Positions 1 to 64,000 of a stretch of 64,000 bases of DNA are shown in pieces (position 1 is the first letter of the stretch; the number at the start of each line of letters is the position of its first letter). This DNA comes from Vicugna vicugna (taxonomy: Eukaryota), in the NCBI GenBank assembly GCA_013265495.1, contig MU058009.1, positions 3,863,780 to 3,927,779 on the forward strand, written 5' to 3'. The translations under genes were made by a program, and so were the position numbers. The notes beneath the pieces were generated by a model that had not been told where the DNA came from, searched no databases, and saw nothing but the letters and a program-made list of their open reading frames with translations.

Positions 1-819
1 GTCATTAGTTGCAGCAGCTTTTTGATAGATTTCATCAGGTTTTCTATACTGGCAATCCTGTCACCTGCAAATAATGGTTTTACGTCTTTATTTCCAAACT
101 GGATGTCTTTTACCTTTTTCTTGTCTTATTGCATTGGTTAGAAACTCCAGTACAGTGTTGAACAACAACCATGTAAGCAGACTTCCTGTCCTGTTTCTGA
201 CTCTACAGGGGAAGCGTTCAGTCTTTTACTTTCAGATACGCTGACAGCTACAGGTTTGTCATAGGTTTTTTTGTGTTTTTTTTTTTTATCATATTGAGAA
301 ATTTCTCTTCTTAATTTGCTGAGAGCTGTTTTTGTTTTTCCTTAATCAGGAATGGGTATTAGACTTTGTCAAAAGCTGTTTTACTTACCTTTTGAGATAA
401 CCATATGCTTTTCTTATTTTAGTTTGTTAGGATTGTGAATTACATTATCTTTTTTTTTTTTTACCATGAAACCAAACTTGGTTTCCTAGAGTGAAACATA
501 CATGGTCCTAACGTATCCTTTTTATATATTGTTGAATTCAATTTGCTTGTTTTTAAGCATTTTTTGCATATATTTTTGTGAGGGATATTGGTCTATAGTT
601 TTGTTGTTATTATTTTTGTAATGTCTCTTTGCAATTTAGGGTCAGGGTAACTCCGGGCTTGTAAAATGGAAATTATTTCATCCTCTTCAATGTTCTGAAA
701 AAGTTTATTTATAATTGATATTATTTCTTCCTTAAATGTTGAGTGGACTCGCCAACGAAGCCACCTGGGTTTGCATGTTTCTTTGTGGGAGGATTTTTAG
801 CTACTAATTCAATTTCTCT
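1..819 (-). mobile_element. L1M LINE ORF2 (RT-region) fragment
   Basis: Typical antisense L1 ORF2 text such as 'tcttattgcattggttagaaactccagtacagtgttgaac' and 'tttttgtgagggatattggtctatagttt'; T-rich and degenerate. Confidence 0.85.
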
Positions 820-1415
820 GGGGTCTTACTTTCAAGATTTGTTAGGTGAAGTCCAAGCAGTGTTTAGCATTGGGCCCCACTGAGGCGAGGTGGTTACGCG
901 CCCCGGGCATCAGAGGCTTTCCGCCCGGCTGGCAGGGACGGGCAGTACTCCCGGCCTGTGTGTGGCCTGGGCAGCGTGCCTGCCAGCCCTCTGGAGGGGT
1001 CTTTCCCTGGACTTCGGCACTTTCATCACACACGGGGACTGCCTGCTCTGCTGGACGTCAGGGGCCTCTACTGATCTCTGAATTCTCTCCCTGCCCACGT
1101 CTCTCCTCCCATCCTCTGCTCCCAGAACTCTAACTGCCGCCTCTCCCTGGGTCCTTAGCAGCTCAGTTCTGAGAGTCCTCTGGACCCTGCCGGACCTCCC
1201 CTCCCTGCACATGCCTGGGGACCCTCTCTGGGCAGTGAGCCGGGACAAGGGGGGTCACCCATTTGTTTCAGTCTCTCAGGGATCAGTGTCTCACTGCCTG
1301 CGGTCTAGTGTCTTGGAAAGTACCATTGCATATATGTCTGTCTCTCCTGCTGCTGGTGTGTGGGACGGGACGGTAACTGGGGCCTGTCCCTCCATCATGG
1401 CTGGAAGCGGCAGTC
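820..1415 (-). mobile_element. L1MC/L1MD-type 5' end fragment
   Basis: 'gatttgttaggtg...cagggatcagtgtc...gtctagtgtcttggaaagtaccattgcatatatgtc...ctccatcatggctggaagcggcagt' resembles the antisense L1MC/MD 5' terminus as recalled. Confidence 0.65.
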
Positions 1416-2729
1416 GGCAGTGGGCCCTTGATTGAGGGGCAATCATGCAGTGTCCTCCTGGAGGGGCAGCTGTGTGGCTGTGCCAGCTCCGGTGTCGGAG
1501 GAAATCGGGGAGCAGAGTGATGACAGAGCTCCTGCCAACCCCAGCGGAGAAGCCGCAGCGGAGCAGGCGGAGGCCACGGGGGTCATGACGGAAGCAGGCA
1601 GCCCCACAGCTCTGCAGGCTTCACATCAGAGTGGGGACGATGCCTCGGGAGGGCCAGGTCAGAGAGGTGTGGAGTCCCCGCGTGGCCCTCTGGGTGCCCT
1701 AGCAGCTTGACGACGGGCCACCCCAGGCCTGTGATTCCAAGCGAGACGTGCTGCTTGCTTGCCCAGTGCGGGGCCGTTTGCAGAGGCCGCGGGGGCCGGC
1801 TGATGCACCGTGAGCCGCTGCGCCCCATCAGTGCTAACGGCGTGGAGCAGCCAGGGCTCCTGCGGCCCGTGCGGGGGAAGCTCGCTCTCAAGATCCAAGT
1901 GGAAAAGTCAGAGCAGCTTCAACCCCAGGAGACGCTCAGGAGGGTGCAAACTGCAGATAATGGGAAATGGCTGTTCACACCCATCCTGAGGACATTTTGC
2001 ATCCTTGCAAACGTTTGTGGGAGGAAACAGAGGCCTGCCACCCTGGTGCTTCAGTGGGTTCTTCCTTAGAGCAAAGAGACACCACGATTCAAAACGGGGT
2101 GATCAGCGCGGGCTGCAGACACGGCTGCTTCAGCTGACGTCTTTTCAGAAAGGCAACTGCGAAGCTACCCGTTACTGTACGGCTGCCCGGTACCAGCAGT
2201 GAGCAAGATGCTGACGTGAGTGAGTTCTCATAACAAGCACAGGTGCCGACAAGCCTCAGCTGCGTGGAGAAGCAGGCGGGGGCTCAGAGCAGCCGCGCAC
2301 CTTGTTAAACGCAGCGTGTCTGCCTTCGAATCCCAAGCTCTCTGCTTACGTCGCCTGGAGAACCCTTAGCTTTGGACAGGTCTGTGTGGATTTATTCTGT
2401 GAGGTGGTCCTGGAAAACAGAAAGCTCTTGGACCTCAGAGTCAGACACATATCATTCCAAAGGCTGGCTCCACCCTCAAAAGTCACTCATTCATCTGACA
2501 GCTACACAGGGCGGGTGATGAAGAGGGTGGGGGGGAAGTAACTGGATCCTGAATCTGATAAAGCTGGCAGCCTGGGGGGCGGCAATGTCGAGATGCCAGC
2601 CCACCCTTGTCCAACACCTGGGCCTGACCTCTTTCCGCATCTCTCTGCACCCAATACGGTTTAGCACCATGCTGACTCCCGTGAGGCGTATGGACTATTT
2701 TGACGCCAGACACAGTATATTATGGTCTT

Positions 2730-2968
2730 TAGAAGTGTGGACTGTGAGGGAGGCTGCCTGAGCCTGAGCTCAGGTCGCACCTCTCCTGCTGACTAGCTCT
2801 AAGATCGTTTTTGTGCATTACTTAATCTCCCTTTCTGCCTCAATTGCCTTATTGATAAAATGCGGATGACAGGAAGTGCTTACCTCATACGGGTTTTTGA
2901 GGGTTAAATGAACAGAGCACTTAGGTAAGTGTTTGGTCCATTCTAAATACTTAAATAATAATTATTAT
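2730..2968 (+). mobile_element. MIR SINE
   Basis: Core 'ttacttaatctccctttctgcctcaattgccttattgataaaatgcggatga...tacctcatacgggtttttgagggttaaatga'. Confidence 0.75.
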
Positions 2969-3319
2969 CAAGTTTTTACATAGAAATACTTTCCTTCTGT
3001 GAGTTAATGAGGATTATTTTCCTTTTCTATGGAAAAAATTAATGAACATTCAACGAATGATTTTAGAACTAGAAAGAACAACAGAAAGTACATTTTAAAA
3101 TACATAATGTTGTAACCCCTCCAAAAACCGCTCCTGCCCAATTAGGATAAGTGACTGGTGGGAAAGTGGAATAACCCAGCTCGTAACAGGGGTTGGCCCT
3201 GGGACCCTGAGCCCACGGGCTTCCCGTTCCTTTGTGCTACGATGCTGCCCTCGCCTCTGGCAACCTTCACCCCAGCATCCGATTGTGGCGGCTCTGGTTG
3301 GGGGAAGGGACAGGAGAGG

Positions 3320-3490
3320 TCCCCGGCACCTCTAGTGACTGGCTGGATGGCCCTGGGCAAGTCACTGAAACTCTCTGAGCCTCGGTTTTCTCATCTATGA
3401 CATGGAGATGATAATGCCTCCCTCATGGGCCTGTGTGATCTCAGCATGTGACAATGCTCGTGACAGAGCTAGTACCTCGGCTGGCACCCT
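3320..3490 (+). mobile_element. MIR SINE
   Basis: 'ccctgggcaagtcactgaaactctctgagcctcggttttctcatctatgacatggagatgataatgcctc'. Confidence 0.85.
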
Positions 3491-3519
3491 CCGTGCCTAG
3501 GAAGTATGAGACGTGCGCA

Positions 3520-3745
3520 AAGGCCAGGAGCACTGATGCGGAGTCGAGCACGCCTGGATTCGAGTCCCCCACACCCGGGCAGGTAACACAGCCTCCCTCC
3601 GCCTCCTCTCAGTCTCTTGATCGGTCCAGTAAGGGCTGCATTGCCTCTCTCAGGATGGATGTGACCATCCAGAAAAATGGTGCTCGTAAAGCACCAGACA
3701 CGATGTCCAGCGTGCTGTCAGTGCCCAGTAAGTAATGGCAGCTGC
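3520..3745 (+). mobile_element. MIR SINE, diverged
   Basis: 'cctggattcgagtccc...gggcaggtaacac...gtaaagcaccagacacgatgtccagc...gtgcccagtaagtaatggc'. Confidence 0.6.
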
Positions 3746-3984
3746 ACGTACAACTGTGATGATGCCCATTATTGTCTTTTCAAGCATCTGGTTTCCGCTG
3801 TATCAATACCACGATGTGCTTAAAACATCGTCCTTCAAGGTTAAGCCCCACAGCCGATTAGTGGAGAGGAGAGACCTGATTCCAACTCTTTGACCACAAT
3901 TTATAGGCTTGCTCTCTTAAAATCCCAATATTTGGTACATTCATTACTAGCTTCTAATTTTTCAGAAGGGGACCCTTTCTGCCC

Positions 3985-4088
3985 AGAGGTGAAGTGAATA
4001 GCCATCCAGGGCCACATCATTATTTAATGGCGCATCTGAAACTGGAATCCAGTTCCTCTGACCCTCAATTTGTTATTCTTTCCACTGG
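3985..4088 (-). mobile_element. MIR SINE fragment
   Basis: 'cagaggtgaagtga...ccagggccaca...ctgaaactggaatccagttcctctgacc...ttctttccactg'. Confidence 0.6.
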
Positions 4089-4469
4089 ATGAAACAGAAA
4101 TGCCCAGAGCCTCTTTCCAGTGTCTGGCTGTTGAAAGTTATGCAGCCTTGTTTTGTGCCTTTCATATCACCCAATAGTGTTCCAAGCCTCCTTGCCATGG
4201 CAACCATCAAAATATTAAGCCCCTCAAAGCAGGACTGGAAAAGCAACTACAGCTCTGCTGTTGTTCCTGGTGATGGAGGGAGCAGAACCGGGAAGAGTCA
4301 GTTATCCCTGCGCCTCCTCCATGCAAGGGATGCCGACCACACAGCTGCTGGACCAGAATTCAGTCTTCTCTACGATGGCCTGCTGTGTGGGGTTCCTCCT
4401 GTGATAGGTTCATGTTAAAAACACAGCACGTAAAGACAGGAATAAACACGGCAGGTTAGAGAAGGCCCT

Positions 4470-4525
4470 TCTACTCTTCCTTCCTTTCCCCTCCCTCCCT
4501 CCTTCCCTCTCTTCCTTCCTCCCAT
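4470..4525. repeat. CT-rich low-complexity / (CCTT)n-like tract
   Basis: 'cttccttccttttcccctccctccctccttccctctcttccttcctcccatccttccttcctttctttct'. Confidence 0.8.
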
Positions 4526-6753
4526 CCTTCCTTCCTTTCTTTCTGTGAGAATGATCACAGAGCCTGAAATCCATGTCAAGGTTGCAGCAGTTTCAGCCGA
4601 GCAGATAAACTCCAGCCATCACACTCCGAGCCTCCAAGAGACCAGACGCTGGATGTAATGAGAAATGTAATAAAAATGTGTCCAGGTCATTTGTTTCTTA
4701 GCATGCGCCTCCTCTGTCTCATCTCCTGTCTTCTGGTATCTTCAGCAGAGATGTGTGTGTGTTAGAGAGAGAGATTTGTGAAGATACTGAGTGCATCCGC
4801 TAAAGACAGGTGACGCTCCAAAGGCCGTTTGCTATTCCCTGACCCTGAGGTGACAGACATCAGCAGGGGAAGTGGAGATGGCCGAGGTGGGGCAGCCCAG
4901 CAGCAAGAAGGCCTGAGGGCCAATGCAGTTTCTTTAAACCAAATACAAAAATCACAGACACATCTCAGAATAATTTCCCAGCGTGACATCACTTGCTAGG
5001 CAGTGCATCTTTTAAAAGAGGTCATTGAGAACAAGTCAGCAGAGGGAGGAAATAGACTCCTGACAGCTAGGATTGCCAGCCAGCGCTGTGATGAGCGCTA
5101 GGCGGGCAGGGGTGTGTGGGGGGCTGGCACACGAATCCAGGCCGCTGCTTCGTTCTCCCATCCAGATGTTGTGCCAGCTGCAGGTCACGCGGGAGCTCAC
5201 GGACCTCACTTTCTTTACTTGCCTGATACGTAGCTACAGGCTTCTCTCTCTGGCCGCCCATCTGGCTCCTGGCACCAGGAACTAAAATTATTATTATTTT
5301 TTCCAAATGAAAGGCTTTGAATCACAGCTGTTAATTACCAGATGATGATTAAAAACACATATTGCCTGCTGAGGTTTGAAAAGAGAACTCACGCTTGCTG
5401 ACCGGCCCCCTCTCAGAGATTCCAAGCCTCGAATGATGCGTGTGTGTCTTCAGAGAGCAAACTGTGACTTTACTGCACACCCAGGCCAATGCACGCAAGA
5501 AGATGGTGAGATGCGGTTCACTAAAGTCCTGAGGCCTTGTTTCTCCTGCACAGCACGTTCCAGAATCTCTAATTGCTGATCTTAGGCCCATGTCTGACTC
5601 AGACTGCCTTCATTTGGGGGCCTTTCAAACACCTGCAGCCCCTCTGATGGTGCTGACTAAGGCCTGGGTACCAGTGATGCCCTAGAAAAGGAAAGAAAGA
5701 GAAGGCCTGGCAGAAGGGCCTGACAAATTGCAGATTTCGGCTGTCGTGCTGCGATGCTGGGACTTGGCCGAGGGGCGGATGGAGGCTGCCTGAGCCGGCA
5801 GAGCCTGGGGGTGGGGACAGCGGCCAGTGAGAGGTGGGCTCTTACCCATCAGGGAAAATGACCAGGAATTACGGCCGGATAGGGATGAGGAGCTGTGAGC
5901 TGGAGGGAGTGGAGGGGAGGGAGCTGTGGATGAATATGGCACATCAGATGGGTGTTCTGTCTTGAATCCCCACGGACATCATGGTCAGACCTGTAATCGT
6001 GAAGTAGCACGTGCTTTCTACTTCCCAGCATGGCTCTGGGCAGTGGGGAGGAGAGGGCCGTCCAGGGTGGGGTACCCCTTTCCGTGCAGCCTGCACACCA
6101 CCTGGCCACAACCTAGCCACAACGGATGCAATGGACGGGGCAGCTCATGAGCAGGGAAGACAGGAAGTGAGGCTGAGGTCTCACGTTCAGCACACAGGTG
6201 TTGAATGCTCACCCCCAACAGGGGCCAGGTCCCACGTCAGTGAACGAAACGGAGGCACGTGGGGCAGGCTCTCTGCTCCCTTGGGGCTGAGATCCTCGCA
6301 GGGGAGACCGACAGCAGAACATTTGACGATGTGAAATGCACGCAGGGTTCCATGCAGACAAGAGAGGTGGAGGAGAGTAAGTCAGACACAGGACGCAGGC
6401 GTCTTGGTGGGGGCGAGCCTGGTGACAAGCAGTGAAGCCAGGGCTCACGGCACAGAAGGGACTTGGAGGAGGCGGGTGACGGGCTCAGGAAGTCACCCTG
6501 GTAACGGTGCTAGGCGGAAGCAACATGGTTCTGGCACGTTCTCCAGCCGCTGGCCCGCGTGCCTGGCCTGGAGTTAGGGACGGGGGACCACGGGAGGTGG
6601 GGCAGCCGAGGTCAGGGAGGTAAAAGGAACAGATGCACACGTAGAACAGTGCGCGTTTCCTTTTCCACATCTTCTGCGGGAAGGATGTAGGGCAGTTTAT
6701 AAAATGTGAAACAGGGTTATCTATGTAGAGCTTTTTCTATAGGCCTTATCTTT

Positions 6754-7923
6754 TCTTAATTGAAATGCAGATGATTTATAATGTTGTGTTAGTTTCAGCT
6801 GTACAGCAAAGTGATTCAGTAATTTTTTCAGATTATTTTCTATTATCAGTTATTACAAGATACTGAATGTTGCTCTCTGTGCTACAGGGCAAATCCTTGT
6901 TGCTTCTCTATTTTATCTCTTTACTATGTATCTACTTTATGTATCTAACAGTGTGTATCTCTTAGTCCCACAGTCCTAATACGTCAACCCCCTCCTTTCT
7001 CCTTTGGGAAGCACGAGTCTGTTTCCTGGGTCTGAGTCTGCTTCTGTTTCGGACATAGATTCATTTGTATTATTTTGAGATTCTACATGTAAGTGACATC
7101 ATATAATATTTGTCTTTCTCTGACATATTTTACTTAGCATAATATCCCCCAGGTCCATCCATGTTGCTGCAAATGGCATTATTTTATTCTTTATTATGGC
7201 TGAGTAATATTCCACCATATAATACACGACAACTTCTTCATCCAATCATCTGTCGATAGTTGTTTAGATTGCTTCCGTGCTTTGACTATTGTAAATAGTG
7301 CTGCTGTGAACACTGGAGTGCATGTGTCTTTTCAAATTAGAGTTTTCTGTAGCTATATGCCCAGGAGTGGGGTTGCTAGATCATATGGTAACTCTATTTT
7401 TAGTTTTTTTAAGGAAACTCCACACTGTTTTCCGTAATGGTTGGACCAAGTTACATTGCTACCAACAGTATAAGAGGGTTCCCTTTTCTCCACACCCTCT
7501 CCAGCATTTCCTGTTTGTGGACTTTTGAATGATGGCCATTCTGACTGGTGTGAGGTGATACTTCATTGTACTTTTGATTTGCATTTCTCTGATAATTAGC
7601 AATATTGAGCATTTTTTCATGTGCCTGCTGGCCATCTGTATGTCTTCATTAGAGAAATGTTTGTTTAGGCCTACTGCTCATTTTTTTGAATTTTTTTTTA
7701 TTGAGTTGTATGTTGTACATTTGTATATTCTGGAAATTAACTCCTTGTAAGTCACATCACTTGCAAATATTTTCTCCCAATCTGCAGGTTATCTTTTCAT
7801 TTTGTTCATGGTTTAAGCTGCACAGAAAGCTTACAAGCTTGATTAGGTCCCGTTTGTTTATTTTTGCTTTTATTTCTTTTGCCTTGATTGACTGATTTAA
7901 GAAAGTATTGCTACGATGTCTGC
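6754..7923 (-). mobile_element. Artiodactyl-type L1, 5'-truncated (3'UTR plus ORF2 end), with 15-bp TSD
   Basis: 'gtacagcaaagtgattcagt', 'tccatccatgttgctgcaaatggcatt', 'gccattctgactggtgtgaggtgatac'. Flanked by ataggccttatcttt (6739-6753) and atagaccttatcttt (7924-7938). Confidence 0.92.
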
Positions 7924-9489
7924 ATAGACCTTATCTTTGTTGTGGCAACTTCTACTCTGCCTGGTGCCCCTTTTCAAATTCTCCTTCTTGTGTTACGTCT
8001 AAAGGAAAGGGAATGTTTCCAATCAGGGTCGGCCTCAGTCTACCTTGAAGCCCCTGTTCTCAGTGCCTTCCTGCATCTCTGACCGTCGGGGTCTGGGCAG
8101 CCCCCACCACCCCACCCCCACCGGCTGGCGTCACTTCTCTCCTGCAGGAATCCAACCCTTCGCTCTCTTGCCCAAGTCCCTCCCAGCCCAGGGCCGCTGT
8201 GCATGATGGGCTTTTCCTGAGGGCTCGCTGGGTCTGGAGGGTGATAACAGAGCACAGAACAGAAACCCACTTAAAACTGAGCACCAGACGTCACAGCCCT
8301 AAACCGTCCTCAGCCGTCCCTGACTCTAGAGATTCCCCGAAGCTTAGTCCCCAAAGCCCCTGCACTGGGGGCTGGTTCTCATGTCACGTGGTGCTCCTCC
8401 CACGGCATCTGGTTTCCAAAGCAGCCATGTAACATGGGAACACGTTCCCTCCCTTCTGGTTGCACACAGGGTGCAGCAGGATCCAGGACATCCTAAGTGT
8501 CTCAGAGACAGTCGGGAACCCAGGCGAGAGCAGGAAACACAAGTGAAGCCGGTACGCAGAACACAGGCTTCTCCATCCTAAGCGCTGCCCGAAGACAGTT
8601 ACAAGCTTGGCTCTTTGAGAGCTTTAAGACGGGGGGGCAGCCAGCTCTGGGGACCTGTCAGCGAGGCAGTGAGAGCAGCCCCCTGCAGCAGGAGGGTAAT
8701 TGCTAATTCCGTGAGCGAGAGGGGCCTGCTTACACACAGGCCAGGGAGAGGACGTTAGATTCAGTATGAAGGAAACAGGCCCCCTTTTAAGGTTTTCATT
8801 CAAAGGAAGACAGGTTTTAAATAACATCTAAGGAAAACTGGTCTGGCAAGCCTGTGAGGTAGATCACAGGGTGGGGGTCTGGAAGCAGGAAGGCCATCCT
8901 GGGGAGAAGGCCGACATGCTTTCCTGGACCCACTGCCGCCCCCACCCCAGGCCAAGCCAGTGTCCACTCAGCCACGGCCACTGTCTTCCTGGCCACCTGG
9001 GATGTTGGCCATCACTGCTTCCTCTCTTCTGTGGAACAGAGCACAAGCCAGTCGTCACGTCTGTATTGTAGGTGTTTGTGGAGCTGTTTGAGGAGACAAG
9101 CTTTATGAAAGCCAGGGACGCCTCTGTGCAGCGCGCCTGAGGTAGATGAGGGTGCAGCGAAATCAGAGTTACAAAAACAGTAACAGTAGTGCCAAACACC
9201 TGCTGGGCTCTCGACCCCTCGGCAGGACTCCCTCTCCAGGTGGACGCCAGGCGAGCGGAGGGCGGTGGAACAGGTTCCGGGCCGCGTAGCACCGGGCTGG
9301 ACGATGGTTGTGTGCGACGAGACAAAGCGGTGTCGCTTTAGAAGTCAGCGAGCTGTGACGGCCACCACCCGCAGTGGACACACAGCGATCCCGGTGGGGT
9401 GGGCACAGGTGCCGGGGGCACAAGGTGTCATAATGCAGACAGGGTGTAGAGAGGGCTGCTTTGTGAAAACAAGTTCGTTTTCCCAGTTT

Positions 9490-10300
9490 ATTAGTTTGTA
9501 ATTGAGTGATGATTCACATACGATAAAACGTGCCCTTCTGAAGCAGCAGTTCGGGGGGTTTTAGTGTATCCGCGAGGTTGTGCCCTCGGTGCCACTGCCC
9601 AGAGCATTGTCAGTCACGCCCCAGAGGAGCCCTGGACCCACTGGTCATCACTTCCCGCAGCCCCTCCTCCCGGCCCCTGGCAACCAGGGGCTGCTCTCTT
9701 CTTTCTTCACAGATTTGCCCATTCTGGGCATGAGACATCCGTGGGATTATTCAGTACATGGCTTTTCGTGTCTGCCTTCTTTCATTTAGCATACTGCTTT
9801 CAAGATCCAGCCACGTTGCGGCAGGAGTCAGGGCTGCATTCCCTTTTGTGGCTGAATAATGCTCCATCGCGTGGACAGATCACGTGTTATTTATCCACTC
9901 ATTAGCTGGTAGGAAATTGGGACTTTTCCCCCCTTTGGCTGTCACTGACGGTGTTGCTCTGAGTGCGCACGGACAGGGTTTTTGCGGACGTGTGTTATCT
10001 TTTCTCCTGGGTACGTACCCCAAAGTCAAACTGCTGGGTCCTGTGGGGATTCTGTGTTTGACACTTTGAAGGGCTACCGGCTTGTTTTCCCGTGTGGCCT
10101 CACCATTCTGCCTCCCCGCCAGCCGTGGAGGAAGGCTGCGATGTCGCCACGTCCCCACCAACTCCTGTCAGGGCCTGTCGTTTTGACTGTGGCCGTCCTA
10201 GCTGGGGTGACGTGGTGGCTCGTGGTTTGGATTTGCATTTCCCTGGTGGCTGATGATGTGGGTGCCTTTCCCTCTGCTTATTGTCTGTCTGTGTATTTTT
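9490..10300 (-). mobile_element. L1MB-like 3' end, GC-drifted
   Basis: 'cccctggcaacca...cagatttgcccattctgggcat...ccttctttcatttagcata...tggctgaataat...gtggtttggatttgcatttccctggtggctgatgatg'. Confidence 0.85.
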
Positions 10301-11655
10301 CAGTGCATTTGTTATTAACACAATGCGTTCAAGGTGGGGGTGATGGATCTAAATAAAGCTGCCTGGGGGCAGTGCGCGCCCTGTTAGGACGTGGACAGAC
10401 GTGTGGGCAGACGGGGCTGCGCTTAGAGCTGCTACAGTAGTCGCCACATGGGTGGTTGCTGAAGTCGTGCACGGGCGTGCGTTCTAGGAGAGCTGGGAGC
10501 CCGTGAGCCTCAAGAAACACCCGTTCTCAGTGGGCGAGTAAAAGAGGGAAAGGGAAGAAGAAAGGAAAAAAAAAAACCTGCCAAAGTCAGGAACAAATCC
10601 GGGCTGCCTCTTGGGGAGCAAAATTCAGATTTCAAGGAATTCTCTTAGGATCAGCAAACTATCCGAGGTCAGTGGTTTCTCTCTGAAATAGAGCAGCCCC
10701 CAGAAAAGTCATTACAAGATCGAGAGCCCAGCCAGCAAGATCTCATCAAGTTTTGTTATTAAAAAATAATTGTACTTAGGCCATTGTTACCCACTTTTTC
10801 TTACGTCAGACGGCTAGGTTGCTTTTATTAAAATCAATGAAATGCTTTAGAGATTCAGAATATAGAATTGTTTTCCCCGACAATTTCTTGGGCCAGAAAA
10901 AATACCGTAATTTAGTGGGAGACCTGACTGTCGGTTCTAAAACGTTGCAGGGCCCACCCCGCACCCCCAGTGCGTGCGCTCTCCTTGTGCCTTCACGTCC
11001 AGGGTCTCCACCCGAATCTGGCTCTGCTTAGAAGATGCTGAGGACAATTACACGCGTTGTGGATCTTTCTTGACATTATGCTTCTCCGGTTTTTGGGTCA
11101 AAGAAACATAGATCGAGTCCGACTTCCATGTCGCTTGAAGCAGCCCCGCCTGGGCGGCAGGTCCGAGCAGGGTTCCGACGCCGAGCCCCCGTCTGCGTCT
11201 GAGGACAGGGCGCTCCCTTGCATGTGGAGTTCTTCAATCAACCCCAGATGCCTCTAAAGAAGGCTCTTCACTGCTCCTTTTTAGCCCTCTTACTTCCCTT
11301 CGTTTTGTGCCGCTTCAAACACAGCTGACACTCACCCAGGTCCATTAAGGGAAAATAAAGGTCATGGCTGGGGCGCCTGTCACCACCTCTGCAGGCTCGA
11401 TGTGGGCTCGTGCGCGCCTGTGTCAGTCTTTTCAATTTTCTTCCTGATTTAGTGGAGGCAATCATAGCAGAACTGGCCCTGAATATCGGCTGCCAGCTTC
11501 CTTGAAGAAACCCACCGGCAGGCAGGCAGGCAGCTGGCCGGCTGGCCCTCAGGCCTGGGTTCACCGACACGCACTCACAGAGGCGAGGGCCAGCCCGGCG
11601 GCGGAGAATCGCTCTTCCCCGGAAAATGGTTCTTGGGCTGGGGCTGCCGGGGGTG

Positions 11656-11699
11656 TCGGTGCCTATTCGGTGCCTGTTCGGTGCCTGTTCTGTGCCTCA
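11656..11699. repeat. 11-bp tandem repeat x4 (tcggtgcctgt)
   Basis: tcggtgcctat-tcggtgcctgt-tcggtgcctgt-tctgtgcctca. Confidence 0.85.
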
Positions 11700-11789
11700 G
11701 TGCTGCTCCCTCTGCAGGGTCCCTACCCCGCCCCGACCCCGGTGCCTCCGTCTGTGCGTACATTTGTCCACCTGACGTCCTACTGCGTG

Positions 11790-12000
11790 CGGTCTAATGT
11801 GCTGGTCAGGAAGAGGTACACTTTCAAACCCCACTATCTCTGCCACTTCTTAAGTGGGCATATTTTATGTAAACGCGCTAGGCCTCCATTTGTTCTTCTG
11901 TAAAGTGAGGACAATTAGGGAGCCTGTTTCGTAGGGCTGTCGTGAGAATTAATGAGACGGGCCGTAGCAGGTTCTCAGCACAATAGGAAGTGTAAACCCA
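11790..12000 (+). mobile_element. MIR SINE
   Basis: 'gcctccatttgttcttctgtaaagtgaggacaat...tcgtagggctgtcgtgagaattaatgaga'. Confidence 0.75.
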
Positions 12001-13557
12001 TCTTGCGTTTTGCTCTTTATAGTCCAACATGCCGTTTATTCACCCAGCTGTCCAAGCTGGAAACTTCTGAGTCTTTCTAAAAACCCACTTCTCTCCCCAC
12101 CCTCCCTCTGTATCGAACTGGCACCTCTTCCTGTTCATGGTGTCACAGACAGACTCTCCATCCGTCACCGCACTGGTCCCGCTGCTGTGCGTTGGCTCCA
12201 GCCCCGTCGTCCCCGCAGTTCTGCCCCCGCCGTCCGCCACCTGCGCCTCTGGTCTTTGCAGCATCATTGTCTTGTTTTCCTTAAACACAGAGTTGGCCAC
12301 GTCAGCGTGAACACTGACTTTCTCAGTGTGAGATGTCAGTGGGGAGAATTTCAAGGCAATGCATCGGTTGTGATTTTGATAAAATGCCCTCTTGCTTTTG
12401 ATTTCCGTGGGTCTTTTTGTCACACAGAGTCTCGTAACCTCAAGCCTGGTCTTGTCTTTCTCACCTGTCTGCGAGGTGTGGTGTGTGTGCCCTTAGAGGG
12501 CGCGGAAGCAGTCACTGACGGTTGTGTAGACGGTTTCCTTTTGCCAGGATGCATGGTCCAGGTCTGTGAACGATGTATCTTTTTCCATAGGCATACGTGC
12601 ATTTTTAAACTTTTGAATATTATTTTATATTTATACTCTTTTATAAAAAAATGCCTATATTACCTTAATTACATACAGATCAATATTGGAAGCAGGGAGT
12701 GATAATGAGTCACCTGTCAGTTTTATCAGAACATACACACATTAAAACATTGATTTGTTATAGAAGCAGAGTGGGAGAAAAAAAAAGCTGTATTTTTCAT
12801 TTTATTAAAGAGCTGTACCCTCTGAGAGGAGTCGGATCAAGTAGGAATATTCATTACTGTTACTATTCTGCAAAGCAGCATACACCTGGGAAGGTTCCAG
12901 CGTCATGTGCTGGAGTCATTTGTTCCCAGTTATGTGTTTTGGTTTCTTTTTTGATTGATTCCGTTGATATAATGTAATGTTTTACATTAACATTATTGCA
13001 GTGATAATCACTTATGAATTTATAGCATTAGCATGATGAGTATAATTATTAACCAAATATTAAAGTCTTGCTTTAAGGGAAAATGGCAGCTGTGGAATTC
13101 TGCTGTTCCCCGTCTCCATGAGTTAAATGCAAACCCCCTTGGCCAGCGTTCAAGGTCCGTTGGGATCCACTAACCTGACTTCCACCTTCTTTGCTCCACG
13201 AACCAGGACCTTGCCCTCTGGTTTTCTTTCCTGGCTTTTTAACCCATTTGACACCATCCTGTTTTCCCATGCCTTTAAAAGTACTCTAGAGTGTTAGTTT
13301 AATAGCCGTATAGTAATCTAGGTCTACTTAGGCCATCATTTATGTAACATCTTCATTTTGTTGAGAGTTAGGATAATGTCCAATTATGTGGTGTTAGGAA
13401 TAATGTTACAAAGAACATCATTGTTGATAACTTTTTGTCTATATCAATAGATAGTTTTTTTTTTCTGTAGTAACTTATTGACAACCTGAAAATGTGCTTG
13501 AAATAGCAGCTGGTGGCAGAGCCTGGCCCGGGAGAGACGCACCTGCTGACAAAGGAC

Positions 13558-14313
13558 TTTTTTTTTTCTTCTTCTTTAACGTATTCTAGTTTATTTTTGA
13601 AAGGAAGTGAATACATGAAAACACAGGAACACTGTTGATGCAATTCAGTTGTTAACAAAGTGCATGTAGCTTTCAATGTAAATATTGTTTGATACATTAC
13701 AGCTAAGTAAAAAGCTAACAAAATCAAAATGAAGATTCAGCTTAGTACCTAGGATACGGAAAATATGAGACAAGAATATAAATTCTAGATAAACAGTAAC
13801 AAAATTGGGAGGAATATTCTTCTCCCCACCCCCGACACAAAAAAGCCAACTGAAAAATAGTCTGAAGTTAGTTGGATTTCTGCTTCCCAAGCAACCAGAC
13901 AAGCTACACAATAATACCAACATGCAATACCTGAAATGTAGAATCACATTCTGACTGCTGCTCTTGGGTGTCTGCATTTAATTTACAATTCTCTGGTGTC
14001 TGGCTGATTTCATCTTGCAGAACAGGAGATATGCCATGAGCATCATCTACAGAAGCACTGTCAGACAAGGCATCTAACTTTTCAGGGGAACCAGCTATGT
14101 GAAGCTTACTATCTCCAGTCCCTTCATCCAAATGGGTCCTCTCATCAGCATCGTCTAACTGTTGAACTGAAGTTAAATACTGTTCAAGCAGACTGTTATC
14201 CTGCTCGTGGTTTGAGCTTCCCTTACTCCATTCACCATGTTCTTCACTACCATCCCCTAGGTCTGGCTCTTTGCCATGTTTGACTGTGTCAGTGGAATTC
14301 CCCATTATGGAAT
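13558..14313 (-). pseudogene. CEP97: 5'-truncated processed (retro)copy of CEP97: C-terminal coding part, 3'UTR, polyA signal and A-tail
   Basis: Translation [50 protein letters not shown]...DSKLHIA...ECDSTFQ.LHVG..V* is collinear with the recalled C-terminus of mammalian CEP97. Similarity stops abruptly at ~14313. AATAAA at 13590-13595 (minus) is followed 12 nt later by an A-rich tail at 13558-13577. No other CEP97 exon was seen in the window. Confidence 0.88.
13590..13595 (-). terminator. Canonical polyadenylation signal AATAAA of the retrocopy
   Basis: Minus strand reads caaa-AATAAA-ctagaatacgtt-aaagaagaagaaaaaaaaaa. Confidence 0.75.
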
Positions 14314-14317
14314 TCAT
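13904..14317 (-). CDS. CEP97: Intact 137-aa ORF: CEP97 C-terminal fragment started by a junction ATG (translation unproven)
   Basis: ORF track 13904..14317 with no stops or frameshifts; ATG in gccATGa context; ends in TAG at the CEP97-equivalent position. Confidence 0.4.
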
Positions 14318-15291
14318 GGCTAGAGACTAGAGACTGCATTGGAGAAGTTCAGGGAGGGAGACCAGGGAGGACGGGGGCAGACCTATCAGTCAGTGATTTC
14401 CCATCCGTAATTCTGCCAGCTCTCCCCCAGCTTGGAAACTGACTTGTCCATTTAATGGTCACTCTGGAAACAAGCCTGGTTTTGGAGTGGCTGACTAGCC
14501 ATTGCCATCGCAACGCGGCTGGAATATTTGATCCAGTAGCTCCCCTTGTTCCTTTCTGACTTTGATTGACAGTTTCTACTTGGGTGAGTCCTCCCTTACT
14601 TCTGCCTGCCGACCTGCCTTCCACCCGCTCTGCAAGCACAATACTGCGGGGGCCACACGCATGTTTGCTGGTGCGGCTGGGGGAGCCGGCCGTGACCGAG
14701 ACGCAGCCCGTCCTGGAGGGGAGGACCTCATCCTTCGTAGGACACACAGTCAAGGATGCTTGCCCTCGTCCCTAATCGTGCTGTTCATTTTAGTGACTCC
14801 CACTCGAGCAGCCCTGTCTCCTCCTACTTCAGGGTGGGGACACTGCTGACACCTGGAGCCTCCCCTTTGCTCGACCCCAGAAACCGCGAGCGTGTGCGAG
14901 TGAATATTCCTCTCGATGCTCTGAGTTCTTCGATGGAAACTGCCTGGACTGCTGCCACCACTTGCATTGTTATTAACCATCCAGTAATAACGTCCTTGCG
15001 ACCAGCAGCACACTCTGCCCTGTGCCGCTTACTCACGATAATCACTGTTCCACCTCTTTTTTATTGTTTCTTTACCATCACCCAGGGGCTGTTCAGGAAA
15101 TTAAAATCCAATAATAAGAACGAAGAATAATTAAAATAACACCAAGAACAATAGAAATGAAATGACAAATACTGAAAAAGGCGAGAAAACGCAACCAAGG
15201 AGCCAACTTCCCCGTGACAGGTCCTAGTAAGATCACCCAGGAATGCGTGGCAGGATCCTCCCTGAGAACTTGAAATTTCTCTCCTTCTTAC

Positions 15292-15353
15292 CTGAGGTCT
15301 CAAGAGGTGCTAGATTGTATAACACTTATTTAGCTGATCCTGCCAAGAATGTG
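15292..15353 (-). other. Candidate 62-nt non-coding exon
   Basis: A long polypyrimidine tract ending ...ttttccctcttgcag| as acceptor, and donor CAG|gtaaga; stop codons in all three frames. Confidence 0.35.
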
Positions 15354-18300
15354 CTGCAAGAGGGAAAATAAAAAGATAAAGAAAAGGAATGGCACCTCTT
15401 TCGTTCTGAGAGCCACACTGAAGAACGTCTCCCCTCTGGCGCCAGCGCCCAGGGCTCCTCGCAGCTGTCTGGGTCCTGAGCAGGCTCTGGGGGCTTCAGG
15501 GGGACTTCACCCTTCATTTCCCCCGTGCTCCGTGCACCCTTGTGGGTCCCCGCCCTCAGTCTCTCCATCTCAAAGATGGACATAGTCCCCAGGCATGCGC
15601 CACATGAGAAAAGCCGAGTAAAATGGCTGTTCCTACATGAAACACGTTCAACAGTCATGCGACAGTCCTCTCGGCGAGGCGCGTGGGTATTACACGTCAG
15701 GGGGATGGCATTTTACCGTCTCAAACAAAATCAGGAGGAAGAAAAATCAATGAACAGCCAGAATAGACACGTTCTGTTCCGTGAACCCCTTGGCAAGGTG
15801 TTTGGACAGAGGATACAGCCAGGGTTTTACCTTCAGTCGACGGTCAGTCCTGGCCGCTGTTCACAGGATGCTTGGCAGCTGCTTTGAGTGTTTCATGCTG
15901 TCACTCAGTTGCTCCTTCTGTTAATTTCATGACAAAGAGGAGCGTCGTGAGGCTGTGCACGTGTGCGGTGGGAGGAGCAGAGGAGTGGGAGGCAGGGACC
16001 TCCGCCCCGCCTCAGGCGTCCACTCAAGGCGTAACCCCCAGGGTATGGTTGAGCCACTCTGTGCGGACACCCAGAGCAGCAGAATCCTCCACACCCACAC
16101 CTCCCCATGGCTCAGCTCCCTCACACAGAAGAAGAAGGAGGGACACTGGGTAGGCTGTCCCTCCCAGCTCTGACGTTCTTCCTGCTGTTTCAAAGATGAG
16201 AACCACATCCAGGGAGGTGACTTGTCCTTGGCCGGAGGCCTCAGCGGGTCTGAACATCTAGAGCCCTGAATGGTCAGTCCTAGGTTCCCGCGTTATTTCC
16301 AAGCTACTGAAGCCGCTTTATATCCAATACGGACGCCTTTACCTGTCTTCCGTCTGCCAGGCCTGCTCCACTGCCCACCCGTTGTCCACACGTCCTCCAC
16401 AGGTGCAGGCTGTGAGGCAGCTCTGGAAATGGCACGCTCCGCCCAAGACACAAACTCTCCTGTGCCCACAAAGCAGGCGGCCCCGCCCGCCGCCTCCCCC
16501 TTCCTCACGTCCCTCAGCCCCGCGCCCCCTGGTTCTCTCCTGGACCTCACTCTCTATTCCATCTCATTTGACACTTTATCAGCTGGAGATGACGGGGCGA
16601 AGGTGTTCTGTCACTCCTGAGGTACGCTGCACGTCTGCCCAAAACTGCTCCCTCCCTGGCGGGGCAGCCCTGGACACAGCGCAGGAGAGAGAAAGAAATA
16701 GACAATTGCCTGCACTCAGTTTTGTTAAAGTGCTGCAGAAACTTCCCCTGACTTCCCTTCGGGCGGGACACGGAGAGCAGGGAAGTGGGGGGAAGAGGGT
16801 GGACGAGGAGAGCACCGTCCTGGAAGGAGGCTTGAAACCTTAGCTGAGAGGTTAGCATTGCTCGCCCACACTCCCACGTGTCGTTGGGACATGCGTTTGC
16901 TTTATAAATAAGCCGTTTCCAATTGTGGATTCCTCCTTGGGGAGCAGTGTCGTTGCAAGATTCCTGCACAGAGGGACTGTCCTCTGGGAGCTTAGAATCG
17001 TATCTGCTCCTTCAGATGCACGCGGGGGCTCTACGTTCCATATTTAGAAAGCTGCTACTTCTGGGTGTCTGGCTGTCAGGCCAGTGGTGTCATTGGGTTC
17101 TGGAGTGTCTGGCATCATTGGATAAGGCATCCCCCCAAATCGGGCGGCTCATCTGGAGGGGACAGCTGGTCACGTGAGATAAACCCCAGCCACTCGTGCA
17201 GTGAGGGCTGAGAAAGGACACAAGTGGTTGGGAGGATTCTCGGGGGACTGGAGGGGGCAGGGCAGAGCTGCAGGAGTGGGGGGTGGACCTCACCCCCCTG
17301 TCTTAGACCCACCCCCAGCCCGACCTGCAGCAGCCGCGATGAAGGAGAACATCTGCTTGGAAGCTCAGTCGGCCTACGTGCTCGGCTCCCCCGTCAGCAG
17401 AAGAGGAGCCATTCGTGCTGTTTGTTTTACCCCCCTCCCCCGCTTTTATCTGGCGTAAACTGTTGATTTTTCAGCATTTTCTTATTTGTTATTTCACTTG
17501 CCCTCCAGGACTCAGAAAAAAACCATCAGGACATCATTCTCCGTCTCCCTCCCTGATCCTGGGGGAAGATGAATAGACCTGCTTTTATGATGTCTGCGCT
17601 CTCTGCTCCCTTTCCTCTTTTTCTTTCTTTTTTATGTGCCTCCTCCTCCTCCCCTCCCCTTGCTTCCACAAATATCTTCCGCTTGGAATCTGATTCTTGG
17701 TTTCTGCCCTGGAGGGAGGCAGGGAGGTGGCGGGGGAGCTGCCATTCTTCCCAAACTCTGTTGGAAATATTAATGCCCAGCACAGGGCTGACACCCCAGA
17801 CCCCGGGTTCCCATCCTCGGCGTTTTCTCTCCCTTGTCCAATTCAGTTTCAGGAGTGAAATGGCTTTTTTTTTGATATGAAAATTAACTTCCGGACAAAA
17901 AGAAATGTGGCTGCACAGGGGCTGAGTCTGTGTTGTCTCACAACACGGCTGTAATTACACTGTAGTTCAAACTGACTCCTTCATCCTCGGAACGTGTTTC
18001 CCTCTCGAGGTCCCCGAGGCTGCCGGGGAAGCCAGCAGCAGCGGTTTTCACTGGCGGTGGAGCCAGGGTCTGGCGATGGGTGCGCTGGGTTAGCCGCCAT
18101 TCCCAGGTCCCTCTCCTCACATTCTTTTCCTGGTTGGACACGTAGACAGACAGATGGACCCGGCACTCAGGTCTCCGGCCACAGCGCGAGGGTGACGGTT
18201 GGCGGTGATGGAGGTTCCCTTGGTCCTGTCGGTGGCACACACTACCGCTCCTCTGCTTTTCGATGTCAGCACCAAAAAGGATCTGACATTTCCCGTGGCC

Positions 18301-19254
18301 TCTGCACACTTCCCGTGACCACCCTGCCTTCCAGAAGCCTGTGCTCACCTGCTAAAGGTGGTCACTGTGAATTAACATCAAGGCGTGGACTTGTGAAATA
18401 CAGCAGAACCAACAAGACATTTTCCAGACTAATGAAAGTGAAGCGGCTTTTATACTGTGTTCAATAGTCTGAATTCCAGAGGAATTTCCAGGAAAATCAT
18501 GGCTTCTGTTCATATCCCAGCTCCCATAACTCATTCTAAATTGCTTATGTATATAGCTGCACCCCCGTTTGGCATAATTAAGCATTGAGATCTATGGTCC
18601 TCAAGTGGACATTTACTCTTTGCCAACAAGCCACGTATCACTCCCCAAAGACGCCTGTTTGATTCCGACATCTACAAGGTGAATACAAACTATTTGTTCA
18701 CAAATGTGACTAGCATTTCTCTGATTTCCCCATAAGATGTTGGGTCCAGATGATTTGTGTGTGGAGAGAGGACTGTTTGGACATAGTTTGTACATTAGAA
18801 GGTCAGCCTGGGAGGTGCGGACAGCTCTCGTCAAAGGAGCCGAAGCTCAAGAATGAGCTTGTCTGTTCTCTCAGACTGAGCTGCGTGCCGGGGAGGTGGG
18901 CGTCCATCTCCGAAGACTTGCCACTGGCCCACAGTGGCCGTTTAGCTGGTCTTCCCATCTGCCCAGTGAGGTGCTCTGCTCCTGGCTGGGGTCGCAGGGT
19001 TTCCCACAGGAGAGGAGGAACGGTACCGTGTTCCCGTGCATCCCGGAGGGGACGCTGGGCTGCCACGGGCTGCCTGAGGTCCTGACTTCTCGTCACTCCT
19101 CAGACTCAGACAGACACACAGCAGCTGGCGGGGGGTGGAGACCCTGCAAACCCCAGGAGCGAGGGGCTCACATGAAGGGGAAACGCCAAGGAGGAGGAGG
19201 CAGCTGCACGCACGGTCCGTGAGACCCAGGAGTGTGATTAGCTGACATTTTAGT

Positions 19255-19550
19255 TAAATGGAAAAATCAATGGGTTGGGAGTCGGGTCTGGGTTTGAAGC
19301 CTCCCTTTGACGCGTCCCAGCACAGTGCTGAGTCAGCGGCTGTCTTCACTGCCTCTGCATTTCCTTACCTCCAACAGCAGAATGATGTCCAAACCCCAGC
19401 CCCCCAGCTGCCGCCTCCGGGGCTCTGGGAGAGCCACTCATGTGTGCGCGCCTCAGTTTCCACATCTGTGCAACCAGGAAAATACCTCCCGCCTGTCCTG
19501 AAGGGCGTGGTGGATGAGACGGTCTGATGTGCCCACGAGCCCTAAGGTGC
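19255..19550 (+). mobile_element. Two adjacent MIR fragments
   Basis: 'gggttgggagtcgggtctgggtttgaagcct' and 'gcctcagtttccacatctgtgcaaccagg'. Confidence 0.65.
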
Positions 19551-22379
19551 ACGCTCCCGACAGGACGAGCAGTCCGCAAATTCGCCCCTCTGTCACTCGT
19601 GAGTGGCTCTTACTGGTTCTCTTACTGGTTTTAGCGCATTCTACACAGAACCAGATAGTTCCCACCTAGTAACTGGACTAGATTAGGGCCCTGGTTTAAC
19701 CCTGTGTATGCTTTTAAATGGCTTACACTAAAACCCCTAGAAAATTTTTATTTTCTGAAATTTTTTTCTTAACTCTGGTGTTTCCTTCCTTTAATCCATG
19801 ATTCTCTCTCCCTCTCTTTCTTCCTTTCTCTCTCTGTGTCCTCCATACAGTAAAGCAAAGCTGCAGGCAGTCAATTTCAAGTCAGCGGGCTGTGAAAAGC
19901 CGTTAGAGTAATAGTTTATTGACCCTGAATGTGGCAGCTGGAACTGAGGGCAGGCCAGGCTCGGATGCTGCGAATTCGTCGCAATGGAAGTTTGAGCACC
20001 TTTGATCATGTCAGAGACCTTCATGAGACGGGATGTTTGCAGGGAACCTGGCCAACACCTCCGGGGTCCAGGGAGACAGCTCCCCGGGGAGGGCTGGGTG
20101 TGGGGGGAGAGGAGGCAGGTGGCCCACGGGGATGAGAGCCTGCCTTCTGTGCTCACCTGGCGCGGCGGGCTCTGCCTCTCTGGATCTGAGTGTCTGAGCG
20201 ATGAGAGATCGCCGAGCTCCTCCGGTAATGCTGATCCCCAGTGTCACGGATGTCCGAGCCGCAGAGGAACTCTCTGTTTTTCAGATCATCTTTGGCAACT
20301 GGAATTTTGCTCTCAACTGTTGACTGGTCCTCTTCATGCACTGAGATGACCACCGACTTTCTGATGGAAACATAGTTATGGAGTAAACTACATTTAGGCT
20401 AATTTAATATTTTAATATTATAACTGACTTGTTTGCAAGTGGAATTACAAATAAAAAAGATAATTGAAAGGTGAGACTAGGGGAAAAACTCATTGAGAAA
20501 GAGGAGGGTGAATAAGTGAACAGATAAGTGATGGCTTCTAATTTGCATAATTTGTGAATCGTATAATAAAATAGAAAACCAAGAATTTATGCTAATAGAA
20601 TACCATACATTTAATAAAGAAATTCAAAATATGTAAGTTCTGGGCAAAATTGGTTGTGGCCTTTAAAAACTATTTCTAAATAACAGTGTTACCACATCCT
20701 GTGACACTTTCCCTTCATTGGTCGTGCTTGGATTTGTTCATTTTGAGATCCTTGAGTTCAACTATTTATATGGAGAGAAACACTATGTAAATGATTTTCT
20801 AATTTTTAAAAGGAAGCAATATAACTCAAGAGCGTCTGAGTGCCTTTCGGTTTCTGCATCTGCAATCTGATGTGAGTTTTCTCTTGGGCTGCGGGAGCAA
20901 CCTACGTGAGCTGCCAAAAAACTGATTTCTAGCCAAGGTGTCTCCAGTATTAGACAAAAGGGCACTTATGTCAATTTAAAGATGCTGTGAGCTCTGGGTA
21001 AAATACACAAGAGGAGAAGCATTAATTGTTTTCATTGAATCTATTTTCACTAAGAGCAGAAGTCCTGACAAACAAGTTTGTCAGCTAAGAGACAAGGTAA
21101 GGGGAACCGATTGCTCTGGGAAAAGTGGAAAACAGGGGCCACGTACTCAGGTCGAGTGGAATCTGGGTGCAGGGTGAGAGGCCGGAAATGAAATAGTGCT
21201 TGTTTTCACAGCAGCAGCCCAGCCAGAGCGCAGATCCCATGTGAAGGGGCTCGGTGCCCAAGTGCTGACTGAGGAGACGTGTGCAGTGTGCAGGGGCGTC
21301 TCCAGGGGCTGACGCTAGAGGCTAATAGGTTCACCTTCACTTTTTTCAATGGTTTGAGCATTTCTGTGGACCATCTGAGGTCTTCATGCTTGATCCTCTG
21401 GTCAGTTCTGCAAGGAGGGATTTCAGAAAAACCATCTCTTCCCCACGCGCACCCCCCATGAAGTGTACAGGAGCTCCCACCAGAGCTGAGACTTGCCGGA
21501 AACCTCCCAGACCTTGCTGAACGTGTAACGAGTCGTTTCTGTATTATGAACCTTTTCCTAGTTGTGTATTTTGCTGACTCTTGTTGGCATTGGTTTTCCA
21601 CATTTTAAAAGTATTAATTCTAGGTTAGGGCAGATCTGTTTCTGGCGTCCGGTGATTCCTTAAGGAATAATTTTGCAGCTAGTGCAGAAGTGAAGGTAAA
21701 ATGTAAAAGCCATATTATGAGCTTTGCATTTACAAAATTTCCCTTCAAAGAAAGAAGACAACCAACACGCCATTTTCTAGGAACCAGGTATGGCAAGTCC
21801 CTGCAGCAAAATAAAACCAAACAAAATATGCTAGAACCTTCCTGGTGCTCGACCTCAGAGGGGCAATTTGCTGTGTGGATATTAAACGCATTCAGGGCCA
21901 TGAATCCAATGAGCCCTGATTGCTCCGTGCAGCGTTCCTACTGAGTGCTTGGCCAGGACGATGGTCTGTCCGGCAGAGTGAGGACATCCTGCTTTCCACG
22001 TGTGTTTGCGAGTCGCTGTCCCTTCGGGCGGTTTGCTTCCACGTTGCAGGAAGAGCAGGCGGGACACAGTACGGTCGGGAAGTCGTGTGAAAGAGTGAAG
22101 GCGGCTGTTCTTATTTTTCTGAAAATGTATACACTCTCCTGCCCGATGCAGATGAATTGTGTTTTTATGTGAAGCTTTCAGCTCAGTGCTTTGGGGCAGG
22201 GCTGCCGTACCCAGCCCCACCCCCGATACGCAGAGAACCGTCCATCTACCCCTTCTGGCTCCCCAACCAAATACAGCCTTGGGGGCTTTTTCTGTCTCTC
22301 TCAGGGTATATTCTGACTTTAGAAATCTGTCAGCGCGGGACCGGTTCTTAGGATGAAACCTAGTGTCTTCTTACACAAG

Positions 22380-22580
22380 AAGCTCTTGACCTGTCAGACT
22401 TCGCCCGGCTTTGAGAAGCAAGTCTTACTCCGCCTTCAGAGACAACTGACTTTCTCTGAGTCTCCGCCCAGGCCTCTCAGCCTTTCCTGATCCCCCGCCG
22501 GGGAAGCAGAGGTAATTACTCCTAACTTTAAGGAGCTGTTGACAGGACTAATTTGTTAATGTTTGTGAAGCACTTAGGTA
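22380..22580 (+). mobile_element. MIR/MIR3 SINE, diverged
   Basis: 'ctcagcctttcctgatc...taattactcctaactttaaggagctgttgacaggactaatttgttaatgtttgtgaagcactt'. Confidence 0.6.
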
Positions 22581-24809
22581 CGTACAGTGCTAAGTACTAT
22601 TAAACTCCATGCAAATAAACTGCCATCTAGACTCCAAAGGGACTAAATAATTGGCTTTATTCTTGTGAGTTTATAATATTTTAGCAAACAGAAAGTGGGT
22701 TTTTTTTCCCAGTCTAGCATCAGTACAGAGATTATTATTGTTTGTAATACAGAACATGCAAATCAGCCCCTCCGTCCCACTCAGGTGAGTGAAAACGTGA
22801 AGAAAATGACTGTCATTGGAAGGAGAGTGGGTGTCCGGGGAAAGTCTCTCCCGGTTTCAGACTCTGCTGGCAACTTCCTCTTCCAGCCACTTGCAGGAAA
22901 CCAGCCCGAGAGGGTAAAGGGAACAGAGAGGCCTGTTAAAGAGTTGGATATGGATTTTACAATTAATGGGTAAAAAAAAAATCAAGACTTTCCTAACTGT
23001 GGTGCTTCCTAGACTCCAAGACAGCTTTGGTAGATAAGTGCAGCATGCTCGCCCGCAGGCTCAACTGCTTCAGGACAGGAGAGCAGCCTGGGGAACTGGG
23101 TGGACGTCCTGTAGCCCCGGGGCGCTCGGCCCCGGGTGATGCCGCGTCCCTCTGGTGCATCAGCCCCACCCTGTGTCCTGCCTGAGTTGCTGGAGCCTCA
23201 GTAACTGTGACGCCCCCGGGGCTACTGGCCTCACGTGTGCTCATCTCCGGGGCAAACGCAATTCCCGCACACTGACGCGGCCTCCCGTGTTTACTCAGGG
23301 GTGACGTCCTCTAGACAAGCCCTGGCACACAGAGCAGGGACTTCCGCTGGGGTGGGGGGACCTAGTCTGGTGGCTGGAGTTGCAGCCGTGGGTGATGGGG
23401 ATCAGCGCTCGCCTTGCTGGGGCTGTGTTTCCTGGAGCTGTCCCTGTGGGGTCTGAAGGGCGCCCAGCGAGAACTGAGCGCCCTCGTCCTGCGCTCCGGG
23501 CGGTGGATGGGGAAGCACCACCGAGGACCTGGGTCGGGTCAAGGAAAGGGCCCCTCCGCTCTCTCCTCATCCTTCAAACGGGGAGGGTTACTAAAGGTAC
23601 TGCCTACCTTCCAGGATGAGGCCAACGTGTTAGCATTACTGTGAAGGCGCTGGAAAGCTTCAAAGCCCTGTGCGCGTACGGGCAGTGCTCTCAGGACCTC
23701 GGTTTTTGCTGTGATCAGAGCCTCCTCCCTGGCTTCATCCTTCCCCGTGCTCCGGCTCTCATCCACATCTGCTGTGGCTCGCTCTCGGGGAGCCTCACGT
23801 CCTTAGAGAGCCCGAGTGCAGTTTTAGCCCGGAAATAAACCCCTCTCGTGGGCATAAGAAACCTGCTTTGTCTTGCTTTGTAATTTCATCAAAGGAAGCA
23901 TTTCCAGGAAATATGCTCCCCCTCTGATCGGTGCCCCCTTTTCTGCTGTTAACCTGGGCTGCTGGGCGGCCCACAGAGGAGGCTGGGGCACGGAGGGGCA
24001 CTCGGGGCATTGCAGCCCCCCCCAGCTGGTGCCCCCTCCCATCAGGGGATGCTTCGTTAGCTCTCTCGGGGGTCTTTGCACTTTCCTGCCCCCGCTGATA
24101 GCTGAAGCACAGGGTAAGTAGCTGTGGGGGAGAACAGGAAGATACCTTCCCTCCGAAGGTGACTTTCAGGGCTGGTGAGATTTAATTTATTTCTCTGTGG
24201 CAACCATCAGGGACGGACGTCTTCGCAGAGCTGGCCGGCACGCTCCCTGCCTTCCGGCAGGACTGGGGCACACGCGGCTCCTCTCCGCCCCGGGGATGTG
24301 GAACGTTGCCCAGCGGGGAGCTCTTCATCGACGCGTACGTGGGGGTCTGACGCAGCCAGGTCGCTGTGGTGGAAGGTCGCAGGCAGGGAAGGATGCTGCA
24401 GAGAGAGAGGAGACAGCTGCTCATGAATTCACTTCTTCCTTCCGCACCCCGGGTCTGAGTTTGCCTTTCCTGATCCTTACGAACTAGTTTTCCCGATCAA
24501 GATGAGCGCTAAGCCTGTTGCCTGTCTCCTCCTGTACAAGCCGTGGTTTCAGGTTGTGCCCAGATGAACAGAGCTGTGAGTTTGCAGAGACATTAATAAG
24601 CCTGTGCATTTAAATAACCTTTATCTTCCAAGGAGCTCGGAGGGTTATAGACGATGGGACGTCGCTTTTGTTTCATTTTATTTCCTGCTTCAGACACTTA
24701 GTATTCTTACCAAACTTTGAATTTCTGTGTCATCCTTCATGGGCCTCATGTACCATGAGGAAAAAAAATACATAACAAGGATGCCAACAAATTACTGTCA
24801 CAAAGACTC

Positions 24810-25020
24810 AGTGACACGTACGGAAGAGACTAGGACTGGAGACTGAATCCTGACCAGCCGCTGACCGACGAGCCATAGTAATTTTAGCCACTTCCCCTGC
24901 CTCAGGCGTTCAACTTCATTACCTGTAGAATCGGGACAGAAATATCTAACGTGTAGGGCTGTGGTGAGGGAAACATGCTGCCTGTTTCATTGTGAGACGT
25001 TATACAAATATAAGATGATT
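24810..25020 (+). mobile_element. MIR SINE
   Basis: 'gccacttcccctgcctcaggcgttcaacttcattacctgtagaatcgggac...gtagggctgtggtgagg'. Confidence 0.65.
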
Positions 25021-25489
25021 ATTATAAACGTTCCTTAGACGCCTCTGTTCCCCTTAGGAGCAGTTTACTCTTTATGTAAATAGGCCAGAGGGAAACTAAG
25101 GCACAGATGGAAAATGTACTTTTTCCTACTGCGATCTACAAACTAACGACTCCCAAAACTATTAATGCAGTTTGAACGCTTAGACGCTGAAAACTCTTAC
25201 GTCAAAATGCCGGCTGAGTAACTTGAAGACCCTGCCTGCAGCATCTGAGTCTCCCCGGCAGACCTGTGCCTCCTTCTGGGTTCCTCCTTCCCGTTTCTGC
25301 CACAAACACCTGTGCCAGGAACTGGAGTGGCATCCTGGCCTCCCTTCTGTAGAGCGGCAGGCGTGTCGAGGCCTTGACACTGGACCTCCCAGACCTTCCT
25401 CCCATCTGTCTCCTCACAGTTCCTGTCGCTGACATCTCAGGGAAGCCTCGCCCGTGTTTCCTCTAAATGCAACAGCTTTGCAGCCAGGC

Positions 25490-25900
25490 TTCCTCCCCTT
25501 CCTCACCCCTGACGCCATCTCGCAGTCTCGCCAGAGCTACGTGTATTAAGTGCAGACCCAACCATGTCAGCCTTCAGTGTCTTCCCTTTCCCCTCGCTCT
25601 CCTGCATCTCCACAGCCATGGAATAATCTCAAGCATCTCATCAGGATGAAGAGGGCTCTTTGTCACACGGACCCTCAGACACTGACTCCTAGGGGCCTAC
25701 CTCTCACTGGAACTGCCCGCAGCACTTGAGTGCAGTTCCTGAAAGCCCCTGCACTCCCTGGAGCACGGACGCTCTGTCCTCCTTGCACACAGTCCCCTTC
25801 CCCCACCTCGTCTGACAAGCTCCTCATCGCCCTCTGACCTCAGGCACGCCTGCCCTGCGACCCAGCCACTCCAGCACCAGTGTGTAGTGCGTCCCTGCCA
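25490..25900 (+). mobile_element. L2 LINE fragment
   Basis: 'gccagagctacgtgtattaagtgcagacccaaccatgtca' and 'ctgacaagctcctcatcgccctctgacctcag'. Confidence 0.55.
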
Positions 25901-28119
25901 TGCACAATGGGCCTCCCCCGTGCTCCCAGGGCGCCCACGGCACCCATCACCTCTCACGGTGACTTTAGCCGTACCCACACGTGACACATCTTTCTTAGCA
26001 GAATCCACGCGCGGGGTTTCAGTGCTGCTGCTCACGCATGTGTACTTGGTCGTACAGCCACTCAGCCAGCTCAGTTAAGGGCTTAGCACGCGCTGGGTAC
26101 TGCAGTAGGTGCCAGGCCACGCAGTGGGAAGGGGCCCTGGGGTAGGTGTCCGAGGTGTGGACCACGAAGTCTGCACGTGGAGATGCAGGCTTCCCCCTCC
26201 ACCCTGGGAACTGCTGACGGCTCTGAAAGTAAGGGACCAGCGCAGCAGAGGATGGTTCCTGCCAGCAGGGGCCACTGCAGCCAGCCAGACGCCCAGACAG
26301 CCACCATCCGAGGCAGTGGGAGCCCTGCCTTGAATTAATAACATCTAAACGTTTTCTATTTATATGTGAACATTCACATTTCTTTGCCTTTTGGGACCAG
26401 GCTGGATCTATTCATTCTCCTTAATGGCTTTGTAAACACTGTGGCTTCTGTGCCCCGCTCCCTCCTCCCTCCGCCGACTACTGCCTCTCCCTGCGCCGGA
26501 GTGATCTTTATTTTGATTGTATTCATTTCCTATAAGGAGAGAGGCTGTAAGTGAATGTACATCGGTTCAAATGACTTTCTGTTTTGAGAGTGTTCCCAGG
26601 GGGGTGCGATTCTTTTAATTTATTTAATCTGATGTGCTTTTCCAGAATCACTCTCTTCTGCAAAACAGATGGGCGGGGACCGCGTGGCAGGCACGGCGCT
26701 CTCTCTGCTCCCCACGGAGCCCTGGGCTCTCTGCACAAAGCTGGGGGAGGGGGGCGTGCGGGCCTGCGGGCCGCCTCGGGAGCTGCAGAGGGGCTTCTCG
26801 GGCAGCGTGGGGGCCTCGACATCCCAGGGAGCTGGCGTTGCCTTGCTCTGCCCCGGTGTCCTGCCTCCTGTTTGGTCTGACTAGAGAGAAAGGGACACGG
26901 GGCAGCCCGTGCCCTCAGCACTTAGCTCCACGAACCTGAACCTTTGTGCTGTAACGGGCCCACAGTTGAAGCAGCAGTGGGCGCTGCTGGGGAAGGTGGA
27001 GATGCTGCCAGCTTGATTTCCCAGTGCCGTTTGGTCTGAGTGAATTCAGCACGGACAGCCATGCCGTTGGGAACAGGGGCTTTCAAATCACGGACCTGAG
27101 TTTAAACCCCAGTTTGGCCACTCCCTAAGAATGCAAATTCAGGCAAACTAAGTTTCCTAGCACGTAACAGAGGCGTGGCAGTGTACCCACCCCCCAGGTG
27201 GCTCTGAACAGTAAATGCAGAACTTCCCGCATGCTCAGCCCTTTGTCTGCACAGAGCAAGCGTCCAAAGTGACGATGAGCGAGACAGGTGTTACCATGAA
27301 CGTCCAGAGCTGACACTGCAGGGAGGGCATTCTTCTCCTCTTCCCGACGGAAGGAGTTTGGCCTGTTAGATGGAAGTCCTGCTCTGGTGCCTGAGGCCCT
27401 GGGACACGCGTCTGTCCCCGCACTTACACCCCTGTGTGGCATCGTCTTTCATGCAGGGTCACCAGACATCCTGTCGGCTGCGTCGCCTGCGGCGTTGGGG
27501 TTGGGGCAGCGTCCTGTGACGGGCGAGGAGCCCAGGGACGCCCGCCGCGAACAGCGGCGCACTTGCTCCTCGGCGTGTTTACTCCAGGTCCCACTTAGGA
27601 GACTTTGGGTGACAGGCCATTAGGCACCTGCTTACATGTGACAGAGAAAAAGCGCCGGTGACCCTAATGTTCCCATGTTCTCTACGGCTGTCTTTCAGAA
27701 TACCCGCCCTGCCTTGCTTCTTTTTGAGAGACATCATTTTTTCGTCTATTTACAAGACGAGGTGTCGCCAACGTTGTCCAGGGCTGTTCTACACGATGGT
27801 TCAACCTGGACCATCTAGCCATCTGCATGGGGTGGCCCTGAATCTCCCTCGTTAGACAGTGTCCAGGCAGAGAGAGACCCTAAGACGTTACATGAAGCCA
27901 TAGGCACGTAGCCACATTCTCCTGTACTTTTGCCGTCTTTATTTTTGCAGTCAGGAAAAATGTTACTCTGACAACAAGATTACCACCCTGTCCCCTGCAG
28001 CCCGCTGTCCAAGCCGCGCTGCGGGTTCCTATGAAGACCGCAGGCTTCCCAGTTCTGCCCCCGTCTCCCTAACTCTGCTCGGTGCCTCCGGCAGCATAGC
28101 TGCCCAGGGCAGAGACCCA

Positions 28120-28977
28120 GCGGCCTCCTGACCCTCCCTTTCCTGCAGTCCTGTCGTCTGTCATCACCAAGTCCTGCTGACTTCACCCCAGATTCCCCTT
28201 GGACTCTAAGTTTCCACTCCCTCCTCCACGCCGCACGCCTCTGTCACCCGCTCAGACCGCAGCAGCGACCACCGGCCGGCGCGCCCTCACGCCGAGCCTC
28301 GGCCCGCCGCTCTCAGCGCGGGAGTCTCCTGCGAGTCTGACCGTGTGAGCCAGCTTCTGCTCCTCCCGTTCACCCTTCAGGGCACTTCCGCGCCACTTAG
28401 AATCAGGTCCCAAGTCCCTTCCCCGACCTGGCTGGCCCGGCCCTGCCTCCTCCGCACGAGCCCTCTCCCGCCTCAGTGGTCCCAGCCTCAGGGCCGTCTC
28501 TCCGTCCTGAGAAAAGGCACTTGGCGCCTCCATCCTGATGTCTTTCCCCTTCTGAAGGGCTCCTCCCACCCCCCACCNNNNNNNNNNNNNNNNNNNNNNN
28601 NNNNNNNNNNNNNNNNNNNNNNNNNNNNNNNNNNNNNNNNNNNNNNNACCCCCCACCCCCAGCCTCCCTGCAGCCCTGACCCCGGTCGCCCTCCAGGCTG
28701 CTTCCACTCTCCCTCCTCCCTCCTGGTCCCGGTTGGCTGGCTCCTGTTATCCTCTCTTAGTACGAACTTTTTATTTCTATTTCTAACGATGCTTCTTAGC
28801 ATCTGTAGGTATACACTTATACACGTACGTTTGCTCAGCGTCTGCCTCACGCGCTAGATCACAAGGAAGCCCCACGTCTGGCGGGGATCATGTCTCTTTC
28901 TTACCGTTTTATACTCAGTGTTTGGAGTGTGGTAACTGCCAAAGAAATAGATGCTCAAAAATTGCTTAATGAATGCG
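28120..28977 (+). mobile_element. L2 LINE 3' region, interrupted by an assembly gap
   Basis: 'catcaccaagtcctgctgacttcacc', 'ccacttagaatcaggtccc', and 3' end 'atagatgctcaaaaattgcttaatgaatg'. Confidence 0.7.
28578..28647. other. Assembly gap (70 N)
   Basis: Run of n flanked by C-rich sequence. Confidence 0.99.
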
Positions 28978-29024
28978 GAACCCAAATTTTATTCTGTTTT
29001 TCTGGGTATTTTAAAACTCAGTTG

Positions 29025-29823
29025 ACCTCAGGGAAGTCCACATCAAAGCCACTATGAGATGTCACTCGACACCTGTTGTAGTGACTCCCAGTTTAAATGA
29101 TGGATCCTAGTAACCAGGTGGATCCTGGCAACCGGCATGGACGTGCACTGATGGTAGAAATGCGAAATGCTAGCACGACTTTGAAAGGTAGCGTGACAGC
29201 TCCTCACAAAGAGAGGCACAGGCCTGCCATGGGACCCAGCCGTTTCACCCCTTGGTTCTAATCTAAGGTAAATAAAATCATACATCGATACAAAGGCTTG
29301 TGCACAAATGTTAACAGTAGCTTTACTTAAATTAGCCAAATGTGGGAACAATCCATGTCCATCAATGGATGAATGAACAAATGACGGTAAATCCACGTAA
29401 TGGAATGTGACTCAGCAGTAAATAGGAAGGAATTGTTGACACGGGCAACAGCAGGGCCGGATCTCAAACCAGCATGCTGAGCGAAAGAAGGCAGAGGCGG
29501 AAGGGGGCGGACGGTGCGAGGCTACGGTCCCACTGGGCCCTCCAGGGAAAGCACTGACGGAGGTGGAGCAGCGGCGTCTGGGGCTGGGTGCGGCGTGGGC
29601 ACTGGCTGCCGAGGACATGAGGTAGCTCTCCGGGGTGAGGAACACGGTCCCTGTCTTGCCGTGGGTGCTGGCACAGATGCACCCACACACTTGTCAGAAC
29701 TCACAGAGCGGCAGTTGTAAATGGATACACTTTAGTGTTGGTGTAAATACATAATATATATACACAGTGTGCATGTATATGTGCATAGACATGTATGACA
29801 CCTTGATAAAGTTGGTTTAAAAA
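29025..29823 (+). mobile_element. Old L1 (L1MC/L1ME-like) ORF2 end plus 3'UTR
   Basis: 'acaaaggcttgtgcacaaatgttaacagtagctttactt...atgtccatcaatggatgaatg...catgctgagcgaaagaaggcag...cttgtcagaactcacaga...ccttgataaagttggtttaaaaa'. Confidence 0.85.
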
Positions 29824-30015
29824 CTCCAGTGGGCACACAGGGAACGTCAGTTACAAATGGTCACATATGGAGCTTTCACTCTTGGCCTAAGAGGAATCCC
29901 GTGCTCCGGGGAGTGGAGACCCGCTGAGAGGCAGAGAGAGCAATCACTTCTCCCTTGATGGCATTTTCAGTTTGTCATGGCGAAGGGGAGCTAGGGGCTC
30001 CAGATGGACCACCTT

Positions 30016-30209
30016 TAGGGTGGCCAGGAAAAATACAGGACGACCTCCCAAACTTCAACTTACGATAAATAACAAACAGTTGTAGTATGTGTCTCCTGGA
30101 ATATTGAGGACACAGCTATACTAAAAAGCAAAAATAAAATCGTAGTTCATCTGAAATTAACATTGAACTGAGCATCCTGTATTTTCATTTGCTAAGGCCG
30201 GCAGCTCCT
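30016..30209. mobile_element. MER53 palindromic hAT-family MITE
   Basis: 'tagggtggccaggaaaaatacaggac...tatactaaaaa...tctgaaatt...aactgagcatcctgtattttcatttgctaa'; the arms aaaatacagga and tcctgtatttt are complementary. Confidence 0.8.
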
Positions 30210-30319
30210 CCAGGCTATCACGGTGCCGCCAGAACGTCTGAACTCGCACGTGGAGGGATTCTCTTTTCAACATGTTTTGCATTTTGTGATGCTGCTCATG
30301 TGGAAAATTGGAAGCAATA

Positions 30320-30430
30320 TTATATGGTGAAAATAACGCGGGTTTTGTAGTGACTCAGACCTTGATTCTAATCCCAACTGTGCTTCCTGACGCATTCTGA
30401 GAATGGGGCCCAGTCACCTGACATCTCTGC
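30320..30430 (+). mobile_element. MIR 5' fragment
   Basis: 'tcagaccttgattctaatcccaactgtgc...ggcccagtcacctgacatctctg'. Confidence 0.65.
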
Positions 30431-33400
30431 AAGGTGAGGGTGGTGACGTCTAACTCAGTTTCACTCACGCAGTGCCGGCAGCAGGACCAGGCACCTGTCA
30501 CCCCTCATCCGGGGGCTGCCTCTTCCCTCTGCTGTTCTGCCTTCTCCAGTAGAGGTCGTGTTCCAGCTTTGGGAAACCCTAGCACTGTGGTGCCAGGACC
30601 AGAGACAAGGGGAGCTCGTTGTTGGCATCACCCTAATTCTGAAAGGGTCACCAGGCTGCTGTCTTGGTTCTCACCATCGGTGTCCCTCGCTCTCACAGGT
30701 GTTCATGAACGGGTGAACACTGCAAGATGGTGCTAAACATGGGACTGAGTGTCACCATTTTCACTGTCTGCTGATGCTTCTTAAAGGAAAGGAAGGATGT
30801 GTAAATTGAGGCGGAGTAAGGAGGGACCTCCATCTACTCTGGGGAAGCTGGAGGGGTCGCCTCTTGTTAAAGATTTGCTCCAATAGGGGATTATTTTATC
30901 TCAGGAAGAAAAAGGCAAAAAACATTCAAGGGGAATAGTGAAAACTGCTTACTCCCCTGACTTCCCGGTACCTGGCAACAGCACGTAGACCTGAGGGCAC
31001 TCGGCGAAATTTACGGCCAGTAAATTTCCAGCCATTAAAAGGAAATGCTTCTTTATCTGCTACGCAGTGGGCTGCTATGGGAGGTCACTGAAGCAGAGCC
31101 AGGGGCTGGGTTTGAAAGGGGACCCAGCAATTTCATGATCCATAAAGTCTTGGCTGGTTGTGCAGCTTGGAGCGGGGCGTTGGATGCCACCTGGGAGCCC
31201 AGAGCGACAGCTGCTGCCTTCAGCAGGGCCGGGCTGTCTTTGGACATGTCTCCTGGTCCAGTACATTCCTGAGCAGCTCTTGGCACTGGAAATGTCCCTT
31301 CTTCCTTTGACCCTTCAGTCCTGGGCCTGGTGGAGAGCGTGTCCGATTGCTAATGTACAGTCTGCTTCGTCATCTCCTCCTTGACTTTTCCAACAGCTTT
31401 GTAACTAGTTCCCCATTATAGAATTCCTTCTGTTGGAGGCCTGTCGTGCACGCCCTCTGACCCCTGACCGATACACCTGGACACGCCGCTTCCCCCAGGG
31501 TATTTCTGCCAGTCGCTCATCATCTTGAAGGGATGGATACATTAGCTGTGATCTGCGTGGCGAACTTGGATGGAGGAGGAATGGGGTACCGACCCTTCTG
31601 GTTTCCATCTGCAGGGATGTCTGGTTCTGTGGTCAGGATATGTGACGGGAGACACTCCCATCAACTCAGGGGACACGCAAGCGACGCCAGGACTCAGTGC
31701 TCCGGATTCCCCCCGGGGGGGCTTGAAGTAAATCGGCAGCAGGTTATGGTTGTTACCCTCGCTGCTTCGTTCTCAAGAGGAGGTAGCCCTAAGGTGTTGA
31801 TGCAAAGCCAGGACTCAGGGCAATTTGATTATCTTCCGGGAGAACTTACCCAGAGCACAGGCGGAAGGACAGAGGTTACTCAAAACGTACTCAAGCTGAG
31901 GAAAGAAGCCCACCCCAAGTTAAAATGCAGGGTAGGTTTTAAAAACGCAGTCACGGAAAGCTGTGTTCCAGGGGTGGCACGTGGGTTAAAGACTTAATGT
32001 TCGTCACTGTCCTACCAGCTTCAGAGTTTAGACAGACCTCCCTTAGTCTATGGGATTAAGTGGGTCACGCGTGTGAAAGAGCCGTCAGTGACCGCTGGGA
32101 ACCGCAGGATTCACTTAAGCCACAAGCAGGAAACCCCCGAGCTCTTCAGCCCAGCGGGGACACCTTCGCGCAGCTTCACCCTGTGCTAGTGGTGGCCCAT
32201 TTAAAGGCACAGCTACAGACGGTGCCATTCCTTTCACTTTATCTCTGTAATCCAGCTTCCGTCTTTTCTCCCCCACCCCCAACTGCTCAGCTGATGATGT
32301 GGGCTCGTAAGATAGACATACTTCATTTCTGGACATTTGTGGGAAATGGAACGATATTTACATTTGAAAAAATTGAGTCATATTTCATATTCTCTACAAA
32401 ATACTGTGTTTGAAGCAACGTTCTCAGAGCTCTTCGAGAAAGAGAGAGAGAATTGATTCTTCTTTTTTTTTCAGTAAGAGATTATTATCCCCAAACTTAC
32501 CAGCAAGGTGCCCTCAGAGTTTTTTGAATGGTATTTCCTTAAAACATTCATCTGTCTAGATATGTCCTGATAGAAACAGTGACTGTAGGAACGTGAGAGA
32601 ATCACCCATCTCCACCGACGTAACTTTAACCACTGCAGGCATTTCAGTTTTGAAAAGTTCAGTGTCGTGTAATCCACAGAGCAGAGCAGGGCTGCGCCCC
32701 CGTGGCTGCCGTCTGGAATACGTTCTTCGAAAGCCTCCACACCTCTGTGATTCCACTGAAGACATGGTGGCCATCATGGGAGGGTTCACAGCTGTGCGGA
32801 GGGAGCGCTTGGGAGCCTCCAGCCCTACTCTGCTCTTTATTCCCTCGGACTGCTCATTGCCATATTCATAAGCCCTCTACAATAATGCTCCAGGCTTTCT
32901 AGGGAATGAGAAAATAATTCCACGTTCATGGTTCCAAGTAAAGTATTCCTGGGGCTGCAAAGCCAGTTCTAGAGAGGCTAGGATTGCCCGGCGTTCTGGA
33001 ACCCGCGAGGGCACAGAAGACGGTATTCAGTTTACACAGCCCTGCGGGTCCGAGTCGGATGTGAGCTGGAACGCGGACATCTTCATGGGCTTAACAACGA
33101 TCTTTCGTCGCCCCCTTCCCCGAGCTCATCTCTCTCTCTCTCTGTTTCTAACTCATTTGTTTGGACGATGCACACTTATGTTTACAACAACAGTTCTGCT
33201 TGCAAATAGTAACAAATTCATAACCATATAAAACAAATTTGTGCGAGATTAGAAAGAGCCTGCTCTTCTGCCCGAGGCCCGTTGCCTGAACGTGTTTACG
33301 ACCGTTCCCATGGTGCGGGTGGTGCGGGTGCTCGGGCTGGTTAACGCTTGTTTCCATGGCTGCTCCCAAAATTTGCAGGAAAGGAAATGCTCCGTCCAGG

Positions 33401-34965
33401 TCACTAATTCACCTTCCCGAAACTGAGAAGACAGGAAGCCAGACTCCACTGAAACTCCTCTCCCAGCTGGGCTTCTCTCTCCAGGAGGGAATCCCGGTTT
33501 CATTTGACTCCTAGTGCTTTTTCGAGATATGCCTTATAGGATGGAGAGGGCGATGTCAGAGTGTTAATGAAAAAACTAAATAACTCTCTGAAGATGAGCC
33601 CATCATCTGAAAAACAGAAGCTAATTTTGAATTATTAAAAGAGCCTGGATCACAACTCACCACTGAGAAGCAGAGGGAAGCAGAATGGTGTTCGGGAAGT
33701 CCAATTATTTCTGAACCAGAGACAGTCTTATTAAGTTGGGCAGAAAATTAATTAGGCTAATTAGAAACCCTCGTTGGAATTCAGCAAGGAGTTATGGGCG
33801 GCAACATGACGACACTGGATGTGGGAGAGGAGAAGCTTCTGGGGGAGGGGGGAGCGAGGTTTTCGGGAAGCAACGGGAGAGTGACCCACGCTCAGTGCGG
33901 CTATCGTCGGGCCACTTCGGAGGCGAGCAGGAGCGCCTCCGTGGACTTTCTGTTCCCAGTTGTGGGTCTTCACTGAGTGTTAAAAATGGTATCTGGTGTG
34001 TGTTATGAGGGGGAAAAGGGGGAAAAAAATACCTAAGATTTGTTCTGAGGCTGCAGTGGGATTTTGCATTTATTTTGGTATTTCCGATACGCTGGCTGAT
34101 CAGCATGGCGCATTGTTAAAAAGCGCTGGGTGGGTGGTTTTTTATCTTCACGGATTTATGGAGTCCTTAAAACATCTGTTCCATTCTGATCCCCCCGCTC
34201 AGTACAAAGACGTTAGTCAGGAAAAGTGCCGAGCGCTGCGCTGTTTCGAAGCCCTGACGCTGGCAGCAGCTAATAGAGGCCATCCTGATGCGGGAGTCGG
34301 TGTGGCTGGGGGCTGGGAAGGCAGGGCCAGGGGGTCCCGCGTCTGGGAGAAGACGCCCGAGGCGGGACTGGGGCTGCCGACACTGGGGTTGAAGCGCGGC
34401 AGGCGGGGCCCCCGGAAGGGGCACGGAGGGTGGCGGTGGGCTGCGGAAGCCTGGTCCCGGGGAGGTCAGAGCACGTGGAGAGGGCTCTGCCCAGGAGCCC
34501 GGAACATGATCTCTGCGTCTCTGCAAGGCCCTGTTCTGGGGGCCTCTCCTGTGCGGGTCCAGCAGAGAGGGGCTCTTCCAGCTCCCAGGGGACCATTCCT
34601 ACTGCTCTTGTTCACCGAGAATGTAAGGTGCCACCCAGCCAAATTCAGCAAGAGGGACAGAATGGCCAAAGAAGACACCTTCCCCACGTGAGGTGGGGCT
34701 GGGACGGAACTTCTGACCAAAACAGATGCTACCGTGCATCTGAGGCGCCTTGAAGGAGGCAGGAGGCATAGAGCAGACAGACAGGTTTAATGCCGACTGC
34801 GCGTCCGAGGCTTTCTCTGCGTGGATTCATCTCACTCCTCAGGGTGGTCCGGTGCGGTGGGTTCCGAGTGTCACATGACACAGGTGCGGTAACTGATATT
34901 CTGGGCGCTGGAGTCAGACGGGCCCCACCCCTCATCAGAAGAGGAAGCTGAAATCCGAACGCAGT

Positions 34966-35357
34966 TGATATGTGGACTGAGTGCTGGTGTCTCCCCAAGC
35001 CGTATGTTGAAGCCCTACTCCCTCCCCTCCACTGCCATAGGATGGTTTTTGGAGATGGGGCCTTAAGTAGCTAATTAGGGTTACCAGAGGCCATGAGGTG
35101 GGGCCCTCCTGATGAGATTAGAATCCTTATCAGTAAAGGAAGAGAAAAAGAGACTTCTCTTTCCCCATGGCAGGAGGAGAAGCTGTGTGAGGGCCCAGTG
35201 AGACATCGGCTTCAAGCCACCGTGAAGAGGGCCTCCCTAGAACCCAGCCCTGCGGGCACCCTGACCTCACACTCCCGCCTCCAGCACTTGAGAAAATGCG
35301 TTTCTGCCCTTCAAGCCGCCCAGTCCGTGTTGTCAGAGCAGCCTGAGCCAATCTGCA
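34966..35357 (+). mobile_element. MLT1A-like solo LTR (ERVL-MaLR)
   Basis: 'tggactga...tatgttgaagccctac...ggatggtttttggagatggggcctt...ggccatgaggtggggccctcctgatgagattag...ttcaagccgcccagtc'. Confidence 0.88.
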
Positions 35358-37618
35358 TCAAGGCTGCGAAGGATAAAGGGCTTTACTGGGGTCTTAAGAA
35401 TCCCAATTCATGGATGTGAGGGCGACCTGGCTGCGACATCTGTCACCCCGTGATCGCCAGGGTTGATTCGGCTGACCTGGCTGGCTGGGCGGATGTCCCC
35501 TTCCTCCCTCACGGCTCCCCGTGTGTCCCTCCCGGAGCGGCGTGCGCGGTCGGAGAGGACGGCCACCCCCATGGAGGAGGACCGTTCTTCTTGGCTAAGG
35601 GTGTGCGAGTAGCTGCTCTCCCTGCTGGACCCTCCAGACAAGCTCTCAGGAATCCCCGTTCATGAGGCACAGATCTGGGTAAAACAGAGTGTTCTGGGGA
35701 AGGGAAGGAGTCAGGCTTATGAAGGCACGAGCCGCAGGGCTGCTGAAGTTGCCCGGCGAGGATGGTGGACACAAGTCAGTCCTCAGGGCGCATGGGTTGT
35801 TTCAGGGCGGGGACAAGATGAGCGTCCTGATGCTCCAGGTGCCAGTGCTAGGACGGCAAGTGCTCGAAAGCTCAGCTTCCACCCAGGCGGGCTGCCGCCC
35901 TTCCCCCACGGCTCCAGGCTCCTCTAGAGGGCTTCCTTAGCAATACTGTGCCCATTCTGAGTTAGTTTCTTCCACCCGTGCCAGGTCTGCTTTTCCCAAA
36001 GCCCCCTGGCCGTCCACAGCACCCAGCTCCTCCAGGAGCTCCCTAGGGGGACGTCCTTTGCTTAGGTCCCCATGTGGCTCAACGTAACGGTGGGGAAGGA
36101 AGCCCCTGGATGAAGGACATCCGCCCCACTTACCTGATGCAGGGCCCGACTTCCAACTTCCTCCGGGGGTGGGGGGTAAATTATCTGAATGACAGGATTT
36201 AACGTGGTCCAAAGGAGGCCAAGGGTGTGAATTCTGAGTGTTCTTCATCGTAGCTCAGAGACACAGGCAGATGGGCGGCATGGTCCCTCTGTCAGCTGGG
36301 GCCCAGCCAGAGCTGCATGTTGAACAATTACGACCTGAATCTGTGGGGCCGACACTGGGCAGCGCGCTCACAGTTCTCCAGGCCCAGCAGGTGCGGAGGC
36401 CTCCTGGCCCTTCCTTGGCATGGGCCCCCTCTGAGGCCATCCTCCTCAATCACTACGCCTGCCTGTCAAGCTTGAACCAAGTAACGAGACAGGATTCAAT
36501 TAGTTCTCCCCAATAGACTGCTCCCCTGTCTATGCCCAGCCTCCCGGGTGACCCCATTATGATAATGGCCCAGCCTGGCTGCTCTCAGAACAGGTCTGAT
36601 GGAGAAGAGAGAACCTCCCTGAAGCGTGCATGACAGAGAGGCTGGCAGACTATGGCTCCGTCTCCGCTGGCTCTGGACAGGAGCCTTCTGCTGCCCCATT
36701 GTCACCGCTGAGCGATGCCATGTGCTCGTTCACACCACATGCTGCTGGCATCCTGGGAAGAGCCCATCGGGCCCTTCACGCCAACAATGTGCTCGATCTG
36801 CTGACACGGAAGGAGACAGGTGGTCTCAGGCGGCAAGCTGTGTTGCCATCACTCTGGCATTCCAGCCTGGACTCGGTCTTCAGAGCAGGTGCCCGTTTTT
36901 ATATCTTCAGGTGTAGGATGGTGTCCTTCCCTCTGGACCTCAATAAACACACATTCATGTAAAATCAGGGCAGGCTGACTGCAAAACTTTTGGATTCAAA
37001 AACATTAGCAAGTCAGTCAGTCATCTGAATATTTGATTTGACATCAAGCATCTTAGTCTTTCCAAATACTTGAGTGTGCTAATATTGTGATAACACAGTC
37101 AAAGAAGCATCGTGGTATGGTGATCGAGTGTTTCAATAATCTCAAATAATTTTTAACACGGCGTCGTCTCCAACCTCTGGCGAGAATTCCGCCCTACGTG
37201 CACGCACCCGTCACTTCAGTCTGTGCCGGTCTCTGAAAAGCGGCTGTGTAATGTTCAGCCAAGACTGACGCTAAATTTGGAGATGCTTTAAAACACAGAG
37301 ATTAAATGTATGTCACATGTGATAAGCTATTCAGCTAAGGGGATTATATGATCCAAGTAATTTATAGCTGTAGGCAAATTACTTTGTGTTCTGGGGGTGA
37401 TAAAATCCACACACGTGTCTGAATCTGGAATGGGGATGGGTCACAAACCCCCGGCTCCCCGTCCCGGGCCCACGCTGCTTTGCTTTGGATCCATAGGCAA
37501 ATCTCTTACTTTTTTTTTTTTTTTTTTGTTTTCACCTCATGGTTTCCTTTTCTCCTCCACTCTGCAAGCTGCTTTATATAGCGCATGTCCCTGTAGTTCT
37601 GGGATAATTTATTACTTA

Positions 37619-37786
37619 ATTATGTAACCGTTACATAATTCTTCAGCCTCGGCCGTCCCTGTTTCTATTGTTAATGTAACTATGACGGAGGCATGTACGG
37701 TTTATTTATTGTTTCCATCGCAGAGCAATAATTATGTAACTCTTGCAATTCTGCAACTATTATTTCTATTTGTTTAATTACATAAC
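37619..37786. promoter_or_regulatory. Cluster of four D-box (RTTAYGTAAY) motifs
   Basis: ATTATGTAAC 37619-37628, GTTACATAAT 37630-37639, ATTATGTAAC 37731-37740, ATTACATAAC 37777-37786. Confidence 0.5.
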
Positions 37787-38269
37787 TATAAGGATATTAA
37801 ACCTCTAAAACATTTGGTGATAGATTTATGCGGAAGATGCTAGGAGACAGCAATAGTAATGATCTATCCGAGTAATAAGAAAACCAAGTAATAGTATTAA
37901 TATTAATATTAACGGCAATAACAGTGATAACATTACCATTTGCTTTTTCCTTCGTGCTGCATTTGGTCTCTTTAATGGGTACGTTCCCAGATCTCCGTGG
38001 TTAATTAGCTCTGTAACATTTGGTTCTCAGCAGTGGGTACAACCTCATTTCCAGACTTTACCTGGCAAGGCTGTGCTTTGTACAATACCAGATGGAATGG
38101 GTCTGTTCTGTTCTTTTCTCTAAGGCTTGGAGTGGGCAGATTTCTTTCTTCCCTGTGTCACCTGGGGACCTTCCATAGGTAGGATACCCTGTGCTGAGAC
38201 ATACCGATGCTGTGGAATCCTGAGACCCTGAGATGTGCCTGGGATGCAGGCGTGTGCTGAGGATCAGCT

Positions 38270-38478
38270 GCTATGGTGGAAAGGGCTTGGGGTCTGGAAA
38301 GAGCCAGATCTGGATTGAACTCTGGCTCTGCCACCAGCTAGGTGACCTTGAGCGAGTTACCTGGCTCCTCTGGACCACAGAGTCCTTGTATCCAGGACGG
38401 GGGTAATGATGTCTGTGTGGCTGTGAGGCTGTTGTGAGAATGAGATGAAATAACGGGTGTGAATTATGAAGCCTGCCG
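38270..38478 (+). mobile_element. MIR SINE
   Basis: 'ccagatctggattgaactctggctctgccacc...gtgaccttgagcgagttacct...ggctgttgtgagaatgagatgaaataacgggtgtgaa'. Confidence 0.85.
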
Positions 38479-38624
38479 TTGATGCCTATGGGGAGCTGCT
38501 GTTTTGGAACAACTCATGGAAGAGAACCCGAGGGAGAATGTGGCCCGAACTTGCTCCTTCCTTGTTCTAATCTTCTCAGCTCATGACCGGGAGCCTCCTC
38601 CCTCCCAGATCCTGAAAAGTCATC

Positions 38625-38860
38625 AAAATAGTTAAAGAGCCAGTAGGTAGCCGGCAGCCAGCACGTGCCGGGTTCCTTACGCATACTGTCTGGCGCATCA
38701 CCACAGCCGCCCCGGAAGGTAAGGACGGCTGTTACCGCCTAGTTGAGGAGACAGACGCAGAGAGGTTAAGGAATGTTCCAGGGTCCTCCCAGCTCCTTGG
38801 CGGTGGGGCCTGGATGGAGCCCAGCCAGCCTGTCTCCACAGCAAGTGTTCTCAGGCTAAC
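38625..38860 (-). mobile_element. MIR SINE
   Basis: 'gaggagacagacgcagagaggttaaggaatgttccagggtcctcccagct...ggatggagcccagccagcctgtctcc'. Confidence 0.75.
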
Positions 38861-38914
38861 CCCGCCCATCCCAGCAGCGATGTCCAGAGCAGCCAAATGC
38901 GCGCCTCCCGCTCC

Positions 38915-39590
38915 GAGGAGCCAACCTTCCCTCCCCCTCTCGCCCACTCCAGTCCGTTCTCCGCAGAAAAACCCACGCCATCACCTGAAAATGTAAATCA
39001 GACACCAGTATTGCTCCTTTTAGTCCCTCCAATGGCTCTCCATTACTCTTAAAATAAAACGTTCAATAAAAAAAAGTCTTAAAAAATAAATAAAACAGAA
39101 TAAAATACAGCGTAATCCCCGGCCGGGGCCTAAATCCCAGCATCTCCATGATTTGACCCCTACTTACCTCTCCAGACGCACCTCCTCCCACCGCCCATCA
39201 CATGCCAGCCCCAGACCTTTCCCGACCGCGTCGGCCCAGCCCCACCCTGTCTCTCAGGCTGTCGCACTCAGGCTCCTGTGTCCAGTGCATCCTGCCTTCT
39301 CATCCAGCTCAGCTCAGCTTATCCATCATCTCTTCCAAGAAAGTGCCCCCCAAACCTTAGCAAACCCGTGTCCTGCTGCTCGTTCAAAAACGTCTTCTCT
39401 GTGCCACGTGTAAGGTACCAGCCCTGCAGTTGTCTTATTTTTCTGATCATTTGTGTTCTGCAGTGAGTCCCCCACAAGGATATGACCCCCCTGGGTCCAG
39501 GCGTCGCTTCTGCCAGGTTCACAGTCTGACCCTGGCACCGAGCTCAGGGCTTGGACCTCAGTGACAATTTGCTTATGGCAAGAATGACCA
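38915..39590 (+). mobile_element. L2 LINE 3' region
   Basis: 'aaaatgtaaatcagacacc...cctccaatggctctccattactctt...ccatgatttgacccctacttacctctccag'. Confidence 0.75.
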
Positions 39591-40529
39591 CCTGCCCTTG
39601 TGCGATTATGGATGCCCTTGGACTTTAAATGTTCATGTGGGACGGGAAAAGAGGAGGCTTTTTTTTCTCATGAGGAGTATCGATGGGCATACGGGATGTG
39701 ACACAGCACCCAGCCCCGGAGGCTGAGAGCTGGATGAGGGTGTCAGGGCCCAGAGCTGGGAGCAGAGCAGGGCAGCAGTGTGGTCAGGCAGAGGGCAGGG
39801 GGCAGGGGCAGAGGGCAGGGGGCGGAGGGCAGCAGGGAGGAGGCAACCGAATCAGAGGCACTTGAGAGAGTGAGAGGGAGAGAGCCTCCTTGCTCCGTAA
39901 ATGGGAGGAAGTCAGGGTTGTGGTTCTAAACTGGCATTTCAGCAGGAGCTCGGGGACTCAGAACAGCTGTGTTTCCCGCGGTCCTGGCCGAGCCCCCTTC
40001 CACCAAGAAAATCTCCCATTTGTACAATTGCCGCCAAAGGACTCAGACCGACCTCCTTTATTCCACCTGCCTTCTTATTTAGTTCACTGAAGCACCTTCC
40101 TTCCTTGGGTTATAGATCTATGTGTGATCTTAAAAATGTGACATTATTTATAGCGATGCGTTCTTTCTCTACTTTCCACTATTTTCCTTTTCAATCAGAC
40201 ACTTTTTATTCTTACGCATCACACTTCCGTCACTGCCGCGTGAGTAACAGGGAGCATAAATATTCCGATCCAGCCTTCTTTGTCCCCTTTCTATTCCCAT
40301 TTTTCTTCTCTCTTCACCTTCATGAAGATGTCTCTCTCCCTGTCTCCCAAAGTCTTTGTTACCGTAACTCTACCTTCTTTAATAATCACGTTTGTTTATT
40401 TTATTTCTAAATTATCCACTGATGGGGCCGAGAAGGAATCAATTCATTTGTGTCATCTCTCTGTGTGTGTTTTCTTCTACATCTTCAACAATGGGCAGGG
40501 ATGAATATCACACAAGGACTAATAATTCA

Positions 40530-40690
40530 GTCCCCTGAGTCTATTGGCTGGGCTCCTAGCCTCAGGTCAGAGGCAAATTACTTAACGTTTTTGGACCTCG
40601 GTTCCCTCATCACCATAGTGTATTCAACAATCTTACCTCACTCACGATGATTGTACAACTTAGACAGGACGATGCATATAAAGTGCTTAG
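40530..40690 (+). mobile_element. MIR SINE
   Basis: 'ggcaaattacttaacgtttttggacctcggttccctcatc...gatgcatataaagtgcttag'. Confidence 0.75.
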
Positions 40691-40857
40691 TGATTTCTCG
40701 GTCCATCTTTAATAATAGCATTATTTGTAATAATGAAAGCATTTATGGTCCTAACAGCGTCCCTAGGGAGTAAGTCATGCTCCCAATCTGTGGGGCCCAG
40801 ACTGCAGGGCGGTGTGGACAGGATAAGTGACATGACCTAGATATTTTAAACTGTTAT

Positions 40858-41366
40858 TATTTTTAATGAAGTATAGGTAATTGATAACACTGTGTTAGCT
40901 TCCGGTGTACAGCAAGGTGACTCAGTTATACATATATATGTATATATATATAAAATTATTTTCCATTGTAGGTTATTACAAGATACTGAATACAGGAAGT
41001 CCTTGTTCCTTATCTATTTTGTGTGTGGTGGTTTGTATCTGTTAGCTCCGTATTCCTAGTTTATCCCTCCCTCACCTCCTTTTCCCCTTTGGTAAGCATA
41101 AATTTGTTTCCTATGTCTGTGAGTTTTTGTTTTGTAGATAGAGTCATTTATTTTTTTTAGATTCCACATCTTTCTCTGTGTGATACTTACTTCACTTAGT
41201 GTCATCATCTCTAGGTCCATCCATGTTGCTGCAAACGGCAACGCTTTACTCTTTTTCACGGCTGAGTAGTATTCCACCGCGTATGTGTACCACATCTTCT
41301 TAAGCCAGTCACCTGTTGAAGAGCTCTCGGACTGTTTCCATGTCTTGACTCTTCTAGAAAAGTGCT
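40858..41366 (-). mobile_element. Artiodactyl-type L1 3' end
   Basis: 'ggtgtacagcaaggtgactcagttatacatata...tccatccatgttgctgcaaacggc'; ORF 41056..41295 (MWYTYAVEYYSAVKK...FAATWMDLEMMTLSEVS) is the L1 ORF2 C-terminus. Confidence 0.92.
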
Positions 41367-43879
41367 CAGTTGCTGTTATGTTTAATCACAAACCCATTTA
41401 AATGCTACTGATTTCATTAAATAGAAGTAACCCTGAAGAGGACAGGTGGAGGGTCCTGATAGAGGCTTGATGTCCGAACAGGCAGTGAAGCCTGGGCAGG
41501 ATGTGCCGAGTCCGAAGACCAGGCACGCGCCCACACTCCTGACGGCTCTGTCAGTATCTTCTACTGAGACCGTTCCTTTGGTTAGGGGAAGGGCCCTCGC
41601 ACCGTCTCCGAGCTTCACGCCTCTGTGAAAATGCCAGCAGACTCCGGCACGGGAACAAGAGGAGAAAGGAAACGGGCCGGGAGGAAGGAGAAGGAAAGTA
41701 ATGCACAAAGAAGAAAACTAAGTGCTCGTCGGTAGATTCTGGTCTCTGCAAAGCACGTGCTGTTTCCTTTTTTTTTTTCCTGGCAGATCAAAGCATATGC
41801 AGTTCATTCATTGTAGATGTTTAGATCACACTGTTATACGCACGCTCCACACAGACCCACCTTTGGAGCAAATTTTATTGATTCTTTCTGACAAATGAGG
41901 TAACAGAGATTCAGAGCTTCGGTGAGAAGGGCTCGAGGTGACAGCCAGTGCCTTGAATCAGGGCCTGGGCTGCTCTCTTCCCCCTGGTCCAGGAGGGGCA
42001 GTGGGAGAGGGAGGCATTCATCATATCGCCGCCCTTTGAATTCTGAACCAATTGAGAAATACACCAAGAAATCAGGTGACAATGCCAGCTTTGATCCTGG
42101 TGAGAAACGGCACGCAGTCCCAGGCAGACCCTCAATGCCATGCAGGCCCCCAGCTGGTCAGCACGGCTCACGGAGTGGTGTGGGGACACTCTGTGTCCAG
42201 GGACACCCGTCCAGACAGAGCACACGTGCTCAGGACCTTTCCCAGACAGACCAGTCAGATAGGGCGCTCCCCTCGTCGGGGGACGGGCGGGTGAGGGCAA
42301 GTTGTGGAGATACAGGTGTGTGGCTCCAACTCAGGTTTCCTCGTGGAAATAAGAGGCTGAGGCAAGGCCCAAATAGTCCGCATCGGCATTTTGTCTTTTC
42401 ATTTGTTTTTAATTAAATCCCTTTGCCTACATTACCAGGCAGCAGGATTCACATCCCCAGCCGCCTGGTTGCGGGGAGACCCGGGGGCCGGTGCTGGGCA
42501 GGCTCAGACCTGTGGTTCCCTGCTCCCTTGGCACAGAGGGTGGGAACCCCAGGGCGTTCATGTCAAAGGGAAGCTGCAGGGATGTGGCTCTAGACCCAGC
42601 CTCGCTTTGGAGGGCTGATGTGGTCCACACAGCGGGAACTCTCCCTCCCTCCCTCCCATCAGCAGCAAAAGCACCCAAGTTCCAAAGGATAGAACCCGAG
42701 TCTCCGCTCCGCAGCCAATCCGCGTGGCTTTCTCTGCACGAGCTCTTGGGCGAGTCTGACTGGAACTAGCGGTTTACCTTTCGGGCTCCAGTGTTGTGAT
42801 TACTTCTGAGCTCTGGCCTCGTAAGTCATGAGGTTTTTCTAATAAGAAGTAAGTCTGCTAGATTAAATCGGTAGCTGGTGGGTGGAAATGATAGCTTCTA
42901 CCTGCAGAAATCCCCCAGTTCTGAGTTGCATGGCCCCGAACTGGAGTTTCCTGAAGTCTCCTGCCCACTGCTTCTGCTCCAGTGCCCTGCCTTCGGTCCC
43001 TGGCCCTTCACAGCTTTGCTCTGCAACTTCCCGGGCAGTATGATGACCCCGCCGTCTGCTGCCTCATCGCCTTAGAGCCCGGCTGAGGTCAGAGAGCCCC
43101 ATCACCGAGGGAGCGCGTCTCCTTCTGTCTGTCCCCACGACCACAGCCCACGGCTTGCCGTTCTCTGTGCTGCTGGCCTGTGCGCTGCACACTGGTCTCT
43201 GCAGATGCCCAGACGCAGGGCAGCTCTCCCTTTCACACTGGTTGCAGCCCTGGCAATGTGAACGGTGACGTCCTCTAAGCACGTGCCCAGCAAAACAGAG
43301 ACCCCACATCTCTGAATGAGCTGTGGGCATCACCATCACCAGCTGTAACACTTACAGAAATCTGGCCATAAAAGCATGGAGTTTCTTGGTACAAGGCATC
43401 ATGGAAATGCTCAAAGCGCTGCCTGCATCTGACTGTGAGGCTTTTATGACGTGTGTTACTCTTGGTCACGATGGCAGTAACACGCAGTTTGGACTCTGTG
43501 TGATTCTGCAAGCCAGCTGCTGGGATGAAGGTCTCAGGGTTTGAGCTCTGAGCAGTGTCCCTTACACAGATGACAAGGTGGGAACAAAGGTGCCGCAGCT
43601 CCAGCCCCCTGGCCCCAGAACCTGACAAGGCCGAGACCGCAGTCTGTCCTGGTGACGAGTGGAACGGGGCGTGCCCTGGGCCGCAACGGTCTTCACCACC
43701 CAGTTAACCCTACTGGTACTTTACATGAAGTTACTAAGCATTCTTTGGACGCCAGTCTACACTGTTTCTTAATTTCCTTATAATTCAGTTACAGAGATCT
43801 GTGTTTTCAAGAAGGGGACTCCTTGTTCTGCTGCCTGTGTGGTGGGCCGCTGGGCTCCTCCGGGGTCAGCGGGGCCTTC

Positions 43880-44170
43880 CTACAAAGGCGGCTTTCCCAG
43901 AGGCAGCCGTCGCCCGCACGGACCGCGCGCGCTCTGAGGTCCCCCTCCCGCTGCAGACCTGGGCCCGCGCCTTCCTCCCAGCCCCGCCTCGCCCCGAGGA
44001 AGTGCGGCACAGCCCCGGGGCTAGCAGAGAACGCAGGCCCCGGCCCCTGCCCTCTGCGATGGCCATGCCGTTTCTCTTCCATGTTAAAAAAAATCGGAGA
44101 AAAATGTTGACCCTCCTGGGGGGGGTGCTATAAAATAGCGCAGAGCCTGGAGTGGACGCGCGGGCTGGGC
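43880..44170 (+). promoter_or_regulatory. CpG-rich segment with GC box and TATA-like motif
   Basis: Dense CpG, GC box 'gccccgcctc' at 43981-43990, TATAAAA at 44129-44135. Confidence 0.3.
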
Positions 44171-44540
44171 TGGGCACGTTGCAGGAAGACGTCTGCCGTC
44201 TTCCCCAGGACATTCTCCTTTTCCCACTCGCTACCTTCTCATGCCGTCTCCAGAGCTGTGTCTCTTTATTTCCCCCAAAGCCAATGCCAGGTTTTGCCAT
44301 TGATTTTTGTTGCTGTTGTATGTTGTTTTTCTATTGGCAGCTACCTTAAAAGAAGTTACCAGATGTCTATATATTTTGGGCATCATGCTAGTTGCCAAGG
44401 ATGCTGATTTGAAAAAGGCATGGTCTCAGCTCAAGGGGAGATGATGCTCTGAAGAGACTGTGTCACACACACACACACGTCCTAGTCACTGAGTGAGGGT
44501 GTACATGACCAGGACAGCGCGTGTTGGCTGTTACCAGGCA

Positions 44541-45141
44541 TGTGGGCAGAGCGTCAGGGTGACCCCAAGCCCCTCCTCCCTCTCGCACACACACCCTGTG
44601 GAATCCTCTTCCCCTGGGTGCGGATGGGGTCAGTGAACGTGATGCGCTATCACTCCTGTGATTAAGTTATTACTCAGCTGACTCTGAGTTCATCAAAAAG
44701 GAGATTATCGCGGGTCGGCTGACCTAACCAGGTCAGCCCTATTAAACAGGGCAGGCTGTCAGACAGACAGTCTCCCGCAGGCCTGTAAGAATGCAGCCTG
44801 TGGAAGGGACCCCGCGTCTAGAGCCCAGGGACGGCCCCCAGGGCCTGAGGGAGATCCCTGGCCAACAGTCAGCGAGGAAACAGGACTCAGGCTTTCCTTC
44901 CTAGGAAATGGTCCCCCCAGGAATCCGACGGAGGCTGAAATGGACCTCCCCCCACGGAGGCCTCTAGAAGACAGCACAGCTGGGGTGCGCCCCCCATTTC
45001 AGCCTCGTCAAGGCCTGAGCAGACCACGCAGCTAAGGCATGAGGGCCCCTGACCCGCGGGGACTATGAGTTTGTGCATGTGTGCAGATTTAAGTTGTTCA
45101 GTTTGTGATCGTTGGTTCTGCAGCGAGAGAAGATTCGCACA
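44541..45141 (+). mobile_element. MLT1E-like solo LTR
   Basis: 'tatcactcctgtgattaagtta...ctgactctgagttcatcaaaaaggagattatc...ctgacctaaccaggtcagccc...tttaagttgttcagtttgtgatc'. Confidence 0.85.
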
Positions 45142-46567
45142 TGGCCCTTACACCCAATGCCAGGGGATCAGAGGGGAAGGGAGAGTTCATTCTCTCTGGG
45201 AACGAATAGGAATGTTCTAGAGAGGACGGGGTACTGGAGATGAGACAGTGGAGAAGCAGAGATCTGCAGACAGACAAGGGGAGAGCCGTACGTGGCGGGG
45301 ACGTCCTGCGGGGACGTCTGCAGAGCAGCCGGTGTGGGGACATGAGAAGGGGGAGGGAGCCCGGACTCGCTTTTGGTCCCTCACGATACAGCCAGCCCGC
45401 AGTCAGAGCCCCGACTTGCCATGGGCAGAGAGGTGCGGTTGCCGCCATCTGAGTTTCCTGTGTCACCGACGTCCCGTGTGTCACCGACCAGTGTTTCCTG
45501 CGTCCGTCTTCTTAGTATTAGTCTCATGTGGATAGTTTTAAATCAGAAATGCATGACTAACGCCCACAGTAAGTAGTGGGACGGGCGGCTTTACCTCGTC
45601 TCACGGCCGCGCCTCTCCTTTCTGATGCCCCCGTCCTCTCGACGACCCCAGCCTCACCACCTTAGCCTCCCAAAGCAGCACATCATCTTGTCAAAGATGG
45701 CGTCTTTATCCAAGGGCGCTGAGTAGCCTGGCGGTGAGCCTTCTCCAGCGTGCTCTGTGCTCCCCCCGGTGACTCAGCGGCGCGTGCCCGCCCCCTGCAC
45801 TGCGTGTCCGGGTCCCCGGGCATCATTCCGTCAGCCGCGGCCGCAGGACGCGCCGAACGACCCCCACAGGTGCTCTAAAGCCTGGATCCAATAGTGTTGA
45901 GGACCTCTGATTCCTGACATCTCCTGTCCTGCCGTTTTTAAACAAAAGACTCAATATCCTTTGTGTCATTGACTTTGCCTCCTTCCGTTTTTCCAAAATT
46001 GCTCTGAAACCTTCCACCGAGCGTGGAGCCCATAATTGCCAGTGAGTTCCCCATGAGTGTCAGTGGGAAACCCATCTGGTCCAAGAGCGTTCCTTTATCT
46101 CAGCAGCTTTTATTAAGCTCCCTACCCCTGGGCGTGCATGGGTTTTGCCCCTTACAACCTCAATTTCTTCTTCCCAAGCAACGTCCCAGGGAGGCCGCTC
46201 ACTGCTTCTTCATTTCTGCCCTCTTCCCGTCCTGTCTTCCCCTTGGGGATGTCCACTCCGATCACTCACGCTCGCCTTTGACTTCTCACTCAATTGCACA
46301 CACTTTCTTAAGGAGCTGGAGGAGTCATTTTCAAAAGCCGCCCGACTGTCTTTTTTTGGCAGGATGATACACAGCCCCCCACCTCTGCTTTCTGGAGAGT
46401 CTTCTCTGCTCCACAAAGCATCCTTCCAGCCCGGCCGGTGCAACGTCTACTTGCCACAGATGTATCTCTGGCACTGGAATCAATGAGGGGGTCATATTTT
46501 TGCTCCAAATACAATTTTCCATCTCTGGTTTAGGTCATTGTGTGGATGCCAAGAATTGTAGCAAGAG

Positions 46568-46569
<2 letters not shown>

Positions 46570-46601
<32 letters not shown>
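46570..46601. repeat. (GT)16 microsatellite
   Basis: Read directly from the sequence. Confidence 0.97.
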
Positions 46602-46603
<2 letters not shown>

Positions 46604-47699
46604 CTATCACTCGCCATTAAGGGATATTCCTCAGAGCTGCTCTCCCTGTGGTTTCCGGGAATGCATTAAACTTAAGGTGACGATAACTTTGCCTCAGTGT
46701 TCAGTACAAGTTGTGTCACTAATGATCTGAGTGCCCCTGTGGGCTCCTTCATTCCTCACATGCCTGGGGCTTTTCAGACAGACCCAGGTTTCCAAAGTGC
46801 TGAGAGGAATCCTGTGATGTCTCAGGAGAAACGAATGCATGTGTTGTCGTCCCCTTCTCTTGCTCTCCCTTCCCCACATACGTTCGTGGGGTCCAGGAAC
46901 ACACGTCTCTCATGGAGTTTTATTTCTGTGGGACCTGGAGACACCCACCGCGAAGGCAGGCACTTGTGCTGTTTCCAGACACACCCACCGCTGCTCTGTT
47001 CAGGGCCCCTGGGTTGGAGCTCAGCACAGGGGTCCTCTCTGCTGGGGTCGGGCGGGTAGACCTCTAGCAAATCCGTAACTTACAAAACACAGCCAGCTGC
47101 ATCTTAGAAAAAAATATGTGGGAACACCCACACGGGGCCAGTTCCCTGAAAACCCTAGACGCGGAGTGTTACCACGCGGCTGCGGTGGGCATCGTCATTC
47201 ATCAGTCCCCTTGGCTGTCGTTTACCGACAGGTCACTTTTTGCTGTGAGCACTTGCTTAAGAAAATAGGGTCACAGGATTCACCTCTGGAGGTGGGCTTC
47301 TTTGCCAGGCACAGATGAGATGAATTTTTTGGCAATTTTCAGACAGTAGGAGTCAACAGAACTAAAAATGTTGTCACTTTGGCTTCCCTTACTTGACAAA
47401 TCCCCTAAGGGAAGCTTCCAACCCCAGACTTCATTCCTCCGTCCACTGACAGCACCTGAAGGTCTGCGTTCAGAGAGCGTGTCTTCCAGATGCAGCTGTG
47501 ACCATCTCCTCCATCCAGGAGGGATGGCCGTCAAGGGACTCCCGGTGCGTGGCACGTGTCGCTGTCTAGCGTGGGCACACCAGGAAAAGAGCTGCCTGTT
47601 CCTCGCCTGTTTCCTCTAGGAGCTTTTCATTTAGAATATTCAGGAACACAAGAAACGCGGTCAGCACGATGCCTGGGGCCGAAGGAAGGCTTCCACACC

Positions 47700-47920
47700 A
47701 AGTGAAGTGCAGGCGGGGCCGGAGCAGGCTGCCGCGGGGCTCAGCCTGCCGATGACGACTTGGGGCGGCGTGTGAGTTAGGGTGGCCCGCGCCGCTCCCC
47801 GCTCCCAGCCGGCTCCGCGCGCCAGAGCTCGCGCTGGAAGCTCCGTCCTGAAACGGTGCTGGGGCCCGCTTCACTCCCCTGCCTGCACGCCCGTCCCCGT
47901 CAGGCAAGGGCGGTACCTTG
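47700..47920. promoter_or_regulatory. Small CpG-island-like segment with GC boxes
   Basis: 'ggcggggccgg', 'ggggcggcg', 'cccgcgccgctccccgctccc...ccgcgcgcc'. Confidence 0.35.
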
Positions 47921-48469
47921 CAGCTACCTGGGGCAGCAGCCTTGGCTGGGCGGCTTCATCTGGTCTTGGCTGCAGGTTTAATTGCGAAGTCTTAATGGGC
48001 CCTGCTGGCTCCGGGACTTCATCTTATTTCACATTGTTTGTCCTCCACAAGCGGCTTCAAGCCTGTGCAACTCAATTTCTGATACTTACTTTTTTTTTTC
48101 TGTTTCCCTTTGTCTGCAAACCAGTGCCTTCTTTCTCGAGATACCTTGCCAAACACAGCAAGGGGAAATCAGCATATGCTCGCGTTCTGGCTCCTTCCAA
48201 CCGCTCTTCTGAGGTGCTCGGGCTCGGCAGGCGCTCGGTCTGCCTTCTGCGCTAACAAGGGGGACCGCTTTGCCAAATGTTTCGCTGCAGCCGAGCAGGG
48301 GTTTCCAGCTCGCCTGAGCTGTTTCCTCGCCGCCTCCTGCAAAACCGCTAAGCTCTTGTCAGATATTTTAGATATCTGTATTTCTATCTATTATCAATAG
48401 ATGTATCAATCTATATATTGATCGGTAGAGAGAGAGATTTTTAAAGGCAGCATCTACTTCAAGGCCTTG

Positions 48470-48913
48470 ATTTAAGCAGTTTCAGGTAACGGTTGCAGCT
48501 GAAAGGACCAAATTCCCACATTTTAACGGCACAAAAACGTAAAAGTTATTTTTGTGTACGGATTCCAGTGCAGGTGTTCCTGGATCACGGAAGGCCGGCT
48601 TTCCTCCACACGGTGATGCGTGGATCCAGGTTCTTTCCATCTCATGACTCCGCTATGTCTTCGGGTCTCCAAGTCTTCTGCCTTCCAGCCAGCGGCGGCG
48701 GGAGGGGTGGGGGCCTTTGTGGACCAGCCCTGGGAGTGAGGCTTAGTACTTACGCCCACGCTCCACTTCGCTAGAACTCGGCAAGTGGCTGCGCCGCAGC
48801 GCGAGGAGGCTGGCGAGCGTGTTCTCCGTCTGGGCGGCCACTCCCCAGCGGCAGGGGTATGCCGTGAAGGGTCCCTTCACACATTTTGGTAGCAGGCAGC
48901 TGCCTCTGCCATA
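48470..48913 (-). mobile_element. MLT1J/K-like LTR
   Basis: 'ggatccaggttctttccatctcatgactccgc...cccacgctccacttcgctagaactcggcaagtggctgc...ctctgccata'. Confidence 0.75.
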
Positions 48914-50651
48914 TATGAAAAAAGTTTCAGAAGAAATTGCTGAATTCTATTATAGAGGGAAAATCAATATTTAGTCATACTTGCAAATATATTATCGGTA
49001 TATATGGATACTTGTGTATTTAAATATTACAGTGATATTATATATACATATGTGTGTATATATAACATGTAACATTTTTACCAGTACCCTCTAGAATGAG
49101 AGTGGCCTCTCTTCGCAGGCTTGGGTTAGACAGCCAGGTTTGGGAGGGTTCACATCAAGAAGAGGCTCCTTGAAGGAAACACACACTCCTTAACACGCAC
49201 GCACAGCACACACTGTGAATGAGGGTCTTTGTGTGAACAACAGGATTCCAGTTCATCTTTGTGATTCAAGGGCTTTTTTTTTAAGTTTTGAAATAGATAA
49301 ACCATGGATTTCCATTCTCCGTTTTTAAAGAGTAAGTGCTTTCCGGTAAGGAGTCCTGGTGCTCACGTGCGGTAAGGGACGCAGTAGCACTTGCGTAACG
49401 CTCTTCGGAGGGGTTTGAGGTACGTGCCTGCTTTGCCAGTGTGCTCTCGTACTCTGTGCTTTGGCTTCAAAATATGGTGCTCAAAAAACCCAAGAACTTC
49501 ACTCAGTTTTGCAGAAGAAATGGTTTCCCAAATATTGCTTGTAATGCTGGTGGTTCACGCTAATTTCCTGGCAAATTGATACTCCCAGAAATGGCAGGTG
49601 CTGCCAAGTTTCCAGTTGCTTCAGGAATTTTTACATTGTATTAATGTAATGACAAAGTTTATCTGCAGTCTATGACTGCGGGTGCGCCAGCATGCACTTC
49701 CATTAATAGAAACGCCGCACTTTTACATGAATCATAAAGGGAATTGATAATTGCCTATGGGAGTTTTTACCTGTGAGCGAGAATGTTTGACCCAATTATG
49801 CGCGTGCGGCGTGGGATGGATACGCTGAATTGCGATGCATGTATCGTTGGTGGATTTCAGGGGAAGTGAGACGCTATCCCAGGCGAACAAGCCATGCGTG
49901 AGCAAGTGTTAAAAAAATTTAAAACCTGATAGTCTTGCCGTTGCATCACCTGTCACAGCTCAGAAGTTTAATCCCATTCAATGCAGGAGATGAAAAGGTA
50001 AACCGGTGTGTTCGGTAGCATTAAGCACCTGTCATTCAAATCCCAGGATCCAGATGGATTTGTAGAAAAGCAACAGACACCTTCCACAAGGAGCTGAAAC
50101 CTGCCATCCTGGCGGATGACTGGCTTTCCAGGAGGTTAATGTGAAGGCAATGCACCTGCCTCCATGCACTCATGCTTTGCAAGAAGATAAGCTGACCCGT
50201 CTTGCTTCAAAAGCCATCAACGACATTCTTTTAAACTTGAAGATTTTAAGATTCTATTTAGCGTTGATGAAGTTGAGCAAGAAGTTTAAGAGTGACTGAT
50301 CAGACTTACTTCCACAGCAAAGCCCCTTTCCATGCACGGAGCCGCCCAGAGGCGGAGGGGTTTTGTTTGTTTGCTGTGAGCTGGAGAAGAGGGCGATCCT
50401 GAGGATTTTAGCAGCGGTCAGGGGCTGCTTCTACCACTAAGTGCAAGGCCCTCCAACTTTATATTCATATATAAAGTGACCAATTTAACCACATTTCTTT
50501 TTTAAAAACAGCTCTAGCGTATTATACAAGTAAAACTTGTATCTTGATTATATATGATTTTAAGTCACATTTTGTCTTCCTCTTCAGTACTGGCTTTCTT
50601 TCTCATTTTCCCAAACTGGTCACAAGCACCTCAGGTTTTCCAGTTAACTAT

Positions 50652-51208
50652 TGTGGTGAGGAGAATTCAGAGATGCCCCCCAGGTTCTCAGCCTCCGATG
50701 TACATGCCCGCGTAACCCTCCCAGAGTGAGGACAGGGCGTGTGACTGTCATGAGATCGTCTATCGCTGCCGCCTTGGTTACGTTATGCGGTGTGACAAGG
50801 TGATTACCTTGCATGATAAAGTTTACACCCCAGCAGACTGGAGAGGGATGGGGTCAGACAGAAATGTCCCTGCTGGCCTGGAAGAAAGCAAGCAGCTCTG
50901 TTGTGAACAGCCTTTAGGACTGCGTGCCCGAGATTCCCACGGTCAGCCTGCAGGAGCTGCGAGCGGGACCTGCCGGCAGGTAGCGAGGCCAGGGGTCCCC
51001 CAGCCCTGCGCACGGGGACAGCGCTCTGCCCCAGCCGTGAGCTGGACGAGAACTCGGGGCCTCAGGTGTGCTTGCAGCCCGGGGATCACACGCCACGCTC
51101 TCAGCCCGGGCAGACCCTGACCCAGGAAGACTGTGAGACAGTGACTTTTGTTGTTTTAAACTGCTAAATCTGTGATAGTTTATTATGCAGCGAGAGGGAA
51201 CAAGTGTA
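50652..51208 (+). mobile_element. MLT1E/F-like solo LTR
   Basis: 'tgtggtgaggagaattcagagatgccccc...cctgctggcctggaagaaagcaagcagc...ttgttgttttaaactgctaaatctgtgatagtttattatgcagc'. Confidence 0.85.
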
Positions 51209-51239
51209 ACTCTATGCAAATTTTCAAATGAACGCGCCG

Positions 51240-52345
51240 CTCATTCGGTTCTCTCATTTTCTGTGCGCGCTTTCTTACAAGAAGCATCCATCAGGCGGTG
51301 GCTACATGGCAGGCAGTGCGCGAGGTACCACTGGTGGACCCGGGCCCTGGCCTCGGAGTGCTGCCGACAAGAGCAGAAAGTGCCTGTGGGGAGTGGACCA
51401 CACGCGCTCTGAGAATAGCACGGCCAGGACATAGAGAGGGAGTCAGCAAGCCCGCCTGTGAGACGGGGGACACGGAAAGGCTCCGTGATGACATGCAACT
51501 TGAGGAGATCGTCAGAGAGGAGGAAGTGTTCTCCAGGGCGGAGAGGAGGGAAGAGCTCTCTGATGAGCAGAGACGCACACGGCGAGTCACAGACGTGCTC
51601 GTCCAGGCGCTCTAAGCAGGGACGCGGGTGAGGAGGCCAGGCCCGCAGCGCGGGAGGCGGGAAGGGAGTGGCTGTAGAGAGACGTCTGCGCCGGTAGCGC
51701 GCCTTCGAGACGTGTTACTCAGAGTGTGGCCCCGGTGGGGGCAGCAGCGTGCGCACCACCTGGGAACCTGCTAGGGGTGCAGAATCGCAGGCCCCACCTG
51801 CACCCGCCGAGTCCGAGTCTGCCTTTAACCCCGTTCTCGGGTGACTCACGGCGCTTTCATGTCCGCCAGCCTCTGGACGCTGGCGAGTTTGGGTGCTGGC
51901 CTTTAGATAAAGGGGAGATATTGAAATGTTTTAAGGCGGGTCGTGACACAATCAGATCTATCTTATAGAAAAGCACTGGTCTTAAAAAAAATAAAGCGAG
52001 AGTAGTGGGCACAGAAACGGGGGGATAGAGGAGACAGATTTTAAGGAGGCAGGCTAAGGAGAGTTTGAACAGACTGAATTTGCTAACTGAGGGACACTGA
52101 GTTGTTTAAGAAGAACTTCGGGGTCTGATTAACATGACTATGTGGGTGATTATTTTCAAACGTGAGAAATACAGGTGAAATGATGAGCGTCACTTTGGAC
52201 ACACTGAGTCTGAGATGCCTGTGGGGCTGCGGTGAAGATAAGAGGCGGATTCGTGCATCAGAGGTCACTAGGGACGTCCGGGTCATTAATTTGGATGCGA
52301 AGGACTTGCAGGGTTACGTCTGAAGTCATGAGGATGAGTGAGTGT
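51240..52345 (-). mobile_element. L2 LINE, interrupted by MER5A1
   Basis: 'ggggagatattgaaatgttttaaggcgggtcgtgacacaatcagatct', 'ctttggacacactgagtctgagatgcctgtg', 'tgaagtcatgaggatgagtgag'. Confidence 0.75.
51710..51875 (+). mobile_element. MER5A1-like hAT-Charlie DNA transposon
   Basis: 'gttactcagagtgtggccc...gcagcagc...caccacctgggaacctgctag...gcagaatcgcaggccccacc...gagtctgcctttaac...ggtgactc'. Confidence 0.8.
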
Positions 52346-53389
52346 TTCCAAACTGATAATTCCTGGTCAATGTTCTCTTCTAAAAGGTTTAAGTCTTCCA
52401 GACGCAGGATTTCCACGGGTACTTGACTCCCCCCCTTTCCACCTTATTAAGACAATGCTTATGAAAATGCATGCCTGTGTCTGATACTCAAAGGTCTGAA
52501 ATGGTGCAAGTACACCCAGAAGCACTTTAGATGCTGATGCGAGAGGAATCTGGCTTCTCTCAGGTAGGAAGTGATGCTGGTGGGGACGGAAAGCCACCTC
52601 CCATCCATTCTCATTTACCTTCCCATTCGTGGATAAATGCAATGAAACAAGTGCTAATCATAAGAGACTTGTTAAAATTTTGCAGAGTCTTGGTAGTTGC
52701 AAGATGACTATCATTACACCCAAGATGCAAGGGAGGAAATACAATTTTTAAAATAGTTACATTACAGAATACAGAAGGCAACTACAGAAAGTCTCATGTA
52801 TCATTTCCATAAAGCCAAAAATTTCTGTGGAAAGAGTGATAAAATAGAAGATGATGTAATAGCAGATTGCGCTGAAAAGAGTGTTCCATTATATCAAGAA
52901 ATATTTAAGGAAACTAAAATTCAGGAGAAGGAGGGTAGGACAGAAATAGCTACCTAAAATTTAATCAGCGATGTAGAGAGCGAATTTGAGAATTTTTTTC
53001 TTCAAAATTAAAAGATGAAGAACAAGAGATGAAACAACTAAAGTAGAAAGCATAATGAATGCTACCTAAGGGGAAGGTGTGTCTTCCGAGCACATACCAT
53101 ACCAACTGAGAACAACATACATTTAATATGTAATCGTTTCCTAAGATGCATAAACATTTTAATTTACAGAAAGAAAACGTGTAGCAAACACCAGGTGAAA
53201 TATGTGGAAAAAAAGAATTTAGGGCTCTTTAGGAACCCGTTTTAAATGTTATATATTATATATTAGTTTATAATTGTTACATGCTTGGCACCACAGGAAA
53301 TGCTAAGTAGGATTCTCTTGAATTAATTAATAAAACATTGAAAAAAAAACCTGAACATCAAAGAGTTCACAGTGAGGCTTCCAGAGTTT

Positions 53390-54137
53390 TGCTTCTGGCC
53401 GTAAAAAATTAATTGACACCAGAATTTCCTCCTGCTGTTAAAAAAAAAAAAATTAGGAAATGGAACGTAACACACACATCATGTTTTCCAGCCACTGGAC
53501 AACAGCCAGTGAGGACTGTGATCCCTGAAAAACATGCAGGCAGATGAGGTGAATCCTGTGACCCACTTGGATCTCAGCCTGGAAGCATTTTCTGGGACTC
53601 TTGCTTGAGTGGAACAAAGATCAGTGCTCAGTGAGGTTGAGGAGACTAGGGGGAGGGGGAGGGGGAGACGTGGAGAAACAGCCACAGAAACTGACACGGG
53701 GGCCCCATGACTTCGCTGGCGAGCCCTAAGGGGCTCACGCGTAAAGTGAACACACACGCAGACAGGGAAAGAACTGTCGGGGACTTCTAAGCTGTCTAAC
53801 TCCTGGAATTCAGGAAAAGGGCTGGGAGGTCCTCAAGCTCTGGCCAGCGAGCGCGGAGAGACGTGGTTGGACACGAGGGGCATTCAGTGGAGACAGCAGA
53901 AGGGTCGCAGTGCAGAAAATAAATAAAGCACCAACATTTAAATTTATTTCAGTGAATAAAAACACCAAGTTTTTATTTATTTAAATAAGTAAATAGTGTT
54001 TTTTTTTTTTTGAAAAGGTCAATAAAACGAATAAGCCCTGGGGAAGACTGTTCAATAAAACACAGAAAAGACAACAATTACGAAGAGAAAGACAAAAATG
54101 GGGGCATGACTACAGCTCTACAGGCATCAAATGGATG
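53390..54137 (+). mobile_element. L1MC/L1MD-type 5' end followed by a short ORF2 fragment
   Basis: 'gcttctggcc...accagaatttcctcctgc...ccactggacaacagccagtgaggactgtgatccctga', then 'tttgaaaaggtcaataaaa...catgactacagctctacaggcatcaaa'. Confidence 0.7.
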
Positions 54138-54149
54138 TCTGCGTGTTTT

Positions 54150-56315
54150 TAAGTCAAATTATGTGGGTTTTGCGGTTTGTTTTTGTTATTGAGTTGTATG
54201 AGTTCCTTATGTATTTTTGGTATTAACTCCTTATCAGACACATGGTTAGGATATATTGTCTCCTAATTGTATATATATAGTTGCGTTAGCTGTGAAGACG
54301 CTTTATAGCTTGATATAGTTCTGTTTGTTTATTTTTCTTTTGTTGCTTGTGTTTTTGGTGTCATATCCAAAATTTATAGCTAAGATCTGTATCAAGGAGG
54401 TGTTCCCTCTGTTTTCTTCTAAGATTTTTATGGTTTCATTTCTTACATTTAAGCCCTTAATTCAGTCTGAGTTAATTTTTGTGAGTGGCATAAGTTAGAG
54501 TCTAATTTCATTCTTTAACACGTGGATATTCAGTTTTCCATTTATTGAAGAGATTATTTCTCCATTGAATATTCTGAGCTCTCGTATCAATACTAGTTGA
54601 CTGTGTATGCATGAGTTTATTTCTTGGCTCTCAGTTCTGTTCCATTGGTCTATGTGTCTATTTTTATGCTAGTACCATATTGTTTGGATCACTTTAGCTT
54701 TATAGTGTAGTTTGAAATCAGGTGTTGTGATGTTTGCAAGCTTTATTCTTCTTTCTTAGGATTGCTTTGGTGATTTGGAGCATTTTGTGAGTCTGTACAA
54801 ATTTTAGGACAGTTTTTTTTTATTTCCATGAAAAATTACATTGTAATTTTGATAGGGATTGCACTGAATCCATAGATGGCTTTGGGTAATATGGGCATTT
54901 TTAACAATACTGACTCAATCCATGAACATGGGATATCTTTCCATTTATTGTCTTCTTCAATTTATTTTATCAATGTCATAGTTTTCTGTGTATAGAACTT
55001 TCTTGGTTAAATTTATTTTTAAGTATTTTATTGTTTTTAATACTATTGTAAATGATACAATTTTATTTCTTTTTCAGATAGTTCATTGTTATTGTATAGA
55101 ACTGCAACTAATTTTTGTATGTTGATTTTGTATCCTGGACTTCTATGAATCTGCTTATAAGTCTAACAGTTCATTTTGTTTTGTTTTGTTTTTGTGGAAT
55201 CTGTAGTATTGTTTATATACAAGATCATATCATTAGCAAACAGACAATTTTTCTTCTTCCTTTCTAATCTGGATGACTTTTATTCCTTTTTCTTACCTAA
55301 TTGCTCTGGCTAGGACTTCTTGTATCATGTTGAATAGAAGTGGTGAAAATGGACATCCTTGTCTTTTTTCTGACCTTAGAAGAAGAGCTTTCAACGTTTC
55401 ACCATTGAACATGTTGTTATCTGTGGGTTTGTCATACATGGCCTTTATTATGTTGCGATATAGTCCCTCTATACCCAATTTGTTTAGAATTTTTATCATG
55501 AAAGGATGTTGAATTTGTTAAATACTTTTCTGCAACTATTGAAATAATCTTATGATTTTTGTCTTTCATTCTATTAATGTGGTGCATCACATTTATTAAT
55601 TTGCATATGTTGAACCTTCTTGCATCTGGGGATAAATTCCATTTGATATGGTGTACAGTTCTTTTAGTGTGCTGTCGAATTTAGTTTGCTAGTATTTCGT
55701 TGAAAACTTTTGCATCTGTATTCATCAGAGATAATGGTCTGTAGTTTTTTTGTGTGTGTGTGTTCTAATCTGGCTTTAGTTTTAGGGTAACTCTGGCCTC
55801 ATAAAATGAGTTTAAGTGTGTCCCTCCTCTTCAGTTTTTTAGAAGACTTTGATAAGAACTGGTATTAATTCTTTAGATGTGCAGAATAATTCACCTGTGA
55901 AGCCGTATGGCGCTGACTAAGCCTTTCTTTGTCGGCACAGATTTTGATGACTGGCTCAGTCTGCCTGCTTGTTATTGTTATGTCCAGATTTCTAATTCTT
56001 CATGATTCATGCTTGGGAAGTTGTATGTTTCTAGAAATTTATCCACTTCTTCTAAGTTGTACAATTTGTTGATGTATAATTTTTCATAGTAGCCTCATCA
56101 TTTTTTAGGATGTTTCTATGATATCAGTTGTAATGTCTTTTATTTCTGATTTTATTTCTTCGAGTCGTCACTCTCTCTCTGTAAGTCTGGCTTAAGTTGT
56201 ATCAATTTGACTAAAATCTGTTTTATTTATTTTGTCTGACAGAAGTATAGCTGCCCTGATCTCTTGTGGTTTTCATTAATGCGGAATCTTTTTTCATCCC
56301 TTCACCTTGAACCTG
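54150..56315 (-). mobile_element. L1 ORF2 remnant (EN start plus RT region)
   Basis: ORF 55293..55499 [42 protein letters not shown] is L1 reverse transcriptase; 56230-56315 resembles the EN-domain start. Confidence 0.93.
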
Positions 56316-56329
56316 AGAATTTACAAAGC

Positions 56330-58030
56330 TTGTATAATACAGGATCAACATACAGAAACCAAGTTTATTTCTGTACACTAGAAAGGAATTGGAAAATTCT
56401 ATTTTTAAAAATCCCATCTATAGTAGTATCAAAAAACATGAAATCTTTAGATGTGGATTTTTAAACATATGTAATTTTACATACATGTGCTTGTTCACTT
56501 GAAACTACAAAACACTGCTGAGAGAAATTAAAGAAAATCTGAATAAAAGAGAAGATATACCATATACATGGATTGGAAGACAGTACACTTAAGGTGTCTA
56601 TCCTTCCAAATTATAGATACATAGGTTCAACAAAATCCCAATCAAAATCTCTGCATGATTTTTATTGAAATTAATAAGCTGATTTAGAATAGCCATCGAC
56701 ATACAGTCAATCAATTTTTAACAAGGGTGCCACGAAAGTTAAATGGGGTAAAGATTGCTTTTTCAATGTATAGTACTAAAAAATTGGATATCGATATGGA
56801 AAAAAAAATCCATCTTTACTTCATATTTTGCACAAAACTCACTCAAAATGGGCCATAGAGCTAAGTGTACTAATGGATACTATAAAATTTATAGAAAAAA
56901 GCAGGAGAAAATTTTCATGGCCTTGGGGTAGGTTAATAGTCCTTACATCTGACGCATAGTCCAAACCACGAGATAAAAGCTAATAAACTGAAGTTGATCA
57001 AAATTATAATATTTCACTCTTGGAAACAGTAAGAAAATGTCAAGGCAGGCCACAAGATGGAAGAAAATATTCTTTGTCCTTAGATCTGACAAATGACTTA
57101 CATTCCTAACCTATAAACCTGTCTTACAACTCAATAGTAAATGGTCAAATAGCATCATGGAAATCCTTCACAAAATGTGTATGAAATGTCAATAATCAAA
57201 TGAGAAGATGCTCAGCATCAAACAAGGCTTCAAGCAAATGCAGATTAAAACAAGAAGTGCCACTTCCCACCTTCTCAAATGGATACAAATAAAAGGACTG
57301 AAAAAGAAAGTGTTAACAGGGTGTGTGCTGACAGGAAGATAAAATTGTATCATCACTTTGGAAAACAATTTGGTGGTTTCTTATAAAATTAAATACACAC
57401 TTAATATATAACCTGTCAATCTCTAGATACTGACCTAAGATAAATGAAAACATGTCCACACAAAGACTTGCACTCAAATGATCATAGCAGCTTCATTCAT
57501 AAGGGCCCCAAACTGGTAATAATCTAAATGTCCATCAAAATGTGAATGGATAAAGAAATTTGTATTATAGCCACAGCTGGAGTTCTATTGGGTACTGAGA
57601 AAAAAAAATATTGATGCACAAAATAAAATGAATGAATTCCAAAGCATCCCGCTGAGCCAAAGAAATGAGACATAGAGTTGTTTTTGGATTCCAATTTTGT
57701 TTAAATCCAATGTGATTGGAATCCAATCCATGTGATGCTCTAAAACAGTGGAACCAAGCTATGAGAGAGAAGCAGGCGGAGCTGCCTGACATCAGGTGTG
57801 TGGGGGGTGGTTTGAGGGGAGGTGGGTGAGATGCACTGGAAAGGGACATGAGCTGATTTGGGGAGATTTTGGAAATGTTCTAAAGCTCAATTGTGGTGGT
57901 AGTTCCACGTGCATATGTAGTTGTCAAAAGTCATCGTATCTGAGAATTTGTTTCCGTTAAAAAGTCACTGTGCACTTTGCATGGCTGCCCTTTACCGTGT
58001 GCAACATACACCTTAATGAATTTGATAGGA
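56330..58030 (+). mobile_element. Old L1 ORF2 3' half plus 3'UTR
   Basis: 'aactacaaaacactgctgagagaaattaaagaa...catggattggaaga', 'tttttaacaagggtgcc', 'cacaaagacttgcactcaaatgatcatagcagcttcattcataa...aaatgtccatcaa'. Confidence 0.9.
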
Positions 58031-58485
58031 GCGAATTTACAAATGGTTTTACGTTTCTCTTTTTGGCTTTTCTGTATTTTCCAAATTCTCTCTCTGAACC
58101 CTGCATTAATATTGTCATCAAAATAAACTAATTAAAAGGCTACTTGTATTCACTTTCATTGTTCTCTCGGTAGACCTTGTGTAAGTGCTCTCTGCAAGCA
58201 ACCTGGTCAGTCAGCTCCTCCAAATACAGTCAGGACCCATGAAAACTAGAGTCCCGAATCTTCCTCCCTGTGTTTATACACAAGTGGGTTTTCTTTTACC
58301 AAAGATACTGGATTCCTCATTAAAAACAAAACTGAAAACCAGTAAAGGATGTTCAGCCTTTGCGTTAGAATGAAGGTTTATAATTTTCTCTCCCACTGTG
58401 CTGGAGCTGAGCTGCACGCCCTCTCATCCTGTGATACAAGACTGTGGACAGTGGCAGGTGGGGACCAGGCAAGCCCTGCCCCCTC

Positions 58486-58488
<3 letters not shown>

Positions 58489-58520
<32 letters not shown>
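58489..58520. repeat. (CA)16 microsatellite
   Basis: Read directly from the sequence. Confidence 0.97.
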
Positions 58521-58523
<3 letters not shown>

Positions 58524-60469
58524 TGGAAGCACCTGAGCTGTGGGGAAGCTGACACCAGATCAGAAGCAGGAATCAAGATGATACGAATTTTAACAAGTTA
58601 AACATAGTGTACAATGAAACAGGTTATAAAAAAAAGATCAGAAACAGTCTCAGAAAATGAGAGTCGATTCTTCCAGATACCCAGGAAAGCCAATTTTACA
58701 ACTGAGCCTTCGGCGGCGAAAGCTAACAGAGAGATTATGTAGTATTACTTAATTATCCTTTTCCACTGGAAGAAAGCATGCCAATTTTCTGATAGAAAAC
58801 GTGTTCCTGGAGCAGAACTCGAGATAGAATTTATCACGGGGACAGTGAACTTTTGGTAATGAGGTAACTGGTATCTTCAAGAGAGTTTTTTGAAAAGGTT
58901 AGAAACTGCTCTTAGACACTGCCCTTGTGCCCAAGAGGGCAGCTGAGGTGACAGAAGACGGAGCCCTGATAAAAAATGGTCAGTTTGGGAAACAAGGAGA
59001 AGGCGCTGCTTTCTGAGCATCTAATTTAGCACAGTGCCAGTGGCAGGCACAAGGAGAGAATAAAGGAGAAGCGTTGCTCTGTCTGTGAAACAGTCTTCCT
59101 TAGATGTCAGAGGTGCTAGGAGGGCCCCTGGCTGATGCGGGGGCGGACAGTGTAGGATCGCATCCCCTAACAGGTGCCTGCAGTCCAGGCATCAGTGTTG
59201 CTGGGGTGGCCACGTGCCTTCCATACCAGATGGGAAGGGAGGTGTCATTCTGTCGTGAAAGGTGGGGAGGCAGACAGAAGGCTACCTCAGTCTAGCACAG
59301 GTGGGGACAGCAGGGTTTCTTCAGGTGGAGCCAGCATTTTCTTCAGGGAAGAGCTTCCTGTCTTGTATAGCACTTAAGCACAGGCTTGGTTAAGACCCCG
59401 AGGTTTTACACAACCTGGAGAAAAATGTCTTTAGCTTGAAAATATTCAAGCCAAGTCCTCTAGCTGCCCGCCTTGTTCACTGGAGTGACTTGAGTGTGGC
59501 ACGTCCACCTTTTAGACAGGCTACGTCTTGATGTGTTTGGCCGCAGGAGTAAGCTCCAAGGTGAGCTGCAAACTTCACCTGTGCGCTGGGGTTACGAGGC
59601 TTTACCACATCTGTGCTTGGGAATGCCTGGCAAAGCCAGCGTTTGTGATGTCGATCAAAGTGATGTTCAGTTGCTTGGGTTCAGATTCTTCGTGAGACTA
59701 CTCGTTGCTGAAGTCAAACAGAGACTGGAGGAAGGCACAATGTAGTTCGGTGTAATTGGATGTCCCAGGTGATTACTGAGCACCCGTGAGAAAGCAACGA
59801 GATCAAGCAGCAGTAATGGGCACTGCAGGGCAATCAAAATAAGAAAAAAAGTGAAGCACTCTTAAAGAGCTTGAAAAGCACAAAGACACGATTGATCCTT
59901 TAGATTTATCATGTTATTTAAATATGAAAGGAGAATTAGAAGGTATGTGAAGGTACAGCTCTGATTGGTAACATTTAAATTAGGCATTGCACCTGCAGGG
60001 GGCTGGACTCATCTCGCGCGCCGGCTACATTCCGAGTCTAGACACGGGTCTGAAGTGGCGTCCGTTGACATCCGTCCAGTCTGTCGGCCGCGGACCCTGA
60101 GCTTCAAGGCCAGTTTAATGAACACTGCGAATAGACGGAACTGTAACCGTCATGTGCTTTTCTTTTTGAAGCGAGGGAATTACCCAGATAGAATTATATA
60201 ACCCTGGGTTTCTGTAAACACCCGTGCAGCTACCATTCTGTGAGTGTATCGCTAAATCTGCTCTGCTGCTGTCTTTGACCGCTAAAACCGAACCTCTGAT
60301 TAAATCCAGAAGCTACACTCGTTAAGGTAGAGAGGTTATTTGTTAAAAATCCTAAACTGAAATTGCTCTCAACCAATTCTAATTTCCAGTAATCTCTCGA
60401 GTCTGTTCCAGTTTTGCTTAGAATCTCCCCACCCCTAGGAGAAAGCCGTACTTCATTACAATATAATAT

Positions 60470-61730
60470 TTTTTAGTTAATTGCTCAATTCTGTTAATAT
60501 TTTAATGAGATATTTGTGTCTACATGCAGGAGTAAAACTGATTTAGAATATTTTATTAGGTTTGGGTATTAACGCAATACTGGGCTTATAAAACAAATTT
60601 CAAAGTTTTTTTTTCTTTCTGTAGCCCAGAATATTTCAAATATCATTGGAACTTGAAGGTTAGTTAAACCTCAGCTGTGAACCCATCTGGCCCTGATTCC
60701 TATTAAAAATAGCAGGTGTTTAATTCGATCTGGTCAGGGCTTCCACTTCTGAGGAGAGTTTTTGTAAATTTGCATTTTGCTAGGGTATCAGTCCCTTTGT
60801 CCACATTGCTGTTCAGCTTCATGTACTATTTGTTTTAACCGCTTTAATTTGTGTGGGTTCAGTGTTCTCTTTTCTTCTTTCCCTTCTCCTCCTCCTAACT
60901 GCGTCCATGTTTGTTTTTTCTACTTTCTTTCTAATCAGGCTCACAAAGGACTTCTCAAGGAACCGGTCGTGGGGTTTTTCCCTCCTCTGTTTTATCTGTT
61001 TGTTTGTTTATAATTAAGTCCTGACTTCCTGCACGTTAACCCCTTCTTCCTGGGTCGTTTGCTTGTTTTGTTGTTCTTTCTCTAATTTCTCGAGTCCTTA
61101 GTTCCTCATTTTCCATCTTTCCTCATTAACAATAGACAACCAAGCATGCATTATTTTTTTTTCTGGTGTTCCACAGGCTTGATGTGAGATGTTTTAATTT
61201 ACCTTGCTTTTTGAATTTCCTTTTCTGGCCCAAAGATGGTCTAAGCTATGTTTCTTGTTTTCTAAGTCAAAATTTAAGGAATTTTGATCAGAGAATGCCG
61301 CCTGTAAAGTCTTTAATTTTAACAATTTCTTGAAGTTTCCTTGTAGGCCTGCCCAGCAGTAATTTTCAAATGATCCCTTGTACATATATAAATTAATACT
61401 ATCTAAATTCAGCACATAAGAACGAAAGATCACATCTGTGGTCAATTTTATTGACTATATTCTTCAATTATCCTATTTTCTTACCACTTTTTGTCTAAAT
61501 ATGCTAAATTCTAAGTTGTATGATTGTTTCCTATTATTCCTATTTTTATCAAGTGTTTCTTGCATTGCGGATATCTGTTTTATATAATTGACAATATATT
61601 GTTTAGTGTAGAAAGATAGACAGGTAGACAGACAGACAGACATCTATTACATCTTAATCACTATTCATCCTATGGCCCCCTTTTATGTTTTTAGAATTTC
61701 CATTCTATCTTATAAACAGTCATAGTCCTC
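60470..61730 (-). mobile_element. Ancient, highly diverged L1ME-like ORF2 fragments
   Basis: T-rich antisense L1 motifs 'gatatttgtgtctacat', 'ggtttgggtattaa', 'gctgtgaacccatctggccctg', 'tgatcagagaatg'. Confidence 0.6.
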
Positions 61731-63184
61731 CCTGCTGACGTCATCAGACACATTTGTTCCTTATTCTTTGAAAACATCCTGTGCAATCTCTCTCCACTGG
61801 GACTGAGTCTTATCTACAAAAATGCTCTTTTTCCCCCAGTCTTCCCCACGCAGACACGTCGCTTGGGAACCTTTTCCTCCTCCCTCCCCTTTCCCACACA
61901 TCAAGCCTTCCACATTCTTTGTTTGCTTCCCCCACTTTCTTTCCTTCCAGCCTGAGGTTCTAGGTCTAAGGCAGCATTCTAGATCATTTTTATCTTCTTC
62001 TTTCTGTGGGCTGGGGGTTCTTGCCTTCCTTCCCAGGGATGGGCCTAAGCCCCCGTTAAACGCCGGAAGCAGAGATGCTGATTTCTCGCTCCGTGTCCTT
62101 CTGTCCTCTCCGCCCTGCAGCCTCCGTGGCGTCGTGTCTCCTTCCAGTGGCTCCTGGCGGTTCCTCCCGCCGGGCTGCGTGCACGAAGCCGTGCCGCGAT
62201 GACGCCTCGTCTCAGCGTCTTCCTTCCGCGCTGACAGGTGAATGACACCTTGACTGAGCGCAGGCTTCCAATGCCGTAGCCCTCTCTCCCAGTCACCTGC
62301 GGCGGTTACACTGCTGTCCCCTGGCTCCCTGCGCTGCCCGTCTGACCCGCTCCCTCCGTAAGCCACTCCCTCTGTAGGACTTTGCGAGGCTGTGTATTTA
62401 CATAGAATCCCAGAATTTTAAGGCGTGTGTTTTCTTGCCAATCCAGCCTGGAGCAGAGTAAAGCCATTCAATATTCGCACTCAGGTGCACCCTCGGCTCC
62501 CCCACAGTTTCTCTGAGGCTCTGCTTAGATCCTACCTCTCTCCCCTCAGCTATTTTTTCCGCCTGTACGAAACAAGTTTTATTTGTTTATTAAACTCTGA
62601 TGTCTACCCTCCTGACTGTCATCCTTTTATCCTTTTAATCTGTGCCTTGCGATATACTTTGCCCCTGAAATTCCAGGCAAGTAATTTGAGTCTCGGCAGT
62701 GGCACTTTCTCTTTCTATTGAACTGCAGAATTTTGTGGTTAAAAAAATTATGCATTCTTTTTTTATTTCAGATATACTTGTGTTCTGCACTTGGCTCTCT
62801 GTGTATCTGTGTATTATGTTTATATATAACATATATACTTAATTCACTCTGTCATCTTCTAGCAGCTCTGTTTTGCTGAACACATCATCCTCTAACTGCT
62901 GGTGCCCCCTGAATGGATCATTTTTCTTTGCAAGTGGATTGGGATTCAGGTCGTGCTGAGAAATTACCAGTTAGGTGCTGGACGGCGGCGCAGTCTCTTG
63001 CTGGGGATCACTTCCTCTTACCCTCCTGGCTTCGGGAGCCAGGAGGACCCAGCCCCCTTGTTCAGCACCTGCTCGGTTTCCTGAGGACCTGGGAGAACCA
63101 GGCTGGTGTTGGGATGTTGACTTTCAACCTAGAATCACACAGTTTGCTGTGGGATAGACTTGTCCCAAGGTCAGGCCGTCTCTG

Positions 63185-63222
63185 GTCTGGATGATGACTC
63201 CCTGAAGGTACCTTCTAGTTCT
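63185..63222 (+). mobile_element. MIR3/L3(CR1)-type 3' tail fragment
   Basis: 'gtctggatgatgactccctgaaggtaccttctagttct' resembles 'ggactagatgatctctaaggtcccttccagctct'. Confidence 0.45.
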
Positions 63223-64000
63223 TTTCCAGCTGGCAGGAGAGCAAGTCCTGCAGAAATTCTCTTCAGAGCACTTCCAGCGGCCTTGCTCGCACACGCCCTT
63301 TGGCCCAGACACGCGGCTCGAGAGAGACAGGTTAAAGCCGGCGATGAGGCCGCCACTCTGCCAGGTCTGTTCTAGTCCCTCAGAGGGATCTGTGGCGAGA
63401 TCTCTGTCAGACTGAGAAAGCAAGCAGCAACGGCCACGTGCAGGGGCAGCAGCACCGTGAGGCTCCCACGACCGTCTTGTCCCTGTGCCACCCTGTGTGG
63501 CGGGTGTTGTGGGAGAAGCAGGCTCGTGTGCGCAGCGCTGCCCCCGTGGTCAGCAGTTGGGAAAGGACAGCAGCAAAGCCCAGGCCTCCTTCTCCAGGTC
63601 CAGCGACGCTGGCACAGCTGTCTGGGCAAGCAGGGGGGCGTCGAGGCTGGTCTCGCCCCAGCCGCTTCAAGCCGAGTGCGTATTGAAGTGTCACAGCGAA
63701 GTACAGGGGGAGAGCGCGCAGCGCCCGGCGTCAGCGCGGACGGAGGACTTTCTGGCTGAGGAAGTCCTTTTTTAAACTCAGCACAGCGGTGGCTTCCTAA
63801 AGCCAAGAACATTATCCTTTTTTTGCCTTTTCATTTATTTGTGTGTGTGCTTACAATTTTATTGTGTCGTCTGTGTATGTGTGTGCACGCGCCTACCCAG
63901 ACACGCACGTGCGGGAAAGTAACATGGAAAGGTACAGCTTCGCACGTGTCCCAGGCCAAACACTTAACTGGCACCAGGATCGAGCAACAGACCATCACGG

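Follow-up and report, generated by a model that had tools for sequence, protein, structure and literature searches.

What is the tail of a centriolar protein doing, with its reading frame open, in a stretch of vicugna DNA on another contig than the gene that encodes that protein? CEP97 is the partner of CP110 in the cap at the distal end of the centriole, and the window considered here, by which we mean the whole 64,000-nucleotide stretch that was analysed, contains on its minus strand a frame that reads like the last part of CEP97. A preliminary description, made from the letters of the sequence, had taken this segment for a 5'-truncated retrocopy equipped with all the cis parts needed to express a stand-alone acidic tail protein, i.e. 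for a candidate nascent retrogene. The first part of that description stands; the second finds no support. With high confidence, we regard the segment as a very young, 5'-truncated processed pseudogene of CEP97, likely made by LINE-1 after the split from camels, whose frame is open by youth and from which no product is expected.

The parent gene and the limits of the copy

Which protein does the frame represent? When the frame was compared with longer proteins, 250 matches at E<=0.001 were obtained among 489 candidates, and centrosomal protein of 97 kDa is the name of nearly all among the 120 matches listed. The top match is CEP97 of Vicugna pacos (860 aa; 99% identity, E 2.8e-79), the CEP97 proteins of Camelus are 96% identical to the frame, and those of cetaceans are about 87% identical. 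Aligned with the parent's last exon and five CEP97 proteins of full length, residues 3-137 of the frame fall on CEP97 residues 726-860, with one change, and the C-terminal identity first assigned to the peptide therefore holds. These residues lie well downstream of the leucine-rich repeats of CEP97 and of LQACWRGFYAR, at about residues 559-570, which we take from its motif pattern to be the IQ-like stretch. Full-length CEP97 matches bear the leucine-rich repeat families PF14580, PF12799 and PF13855, none of which is present in the frame; indeed, the frame matches no Pfam family. CEP97 is drawn with leucine-rich repeats, a coiled coil and an IQ motif in an account that places the binding of CP110 in the middle part of the protein (PMC11756378, citing Spektor 2007). 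Judged by its sequence, then, the frame fails as a working CEP97, being without the N-terminal leucine-rich repeats, the CP110-binding middle part and the IQ motif, as had been anticipated.

The source genome was searched for the parent (2.03 Gb in 12,405 contigs). A DNA search with positions 13558-14333 led to two places, the window itself and C5938:898320-899070, and a search with the alpaca CEP97 protein returned 11 exon matches on C5938:878816-898725, together with the window copy and three weak leucine-rich repeat paralogues of 33-35% identity. In other words, the multi-exon parent that the preliminary description had predicted at another locus is found on contig C5938, with the copy on contig C1220, and this copy is the only other match to the CEP97 tail in the genome. 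Copy and parent locus are identical at 748 of 751 aligned positions, which is far beyond chance.

The limits of the copy are sharp (Table 1). At one end, the match to the parent stops at 14312, in keeping with the end of similarity at ~14313 noted earlier; at the other, the DNA past the A-G-A10 tail is unrelated to the parent. The ~330-nt AT-rich 3' untranslated region, the AATAAA and the A-rich tail of the preliminary description are all in place between them. The last exon of the parent begins at L002:1204, after ...tttatag, and from L002:1205 onward is colinear with CEP97 residues 627-860. The copy starts 297 nt within this exon, at L002:1501, and crosses no exon junction; since it sits entirely in the parent's last exon, loss of introns cannot be shown from it.

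Table 1. Features of the CEP97-derived segment and its borders, in window positions
Feature	Positions	Strand	Basis
CEP97-derived segment: 743 nt that end at the poly(A) site and close the last exon of the parent (= L002:1501-2243)	13570..14312	-	
Open frame: M-N followed by CEP97 residues 726-860 with I732T	13904..14317	-	translation and alignment
Junction ATG (gccATGa) in the non-CEP97 flank	14315..14317	-	two codons ahead of the first CEP97 codon
In-frame ATG of CEP97 itself (parent M728, codon 5 of the frame; context ataATGg)	14303..14305	-	alignment
Substitution, copy C / parent T: ATT>ACT, I>T (I732T)	14292	-	pairwise alignment
Substitution, copy C / parent T: AAT>AAC, synonymous	14195	-	pairwise alignment
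Stretch derived from the 3' untranslated region, 334 nt, identical to the parent, GC 0.34-0.42	13570..13903	-	alignment
Poly(A) signal AATAAA; the last templated base follows 20 nt after it	13590..13595	-	sequence and alignment
A-rich tail, A-G-A10, 12 nt; the parent reads TAGAAAAATTTACC there	13558..13569	-	alignment
Pre-existing flank: pyrimidine-rich run (22/30) ending in CAG (14334-14336), 17 nt before the ATG	14334..14366	-	motif

Within these limits, the copy differs from the parent by 2 substitutions in 739-743 aligned bases (0.27% diverged). The isoleucine-to-threonine change at 14292 is derived in the copy, since isoleucine or valine occupies this position in the parent locus and in each of the five full-length CEP97 proteins compared. 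Both substitutions run from T in the parent to C in the copy, i.e. from AT to GC, an observation to which, with n = 2, we attach no weight. The parent has a peculiarity of its own: its coding sequence (L002:1205-1906, C5938) has C at residue 722 where the alpaca reference P0001 has G (STECSES/STEGSES), which is either a variant or a species difference.

Route and time of insertion

How did the last exon of one gene come to lie on another contig? We propose that reverse transcription, in all likelihood by the LINE-1 machinery, started at the 3' end of a polyadenylated CEP97 mRNA; that it would have been incomplete, with only the last ~743 nt copied; and that the cDNA piece would then have been inserted into unique, non-coding, GC-rich DNA. 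The segment derives from the mRNA of a gene elsewhere in the genome (C5938 versus C1220), and its 3' end falls at the polyadenylation site and is followed by an untemplated A tail, albeit a short and impure one. A boundary 20 nt past AATAAA, continued by untemplated A's, implies a polyadenylated RNA intermediate, and the 5' end inside an exon is as abortive reverse transcription would give. It is this poly(A)-site boundary, and no other feature, that would point to the mechanism of a processed pseudogene. The preliminary description was thus right to speak of a 5'-truncated CEP97 retrocopy: the parent is on another contig, only residues 726-860 are represented, and the A tail past AATAAA is absent from the parent.

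One hallmark is missing. No target-site duplication of about 7-20 bp was found when the 60 nt before the insert were compared with the 90 nt after it; the longest words common to the two flanks are 6-mers, which are out of register (there are also 5-mers), and no flank word of at least 10 nt recurs within 7.7 kb on either side of the insert. LINE-1 is well known to insert at times with a deletion at the target site or by a blunt join, and the absent duplication could reflect such an event or, alternatively, capture of a cDNA at a break. Might LINE-1 then have played no part, a fragment of CEP97 cDNA or mRNA, or a piece of DNA, having been captured in the repair of a double-strand break? Capture of this kind would account for the missing duplication, and a tail of 12 nt is short enough to suit it; however, an end exactly 20 nt past AATAAA with untemplated A's requires a polyadenylated RNA intermediate, which makes a pure DNA duplication unlikely, while the familiar LINE-1 deletions and blunt joins offer another explanation for the bare flanks, and an RNA-templated repair event would in any case still be a retrocopy in outcome. 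We therefore consider break-repair capture unlikely and retain the processed pseudogene of probable LINE-1 origin.

A further candidate, a chimeric retrocopy joined to a small RNA, was rejected: no partner of the U6 type lies next to the insert by Rfam, whose sole match in the window is a 7SK copy at a distance of 21 kb. The latter is a full-length match to the 7SK RNA family (RF00100, 195.6 bits, model positions 1-331) at 35412-35723 (+). There are at least 40 7SK-like copies in the genome, the best other copy being only 88% identical over 237 nt, and the one in the window looks like one of many old 7SK pseudogenes.

The surroundings of the insert have features of their own. The whole window has a GC content of 0.50 and a CpG observed/expected ratio of 0.53, very high for 64 kb of mammalian DNA, and the retrocopy shows up against this as an AT-rich, CpG-poor patch, with a ratio of 0.08-0.23 (figures for 13200-14300). 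About 90 nt beyond the tail there is a second A10 run (13455-13464, minus strand), preceded by AATAAG at 13474-13479. The stretch 13455-13479 has no other place in the genome by a search that skips very common words, and a small insertion of greater age may have left it as its tail.

When did the insertion take place, and in which lineage? From 2 changes in 739 bases, the copy is roughly 1.2-2.7 My old if both changes fell on its own branch, with a Poisson range of 0.15-9.8 My, the rates behind these figures (1-2.2e-9 per site per year) being assumed rather than measured in camelids. At three positions at which Camelus has R, D and A, the copy agrees with the llama/alpaca-type parent in having K, G and V, and the V of copy and parent is derived, as horse, cat and Camelus all have A. 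The K, G and V in common with a llama/alpaca-type parent indicate that the copied mRNA was of the South American camelid type and that the insertion postdates the camel split. In the course of events that we propose, it would have occurred in the llama/alpaca lineage following the separation of that lineage from camels.

The open frame and the case for a gene

Is the open frame a sign of a gene? The uninterrupted 137-codon frame of the preliminary description is there, with its stop (ATG at 14317-14315 to TAG at 13906-13904, minus strand), as is the in-frame gccATGa in the adjacent non-CEP97 DNA; another in-frame TAG, at 14329-14327 (-), lies three codons above the junction ATG. The junction ATG is not needed, because the M728 ATG that belongs to CEP97 itself follows four codons later, and by sequence context (ataATGg versus gccATGa) the latter is the better placed of the two, leaving the former redundant. 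We see in the junction ATG a coincidence, with a chance of roughly 5%, that contributes nothing required.

The openness of the frame is equally undemanding of explanation. Stop codons are created by 4.4% of the possible point changes in the frame, and after 2 changes some 91% of neutral copies would be expected to have kept it, so that openness is uninformative here; the frame would most likely still be open only through the youth of the copy. Functional retrogenes can be recognised by a frame kept open beyond neutral expectation, and no such excess is seen at this locus. The coding changes relative to the parent, 1 non-synonymous and 1 synonymous, are too few for dN/dS.

It is the claim of a complete set of cis parts in the preliminary description that lacks support. 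The 1 kb upstream contains no TATA box and no GC box (GGGCGG/CCGCCC) in a motif-level test, and its CpG observed/expected ratio, 0.57-0.64, is near the 0.53 of the whole window; at the level of motifs, in other words, no acquired promoter is found. A product is not to be expected from a copy that arrived without a promoter, and the copy is presumably transcriptionally silent. The flank does hold a pyrimidine-rich run ending in CAG (Table 1) that resembles a splice acceptor, and one may speculate that a host transcript might use the insert as its last exon. A Pfam scan of 300 of the window's 344 open frames of at least 70 aa, those at 1-51 kb (the other 44 lie at 51-64 kb), gave sub-threshold chance matches only and brought no host-gene exon to light, although such a scan misses short exons.

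What would the product be, were it made? The predicted protein is acidic (pI 4.2; 29 D+E against 7 K+R) and of 15 kDa. An AlphaFold2 model, for which 20 aligned tails were used, is disordered for the most part (mean pLDDT 58, pTM 0.19), with a single predicted helix at residues 42-60 that coincides with the most conserved block of the CEP97 tail, the residues of which are invariant or almost so across the 20 aligned sequences. On the strength of this model, the product could at most serve as a free copy of the conserved helix motif. The protein has no exact copy among about 15 billion sequences, nor is there a near-identical protein of 75-240 aa: the best of 20 matches reaches 86% identity, and each of the 20 is a last-exon frame from another species.

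We can now weigh the reading of the locus as a nascent retrogene that gives a 137-aa acidic CEP97 tail protein, whether its transcription starts in the DNA upstream or an unseen host transcript takes it up as an alternative last exon, by way of the CAG at 14334-14336 and the copy's own AATAAA. In its favour are the intact frame, in which either of two ATGs could be used, the poly(A) signal, an acceptor-like pyrimidine run and CAG 17 nt upstream, and the retention of the predicted helix, the most conserved element of the CEP97 C-terminus; yet neutrality alone predicts the intact frame, the upstream kilobase has neither of the promoter boxes and only background CpG, the one non-synonymous change falls where the parent locus and each of the five full-length CEP97 proteins keep I or V, the databases hold no such protein, the modelled product is largely disordered, and no host-gene coding exon is recognised at 1-51 kb. 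The proposal of a nascent retrogene thus finds no support in the frame or in its flank, and we judge it very unlikely. Scarcely credible, too, is a bolder version in which a newborn South American camelid gene, read via the acceptor-like site or nearby CpG-rich DNA, makes a disordered acidic tail, the conserved helix included, that titrates a partner of the CEP97 C-terminus; if it were true, this tail could tune centriole capping or ciliogenesis, for example in the testis.

That the insert arose in assembly, through the misjoining of part of the last CEP97 exon into the contig, is highly improbable: near-identity to the parent could favour mis-joining, but each flank is single-copy in the genome, no gap lies nearby (the nearest N run is 14 kb off), and the two private substitutions and the tail junction are missing from the parent, so that the junction cannot be assembled from parent reads and a chimera is unlikely. 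An index search adds a weak point on the same side, in that, of the words sampled from 13000-14900, a share of 0.89-0.97 is present in 14 DNA runs that bear 4 organism labels; only about 6% of the words are specific to the insert, so that these shares are not proof of the insert in each run. The shares in three RNA runs (0.35, 0.34 and 0.29) are close to the 0.35 expected if RNA contigs carry only the parental form of CEP97; copy and parent are not separated by them, and we give them no weight. Exact-pattern scans of metagenome contigs for a flank word on each side of the insert gave 0 matches. The window has only one assembly gap, a 70-base N run at 28578-28647.

Significance and comparison with known systems

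The locus is best read as a processed pseudogene, young and otherwise ordinary; it is no working CEP97, and we see no sign that it is a retrogene. For biology at large it carries little weight, as one processed pseudogene among thousands in a mammalian genome, and yet there are several uses to which it may be put. It is evidence of retroposition in the llama/alpaca lineage within roughly the last few million years, and its presence or absence might be used as a marker in work on camelid phylogeny or populations. Annotators are reminded by it not to infer a gene from an open frame when a retrocopy is near-identical to its parent, and also that reads from the copy, with T/C differences at two sites, can be mistaken for variants in the last exon of CEP97. 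Additionally, expression of the copy, if it occurred, would provide a natural experiment on the C-terminal tail of CEP97, which is unstudied. We found no report of a CEP97 retrocopy or processed pseudogene in the literature, though the tables of RetrogeneDB may list this copy.

How does the copy compare with what is known? Set beside its parent, it is the same protein tail save for one change where the two overlap (residues 3-137 of the frame and 726-860 of CEP97), and it is unlike the parent in having no leucine-rich repeat domains, no CP110-binding middle and no IQ-like stretch. Functional retrogenes offer a second comparison, for which we draw on RetrogeneDB, described as a catalogue of animal retrocopies that includes those of alpaca (PMC4069623), and on the UTP14 retrogenes as an example (PMC5750009). 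Like them, the copy is RNA-derived and has an open frame and its own poly(A) signal; unlike them, it represents 135 of 860 codons and has no promoter that could be found, whereas such retrogenes keep most or all of the parental coding sequence together with expression, constraint or both.

The closest comparison is with the processed pseudogenes that LINE-1 has scattered through mammalian genomes. The copy departs from these in its very short tail, in lying within one parental exon, in being unusually young (2 changes in 739 nt), and in the target-site duplication, which was not found and is the one defining feature on which it fails. In the rest it resembles them, as an unlinked, 5'-truncated copy of an mRNA 3' end that stops at the poly(A) site, bears an A tail and has no promoter of its own, and for the most part it qualifies as one of their number.
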